Shown piece by piece: positions 1 through 64,000 of a stretch of DNA of 64,000 bases. This DNA comes from Eledone cirrhosa. Taxonomy: Eukaryota. A program made the position numbers and the translations under genes. How positions within the stretch are numbered: the stretch's first letter is position 1; every line of letters starts with the position of its first letter. The notes beneath the pieces are model-generated. The model did not search any database. It had not been told where the DNA came from and worked only from the letters and a program-made list of their open reading frames with translations. Where the stretch lies: positions 25,172,001-25,236,000 of the forward strand of contig OZ024752.1 of the NCBI GenBank assembly GCA_964016885.1, written 5' to 3'.

Positions 1-10744: not shown

Positions 10745-13700
10745 TAGCGAAATGGACTGCATACAGGAAAAAGGTGAAATTAGGAGTCAGCGAAACTGGT
10801 CAAAGATAGAACTAACGGTTTTGATCAAGGGGTGGACCATGGCTGATGGGTCTCCACCAAGCAAAAAGATGGCGGAGAATCTGAAAAGCCATGGGTTTCT
10901 GAGGACCCTGACACAGATAGAGAGAAAGAGAAAAGAAATTGAGAAGGCGTATGTCCTCATAGCGCCACATATGGCGATGCTAAGCCGTGTCCTCAGGGAG
11001 GAGAAAACCGAAGAGAGGGATGAGGAGAAGGAGAGGGAAAAGGAAAAGGAAAAAGAAAAGAAAAGGAGGAGAGCACAAGCACGGACCTGAAAGAAAATGA
11101 TATACCCTCCGCCACAGGCAGGGAGGGCAGGTCGGGCAACTAACAAGCAAAGGGCAAAGGTGAAAAGCGAAATCACCTTCCGAAGGAGAACCAAGCGCAG
11201 AGGGACCAGTGGACAACTGTTCAAAGGAAGAACAGAAAGCACCGAGACACTGGGAGCAAAAAAACCCAAGTAATGTGCTGGCATGGAGAGACAGGGATGG
11301 GATGCAGATTCGCCCACCCTAGGTCTCAAAGGAACTATGCCCATCCTACTCGCGCAACATGCCCCAGCCAAAGCCGAAATAAGCCGCTCCAGAAGTATGC
11401 TGATGTCGCGCGTGCCGCACCAACAAGGAGAGATACAGATGGCAGCAGACGAGATACAGATGGCAGCAGCAGAGCAGACCATTTTTTTTTAGTGATGGCA
11501 GAGAAGATTGTGGGACAGCTGACCTGGCTGCATCGTCTCCAGAGCCAGGGTCATCCACACCAGCACTCGAGACCACTACAGTTAAGGGACCCAGAGTGGC
11601 CGCCGCTGACACCAGACCAGGTGTCATACCGACAGCCATTACTGACACCCCAAAAGTCACACCAGTGCTGCTGCTGAATGTCAGAGGCCTGGTGAAACTC
11701 AGTAACATGAGTAAAATTTCCTACCTGGCAGACTTAGCCATAAGCAATCAAGCACTATGCATGGCACTAACCGAAACGCACCTGACAAGCAGTATAGCAG
11801 ATGTAGAAATACATATACCGAAATATACTGTATTTCGTTCGGACAGGAAGGAGAGAACTCATGATGGAGTTGCTCTGTATATCCAAGCACTATGCATGGC
11901 ACTAACCGAAACGCACCTGACAAGCAGTATTGCAGATGCAGAAATACATATACCGAAATATACTGTATTTCGTTCGGACAGGAAGGAGAGAACTCATGAT
12001 GGAGTTGCTCTGTATATCCGTGAAGATGTCACACCAATTTTACTGTTGACATATTCAAACTCAGTCTGTGACACACTGATAATACATATGAAGCAACTAC
12101 AGACAGTAATATGTGTCACATATCGGCCGTCCGATGCCCACAGTCATGAGGGTAAATTTGAGGATAGCCTAAGTAGGATAGAAGAGGTCCTTGACAAACT
12201 GGACCAGAGTCTCAACATCCTACTGCTGGGAGACTTCAACCTACCAAAGGTCAAATGGCCTGAGGGCCACCTCCTCCCTGGAATGACGTCAATAGAACAG
12301 AGACAGACGGAATCCCTGCTGGCCCTCACACACAGGCTGTTCAATTCTCTCAGATCATAACATAGTAGAGCTAATGATATGTGGTCCAAGAGAACCAACA
12401 GAGACAAAACCACCAAGAAGCTCCGGACGTTATCCAGCCTTAACTTCTACAAGGCTAACTGGAAAAAGATTAAGAGAGAAATCCGGAAGCAAACATGGAG
12501 TGAAAACACCGCCACACAAGACACTAACACACAATTTCAACACTTCATGACAATGATACACACTATATGCAAAAGGTTTGTCCCGGAGAAAGACGCAAAC
12601 AGACACAAAAATCTTATTCCCAGAGATAGGAAAATCCTTATGAGATGTAGAACTAAACTCTCAAACCAGTTGAATAGTCAACAAAACCAAAACAAGAAGG
12701 AATCCTATTTGAAACGTGCACTACTTGACACCGAGATTGCACTCAAACTTTCCCATGAGAATGAGAGGGCAAACCCTAAGGCCTTGTTTAAATTTGCAAA
12801 AGAAACTGTCTCAGTACACTGCAAGATTGGGCCACTCTTCTATAAGGACGGTTGATTAACCGAAAACCCCCAAGAGATATGTGAAATACTGAACGAACAG
12901 TACAAAAGTGTCTTCACATGTCCACTGAGGCACATGCAAATAACGAAGCCAGAGGAGTTCTTTGATGCCACAACACTACATGAAGAAATGGCAACCATCA
13001 ACCACATAGACATAACGGAGGAGGATGTGGTGTACGCCATTGATGAAATTAGAACAGACTCGGCTGCTGGACCTGATGGATTCCCAGCAGTTCTCTTAAA
13101 AATATGTAAGCGGGCCTTAGCAACTCCACTGAAGATGCTCTTCAGAAGCTCCTTGGCTAGCGGTGTACTACCCAGGGAGCTGAAAGAAAGCACAATATGC
13201 CCTATCCATAAAGGAGGTAGCAGAGCGGAGGCCAAACACTATAGGCCAGTCTCCCTGACGTCGCATATCAGTAAGGTCATGGAGCGAGTCGTCAGAAAGA
13301 AACTAATCGCTTCCCTCGAAGAAAGTGACCGCCTGGCTGGCGCGCGGCATGGCTTCCGCCCAGGAAGGGGCTGCCTTACACGGCTGCTGCATCACTGCGA
13401 CTGGGTCCTGGGACAACTGCTGGACAGCTCACATGTGGACGTGATATATCTTGACTTTGCGAAGGCCTTTGACAAGGTCGACTACGGAATGATATGTCAC
13501 AAACTACACGGACTCGGCATAACTGGAAAAGTAGGTGAGTGGCTGCATGGCTTCCTAAGGGACAGAAGCCAGGCAGTTGCAGCAAATGGGGCCCTCTCGA
13601 AGGTACACCAATAACAAGTGGGGTGCCCCAGGGGACAGTCCTGGGACCACTACTGGTTTTGGTGGCTCTCTCAGACATGCCCTCTATAGTACATACAACA

Positions 13701-14413
13701 ACATCCCTCACTAGCTATGCTGATGACACTAAGGTAGCACAGGCAATCAAAAACCCGGCTCACGCTGCCCTTTTACAGCAGGATCTGGATGCCATATACA
13801 AATGGGCGGAAGAAAACAACATGCAGTTTAATGCTGAAAAATTCCAAGCCCTACAATACAAACCTCCAAACAAACCTGCAAACACAAATATAGTGGAACA
13901 CAACTACACAGGACCAGGAGGGACCGATATCCCCGTGTCAAAATCGATACGAGACCTGGGCATAGACATGAGCGATGATGCATCTTTTTCCTCACACATC
14001 ATGAAAGTGGCGACAATGTGCAGACGACTCGCTAGCTGGATCTTGAGGACTTTCCGGACAAGAGATCAAATAACCATGTTGACACTATGGAGGACATTTG
14101 TCCTAAGCCGCCTGGACTACTGCTCCCAGTTGTGGTCACCCCATAGTGTCAAACTAACTACGCAGCTTGAGGCAATCCAGCGAAGCTACACCAAGAGGAT
14201 TGCCAAGATGAGGGAGACAAGCTACTGGGAGAGGCTAAAGGAGGAACTGAGCCCACAGCAAGATACGAGGGAAACGTAAGGGCAGCAGCAACAAACTCCC
14301 TCTTACACCAGTGGCCAACCTATACAGGCTGGAGATAAAATGTGTAGCAACAAGGGCGGTGCCCCAGCATGGCCTCAGCCGGATGGCTGAAACAGGTGAA
14401 AGAGTAAAAGAGT
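10745..14413 (+). mobile_element. Non-LTR retrotransposon family A (CR1-group, APE-RT), copy 1, degenerate
   Basis: ORF1 from MDCIQEK; endonuclease motifs LLNVRGL, TETHL, GDFNLP; RT motifs [25 protein letters not shown]; frameshifts, a 135-bp internal duplication (~11750-12020) and deletions; ends in (AAAAGAGT)n then (TA)n. Confidence 0.95.
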
Positions 14414-14469
14414 ATATATATATATATGTATATATGTATATATATATGTATATATATATATATATATAT

Positions 14470-15875
<1,406 letters not shown>

Positions 15876-16292
15876 TTAAAACATGTCTATAGAATCACCA
15901 GATAAAATAGATACCATTTCCTCTCCCAATTAGCATAATTAACTATATAAAAAAATCGAATAGACCAGGCTATAAGAATAAGGCTTCTATGAAGAAATCC
16001 CCAACAAATAACCGAAACTAGCCCTTCGCGTCGGCTGCGACGGAATATTTATCGAATATTTCGACAACGTAATCGCCAGATATACAGTAAATTAAACAGA
16101 ATTAGATGTAAAATAAACTAGGAGAAAAGAGAATACATTTATTTCCCTCTACCATGGTTTCGTCAGCATTTTGAGATTTCCAATAACTTCGGAAACTCGA
16201 GCATCGGACTCTTCAGGAGTTTGCTCTAATCTAGACAATAAATTTTACAAAGTGATCGCGCCAAGAATACATTCAAAAATGGCTAAGAATCG
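15876..16292 (-). repeat. PLE pLTR-like repeat (second copy 17411-17823)
   Basis: ~410-bp direct duplication that contains a hammerhead core on the minus strand. Confidence 0.65.
16147..16219 (-). ncRNA. Type I hammerhead ribozyme candidate (short stem I, long stem II, palindromic stem III)
   Basis: Minus strand: ctc CTGAAGA gtc...gac GAAA ccatgg T A gag; the second copy has a mutated core. Confidence 0.5.
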
Positions 16293-16443
16293 TGACGTCG
16301 CAGTGGTCAGGTTGGAAGGAGTGTGGTAGTTGCTTACGGCTGGTGGCTTTTTGCTAGAAAGCACAGCACAATACAGCCAAATTTGTATCTCAACATAATG
16401 GGAGATTATTACATATAAAGGTTTACATATATATATATATATA

Positions 16444-17312
16444 CTAGCAGTAAAGCCCGGCGTTGCTCGGGGTCGCTCAGTAGCTGTGTTAAAGTTACAA
16501 TGTTAAGTTTCTTTATTGGCTTAAAAACTGTAGTGTCTACTGTGCAGATTTGCATGTGGTGTTTTTGATTAATATTCCCTCAACCAACAATATGCCTTAT
16601 GGAAGTTAAGAAAACATAACGATAACCCGAATGTTATAACAAAAGAGGATGCTGGGGATAGAAACTGCACTGGTTATTTATTAACAAAGATCGAAAATGT
16701 AAACACTGCAACGCAGAGAAAAACATTAGCGTAACCAAATTATCAGTTATGTCTGTCTGCACGCCTATATCACCTCTCTGCACGACTGTCTGTCTGCACG
16801 CCTATATCACCTCTCTGCACGACTGTCTGTCTGCACGCCTATATCACCTCTCTGCACGACTGTCTGTCTGCACGACTGTCTGTCTGCACGCCTAACGACG
16901 AAATATTTGCTTGTTTTACGTAGTCTTTAAATAGACTTGTTTTCAAGTAAAAATATTGCTTTAAAATGCTTTTAAATGGAAATGAAGCAAAACGGAAGCA
17001 TAGTGTTCGAACTGATGAATTTTGCAGGTCAATATTTTGCTGGCTCGACAACTGTTAAAGCCAGCGTAATTTTTTACGTAAGACGCTCAATGTAAACAGA
17101 ACAAAGGGAAATAACTGATAACTTACGCTCAAAAATCGATACATTATATTCGATTTCGTCACATAGGGTGGGTCAATTTGAAATTTCTTTTTTCCGATGT
17201 CTTCGCTAGGGCTCAATGTACAAGTATAGCAATTTCGGTGCAATTCCGTGAGAGATTCTAAGAGGAGATGTGTGCCAAAAATCGATAGACAGACAGACAA
17301 CCACAGTTTTAT
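16444..17312 (-). mobile_element. Non-autonomous Helitron-like element with internal 37-bp minisatellite
   Basis: Minus-strand 3' end has hairpin CCCGAGCAACGCCGGG then CTAG|T at 16444; 5' end TATATAAAACTGTGGTTGTCTGTCTGTC; 37-bp repeats at 16751-16893. Confidence 0.7.
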
Positions 17313-17823
17313 ATATATATATATATATACATACATATACGTGTTTTGCAACGGGTCACTTTGAGGCTCAATGAAAATTTAATAAATTAAATAATCAGAG
17401 CTATATATCATAAAACATGTCTATAGAATCACCAGATAAAATACATACCATTTCCTCTCCCAATTAGCATAATTAACTATATAAAAAATCGAATAGACCA
17501 GGCTATAAGAATAAGGCTTCTATGAAGAAATCTCCAACAAATAACCGAAACTAGCCCTTCGCGTCGGCTGCGACGGAATATTTATCGAATATTTCGACAG
17601 CGTAATCGCCAGATATACAGTCAATTAAACAGAATTAGGTGTAAAATATACTAGGAGAAAAGAGAATACATTTATTTACCTCTACCATGGTTTCGTCCGC
17701 ATTTTGAGATTTCCAATAACTTCGGAAACTCGAGCATCGGACTCTTCAAGAGTTTACTCTAATCTAGACAATGAATTTTCCAAAGTGATCGCGCCAAGAA
17801 TACATTCAAAAATGGCTAAGAAT

Positions 17824-19340
17824 CTAAATTTAAATTTCAAAACCCAAATAAGTTTCGCAACGATAATTTAAAAAAGTGAAAGAAATAACAGCCGTTCCTA
17901 TGGGACTAAAACTTATTTGGGTTTTGAAATTTAAATTTGCCTACGGAACAGGTTTGGATTATAAAATTTAAATTTGTCCAGGTATCACGGCTATTGCCAA
18001 TATGGGTTTGTTTTTATTGATTTATTATTTTAAATCGAGACAGGCAAACTGTATTAATCTAATTAGTATTTTTCAATCTAACTAACTTGGTCATTTACGA
18101 TACAAACACTTATATGATTATATTAGTGTTTATCATATATTAATTTATATTAACTTGTATTTCACGGCTCAGAAATGCTTCTTTCTTTGAGCTAATTAAT
18201 TGTAAAAGACTGTTTGAGTTTATAACTCTAAATATAGTATTAACGGCTCCTTTTGTTGAGCTAAATTTTAGTCCCATAGGAACGGCTATTATTTCTAGCA
18301 GCATGACTATGGGGATAGCTAGGAGCTGGAAAACCATGTGCGTTAACACTTGACTACCAGTCCTCCTAAGTATTTCGAGGTGAAACATAGCAATTTTCTG
18401 GTTACCTGCCGATGACCACAGAAATTGGAATCTTTCACTTTTTTAAATTATCGTTGCGAAACTTATTTAGGTTTTGAAATTTAAATTTGTCTAGGGAACA
18501 GGTTTGGATTTTAAAATTTAAATTTGTCCAGGTATCAAGGCTATTGCCAATATGGGTTTGTTTTTATTGATTTATTATTTTAAATCGAGACAGGCAAACT
18601 GTATTAATCTAATTAGTATTTTTCAATCTAGCTAACTTGGTCATTTACAATACAAACACTTATATGATTATATTAGTGTTTATCATATATTAATTTATAT
18701 TAACTTGTATTTCACGGCTCAGAAATGCTTCTTTCTTTGAGCTAATTAATTGTAAAAGACTGTTTGAGTTTATAACTCTAAATATAGTATTAACGGCTCC
18801 TTTTGTTGAGCTAAATTTTAGTCCCATAGGAACGGCTATTATTTCTAGCAGCATGACTATGGGGATAGCTAGGAGCTGGAAAACCATGTGCGTTAACACT
18901 TGACTACCAGTCCTCCTAAGTATTTCGAGGTGAAACATAGCAATTTTCTGGTTACCTGCCGATGACCACAGAAATTGGAATCTTTCACTTTTTTAAATTA
19001 TCGTTGCGAAACTTATTTAGGTTTTGAAATTTAAATTTGTCTAGGGAACAGGTTTGGATTTTAAAATTTAAATTTGTCCAGGTATCACGGCTATTGCCAA
19101 TATGGGTTTGTTTTTATTGATTTATTATTTTAAATCGAGACAGGCAAACTGTATTAATCTAATTAGTATTTTTCAATCTAGCTAACTTGGTCATTTACAA
19201 TACAAACACTTATATGATTATATTAGTGATTATCATATATTAATTTATATTAACTTGTATTTCACGGCTCAGAAATGCTTCTTTCTTTGAGCTAATTAAT
19301 TGTAAAAGACTGTTTGAGTTTATAACTCTAAATATAGTAT
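17824..19340. repeat. 550-bp tandem repeat (~2.6 units) with short inverted 5' segment
   Basis: Identical ORFs at 18140 and 18690 (offset 550); AAATTTAAATTTCAAAACCCAAATAAGTTT (17826) is inverted at ~17909-17938. Confidence 0.9.
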
Positions 19341-19622
19341 GTATATATATATAGATAGCTAAATATACACGGGTGTGTATTATTGTGTATAGAAGATTAT
19401 ATTAATAAGAGGAATTCCAACTTTGTCTGATTTACTCGTTTTATTTACAATCCTTTAAAATTTATAATGGTATTATAATGAAATAGTATGATAGAATATT
19501 AAATTCTAAGTGTTAATTGAACAAGTACTTTCATGCTTTCGCAATCTTCAGGTTCATGATATGTGGTGACAGTCAAGTTTGCAATTTTCAACTATATATA
19601 TGTATATATATATATATATGTA

Positions 19623-19804
<182 letters not shown>

Positions 19805-20323
19805 CATATATATAAATATATATATACATATATATATATATATATTTACATATATATATATATTTATTTTCATTTTTAACGTTATTATTAATTTTAATTT
19901 TATTTTTACTTTTATTTTTACTTCACATCCACCAGTAAGCCCCCCCCCCCTTTTATCCTTCGATTTACTTACCTAATATCTTCACTTTCCACTTTTTACT
20001 TCCCTATTATCTTTACTTGCGTTTTCCACTCCAGATATTTTCTGTTATTTCGCAGCTATTTTTATATTTTTATATTTGTACTCATTTATTCATAAGGCTG
20101 CTTTTGAGCGTCTTTATGTGCGTATACGTTCTGTATATGTACACGACGCCTCCGTATGCGCGTGTGCGTGCGTGTATATATATGTGTATGTATGTGTGTT
20201 TTTATATCTATGTTTTTTACATTCTTATTTTTATGTGTGTGCGTGTAAGCGGGTCAATGTCCGTGAATATGTTGGTGTGTATGTGTGTATATATGTATTG
20301 TATGTATGGGTGTGTATGTGTGC

Positions 20324-20366
<43 letters not shown>

Positions 20367-20368
<2 letters not shown>

Positions 20369-21719
20369 ATACAATAACAGAGATAGCTTTAAGCTAAACT
20401 CCGACTGGTAACCATCTCACTCGACAAACATTAGGTTATACGTTACTATAAACCCAATTTAAGTGTTTGGGGTGCTAACTATATGTATTTTGTGGAAAGC
20501 CAGTTGTATTATTTTATATGAGATATAATTAAAGTTAAAATATATCTCTCTTTCCAAACAATTGTTTCATTATAAGTTATCTACAAGTTGGGAGAATGTT
20601 TCCAGTTTATGTAGAAGCCTAACACATTTTCATGTAAGAATATATTTAGGTGATCACTTATACATCTTCAGTGGAAGCCCATTAAACTTTGATATAAGAA
20701 AACATTTCTTACCGCAGTTAATTTTCGTGTCTGTTAAGTTGTCCCTTCACGCATCGAATGACCGCCAAATTTGAAATTCCAGCAGTCTTTTGACTGAGGA
20801 AGTATCATAGCGTCACGAAGCGGAAAAGGGAGACAACCCCTAGTCACGAGAAAAATAAAATAATATACACGTGGGTTAATTAGTTTTTTTCAAAAACATT
20901 ATCAATCCCGCGTGTTAAGAACTCAATTAATTTTAAAAAAATAAATGTATACGTGTATTAATTACGCGCGCATATAGATATTTTCTTAGGCTAAAAACAG
21001 AGAAGTGAATACCTAAACACCAACCACATCTCATAACTGTAATAAATACGGAAAGTTACGCTTTAAAAGGCATTTGGGAATGTAAATCTCTGGCCAAATT
21101 AAGAGTAAAATATTTGATACACACGAGTTAATTAGTTATTTCAAAACCAATATTAATTTCGCGTGTTAAGAACTCAATTAATTTTAAAAAATAAATGTAT
21201 GCGTGTATTAATTACACGCGCATATAGATATTTTCTTAGGCTAAAACAGAGAAGTGAATACCTAAACACCAACCACATCTCATAACTGTAATAAATACGG
21301 AAAGTTACGATTTAAAAGGCATTTGGGTATGTAAATCTCTGGCCAAATTAAGAGTAAAATATTTGATACACGCGAGTTAATTAGTTATTTCAAAACCAAT
21401 ATTAATTTCGCGTGTTAAGAACTCAATTAATTTAAAAAAATAAATGTATGCATGTGATTATTTACACACACATATAGATATTTTCTTAGGCTAAACACAG
21501 AGAAGATATACCCCAAAAAACAAACAATATCTCATAACAGTAATAAATATGGAAAGTCAAGTTTATAAGGTACCTGGAAATAAAAATCTCTGGCCAAATT
21601 AAGAGTAAAATATTTAATACAATAACAGAGATAGCTTTAAGCTAAACTCCGACTGGTAACCATCTCACTCAACAAACATTAGGTTATACGTTAGTATGTA
21701 TTCTGTGGAAAGCCAGTTG

Positions 21720-21722
<3 letters not shown>
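20367..21722. repeat. Element with ~100-bp terminal direct repeats and an internal ~250-bp tandem x3
   Basis: AATACAATAACAGAGATAGCTTTAAGCTAAACTCCGAC at 20368 and 21616; CGCGTGTTAAGAACTCAATT at 20909, 21160 and 21409. Confidence 0.8.
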
Positions 21723-21768
<46 letters not shown>

Positions 21769-21930
21769 CGCGTACGTACGCGTGATTAGATATACATGGG
21801 GCGATATGTATGTATATGTATGCGTGCATCCTGTGTAAGTATGTACGCATTTGTCTGTACGTATTGCGTGTATATATATTTTCTTATTGATATGTTTTTT
21901 TATAGATATATGTGTATGTACGCGTGTATC

Positions 21931-22009
21931 TTCTTTTCTTTTCTTTTCTTTTCTTTTCTTTTCTTTTCTTTTCTTTTCTTTTCTTTTCTTTTCTTTTCTT
22001 TTCTTTTCT
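21931..22009. repeat. (TTTTC)n microsatellite
   Basis: Direct reading. Confidence 0.95.
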
Positions 22010-22627
22010 ATAGTTGACTACTTTCTCTTTCATTTAAATGTTTTTTCTTTCTCACATATTGTTTAATGTTTATACATATATCGAGAATGACACTTTCTTT
22101 TAACTATTACACTCCCTTCCCCCTTTATCTTCCGCATATAAGTATCTAATACCTGCGTCTGGATTCGTGTCAACTAGATTATATCCGTATTTGTGGTTAC
22201 ATATACACAAATATACTTGCCCTCATATATGTACTTACGCACACATTTTCACCATACACACGCATTTGTACATACATACATATGTACATTTGTGAGTGTA
22301 TATACATACATATACACACACCTAACTATATTTCCTTATATTTTTTTTATATATTTTATGTCTATTGCATTACCTTTATTTATTTATATATATATATATT
22401 TTTTTGCATTTCTTGAGGAGACTTTCCAAAAATTTTTCACTATGTTTTATATTGCCTTGTCCGACAAATGAATGAGGACGTTTCTTTCGTATTCGTCTTA
22501 TTCGGGAAACCTCTGGTAATGAGGTAATTATATTGTATTGTTTATTATACATTAAATTTTGGTCTGGTACTTACATAGAGCACTCTTCACTCCTATGACT
22601 TTTTCAATTCCAACAGAAACTTCAATA

Positions 22628-22736
<109 letters not shown>

Positions 22737-22749
22737 ATATGTATCATAA

Positions 22750-23772
<1,023 letters not shown>

Positions 23773-23780
23773 GTATATAC

Positions 23781-23893
<113 letters not shown>

Positions 23894-23981
23894 ATAACTT
23901 TGAATAACTTTGAAATGTTTTGGCCAGTATTGGCCCAGGCCATGTCTAACTTAATAGCACCACCTGGCGAAGTCTTTCAAT

Positions 23982-26900
23982 TCAGGATTTGGGCACCATG
24001 GCCCATTCGAGAAGAGAATTACTGTTTGCGGAGACATATCCGGGTGTGGGTGGTTTGTCCGGGATTACTTGGAGGAATTTGTCCAAAGACTTCTTGAATC
24101 TTGTGTGGTCAGTTTCTGTTTTGACGTGTCCTGGTGTGATGTTGAAGAGAGCAGGGCCGATTGAGGTGAAATAATTGTGCCGTATTGTTGTTATGAGTTG
24201 CGATTTAGATTTTTGAATGGGACGGATAGCACGGGGCCCAAGCCTTGGGTGTATCTTGAAGGCGATGCCAACATCATTTGGGCAGTGATGATGGAACATT
24301 TTCCACATCATGCAGATAATATAACGCTCACGGCGACGTTGGAGTGAGTAAAGTTTCAGGTTTTCCAATCGACCCCAGTAGTCAAGGTCTGACATGCCAT
24401 CTATCTTTTTCGTGATTGCCCTTTGAGGAGCTTCAAGTTTCATGATACTTTGTTTCGTGTGGGGAGACCACAGTGGACAACAGTATTCAAGGTGTGGTCG
24501 GGCGAAAGTAGAGAAGAGAAGGATAATGGTGCGGGAATCTCTCGACTGGAAGGTTCTGAGGATCCAGGAACACATTCTGCGGGCCATGTCAACTTTGCTG
24601 CTTATATGCGTGGTCCAGCTTATGTTGCTGTCCACGGTTACTCCCAAGTCTCTGATGTTGTTAGATGCCACGAGAGTTTCCCCGGAGGGAAGGGAGTACG
24701 GGAGTTTCAGAGCATCCTCTTTTCCAAAGTGGATCAGTTCGAATTTGTCTTCGTTCAGTAACATGTTGTTCTTTTCTGCCCATTGGGTAACAGCCAGTAG
24801 GTCTGACTGAAGGCTTATCCGGTCATCCACGCCATTGATGACCTTTTGGAGCTTGGAATCATCAGCGAAAATTTTAATGTTGCTGTGTTTTAATGTTGCT
24901 GTGTTTGATGATGTCAGTGATGTCATTAATATAGATGATGAAGAGAAGTGGGCCCAACACAGTGCCTTGTGGGACTCCACTACTGACTTTGGCTGGGCTT
25001 GATTTGACTCCCTCAACTACAACATGTTGGGTTCTGTTTGACAGGAAGCTCTTGATCCACTGCAGCAGCTTTCCAGTGACACCAATATTGGACAGCTTTC
25101 TCAGTAGAATGTTATGATCAACCCTGTCAAAGGCCTTGCTGAAATCAAGGTAGATAACATCAGTGTTGGAACCCTCTCCCAAGGCTCTCAAAATGTCATC
25201 AAAGTGATGCAGTAGTTGCGTCAGGCAATCCCTTCCATTACGGAATCCATGCTGGTTGGAGTTCAGCATATTGTTACTCTCAAGGAAGTGGGTCATTCGC
25301 GATCTCACCACTCGCTCAAATACCTTAATGATATGAGAGGTGAGTGAGATTGGACGGTAATTCACGGCAAGGGATTTGTTTCCCTTTTTGAAAACTGGGA
25401 CAACAGACTGGGATAGAAGGTTTTCTGGCACATATCCAGCATCCAGTGAGTTCCGCCACAGATTGGCAAGAGGAGAAGCAAGTTGGTGTTGACACGCCTT
25501 CAAGACACAAGCAGGGAACCTATCGGGACCTACTGCTGAATTATGTTTGATTTCCTTTATTGCCGCCAAGACATCAGGGGCGCCAAACGTTATGTCCGAT
25601 AAGGTGTAATGGGGAGTAACATCGCCGATACAGCCCAGATCGGCCATATCAGGATTGCTGAAAACAGAGCAGTATTGTTTCTGCAGTATCTCACCCATGG
25701 TTTTAGCATTGTCTTGAAGAGTGCCATTTTCATCAATTAGAGGGCCAACAGTAGAGCCAGTGATTTTGTGTTTTTTTGCAAATGAAAAGAACACTTTGGG
25801 ATTGAGTTTGATCTTCTCAATGGCCCAGGCCTCTTCAGCTCTTCTCTGATTGTTGATGAGGGACATTATGTTGTTTTGGAGGTTATGTTTTTTAATCTCT
25901 AGTGATGAAATGGCAGTCAAGTTGATGTGTTGCTGCTGACAGTATTTCAGCTTGTTGATTTTTTTGTTCGTTCTCTTAATTTTTCTGATGAGTGTTTTTC
26001 TATTTCTAGGGATTCTGCTCTTAGATTTGTTTATAGTTCTTAATGGGGTGTGTTTAGCACATATGTTTGTAACAGTGTCCACAAAAGTCTGCCAGGACTT
26101 TTTGATGTTAGTGGGTGTATGAGTGTGCGTGAAGGACCAGTCGACATGTGCAAGATCATGACTGATCGCTTCCCAGTTTGCATTGTGGAAATCCATAGCG
26201 TCAAACGGATGGACAGGAGAAATGACATTGGGTTTGTATATTGGACGGTGGAATCTCAGATCACAGAGAACCATGTCATGATCAGAGAGTAGAGTTTTCT
26301 CCACTGCAATATTGTGGATATTGTCAGTGTGATTGCTGAAAATTAAGTCTAGGACGTTTTTGTGGCACCTCGTTGGTTCGAGCACTAGTTGGGATAGGAA
26401 GAAATCATCCATGAAGTCAAGAAGCGATTCCACAGCTTCCCTGTCAGAGGTTGAGGCAGAAGAACCTGGTGGCAGGGTGTTTGTGGACCAGTCAACTCCG
26501 GGGAGGTTGAAGTCCCCCATCATTAAGATGTTGTCAGGGTGACACTCTTGGATGAAACACTTTATGCTGTTGAGGCATTCCTTGAAGCATGGTACAGGCG
26601 TTTGGGGTGGCCTATAGAGCCCAACTACTAATAGGTTGTTGGTTTGACTGAATACAGTGACTGCCTCACAGTATCCATTAGTGAATATGTTCATAGCCTC
26701 TGTTGAGAAAGAATTATGGACATAAATGGCAGTTCCGCCCTTTCTTCTGCCAGCGCGATCAGCACGGATGGCTTTGAAATTTTTCACTTTCACCTCGGCT
26801 TCCAAGTGGAGGTTACTGAGATGGGTTTCAGTGAGGACGAAGAAAGGGATGTGGTTTGGATGGACATCAATCCAGTCCTCCAGGAATTTGATCTTCCATT

Positions 26901-27111
26901 TTTGAGTATTGGTGGAAGGGCTGATGCCTTGGGCGTTAAGCAAAAATGTAGAGGCGAGAGTGGATGGTTTTAATTGTTTTGGTGTGTTGTTAATTTGTTT
27001 GTTTGTTAATGGCAGCAATGGGAGTTTGTGCAGTGGGGTGATAGTGGAGGGTGGTGCTGGGTGATAGCTCGAATGTTTTTTTCCAGTTCTTTTGCCAGAT
27101 TCATTATGGCT
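23982..27111 (-). pseudogene. LINE family B ORF2 (APE endonuclease + RT), single frameshift
   Basis: [45 protein letters not shown]; a 16-bp tandem duplication at ~24874-24905 splits ORFs 24874..27018 and 23982..25016. Confidence 0.93.
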
Positions 27112-28163
27112 AAAAAAGAGGAAGAAGTTTCCTGTTTAGAAGACTGTTGGTGACTGTGGTAGTGGTTATTTTTATGTAGGTTATGGTTTTTGTTTTTGCT
27201 TTTATTTTTAATTTTATTTTCATTTATCCGACGGGTCCCCGGGAGATGGGTAAAGGGACAATCCCGGTCTAAACACAATCTGTCTCGCAGGGAAAAACGG
27301 CAGATTTGTGGATTCCTTGTTTGAGTTATTGGTGGTTGTGTTGGTGTTAAATTAGAGTATGTATTATGGTGGTGGCTGTTTGTGGGGATAGATCGTTTTG
27401 TCCTAGGTAAATGGGTGAATTTGCAGCCACTATCCGTACATATTCTATAGCGTAGAGAGTAGCGGCAAATGATGGGGTTTCGAGTGGGTGGGTATGTGGG
27501 TGTGGGTGTTGTGAGAGGTGTAGATGATGGTTTGGGTAGGATTTGATGACCTTTGTGGACTGTGGGAGGGAGAGTTCTTGTTCTGGTATTAGAAGGTAAA
27601 TTCCTTGACATAGCAGTAGACAAAAATGTTGTAGTAGTAGTAGTAGTAGTAGGCAGAGATGTTGGCAGTGGTGATGATTGGACTGCTGGGCCAGAGAAAG
27701 GATGTGGCGTTTCATGCTGTGAGACAGAGGCTACTGGGGGGTCAATAGTTTCATTTAGTAGATCGGCCATTGTTGATGAATCAAGGAGTGGTTCACACTG
27801 TTGTTGTCGTTGTTGTTGTTGTTGTTGCTGTTGTTGTTGTTGTAGCTGTTGTTGTTGTTGTTGTTGTTGCTGTTGTAGCTGCTGTTGTTGTTGTTGCTGC
27901 TGCTGGACAGCATTCAAAGAGAAAACACACCGTAGTTTATCCAAATGTTTATTGATTAATTTAAAAGCAATTTCGATTTGCTTTAATTTATTTTGAATCT
28001 GTTGTTCAGATCGAGTTTTCAAAAATTGAACTGTACGTTTAGCAATGTCGTTCAGAGATGAAGCATCTATATTTTCTGTTTGGGAAAGGCAATGCCATGT
28101 GTTTATTAGAATGTCGATTTCATTATCAGACCAGTTCTGTTTGGATTTTTGCTGGTTAGCCAT
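27006..28163 (-). CDS. LINE family B ORF1p (385 aa): N-terminal Myb/SANT-like domain, polyQ, two CCCH zinc fingers
   Basis: NWSDNEIDILINTW...RSEQQIQNKLKQI; CRYSLRYRICTDSGCKFTH and CRFSLRDRLCLDRDCPFTH. Confidence 0.85.
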   Translation of the reverse strand: MANQQKSKQNWSDNEIDILINTWHCLSQTENIDASSLNDIAKRTVQFLKTRSEQQIQNKLKQIEIAFKLINKHLDKLRCVFSLNAVQQQQQQQQQLQQQQQQQQQQLQQQQQQQQQQQRQQQCEPLLDSSTMADLLNETIDPPVASVSQHETPHPFSGPAVQSSPLPTSLPTTTTTTTTFLSTAMSRNLPSNTRTRTLPPTVHKGHQILPKPSSTPLTTPTPTYPPTRNPIICRYSLRYRICTDSGCKFTHLPRTKRSIPTNSHHHNTYSNLTPTQPPITQTRNPQICRFSLRDRLCLDRDCPFTHLPGTRRINENKIKNKSKNKNHNLHKNNHYHSHQQSSKQETSSSFLAIMNLAKELEKNIRAITQHHPPLSPHCTNSHCCH

Positions 28164-28884
28164 TCTAGTTTTGAGTGTGTGTGTGTTTTAGTTAAGTATT
28201 TCAATATATATATATTTTTTTTTTTTTTTAAATTTATTTTTGATTTATTTTTGTTTTTTGTTTTTCTTGTGTGTGAGTGAGAAGCGTATATATATAAATA
28301 TGAGTATATATATATATATATATGTATATTCTGGTTATTTGAAATTAATTAAGTTAATGAAAAGACGAAAGTATATAATAATAATTTGTAGTTAAAGGAA
28401 AATGTACTCACAAGTTCGTGTGTGTGTGTTTTAGTTAAGTATTTCAATATATATATATTTTTTTTTTAATTTATTTTTGATTTATTTTTGTTTTTTGTTT
28501 TTCTTGTGTGTGAGTGAGAAGCGTATATATATAAATATGAGTATATATATATATATGTATATTCTGGTTATTTGAAATTAATTAAGTTAATGAAAAGACG
28601 AAAGTATATAATAATAATTTGTAGTTAAAGGAAAATGTACTCACAAGTTCGAAAACACGTGGTTTCAAATATATAATAATATAGATGTATGAAAAATGTA
28701 TTAACCGGTCAATTTTCAAATATATAATAATATAGATGTATGAAAATGTATTAACCGGTCAATTTTTGTTTGTTTGGTTTTGTCTTGTGGTTTTGTTTTG
28801 TGGCTGTGTGACTTGCTGCTTACTCGGGGAGAGAAGTAAAAACACGTCCTTATACTTCAACTGCTCAACTGCCATGTATATATG

Positions 28885-28963
<79 letters not shown>

Positions 28964-28984
28964 ATATATAAATATATATATATA

Positions 28985-29043
<59 letters not shown>

Positions 29044-29066
29044 GTATATATATATATAAATATATG

Positions 29067-29135
<69 letters not shown>

Positions 29136-29148
29136 GTATATATATGTG

Positions 29149-29201
<53 letters not shown>

Positions 29202-29255
29202 GTATATATATATATGTATATATATATATGTATATATATATATGTATATATATAT

Positions 29256-30316
29256 CTCCCTTGTCTAATGCCATGTGCGTTTTTCACTGGTAGTTGGCTC
29301 CTCTGCCGCCAGGAAAAAACTCGTTGAGAAAGTAAAACTCCGTTCCGCTTACTCTAGTAGGCTTTTATATTTATATGTGAGCTGATAGAGTACAGTCTAA
29401 GGATTTACAGAAACCCATGAAGCTAGATTTAACACCTGTCTAGTGGGTCCGGGTATGATTTTACATTCATTTAAATTATTGACGTATTGTTTTATTGATA
29501 TTTTTTATCTGTTTGTCCCGAATCTTCCTCTATCGATTTTAAATCGTATGGTTGATTGTAGACTTGTTCTATATGTGACGGTATTTTAACGATAGTTATA
29601 GCTCTGATTCATCTGAATTATTGAGCCCTCTGCCGCTCATATCGAATCTCGTTTATCGTGAACTCGTGCGCCGATTTTTCGATACTCGATCTTTCTAATA
29701 TATTTAGCTCTGGACATAGCTATCCACCAGTTAATTTTATTGCTCATTTTTTGTCGATTCTATTGAGTGATGAATAGCTTTTGTTTTATTTTAACATGTC
29801 TATTGAGCACTCTAATTCGATATGTGTATTTCCACATTCACTCGAATTGTTTTTCGCGGATATAGGGGTCATCTCCCTTGTCTAATGCCATGTGCGTTTT
29901 TCACTGGTAGTTGGCTCCTCTGCCGCCAGGAAAAAACTCGTTGAGAAAGTAAAACTCCGTTCCGCTTACTCTAGTAGGCTTTTATATTTATATGTGAGCT
30001 GATAGAGTACAGTCTAAGGATTTACAGAAACCCATGAAGCTAGATTTAACACCTGTCTAGTGGGTCCGGGTATGATTTTACATTCATTTAAATTATTGAC
30101 GTATTGTTTTATTGATATTTTTTATCTGTTTGTCCCGAATCTTCCTCTATCGATTTTAAATCGTATGGTTGATTGTAGACTTGTTCTATATGTGACGGTA
30201 TTTTAACGATAGTTATAGCTCTGATTCATCTGAATTATTGAGCCCTCTGCCGCTCATATCGAATCTCGTTTATCGTGAACTCGTGCGCCGATTTTTCGAT
30301 ACTCGATCTTTCTAAT
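29256..30316. repeat. 617-bp partial tandem repeat (1.7 units), unclassified
   Basis: CTCCCTTGTCTAATGCCATG at 29256 and 29873. Confidence 0.88.
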
Positions 30317-30349
30317 ATATATATATATGTATATATATATATATGTATA

Positions 30350-33126
30350 TTACTCTTTTACTCTTTTACCTGTTTCAGCCATCCGGCTGAGGCTATGCTG
30401 GGGCACCGCCCTTGTTGCTACACATTTTATCTCCAGCCTGTATAGGTTGGCCACTGGTGTAAGAGGGAGTTTGTTGCTGCTGCCCTTAGGTTTCCCTCGT
30501 GTCTTGCTGTGGGCTCATCCGGGATCCTGGATAACAAGGTGTCGAGATGTTTCTTAAAGACATCCACCTCCACGTCATGCAAGTCTCTCAGATACCTCGG
30601 TAGCCTGTTGAATAGTTGAGGGCCCTTGAATCCCAGGCTATTGCAATACCTGCTCCTTATTCTAGATGTGGAAGACGGGACCTTTGGCACCACACAGTGA
30701 CGTCCTGTTCGACGGTTGGTCCAGCTCCCAATGCCAAAGTTTGGTGCTAGTCCCTCCAGGATTTTCCACATGTAGATCACTGCGTATCTCTCCACATCCT
30801 CCTCCGTTATGTCTATGTGGTTGATGGTTGCCATCTCCTGATGCAGTACCGTGCCATCAAAGAACTCCTCCGGCTTCGTTATCCGCATGTGCCTCAGTGG
30901 ACATGTGAAGACACTTTTGTACTGCCCGCTCAGCATTTCACACAACCCTTGGGGGCCCTCGGCCAATGAACCGTCCGTGTGGAAGAGTGGCCCAATCCTG
31001 CAGTGCAGTGAGGCAGCCTCCTTTGCAAACCCAAAGAATGCCTTAGGGCCTGCTTCAACGCCCTCCATGGCCCTGTTCTCCCCCCCACCCCATGTGAAAG
31101 CCCGAGTGCAATCTCGGTGTCAAGCAGTGCACGTCTCAAACAGGATTCCTTCCTGTTTTTGTCCTGCCGACTATTCAACTGTTTTGAGAGCCTAGTTCCA
31201 CGTCTCATAAGGATTTTCCTATCTCTGGGAATAAGATCCCTGTGTCCGCCTGCCTCTTTCTCCGGGAGAAACTTTTTGCATACAGTGTGTATCATTGTCA
31301 TGAAGTGTTGAAATTGTGTGTTAGTGTCTTGTGTGGCGGTGTTTTCACTCCATGTTTGCTTCCAGATTTCACTCTTAATCTTTTTCCAGTTAGCCTTGTA
31401 GAAGTTAAGTCTGGATAGTATCCCGGAGCTTCTTGGTAGTTTTGTCTCTGTTGGTTCTCTCGGACCACATATCATTAGCTCTACTAAGTTATGATCCGAG
31501 AGAATTGCCGGTGTCACCCTCACATTGTGGATGAGCACTTCGTTGTTTGTAAAACAGAGGTCCAGGAAACTTTCGCCTCTTGTTGGGAGGAGTATTGCTT
31601 GCTCCATGAACAGCCTGTGTGTGAGGGCCAGCAGGGATTCCGTCTGTCTCTGTTTTATTGACGTCATTCCAGGGAGGTGGCCCTCAGGCCATTTGACCTT
31701 TGGTAGGTTGAAGTCTCCCAGCAGTAGGATGTTGAGACCCTGGTCCAGTTTGTCAAGGACCTCTTCTATCCTACTTAGGCTATCCTCAAATTTACCCTCA
31801 TGACTGGGGTTATCGGGCGGCCGATACGTGACACATATCACTGTTTGTAGTTGCTTCATATGTATTATCAGTGTGTCACAGACTGAGTTTGAATGTGTCA
31901 ACAGTACAATTGGTGTGACATCTTCACGGATATACAGAGCAACCCCACCATGAGTTCTCTCCTTCCTGTCCGAACGAAATACAGTATATTTCGGTATATG
32001 TATTTCTGCATCTGCTATACTGCTTGTCAGGTGCGTTTCGGTTAGTGCCATGCATAGTGCTTGATTGCTTATGGCTAAGTCTGCCAGGTAGGAAATTTTA
32101 CTCATGTTACTGAGTTTCACCAGGCCTCTGACATTCAGCAGCAGCACTGGTGTGACTTTTGGGGTGTCAGTAATGGCTGTCGGTATGACACCTGGTCTGG
32201 TGTCAGCGGCAGCCACTCTGGGTCCCTTAACTGTAGTGGTCTCGAGTGCTGGTGTGGATGACCCTGGCTCTGGAGACGATGCAGCCAGGTCAGCTGTCCC
32301 ACAATCTTCTCTGCCATCACCAAAAATTTTTCTGATCTGCTGCTGCCATCTGTATCTCGTTGGCATGTGCGTGCCTTCTCCTTGTTGGTGCGGCACGCGC
32401 GACATCAGCATACTTCTGGAGCGGCTTATTTCGGCTTTGGCTGGGGCATGTTGCGCGCGTATGATGGGCATAGTTTGTTTGAGACCTAGGGTCGGCGAAT
32501 CTGCATCCCATCCCTGTCTCTCCGTGCCAGCATCTCCCGTTCTTGAAAAACTTGCACATTACTTGGGTATTTTTGCTAAAAGTGTCTCGGTGCTTTCTGT
32601 TCTTCCTTTGAACAGTTGTCCACTGGTCCCTCTGCGCTTGGTTCTCCTTCGGAAGGTGATTTCGCTTTTCACCTTTGCCCTTTGCTTGTTAGTTGCCCGA
32701 CCTGCCCTCCCTGCCTGTGGCGGAGGGTATATCATTTTCTTTCAGGTCCGTGCTTGTGCTCTCCTCCTTTTCTTTTCTTTTTCCTTTTCCTTTTCCTTTT
32801 CCCTCTCCTTCTCCTCATCCCTCTCTTCGGTTTTCTCCTCCCTGAGGACACGGCTTAGCATCGCCATATGTGGCGCTATGAGGCCATACGCCTTCTCAAT
32901 TTCTTTTCTCTTTCTCTCTATCTGTGTCAGGGTCCTCAGAAACCCATGGCTTTTCAGATTCTCCGCCATCTTTTTGCTTGGTGGAGACCCATCAGCCATG
33001 GTCCACCCCTTGATCAAAACCGTTAGTTCCATCTTTGACCAGTTTCGCTGACTCCTAATTTCACCTTTTTCCTGTATGCAGTCCATTTCGCTATGGAGGG
33101 GAGTAAGAGAGACAGTAGGAAGTGTA
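30350..33126 (-). mobile_element. LINE family A copy 2, RT domain deleted, with A-to-G hypermutated patch
   Basis: ORF1 (32742..33086 and following frames) and a complete EN (30930..32471); ITEEDV is fused to ERYAVIY at ~30790; same 3' tail as copies 1 and 3. Confidence 0.95.
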
Positions 33127-33127
33127 T

Positions 33128-35155
33128 TAGAACAAAAGATGGTTAAAAGAGTTCCATGTATTTTATTATGCGCATTTCAAAACAAATATCATCATGCAAT
33201 GACATTTGTGTTTTCATCAGATAAAATAGGAAGACATGATATGAAGGTTAAAGAAATTTGTGAATAGTGCAGTTTTAAATAAACATGAAAAGTAGTTTTA
33301 AATTGATGTGTGACATTCTGAAAACAATTTTGAGGGTGGGTGGGTGGAAAGGATGAAAAAGAGGAGGAGATGAGAGTAAAAAGTGGAGGGAGAGGAGTAT
33401 AATGAGGAAGGATGAGATAGGAGGAGAGATGGATGATAGAGAGAGAGAGAGATATCTTTTATAACTGAGAAAAATATATTGTTTTACATAAAGAGGTTGA
33501 AAAACCGTTGGAAGATAATATATAAATTAAAAGAATTTGAAAATTAACGAAGAGAAAAATAATGTAAAGTTAAGGTTTGTATATTGAAGGGTTTAATAAT
33601 ATGTGCGATGAAAAGAAATTGTTAATATGTATTAAGAATAATATTTAAGGGTTTAATAATATGTGCGATGGAAAGAAAATGTTGATATGTATTATTAAAC
33701 AAATATAGCAATAGTAATGTAAATAAGGATATATTGTGAAAGAAGTAGAAAATAGGTTGAATAAGTTACATGAGCATGAAAGGGAGAAAAAATAATGAAA
33801 AATGTTTATGTTTACGAAGGATTTTTTCAAGGTGATATAAAGTAAGAATATATTGTACTGTGTAATAATTGTTTCTATGTTAGGCACAATGAGAAAAGGT
33901 ACAGATTAGGGGTTAGAAATTAAAAGAAAAAGAAAAGAAAAGGAAAAGGAAGAAAGGGAAGTGATAAATAGGAGTGATATAGAATGAGTAACTAGTATTT
34001 TATAATGTATAATAAATAACTTTGAAATAAGGTAGAAAGATGGGTATATTTTTAAAGAAGTATATATATATATATATGTGCCTTTGAGAAAAGGATTTTA
34101 AATTGATAAAGTATTAGATATTAGCTGTATACTTTATGGAATGTTCTGTGGAATTTATGCAAGCAGAGAGAAAACAAGTCAGTGCGTCTATTTATTATAG
34201 AATCTAAATTAGATATAATGGTAAATTTTTCATTTAAACAGAGATTGCAAGTATTGGATAGAGAACTGTTCAAGTATGTAGAAGCAGAAGAAACCTTTTT
34301 CCAAGAGATGTTATATTTAATATTTTTGTCTTTCAAGGACCATATGAGTTCTGAGAGTGCCGTGTTGGTTCTTTTAAGTTGGTATTTAAAAGACGAATGA
34401 TGATTATAAAGACGAGCTTTAAAGGAGGTGGAAGTGGAGCCAAAATAGGTGAAGGAATTGGTGTCAGTTATAACTTTATATTCGTAGATTAAGTTCTTTT
34501 CAAGACAATGGTTGTTGAGAGGACATTTATTTTTAACAGGGCAATTGCAATTGCGATTAGAGAAATTAGCAGAGTTATTAACGAGTGACCTAGTGTTATC
34601 TATAGAAGGAATTGGATTGGAGAAGTTATTTACGATAGGAATAATAGTTTCTTGATTAAGAACATTTAGCGAAGTTGTGTTTGACGTTGTATTTGGGTTT
34701 GCAGAAATTAGCCTAGAGTTAACAATGACGTCGGGAGTACTATTACTATTATTATGATATTCAGTGTTGGAAGGAAGAGATTTAGTATTTAGTATTTTAT
34801 TGTTGTGTTTAGAGATAATGTTGGAAATGTTGGAGGAGGTCGGATAGGAAAATTTTATAGTGTGTTTGTTAAATATTTTACTATAGATATGTGAGGGAGG
34901 AAAGCATTTATTTAAGGCACTAAAGAATAATTTAGGAATATTATTATTAATAGAGATGGAGAAAGGAGCATTATACCAGATTATGTTTTTGTATCTAGGT
35001 CTTTTATTAAAGTTATTGGAATGATCATGATTAATTATTCTACTGTAACATCTTCTAGAATTAGTTTCTTTACTATATTTGATTTTATCAGGATAGCCGG
35101 CTTTAGAAAGCGCGATAGCCGGCTTTAGAATAACGCTAATAACGGTAATTTATAC
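33128..35155 (-). mobile_element. Penelope-like element (Hydra-type), 5'-truncated: GIY-YIG endonuclease + pLTR
   Basis: Minus strand reads IIWYNAPFS...CNCPVKNKCPLNNHCLEKNLIY...YFGSTSTSFKARLYNHHSSF...CNLCLNEK; a hammerhead lies in the 3' UTR. Clade assignment is from recalled motifs. Confidence 0.85.
33159..33228 (-). ncRNA. Type I hammerhead ribozyme in PLE pLTR
   Basis: tattttat CTGATGA [long stem II] GAAA tgcgca T A ataaaata; 8-bp stem I, palindromic stem III. Confidence 0.85.
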
Positions 35156-35164
35156 TTATATATG

Positions 35165-35245
<81 letters not shown>

Positions 35246-35254
35246 GTATATATG

Positions 35255-35287
<33 letters not shown>

Positions 35288-35316
35288 GTATATATAAATA
35301 TATATATGTATATATG

Positions 35317-35403
<87 letters not shown>

Positions 35404-35498
35404 ATATATATATGTATATATATATATATGTATATATGTATATATATATATATATGTATATATGTATATATATATATATGTATATATATATATTTATG

Positions 35499-36133
35499 TC
35501 AGGTCACCAGTTGGTGCTACTGGTAACATGTATCCCAGTACAACCTGTCTCGTGGTCGGGTCGTTGGCGACTAAACTGGCAACCCCACCAAGGTTTCTTG
35601 GTGAGGAGGGTGACTTTGGACATCCTGCAGGACTAAAAACAAAACCTGTCAAAGGGCAAAGGAGCTCTTAAGAGTCAATGGCCATCCAAAATCACCGGGA
35701 GAGATGACCCCTTTAGCCTTAGTCAAGGCAGAATTCTAGGAGAAGGAAAACTCTGATATAACACCTGCAACCCTGATGGTATCCAATGATGTTGACTTGT
35801 TCTTCTTTTTGGTAAATATCATCTTGGTTAAGAGAGTGGGACTGGCTTTGTGCAGTGCCTTTGCTCACTATAAAAGCTTCACGGCACAGGCATTGCTTTA
35901 TATCTGGAGATCTCTCTGCACTTGTCCTCACATGGGCCCAGCACTATGTGTCAATAGTTGTCCTACCATGGGCCTAGCACTATGTGTCAATAGTTGTCAC
36001 AGGTGTAGTGTTTGTACCAGAGGTTTCAAGTCGCTGGCTGGACTAAAAAGTCACACTCGTTCAGCGCTTCGGTAGGGGTTATCCTACATGGATGTAAAGT
36101 AGTGGCCGTACTCGAAAACGAGTTGGCAGCCAC
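35499..36133 (+). mobile_element. Internally deleted RTE-like non-LTR derivative
   Basis: RTE-type 5' motif CTAGGAGAAGGAAAACTCTGA; C2H2 remnant [17 protein letters not shown] near the 3' end; flanked by (TA)n. Confidence 0.45.
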
Positions 36134-36134
36134 C

Positions 36135-36282
<148 letters not shown>

Positions 36283-36318
36283 GCATATATATATATATAT
36301 ATATGTATATATATGTAT

Positions 36319-36396
<78 letters not shown>

Positions 36397-36413
36397 ACAT
36401 ATATATATATATA

Positions 36414-36888
36414 GTTATACTTGGGGAGGGTCATAATTGTGTAATATTGCCAGAATTAATAACAGAACACACTCACTGTTAGGTTGGTTTTCGCTTCTCG
36501 CGTCTGTGTCTTTTATATCGGTAATCTAACTTACTGAATAAAAATGGCGTAGACATACAATACAACAGGAGGAAAAGATAGCACCACTGACGATGTTGCA
36601 GATGTGCAACGAAAGATTTATGATAAACTATATATATATGTTTTTGTCTAAACTGTATCTGTATTATTTTTGACCGTCGGTCAGTCAATGGCAACATTGA
36701 GGACCGAGTAAGTTAGATTACCGATATAAAAGACACAGAAGCGAGAAGCGAAAACCAACCAAACAGTGAGTGTGTTCTGTTATTAATTCTGGCAATATTA
36801 CACAAATATGACCCTCCCCAAGTATAACAATATTTGTTTCGACACACGATTTCATATAAAAAACCTCGCAAAACTAATTCATCGCCGC
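36414..36888 (+). mobile_element. Fold-back PLE pLTR derivative (Naiad family)
   Basis: ~120-bp inverted arms (36414-36535 vs 36707-36828); the core matches the 3' UTR at 59364-59640. Confidence 0.85.
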
Positions 36889-36898
36889 TATATATATA

Positions 36899-36962
<64 letters not shown>

Positions 36963-36967
<5 letters not shown>

Positions 36968-37136
36968 AACGAGTAGGACCCCAACGGCTGAGCTCAAGCC
37001 GTTTCGACGGCTAATTCAGAGTCCAGAATTAGCCGTCGAAGCGGCTTGGGCTCAGCCGTCGGGGTCCTACTCGTTCCTATTACCCACTCTACTACCCTAA
37101 GTATGGTCCACCTGGTTCCTTACTACATTTCCTTCG
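36963..37136. repeat. Short hairpin (MITE-like) element; second copy 50012-50188
   Basis: ~55-bp near-perfect inverted arms 36963-37080 between (TA)n tracts. Confidence 0.8.
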
Positions 37137-37171
<35 letters not shown>

Positions 37172-37173
<2 letters not shown>

Positions 37174-37578
37174 CATATAATCTGTACGTACAATCTGGAC
37201 ACCACACACACACTCACACACACATTGGTATTATGCCAATACTATATATCATTTCACACCTTTTATTATTAAGGTGTTTGATGTTCTATTGAGAGAATCG
37301 AGTTTACTGAAAATATCGAATAATGTACACCATTTTACCAAGAAAAAAATACTGGTCCACCCACCACCACCCACACATACATTCTCACACATACACACAC
37401 ACATATATACACACACACATACACACGCGTACATTAACATTGAAAGAGACATATACACACACACATACAGACACACACTTCTCCGTATAAGACAAGAGCT
37501 GAAAAATATCTTTTAACATGGTAAAATATACCCCACTCACTTACAGACACATTCCTACTGACCATCCTTCTACCACGA

Positions 37579-37670
<92 letters not shown>

Positions 37671-38180
37671 TCTTAATAGGCATTTGAACTTTAAACAGGC
37701 TGCGGTTCGCACACACATCCCTGCTGACCATTATCACAACAACGAACACTTTACTACTACTACACACACACACACACATATTTGTTGTGAAAGAGTCATT
37801 TCACAGTCAACCGACACAAACCTACATTTGGCGCAAAATAAATTTTTAAACATTCACATGACCTCTACCGACCAATCAAAATTGTTTTGACCACAAGAAT
37901 TTTTGCAACACGAATTGGCGCAAAACTTATTTTAATACCGCTGGAGCCACATTTTTAACATAAAAACAGGTAGAATTCCCAAAGCTATCAGATCAGAGCA
38001 AACATCACGGACGCTCTATCTCAAAATTATTTTTGAAAAGCATTAGAAATGCGCAACCGGTAAAACTTAAAACCAAAACTGAATACTAACCAATACAATT
38101 ACTAATTCTCACTTATACCTAATTAAACTATTTTTCACTGTGAACAATTTGTCAGCATTTTCTATTCCGTTTACCAATAT
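37172..38180. repeat. (CA)n-containing interspersed repeat; copies at 50272-51232 and partial/inverted at 62979-63895
   Basis: Shared blocks such as CACATGACCTCTACCGACCAATCAAAATTG and GAACAATTTGTCAGCATTTTCTATTCCG. Confidence 0.85.
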
Positions 38181-38184
38181 ATAC

Positions 38185-38887
<703 letters not shown>

Positions 38888-38922
38888 GTATATATATGTA
38901 TATATATATATGTGTATATATA

Positions 38923-39539
38923 ACGGCGATGAATTAGTTTTGCGAGGTTTTTTTATATGAAATCGTGTGTCGAAACAAATATTGTTATACTTGGGAAGGG
39001 TCATATTTGTGTAATATTGCCAGAATTAATAACAGAACACATAAATAAATAAATAGATACACAAGCACAATAACAACAAACACATATAAACACACACTAG
39101 TAAAGATAGAATACATAGAATACATAGAATACAATCACGAACACACATCAAACAGAACACTATACACACACGCAAACGCATGCGCAAAGAAGACAAAATA
39201 AAATAAACAAACAAACAAATAAATAAATAAATAAATATATAGACAGACTAAATAAAAATGGCGTAGACATACAATGTAACGGGAGCAAACAATAGCACCA
39301 CTGACGATGTTGCAGATGTGCAACGAAAGACCTTTGATAAACTATATATATGTGTTTGTGTCTATATTGTATCTGTACTATTTTTGACCGTCGGTCAGTC
39401 AATGGCAAAATTGAGGACCGAATAAATTAGATTACCGATATAAAAGACACAGAAGCGAAAACCAACCAAACAGTGAGTGTATTCTTTTATTAATTCTGGC
39501 AATATTACAAAAATATGACCCTCCCCAAGTATAACAATA
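38923..39539 (+). mobile_element. 5'-truncated Naiad PLE 3' UTR with inverted pLTR; copy at 51951-52561
   Basis: Starts with inverted CGGCGATGAATTAG...GTTATACTTGGG, matches 59190-59643, ends CCCCAAGTATAAC. Confidence 0.85.
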
Positions 39540-39554
39540 TGTATATATATATAT

Positions 39555-39756
<202 letters not shown>

Positions 39757-39791
39757 GTATATATATATATGCATATACATATATATATATT

Positions 39792-39837
<46 letters not shown>

Positions 39838-39840
39838 CAC

Positions 39841-39915
<75 letters not shown>

Positions 39916-40210
39916 CACACATATATATATATATATATACACACATATATATATATACATATATATATATATACACTTGAAATATCCAGTTCTGCGTTTA
40001 CAGATTGACTTTGTTAGTTTCAGAAGATCCCGTTAAGGGTGAAAGCAACGATTCTTTGCTTAAACTTTAATCTGTTATTTTATTTTAATAAATATATATA
40101 TATATATATATATATGTAGGAGGTGAGTTTTATTGTAGTACAATAAAGCAATGCAGATATCGGATAATAAGCACTCTAAAGTTTGTAGGACTGGAGTATA
40201 CATAATATAT

Positions 40211-43200
40211 AAGAACAAAAGATGGTTAAAAGAGTTCCATGTATTTTATTATGCGCATTTCAAAAACAAATATCATCATGCAATAATATTTGTGTTTTCA
40301 TCAGATAAAACATGAAGACATGATATGAAGGTTAAAAAACACTTGTGGATAGTTCAGTTTTAAATCAACATATGAGAAGTGGTTTTAGATTGATGTGTGA
40401 TATTGGGAAAAATATTTTATTTAGAGGGGTGGTGGTGGAAAGGATGAAAAAGAGGAGGAGATGAGAGTAAAAAGTGGAGAGGGAGGCGTATAATGAGGAA
40501 GGATGAGATAGGAGGAGAGATGGGTGATAGAGAGAGAGAGATAGCTTTTATAACTGAGAAAGATATATTGTTTTACATAGAGAGGTTGAAAACCGTTGGA
40601 AGATAATGAATAAATTAAAAGAATTTGAAAATTAACGAAGAGAAAAATAATGTAAAGTTAAGGTTTGTATATTGAGGGGTTTGATAATATGTGCGATGAA
40701 AAAAGAAAATGTTACTATGTATTGAGAATAATGTTTAAGGGTTTAATAATATGTGCGATGTTAAGAAGATGTTGATATGTATTATTAAAAGGAACAACAG
40801 GTTATTTAAGTAAGGAAATATTGTGAGATGAATGAGTTAGATGAAAAGGAGAAAAGAATAATGAATTGAGGATGAATAATCTAACGTCAAAAAAATGTAT
40901 ATGTTTACGAAGGATTTTTACAAGGTGATATAGAGTAAGAATGTATTGTATTATGTAATAATTGATTCTATGTTAGGCAAGAGTGAGAAAAGGTACAGAT
41001 TAGGGGTTAGATATTAAAAGAAGAAGAGAAGAATGAGTAACAAGTATTATAGAATGTATAATAACCTTTGAAATAAGGTAGAAAGATGGGTATATTTTTA
41101 AAAGAAGTGTATATATATATATATATATGTGCCTTTGAGAAAAAGATTCTAAATTGATAAAGAATTGAATATTAGATGTATACTTTGTGAAATGTTTTAT
41201 TAAAGTTATTGGAATGATCATGATTAATTATTCTACTGTAATTTCTTCTAGAATTTGTTTCTTTACTATATTTAATTTTATCAGGATAGCCGGCTTTAGA
41301 AAGCGCGTTATTATAGTAATTGGCGTTAGCATCAAATATGTTTTTATTAGAAGATAGGTTAGATATTCTTTTTCCAATATTACTAACTATAGCATTCTTG
41401 ATATTAGTAGGATGGTTAGATTTAAAGTTAATATAATTTAGGTTCTCATTGTTTTTATGGTAAGGGTAATATAGGCCAGTGTCAAGATTAAGAGATACAT
41501 CCAAGAAATTAGCTAGTTTGATGCTGTTATCAAATTCAATTTTTAGGTTATGTTGGTTAAAGAGATTACGTATATTGTTCTTAATAATATTAAGGTTAAC
41601 TATGTTGCAATTTAAGATAGTAAATTCCACCGCGAAGTTGAGGAATTTTCCGACTCAAAGAGTTCAAAATAAAGATACCAATTAAATCTGTCAATTGGGA
41701 TGAATCGGATGCTCTCATTGTGATGTCGAAGTTGTTAGAGGTATCGGCTCTGGTCCAATATTCGTTGTTGAACTCTAGGATGGTTTTACGTGCGGTGAGA
41801 ATGATGTGAAGTTCATCTGTGGTGATGTCAGAATATTTAAGTGCGAAAGATAGAGCATTATTGAGAAGTGAAGGCGAAATAGAAGAATAGTAGCTGGCAA
41901 TATCAAATTGAACAAATTTTAGTTTATTTTTATTATTCAATTCGTTGAATCACTTCAGAAGTACTAAACCATAAATTTAGGTTCAAAGAAGAGCAATTAG
42001 AACGAACCTGTAGGATAATTCTATCCAAGATGGCTTTACTAACCAACCACAGATCTGATTTAGAGGAGAGATGGGTGATAGAGAGAGAGATAGCTTTTAT
42101 AACTGAGAAAGATATATTGTTTTACATAGAGAGGTTGAAAACCGTTGGAAGATAATGAATAAATTAAAAGAATTTGAAAATTAACGAAGAGAAAAATAAT
42201 GTAAAGTTAAGGTTTGTATATTGAAGGGTTTAATAATATGTGCGATGAAAAGAAATTGTTAATATGTATTAAGAATAATATTTAAGGGTTTAATAATATG
42301 TGCGATGGAAAGAAAATGTTGATATGTATTATTAAACAAATATAGCAATAGTAATGTAAGTAAGGATATATTGTGAAAGAAGTAGAAAATAGGTTGAATA
42401 AGTTACATGAGCATGAAAGGGAGAAAAAATAATGAATTGAGGATGAATAATCTAACGTCAAAAAAAATGTTTGTTTACGAAGGATTTTTTCAAGGTGATA
42501 TAAAGTAAGAATATATTGTACTGTGTAATAATTGTTTCTATGTTAGGCACAATGAGAAAAGGTACAGATTAGGGGTTAGAAATTAAAAGAAAAAGAAAAG
42601 AAAAGGAAAAGGAAGAAAGGGAAGTGATAAATAGGAGTGATATAGAATGAGTAACTAGTATTTTATAATGTATAATAAATAACTTTGAAATAAGGTAGAA
42701 AGATGGGTATATTTTTAAAGAAGTATATATATATATATATGTGCCTTTGAGAAAAGGATTTTAAATTGATAAAGTATTAGATATTAGCTGTATACTTTAT
42801 GGAATGTTCTGTGGAATTTATGCAAGCAGAGAGAAAACAAGTCAGTGCGTCTATTTATTATAGAATCTAAATTAGATATAATGGTAAATTTTTCATTTAA
42901 ACAGAGATTGCAAGTATTGGATAGAGAACTGTTCAAGTATGTAGAAGCAGAAGAAACCTTTTTCCAAGAGATGTTATATTTAATATTTTTGTCTTTCAAG
43001 GACCATATGAGTTCTGAGAGTGCCGTGTTGGTTCTTTTAAGTTGGTATTTAAAAGACGAATGATGATTATAAAGACGAGCTTTAAAGGAGGTGGAAGTGG
43101 AGCCAAAATAGGTGAAGGAATTGGTGTCAGTTATAACTTTACATTCGTAGATTAAGTTTTTTTCAAGACAATGGTTGTTGAGAGGACATTTATTTTTAAC

Positions 43201-43855
43201 AGGGCAATTGCAATTGCGATTAGAGAAATTAGCAGAGTTATTAACGAGTGACCTAGTGTTATCTATAGAAGGAATTGGATTGGAGAAGTTATTTACGATA
43301 GGAATAATAGTTTCTTGATTTAGAATGGGATTAAGAACATTTAGCGAAGTTGTGTTTGACGTTGTATTTGGGTTTGCAGAAATTAGCCTAGAGTTAACAA
43401 TGACGTCGGGAGTACTATTACTATTATTATGATATTCAGTGTTGGAAGGAAGAGATTTAGTATTTAGTATTTTATTGTTGTGTTTAGAGATAATATTGGA
43501 AATGTTGGAGGAGGTCGGATAGGAAAATTTTATAGTGTGTTTGTTAAATATTTTACTATAGATATGTGAGGGAGGAAAACATTTATTTAAGGCACTAAAG
43601 AATAATTTAGGAATATTATTATTAATAGAGATGGAGAAAGGAGCATTATACCAGATTATGTTTTTGTATCTAGGTCTTTTATTAAAGTTATTGGAATGAT
43701 CATGATTAATTATTCTACTGTAAGATCTTCTAGAATTAGTTTCTTTACTATATTTGATTTTATCAGGATAGCCGACTTTAGAAAGCGCGATAGCCGGCTT
43801 TAGAAAGCGCGATAGCCGGCTTTAGAATAACGCTAATAACGCTAATTTATACTTA
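40211..43855 (-). mobile_element. Hydra-type PLE fragments in partial tandem (RT remnants 41172-42060; GIY-YIG copy 42784-43680)
   Basis: FDIASYYSSI, FDITMRASDSSQLTDLIG, NFLDVSLNL, SNHP; 42061-43855 is nearly identical to 33420-35155. Confidence 0.88.
40238..40314 (-). ncRNA. Type I hammerhead ribozyme in PLE pLTR (second copy)
   Basis: ttttat CTGATGA...GAAA tgcgca T A ataaaa, as at 33159. Confidence 0.83.
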
Positions 43856-43861
43856 TATATG

Positions 43862-43915
<54 letters not shown>

Positions 43916-43923
43916 CATATGTA

Positions 43924-43955
<32 letters not shown>

Positions 43956-44665
43956 GGCTTGGCACTTGTTGGTATAAGACGTGAATTGTCGTCTCTCCAG
44001 ATTTGAAATTTTAATATTTTAAATCGACAGTAATCGGATTTATGTATGGTTTTAATTCTTCAGAGGACAAGGAAAACATACAAAAAAAGATAAGTTTTTG
44101 TGCTTTGACGCAATTATTTTGAAGTATATGTTACATATATTACCGTTTTGAACATGTTTATTTTCACTGTATGATTCCTTGATAGGAGACAACACACACA
44201 CGTGCTTTCTATTTCTCTTGCCTACCATACGGAGCATTTTGGTTTAACTTAAGCAGATCTTGTATTAATTTTGATTTTTCTGAGTAACATAATTTAATTT
44301 GATATAATCTTGTTTGATTTGGTATAATCTTATCTGCATTTGACCCGATTTCGTTATTTCTTGTATGATATGCTGATATTACAATAACTTCGTATATTTG
44401 TAAACAAACATTTACATTCATCTTATATATGCAACTTACATCGTGTTTCTATATCTCTATGTTTCCGGTTTTTCCATTCATTAATTTAAATTTAAAAATT
44501 TATTTTTATATTTATGAACTGCTGTTGCTCACGCTGTCTCTATCTCTCTCCTTCCTTCCTCTCTCTCTCTCTCTCTCCCTCTCTCTCTCTCTCGATCAAC
44601 GAGCTCTCTTTCTCCCTCTCTCTCGATCAACGAGCTCTCTTTCTCCCTCTCTCTAGATCAACGAG

Positions 44666-44758
<93 letters not shown>

Positions 44759-44960
44759 CTCTCCCTCTGACATTCCCCCCACTCTTCCCGCTATCTCTCT
44801 CGCTCCCCTCTTCTGTCTCCCCCTTTTCTTTTCTTTTCTTCTGTTTCTCTTTCTTCTTTTTCTCGCTGGAGTTATATCTCTATCTCCCTCCCTCACTCTG
44901 TCCCTCTCTAACCTCTACCCTACACTTCCCACTGTCTCTCTTTCTCCCCTCCACAGCGAA

Positions 44961-45907
44961 ATGGACTGCATGCAGGAAAAATGTGAAATCAGGAGTCAAC
45001 GAAACTGGTCTAAGATGGAACTAGCGGTTTTGATCAAGGGGTGGACCATGGCTGATGGGTCTCCACCAAGCAAAAAGATGGCGGAGAACCTGAAGAGCCA
45101 TGGGTTTCTGAGGACCCTGGCACAGATAGAGAGAAAGAGAAAAGAAATTGAGAAGGCGTATGTCCTCATAGCGCCTCATATGGCGATGCTAAGCCGTGTC
45201 CTCAGGGAGGAGAAAACCGAAGGGAGGGATGAGGAGAAGGAGAGGGAAAAGGAAGAGGAAAAAGAAAAAGAAAAGGAGGAGAGCACAAGCACGGACCTGA
45301 AAGAAAATGATATACCCTCCGCCACAGGCAGGGAGGGCAGGCCGGGCAACCAACAAGCTAAGGGCAAAGGTGAAAAGCGAAATCACCTTCCGAAGGAGAA
45401 CCAAGCGCAGAGGGACCAGTGGACAACTGTTCAAAGAAAGAACAGAAAGCACCGAGACACTGGGAGCAAAAAACCCCAAGTAATGTGCGAGTTTTTCAAG
45501 AACGGACATGCTGGCATGGAGAGACAGGGATGGGATGCAGATTCGCCCACCCTAGGTCTCAAACGAACTATGCCTATCATACTCGCGCAACATGCCCCAG
45601 CCAAAGCCGAAATAAGCCGCTCCAGAAGTATGCTGATGTCGCGCGTGCTGCACCAACAAGGAGAAGGCACGCACATGCCGACGAGATACAGATGGCAGCA
45701 GCAGATCAGAAACATTTTTTAGTGATGGCAGAGAAGATTGTGGGACAGCTGACCTGGCTGCATCGTCTCCAGAGCCAGGGTCATCCACACCAGCACTCGA
45801 GACCACCGCAGTTAAGGGACCCAGAGTGGCCGCCGCTGACACCAGACCAGGTGTCATACCGACAGCCATTACTGACACCCCAAAAGTCACACCAGTGCTG
45901 CTGCTGA
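44961..45907 (+). pseudogene. LINE family A ORF1 (Myb/SANT-like domain + charged coil + CCCH finger), 1-nt frameshift at ~45508
   Basis: RNWSKMELAVLIKGW...GFLRTLAQIERKRKEI; finger reconstructed from copy 2 as CKFFKNGRCWHGETGMGCRFAH. Confidence 0.8.
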
Positions 45908-46468
45908 ATGTCAGAGGCCTGGTGAAACTCAGTAACATGAGTAAAATTTCCTACCTGGCAGACTTAGCCATAAGCAATCAAGCACTATGCATGGCACTAA
46001 CCGAAACGCACCTGACAAGTAGTATAGCAGATGCAGAAGTACATATACCGAAATATACTGTATTTCGTTCGGACAGGAAGGAGAGAACTCATGGTGGGGT
46101 TGCTCTGTATATCCGTGAAGATGTCACACCAATTGTACTGTTGACACATTCAAACTCAGTCTGTGACACACTGATAATACATATGAAGCAACTACAAACA
46201 GTGATATGTGTCACGTATCGGCCGCCCGATAACCCCAGTCATGAGGGTAAATTTGAGGATAGCCTAAGTAGGATAGAAGAGGTCCTTGACAAGCTGGACC
46301 AGGGTCTCAACATCCTACTGCTGGGAGACTTCAACCTACCAAAGGTCAAATGGCCTGAGGGCCACCTCCTCCCTGGAATGACGTCAATAGAACAGAGACA
46401 GACGGAATCCCTGCTGGCCCTCACACACAGGCTGTTCAATTCTCTCGGATCATAACTTAGTAGAGCTA

Positions 46469-48766
46469 ATGATATGTGGTCCAAGAGAACCAACAGAGAC
46501 AAAACCACCAAGAAGCTCCGGGACGCTATCCAACCTTAACTTCTACAAGGCTAACTGGAAAAAGATTAAGAGTGAAATCCGGAAGCAAACATGGAGTGAA
46601 AACATCGCCACACAAGACACTAACACACAATTTCAACACTTCATGACAACGATACACACCATATGCAAAAAGTGTGTCCCGGAGAAAGAGGCAAACAGAC
46701 ACAAAAATCTTATTCCCAGAGATAGGAAAATCCTTATGAGACGTAGAACTAAACTCTCAAACCAGTTGAATAGTCAACAAAACCAAAACAAGAAGGAATC
46801 CTATTTGAAACGTGCACTACTTGACACCGAGATTGCACTCAAACTTTCACATGAGAATGAGAGGGCAAAGAAAGAGAACAGGGCCATAGAAAACATTAAA
46901 ACAAACCCTAAGGCCTTCTTTAAATTTGCAAAAGAAACTGCCTCAGTACACTGCAAGATTGGACCACTCTTCCACACGGACGGTTCATTAACCGAAAATC
47001 CCCAAGAGATATGTGAAATACTGAACGAACAGTACAAAAGTGTCTTCACATGTCCACTGAGGCACATGCAAATAACGAAGCCAGAGGAGTTCTTTGATGC
47101 CACAACACTACATCAAGAAATGGCAACCATCAACCACATAGACATAACGGAGGAGGATGTGGTGTACGCCATTGATGAAATTAGAACAGACTCGGCTGCT
47201 GGACCTGATGGATTCCCAGCAGTTCTCCTAAAAATATGTAAGCGGGCCTTAGCAACTCCACTGAAGATGCTCTTCAGAAGCTCCTTGGCTAGCGGTGTAC
47301 TACCCAGGGAGCTGAAAGAAAGCACAATATGCCCTATCCATAAAGGAGGTAGTAGAGCGGAGGCCAAGAACTATAGGCCAGTCTCCCTGACGTCGCATAT
47401 CAGTAAGGTCATGGAGCCAGTCGTCAGAAAGAAACTAATCACTTTCCTCGAAGAAAATGACCGCCTGACTAGCACGCAACATGGCTTCCGCCTAGGAAGA
47501 AGCTGCCTTACACAGCTGCTACATCACTACGACTGGGTACTGAGACAACTACTAGACAGCTCACATGTAGACGTGATATATCTTGACTTTGCGAAGGCCT
47601 TTGACAAGGTCGACCACGGAATGATATGTCACAAACTACACGGACTCGGCATAGCTGGAAAAGTAGGTGAGTGGCTGCATGGCTTCCTAAGGGACAGAAG
47701 CCAGGCAGTCGCAGCAAATGGGGCCCTCTCGAGGGAAACACCGATAACAAGTGGGGTGCCCCAGGGGACAGTCCTGGGACCACTACTGTTTTTGGTGGCT
47801 CTCTCGGACACGCCCTCTGTGGTGCATGCAACAACATCCCTCACTAGCTATGCTGATGACACTAAGGTAGCACAGGCAATCAAAAACCCGGCTGACGCTG
47901 CCCTCTTACAGCAGGATCTGGATGCCATATACAGATGGGCGGAAGACACCAACATGCAGTTTAATGCTGGCAAATTCCAAGCCCTACAATACAAACCTGC
48001 AAACACAAACACAAATATAGCGGAACACAGCTACACAGTACCAGGAGGGACCGATATCCCCGTGTCAAAATCGATACGAGACCTGGGCATAGACATGAGC
48101 GATGATGCATCTTTTTCTTCATACATCATGAAGGTGGCGACAACATGTAGACGATTCACTGGCTGGATCTTGAGGACTTTCCTTACAAGAGATCGAGACA
48201 CCATGTTGACACTGTGGAGGACTTTTGTCCTAAGCCGCCTGGACTACTGCTCCCAGCTGTGGTCACCCCATAGTGTCAAACTAACCACGGAGCTTGAAGC
48301 AATCCAGCGAAGCTACACCAAGAGGATTGCCAAGATGAGGGAGACAAGCTACTGGGAAAGGCTAAAGGAACTGAACCTCTACTTCTTGGAGCGAAGACGG
48401 GAGAGATACGCAGTGATCTACATGTGGAAAATCCTGGAGGGACTAGCACCAAACTTTGGCATTGGGAGCTGGACCAACCGTCGAACAGGACGTCACTGTG
48501 TGGTGCCAAAGGTCCCCTCTTCCACATCTAGAATAAGGAGCAGGTATTGCAATAGCCTGGGATTCAAGGGCCCTCAACTCTTCAACAGGCTGCCGAGGCA
48601 TCTGCGAGACTTGCATGACGTGGAGGTGGATGTCTTTAAGAAACATCTCGACACCTTGTTATCCAGGATCCCGGATGAGCCCACAGCAAGACACGAGGGA
48701 GACCTAAGGGCAGCAGCAACAAACTCCCTCTTACACCAGTGGCCAACCTATACAGGCTGGAGATAA
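46469..48766 (+). CDS. LINE family A ORF2, RT and C-terminal part (765 aa open), separated from the EN by a frameshifting deletion
   Basis: [55 protein letters not shown]. Confidence 0.9.
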
Positions 48767-48849
48767 AATGTGTAGCAACAAGGGCGGTGCCCCAGCATGG
48801 ACTCAGCCGGATGGCTGAAACAGGTAAAAGAGTAATAAAAGAGTATATG

Positions 48850-48899
<50 letters not shown>

Positions 48900-48900
48900 C

Positions 48901-48982
<82 letters not shown>

Positions 48983-49099
48983 ATATATATATGTATATAT
49001 ATATATGTATATATGTATATATATATATATGTATATATGTATATATATATATGTATATATATATATGTATATATGTATATATATATATATGTATATATG

Positions 49100-49135
<36 letters not shown>

Positions 49136-49211
49136 TATATATGTATATATGTATATATATATATGTATATATATATATGTATATATGTATATATATATAT
49201 ATGTATATATG

Positions 49212-49382
<171 letters not shown>

Positions 49383-49401
49383 GCATATATATATATATAT
49401 G

Positions 49402-49479
<78 letters not shown>

Positions 49480-49485
49480 TATATA

Positions 49486-52560
<3,075 letters not shown>

Positions 52561-52561
<1 letters not shown>

Positions 52562-52722
52562 TACATGGACACACTAGAAGAGGAAGACCAAGGTTAACAT
52601 ATGTTGATGCCCTAAGGACAGACACTGGTCTGTTGGAGATGCAGGATATGGCAGCGATAATGAGGGACAGAGACCGCTGGAGAGAACTCGTCCATGGATC
52701 TCGGGAATTTTACCCGCCTTAG
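52561..52722 (+). mobile_element. RTE-clade LINE 3' fragment
   Basis: Translates HGHTRRGRPRLTYVDALRTDTGLLEMQDMAAIMRDRDRWRELV, a typical RTE C-terminus. Confidence 0.75.
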
Positions 52723-52773
<51 letters not shown>

Positions 52774-52775
<2 letters not shown>

Positions 52776-53145
52776 CGATATTAAATAAATGGAAACTATA
52801 TTTATAAAACCATATTTATTTCATTATATATATTTCAGGAATATCATATTAAAAATATGTTATGCCTTCTTCAGACAAAATACAATATAAACAGTCTTAT
52901 AAATAGATAGATTCGACATACCTTTCAACATCGACTTCCTTTTGAAAAGTTGATTTGGTACCAAATCAACTTTTCAAAAGGAAGTCGATGTTGAAAGGTA
53001 TGTCGAATCTATCTATTTATAAGACTGTTTATATTGTATTTTGTCTGAAGAAGGCATAACATATTTTTAATATGATATCCCTGAAATATATATAATGAAA
53101 TAAATATGGTTTTATAAATATAGTTTCCATTTATTTAATATCGTA
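52774..53145. repeat. 372-bp spacerless palindrome (inverted pLTR pair)
   Basis: Centre GGT|ACC at 52959/52960; one mismatch seen between the arms. Confidence 0.95.
53037..53102 (+). ncRNA. Type I hammerhead ribozyme (mirror copy on minus strand at 52817-52882)
   Basis: tattttgt CTGAAGA agg...cct GAAA tatata T A atgaaata. Confidence 0.8.
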
Positions 53146-53228
53146 AATATACTCCAAATACTTGTTGAGTGCTTTTATATCAGTTATAAATATTTACTCG
53201 TTGTAACCCAACAGTTTAAATAAAACTT

Positions 53229-53278
<50 letters not shown>

Positions 53279-53286
53279 TTATATAC

Positions 53287-53331
<45 letters not shown>

Positions 53332-53352
53332 TATATATACACATATATATAT

Positions 53353-53420
<68 letters not shown>

Positions 53421-53488
53421 GCATATACATATATATATATATATTTATATATATATACATATATATATATACATATATATATATACAC

Positions 53489-53549
<61 letters not shown>

Positions 53550-53556
53550 TACATAT

Positions 53557-54058
53557 ACGAAAAAGATAGATGGCATGTCAGACCTTGACTACTGGGGTCG
53601 ACTAGAAAAGCTGAAACTTTACTCACTCCAACGTCGCCGTGAGCGTTATATTATCTGCATGATGTGGAAAATGTTCCATCATCACTGCGCAAATGATGTT
53701 GGCATCGCCTTCAAGATACACCCAAGGCTTGGGCCCCGTGCTATCCGTCCCATACAAAAATCTAAATCGCAACTCATAACAACAATACGGCACAATTATT
53801 TCACCTCAAACATCACACCAGGACACGTCAAAACAGAAACTGACCACACAAAATTCAAGAAGTCTTTGGACAAATTCCTCCAAGTAATCCCGGACAAACC
53901 ACCCACACCCGGATATGTCTCCGCAAACAGTAATTCTCTTCTCGAATGGGCCATGGTGCCCAAATCCTGAATTGAAAGACTTCGCCAGGTGGTGCTATTA
54001 AGTTAGACATGGCCTGGGCCAATACTGGCCAAAACATTTCAAAGTTATTCAAAGTTAT
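53557..54058 (+). mobile_element. LINE family B 5'-truncated copy
   Basis: [15 protein letters not shown]...EWAMVPKS matches 23982-24412; same 3' tail; flanked by (TA)n. Confidence 0.95.
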
Positions 54059-54138
54059 ATATACATATATATATATATATACACAGATATATATATATAT
54101 ATACACACATATATATATATACATATATATATATACAC

Positions 54139-54172
<34 letters not shown>

Positions 54173-54202
54173 TTTTTTTTTGTTGCCAATATATATATAT
54201 GC

Positions 54203-54284
<82 letters not shown>

Positions 54285-54295
54285 TTATATATATG

Positions 54296-54390
<95 letters not shown>

Positions 54391-54433
54391 ATATATATAT
54401 GTATATATGTATATATATATATGTATATATATA

Positions 54434-54480
<47 letters not shown>

Positions 54481-54499
54481 ATATATATATGTATATATG

Positions 54500-54552
<53 letters not shown>

Positions 54553-54572
54553 GTATATATATATAGGTATAT

Positions 54573-55411
54573 ATTTATTTTCTCACATTTGAATTCGCTC
54601 CTGAAAGGTCTTTTTTCTAAGCGGTCATATATTCACCTAGTTTATGCTAACAGAATAACTATGAAGCTTGTTCCCTTCCTTCTACGGTTAGCTATCCTCT
54701 TTGTTGTTATCTTGTTTCACTCGCTTTACGCGTTTTAATTGTCCTAATAACTTAATTTAGTTATTATTGCACCGACGTGAGGTATATGATTTTTAATGCA
54801 ATGAAATATCTATGATCGTCGGCAAATCACTGATGAGGGACTTATTTTATTACATGTTATCCATGTACAACCAGCAGTATTCTTCTCCCCATTTTTTCAC
54901 ATATATTTACCTAAACTGCGATTCTGTTTTTTTTCTCTCTCTCTCTCTCTTACTGCTCCCTCGCTCTCTCTGTTTCTACTACTTTCTTTCGCCCCCTCTG
55001 TCATGTCAGTTAACTCTTCCTCACACTTCCACTCACTCACTCACTGTTTCTCCTCTTCTCACTTCACCCCGTTCGCGACGAAATCATTTTCTCTCTTTCT
55101 CCCATTTGAATTCGCTCCTGAAAGGTCTTTTTTCTAAGCGCTCATATATTCACCTAGCTTATGCTAACAGAATAACTATGAAGCTTGTTCCCTTCCTTCT
55201 ACGGTTAGCTATCATCTTTATTGTTATCTTGTTTCACTCGCTTTACGCGTTTTAATTGTCCTAATAACTTAATTTAGTTATTATTGCACCGACGTGATGT
55301 ATATGATTTTTAATGCAATGAAATATCTATGATCGTCGGCAAATCACTGATGAGGGACTTATTTTATTACATGTTATCCATGTGCAACCAGCAGTATTCT
55401 TCTCGCCATTT

Positions 55412-55416
<5 letters not shown>
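54573..55416 (+). mobile_element. Non-coding 517-bp partial tandem (family X), retrozyme-like
   Basis: Repeat offset 517 (54812 vs 55329); each unit carries a permuted hammerhead-like motif; flanked by (TA)n. Confidence 0.7.
54741..54841 (+). ncRNA. Candidate non-circularly permuted hammerhead ribozyme (family X; second copy 55258-55358)
   Basis: Order is stem III'-AUA-stem I' / GAAA-stem III / stem I-CTGATGA, with helices covarying against family Y. Confidence 0.7.
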
Positions 55417-55481
<65 letters not shown>

Positions 55482-55487
55482 GTATAC

Positions 55488-55522
<35 letters not shown>

Positions 55523-55528
55523 CAAATA

Positions 55529-55559
<31 letters not shown>

Positions 55560-55569
55560 GTATATATAT

Positions 55570-56156
55570 CTAAATTGAAACAAAATGAAAACGAAATTTC
55601 ATTTCTCACTCTTAGTATGGCACTTACTTAAATGTAAGTATGCATGTATACGTACATACATATATGTATACAGACGTACAGTAGCATGCACATATATATA
55701 TATATATATACATATACATATGCATACAGGGACACATACATATATGCACGTATCAGTTTAGCGGCGCTTATTATAACATCGCTTTGTTCGTTTGTAAACA
55801 AACTGAACAGCCTGAATTTATGCCATGCGGTGTTAAGGCAACCACGTCACCTTTTTGTTCAACACTGACACAGGAACGATGTACTAGTTTCAAGCTTGTT
55901 AGCTATCATCAGCACCGTTTACCCATCTGCCAGATAGTTGAACGTTCGAAAGTATATACTTTCCTTATGAAAATTAACGGCTGAGCAGCCTAATTTGCAT
56001 ATTGAGTGAGTTAAATCGGTCAGGCATACCGAAAACGATAAATTGAAACAAAATGAAAACGAAATTTCATTTCTCACTCTTAGTATGGCACTTACTTAAA
56101 TGTAAGTATGCATGTATACGTACATACGTATATGTATACAGACGTACAGTAGCATG

Positions 56157-56190
<34 letters not shown>

Positions 56191-56529
56191 CATATGCATA
56201 CAGGTACACATACATATATGCACGTATCAGTTTAGCGGCGCTTATAACGTCGCTTTGTTCGTTTGTAAACAAACTGAACAGCCTGAATTTATGCCATACG
56301 GTGTTAAGGTGACGTGGTTGCCTTAACACCGTATGGCATAAATTCAGGCTGTTCAGTTTGTTTACAAACGAACAAAGCGACGTTATAATAAGCGCCGCTA
56401 AACTGATACGTGCATATATGTATGTGTACCTGTATGCATATGTATATGTATATATATATATATATATGTGCATGCTACTGTACGTCTGTATACATATATG
56501 TATGTACGTATACATGCATACTTACATTT
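55570..56529 (-). mobile_element. Non-coding ~468-bp partial tandem plus inverted arm (PLE/retrozyme-like)
   Basis: TAAATTGAAACAAAATGAAAACG at 55571 and 56039; inversion centre ~56310-56320. Confidence 0.75.
55875..55919 (-). ncRNA. Minimal type I hammerhead ribozyme
   Basis: aacggtg CTGATGA t agct aaca agct t GAAA ctag T A catcgtt; 7-bp stem I, palindromic stem III. Confidence 0.8.
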
Positions 56530-56544
56530 ATATATATCTATATG

Positions 56545-56690
<146 letters not shown>

Positions 56691-56693
56691 TAT

Positions 56694-64000: not shown

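Follow-up and report, generated by a model that had tools for sequence, protein, structure and literature searches.

The family B element and its ORF1–ORF2 junction

The window analysed here, a 64-kb stretch of the 3.0 Gb genome of Eledone cirrhosa, carries on its minus strand an apparently full-length copy of a LINE that we call family B (~23895..28875). The copy is flanked by (TA)n runs and its ends are approximate, the 5′ end having been placed by eye from the TA run, without alignment. For one LINE family of this genome, near-identical database proteins bear octopus names (92–99% identity), and the closest named relative of the family B ORF2 is from Argonauta, at 49% identity. ORF1 of the copy encodes 385 amino acids (ATG at 28163 to TAA at 27008–27006; 27006..28163, minus strand) and consists, from N- to C-terminus, of a weakly Myb/SANT-like part (PF13837 with E 0.002, under the Pfam cut-off), a poly-Gln stretch, two CCCH-like fingers, a Phe-Leu pair and a tail of 34 residues. 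The ORF2 frame runs over 753 codons in this copy (24874..27135, minus strand), with Pfam matches above cut-off to an endonuclease (PF14529, PF03372) and a reverse transcriptase (PF00078), and is broken in the reverse transcriptase domain by a 16-base tandem duplication (24875..24906, minus strand). The remainder of ORF2, comprising the end of the reverse transcriptase and the C-terminal part, lies in a different frame (23982..25016, minus strand). With an APE endonuclease followed by the reverse transcriptase in ORF2, dispersed copies and scattered 5′ truncations, family B has the features of an APE-type LINE, which we take, from the look of the ORF2 C-terminus, to be a member of the CR1 group.

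Several further features of the window should be mentioned. In the 5′ region of the family B copy (28200–28800, minus strand), two tandem duplications of ~55 and ~240 bases can be recognized by eye. The ends and 5′ truncation points of family B copies mostly adjoin (TA)n microsatellites (23895 and 28875 in the window; loci L061–L090), which suggests a target preference of the family for TA repeats. An LSU rRNA gene with long expansions (90–5203, plus strand) was the only match in an Rfam scan of the window and is followed by GC-rich tandem repeats of ~710 bases (7944–10800) resembling an intergenic spacer. The open frames 34121–35149, 41172–41654, 42784–43821 (minus strand) and 57702–58973 (plus strand) are, judging by their look, presumably Penelope-type; Pfam gave a weak reverse transcriptase match for 57702–58973 and no match for 42784–43821.

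At the junction of the two family B frames, the ORF1 codons TCT TTT TTA hold the heptamer U UUU UUA in X XXY YYZ phase (27111..27117, minus strand), followed by G. The −1 frame, which is the frame of ORF2, is closed by a TAA six codons 5′ of the heptamer (27136..27138, minus strand) and from there on stays open into the endonuclease. Between the heptamer and the endonuclease lies a 58-codon linker in the ORF2 frame (26944..27117, minus strand), which overlaps the ORF1 tail, contains no AUG and forms no stable fold. The first AUG of the ORF2 frame (26692..26694, minus strand) is located 141 codons 3′ of the heptamer and 83 codons beyond the first endonuclease motif (26943), hence well within the domain. 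In all these points the first-pass annotation had described the junction correctly. A second in-phase heptamer leading into the same −1 frame, A AAA AAC, absent from the first-pass annotation, is found 36 bases 3′ of the first (27075..27081, minus strand); it is not conserved, being out of phase in most copies of older subfamilies, where the sequence is mostly G AAA AAC. In run X6, the kind of which is unknown, a 40-fold depth peak covers the 3′ part of ORF1 and the heptamer (27068–27323); this peak is in part an A-rich stretch drawing unrelated contigs.

Conservation of the heptamer among copies and lineages

Using a search pattern in which the flanks were fixed and the sequence between them was left free, we found 596 family B junctions in the genome with both flanks intact. 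The heptamer was present at normal spacing and in phase in 574 of them, one extra base fused the ORFs in frame in 8 (1.3%), one base was missing in 4 and other variants accounted for 10. The master element of family B therefore has two ORFs in −1 overlap, and no in-frame AUG was found upstream in the family. Two other accounts were rejected on these counts, a single continuous ORF as the master form in view of the 8 fused junctions in 596, and an artefact of one copy or of the assembly in view of the 574. When 30 loci were chosen by their endonuclease alone, 19 had the normal junction, 1 was fused, 6 did not match the junction pattern (4 truncated below the junction, 2 changed otherwise) and 4 were unparsable. 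Family B is young, and the best 40 of 1141 candidates for a 551-base junction probe, a biased set of best-scoring matches, were all 100% identical; in older subfamilies, with an endonuclease roughly 60–75% identical, the heptamer was kept in 18 of 20 loci. Among 150 scored endonuclease matches of family B, the commonest open ORF2 frame has 1045 codons. A few matches display much longer open frames of 1217–1580 codons; one of these copies, L085, carries the additional base by which the two ORFs become fused. A search for longer, already fused proteins returned none at E 1e-15 among 1045 candidates, a result of little weight.

The same heptamer in ORF1 phase is found on the plus strand of the window (45715..45721) in a LINE of family A (ORF1 44496–45907), the endonuclease of which is 35% identical to that of family B; in the two further copies of family A that the window holds, this site has decayed. 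All 30 family A loci fetched by a junction probe carry the heptamer in ORF1 phase, and among 15 loci fetched by endonuclease 6 keep it, 3 have point changes and 6 are without a parsable junction. In family C, which was found by a distant endonuclease query, the heptamer is present in all six loci with both frames intact over the junction. Scanning metagenome contigs with an endonuclease alignment yielded 72 loci, ten of which have a CCCH-type ORF1 motif (L091, L092, L093, L094, L097, L098, L100, L104, L141 and L103). The first eight of these have T TTT TTA at the equivalent place, L094 being the same element as L093; L141 has the heptamer and is decayed downstream, and L103 is decayed, with a stop just 5′ of the site and A TTT TTA instead.

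Families A, B and C together with L091, L092, L093/L094, L097, L098, L100 and L104 constitute 10 intact lineages, which were chosen by endonuclease similarity and the CCCH motif, so that the heptamer played no part in the choice. Heptamer, phase and position in ORF1 are alike in all 10 (11 of 12, if the decayed L141 and L103 are counted), at endonuclease identities of 28–51% among the lineages, and the conservation across related LINEs that the first-pass annotation had named as a check was thereby confirmed. In a quick tree of 57 rows, 45 of which were metagenome loci that reached 170 open residues (out of 72), one clade of 24 rows with an SH-aLRT support of 100 comprised families A and B together with the seven heptamer loci that were long enough; L100, L141 and family C were absent from this tree. 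Five further clade members (L095, L096, L102, L126 and L128) lie on contigs that end before the junction and were excluded from all counts. Database ORF1 proteins with a full tail, some of them near-duplicates, have Phe-Leu at the junction in 15 of 16 cases; the remaining one, P0022, has Pro-Leu, which could represent an alternative slippery site if coded C CCU UUA. Most ORF1 proteins of the clade have, as we take it, a PHD-like finger and three CCCH fingers. ORF1 is modular across the clade (L092, L097, L191), with the weak Myb/SANT-like N-terminus instead in families A and B and the Phe-Leu junction common to all. Scans of IMG/VR with the endonuclease and with alignment A1 gave zero relatives, a scan of GTDB gave 4 loci, not one of which offered a CCCH-finger clade junction that could be used, and the best ESM Atlas score for the C-terminal half of ORF1, 0.82 to CCCH clusters, is a lead only.

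The behaviour of the −1 frame is consistent over all 10 lineages. Upstream of the heptamer it is shut 0–26 codons away (0–2 codons in four lineages), and after the heptamer it is open for 55–157 codons per lineage, amounting to 821 linker codons. Since it is shut upstream and open through the entire linker, the −1 frame is apparently read from the heptamer on. The open linker is the central anatomical observation: the ORF2 frame behaves as though its point of entry were the heptamer rather than the endonuclease. Farther upstream, the same frame contains 243 stops in 3034 codons, or one per 12.5, from which the chance of the open linkers is calculated as 10^-29.8, a value that is overstated because the lineages were treated as independent and constraints from the overlapping ORF1 tail were ignored. 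The first-pass annotation had called ORF2 AUG-less, which stands for family B and, including it, 6 of the 10 lineages, where no AUG precedes the endonuclease; it does not extend to the other four (L097, L098, L100 and L104), in which an in-frame AUG occurs upstream of the endonuclease or right at its start.

Downstream structure and rival explanations

The HIV-1 frameshift site has a 3′ stem-loop. For family B, RNA folding 3′ of the heptamer was no better than that of shuffled sequences (z 0.02 and 0.23), and a crude pseudoknot search revealed no convincing candidate, in line with the first-pass annotation, which could make out no clear 3′ stimulator by eye. Folding found none in family A either, and over nine lineages z fell below −2 in 3 of 9 downstream windows versus 2 of 9 upstream controls. 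The stimulator is thus not a conserved 3′ hairpin. Of the features of a canonical −1 site, the phase of the heptamer, the open −1 overlap (all 10 lineages, 6 of them without an AUG of their own) and a conservation beyond the need of the protein are present, and the hairpin or pseudoknot 5–9 bases downstream is absent. Frameshifting on U UUU UUA is proven for HIV-1 and alphaviruses (PMC2569925), and Semliki Forest virus shifts on it without a functional 3′ structure (PMC5009743, PMC2569925). The missing structure therefore weakens the case for frameshifting but does not sink it.

A route to ORF2 by a means other than frameshifting has to be considered in three forms. If a non-AUG codon served as the start of ORF2, reached by internal entry or by termination-reinitiation in the manner of L1 or SART1, the heptamer would have some other role. 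Mammalian precedent exists, since L1 ORF2 is made without need of its AUG (PMC5009743, PMC1965478), the family B linker offers near-cognate codons, with UUG and CUG lying shortly 5′ of the ORF1 stop, and in four lineages the linker contains an AUG. However, the exact heptamer, its phase and a linker that is open from the heptamer on would all remain unexplained. Of the 10 lineages, 9, family B among them, show no SART1-type stop-start coupling; in L100, the exception, an AUG precedes the ORF1 stop by 4 bases. The AUG beside the family A stop belongs to the ORF1 frame. The ORF1 stop, moreover, wanders between −65 and +4 bases relative to the endonuclease and in 4 of 10 lineages lies inside the first endonuclease motif, leaving no room for a downstream restart, and we regard this route as improbable. 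Slightly less probable still is splicing, with TTTTTTAG as a 3′ acceptor and a spliced or trans-spliced RNA in which ORF2 is attached to a leader or to a portion of ORF1. This would account for the open linker as well, for the G next to the heptamer, present in 9 of 10 lineages, and for the residue that follows Phe-Leu, which has a G-initial codon in 15 of 15 ORF1 proteins from databases that hold this pair. The public gene model P0028, from an octopus and misleadingly named, connects ORF1 of family C to the endonuclease of ORF2 near the heptamer, by an intron that apparently ends at the heptamer AG and is probably a predictor's bridging of the frame change. Against an acceptor, L100 has no AG, an upstream pyrimidine tract is missing (27–59% pyrimidine in 22 bases), other AG pairs occur just upstream in 8 of 10 lineages, and at three positions where C would be permitted T is found in 10 of 10 lineages (10^-11.0 from codon usage). 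The next AUG after the AG is in the ORF2 frame in 0 of 10, so that a simple trans-spliced message is ruled out. A genome search for spliced copies, in which the downstream 24 bases are preceded by a non-T at −3 and which is blind to joins with T at that place, gave 2 matches, both point mutants and neither spliced. Five RNA-type sequencing runs contain 0.05 of the words, and in four further runs, contigs whose kind is not stated, none of the 15 joints displayed falls at the heptamer, which counts only weakly. Finally, RNA polymerase could slip on the T6 run and add a base, giving a share of transcripts with a fused ORF. The frame change does fall on a homopolymer and 8 genomic copies have the extra base, but fused transcripts would re-enter the genome as new copies, and the 8 in 596 found there are close to the 4 with a base less; the T run is also exactly six in most lineages and always codon-phased, neither of which polymerase would need. 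We consider polymerase slippage highly improbable.

A coincidence of protein constraints, in which a Phe-Leu helix start is written in these codons owing to AT-rich usage or shared ancestry, would leave ORF2 translation without a route. Phe-Leu does begin a conserved helical segment in ORF1, and the preceding residue is usually Ser, Asp or His, residues that suit a helix cap. The pair dictates, however, only four of the seven heptamer bases. T TTT TTA codes only 1 of 30 other Phe-Leu pairs in nine lineages, TTA makes up 4–29% of the Leu codons in clade elements, and silent sites should have turned over at 28–51% protein identity. With the codon usage of each element, the joint probability of the remaining three bases is 10^-18.6 over the ten lineages taken as independent, which again overstates the case. 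The conservation of the heptamer and the open linker are best read as lying far beyond chance, and the coincidence is close to refuted.

Proposed programmed −1 frameshifting and its relation to known systems

We propose that programmed −1 frameshifting makes an ORF1–ORF2 fusion in family B and in the whole LINE clade, and put the probability of this reading at about 0.85, since splicing and polymerase slippage fit poorly and both non-AUG reinitiation and a linker AUG leave the heptamer unexplained. A gag-pol-like fusion had been suggested in the first-pass annotation, and the 574 of 596 junctions and 10 of 10 lineages argue for it at the level of sequence. Weighing against it are the AUG ahead of or at the endonuclease in four lineages, the A TTT TTA of the decayed L103, the Pro-Leu of P0022, the G after the heptamer, which is equally compatible with a splice acceptor, and the negative folding results. 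Most ribosomes would read ORF1 via Phe-Leu to its own stop, giving the protein of 385 amino acids, while a minority would slip back by one base on U UUU UUA and continue through the 58-codon linker into the endonuclease and the reverse transcriptase. The predicted fusion would have ~1,390 residues, 351 from ORF1 and about 1,037 from ORF2, and would keep the ORF1 zinc fingers without the C-terminal helix of ORF1. Slippage would set a high ratio of ORF1p to ORF2p, and the fusion would supply the enzyme with an RNA-binding module in cis. The ribosomal shift, its frequency and the fusion as a working enzyme are what we infer from the letters of these elements.

How ORF2 of LINEs is translated is a long-standing open question (PMC3894237). 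The available part of a review of LINE protein synthesis names coupling (SART1), reinitiation, internal entry and 2A peptides, and frameshifting is not among its routes (PMC3894237). Within the first 300,000 characters of a large review of frameshifting, no non-LTR elements are named apart from HeT-A gag, TART and L1 (PMC5009743). SART1 with its UAAUG coupling, mammalian L1 with AUG-independent reinitiation and 2A-bearing LINEs share with the CCCH-finger clade the problem of obtaining little ORF2p from a two-ORF RNA (PMC3894237, PMC5009743), but they give a separate ORF2p where we propose a fusion. The first-pass annotation had considered −1 frameshifting typical of LTR elements and viruses, which has to be qualified, as it has already been asserted for LINEs: a review figure legend states that Dictyostelium TRE5-A and TRE3-A, which like family B are APE-type non-LTR elements, require a −1 frameshift for ORF2 (PMC5911963). 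LINE frameshifting is therefore not unheard of. The Dictyostelium elements are, by description, set apart from the clade studied here by a different host group, and the part of PMC5911963 available gives neither a slippery site nor an assay. The accessible text of PMC3159450 does not contain the word 'frameshift', that of PMC5006619 has nothing on a −1 shift in TRE elements, and the accessible parts of PMC9115989, PMC11481361 and PMC1965478 add nothing on a slippery LINE ORF1–ORF2 junction. Drosophila HeT-A is likewise a non-LTR element reported to need a frameshift, but unlike in family B the shift occurs inside gag and there is no ORF2 (PMC5009743). Our literature search, outside of which lay Repbase and Dfam entries, most subscription papers and supplements, found no paper on a slippery site at a LINE ORF1–ORF2 junction. 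What we describe is thus a known mechanism in a class of elements for which, in the literature searched, it was found only asserted, never mapped or tested.

Closer parallels are found among viruses. HIV-1 gag-pol has the same heptamer followed by G and fuses an RNA-binding structural protein to a reverse transcriptase at low frequency (PMC5009743, PMC2569925), as we propose for the LINE clade. In contrast to the LINEs, which are without LTR-type domains in Pfam and without a conserved stem-loop, HIV-1 cleaves its fusion by a protease. In alphavirus 6K/TF, as in the LINE clade, U UUU UUA codes Phe-Leu and is kept beyond what the protein needs, and 3′ structures are varied or absent between lineages (PMC2569925, PMC5009743). 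The alphavirus case, however, concerns an RNA virus with a short transframe product established by mass spectrometry and reporters, whereas that of the LINE clade concerns a nuclear retrotransposon with an enzyme of 1,000 residues known from sequence alone.

A second LINE clade among the 72 metagenome loci, with a support of 99 in the quick tree, has a different ORF1, which we presume to be RRM-like, and a −1 overlap of ORF1 and ORF2 of 214–301 bases. Wherever the homologous motif is present, in 12 of 12 loci, it contains GCA AAA AAC in the phase of ORF1 (L113, L114, L118, L123, L125, L127, L129, L132, L134, L136, L140 and L146); a thirteenth match to the pattern, L115, was rejected as unrelated. 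These loci represent five lineages, four of them without an AUG before the endonuclease. This is likely a separate frameshift clade using A AAA AAC, but it is treated as a lead only, because the codon odds are weaker (about 0.01–0.13 per lineage) and the lineages closer. Other LINE types (L109/L111, L122 and L145), single lineages each, have an in-phase heptamer (G GGA AAC or A AAA AAC) at or near the ORF1 stop. We would give even odds to a broader reading, in which −1 frameshifting is a standing, clade-defining route to ORF2p in at least two groups with unrelated ORF1 and, in family B, operates without a downstream RNA structure, being stimulated by the nascent chain, by unstructured 3′ sequence or by ORF1p.

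If programmed −1 frameshifting is indeed used, ORF2p of the CCCH-finger clade would bear the ORF1 zinc fingers, and the gag-pol strategy would be common to LINEs and retroviruses. Any repeat library or gene model in which ORF2 begins at an internal AUG, or in which an intron spans the site, would then be wrong for this clade. With a conserved site defined to the point and hundreds of near-identical copies, the question can be tested by one synonymous change, and the clade would provide a new set of U UUU UUA sites seemingly without an RNA-structure stimulator.
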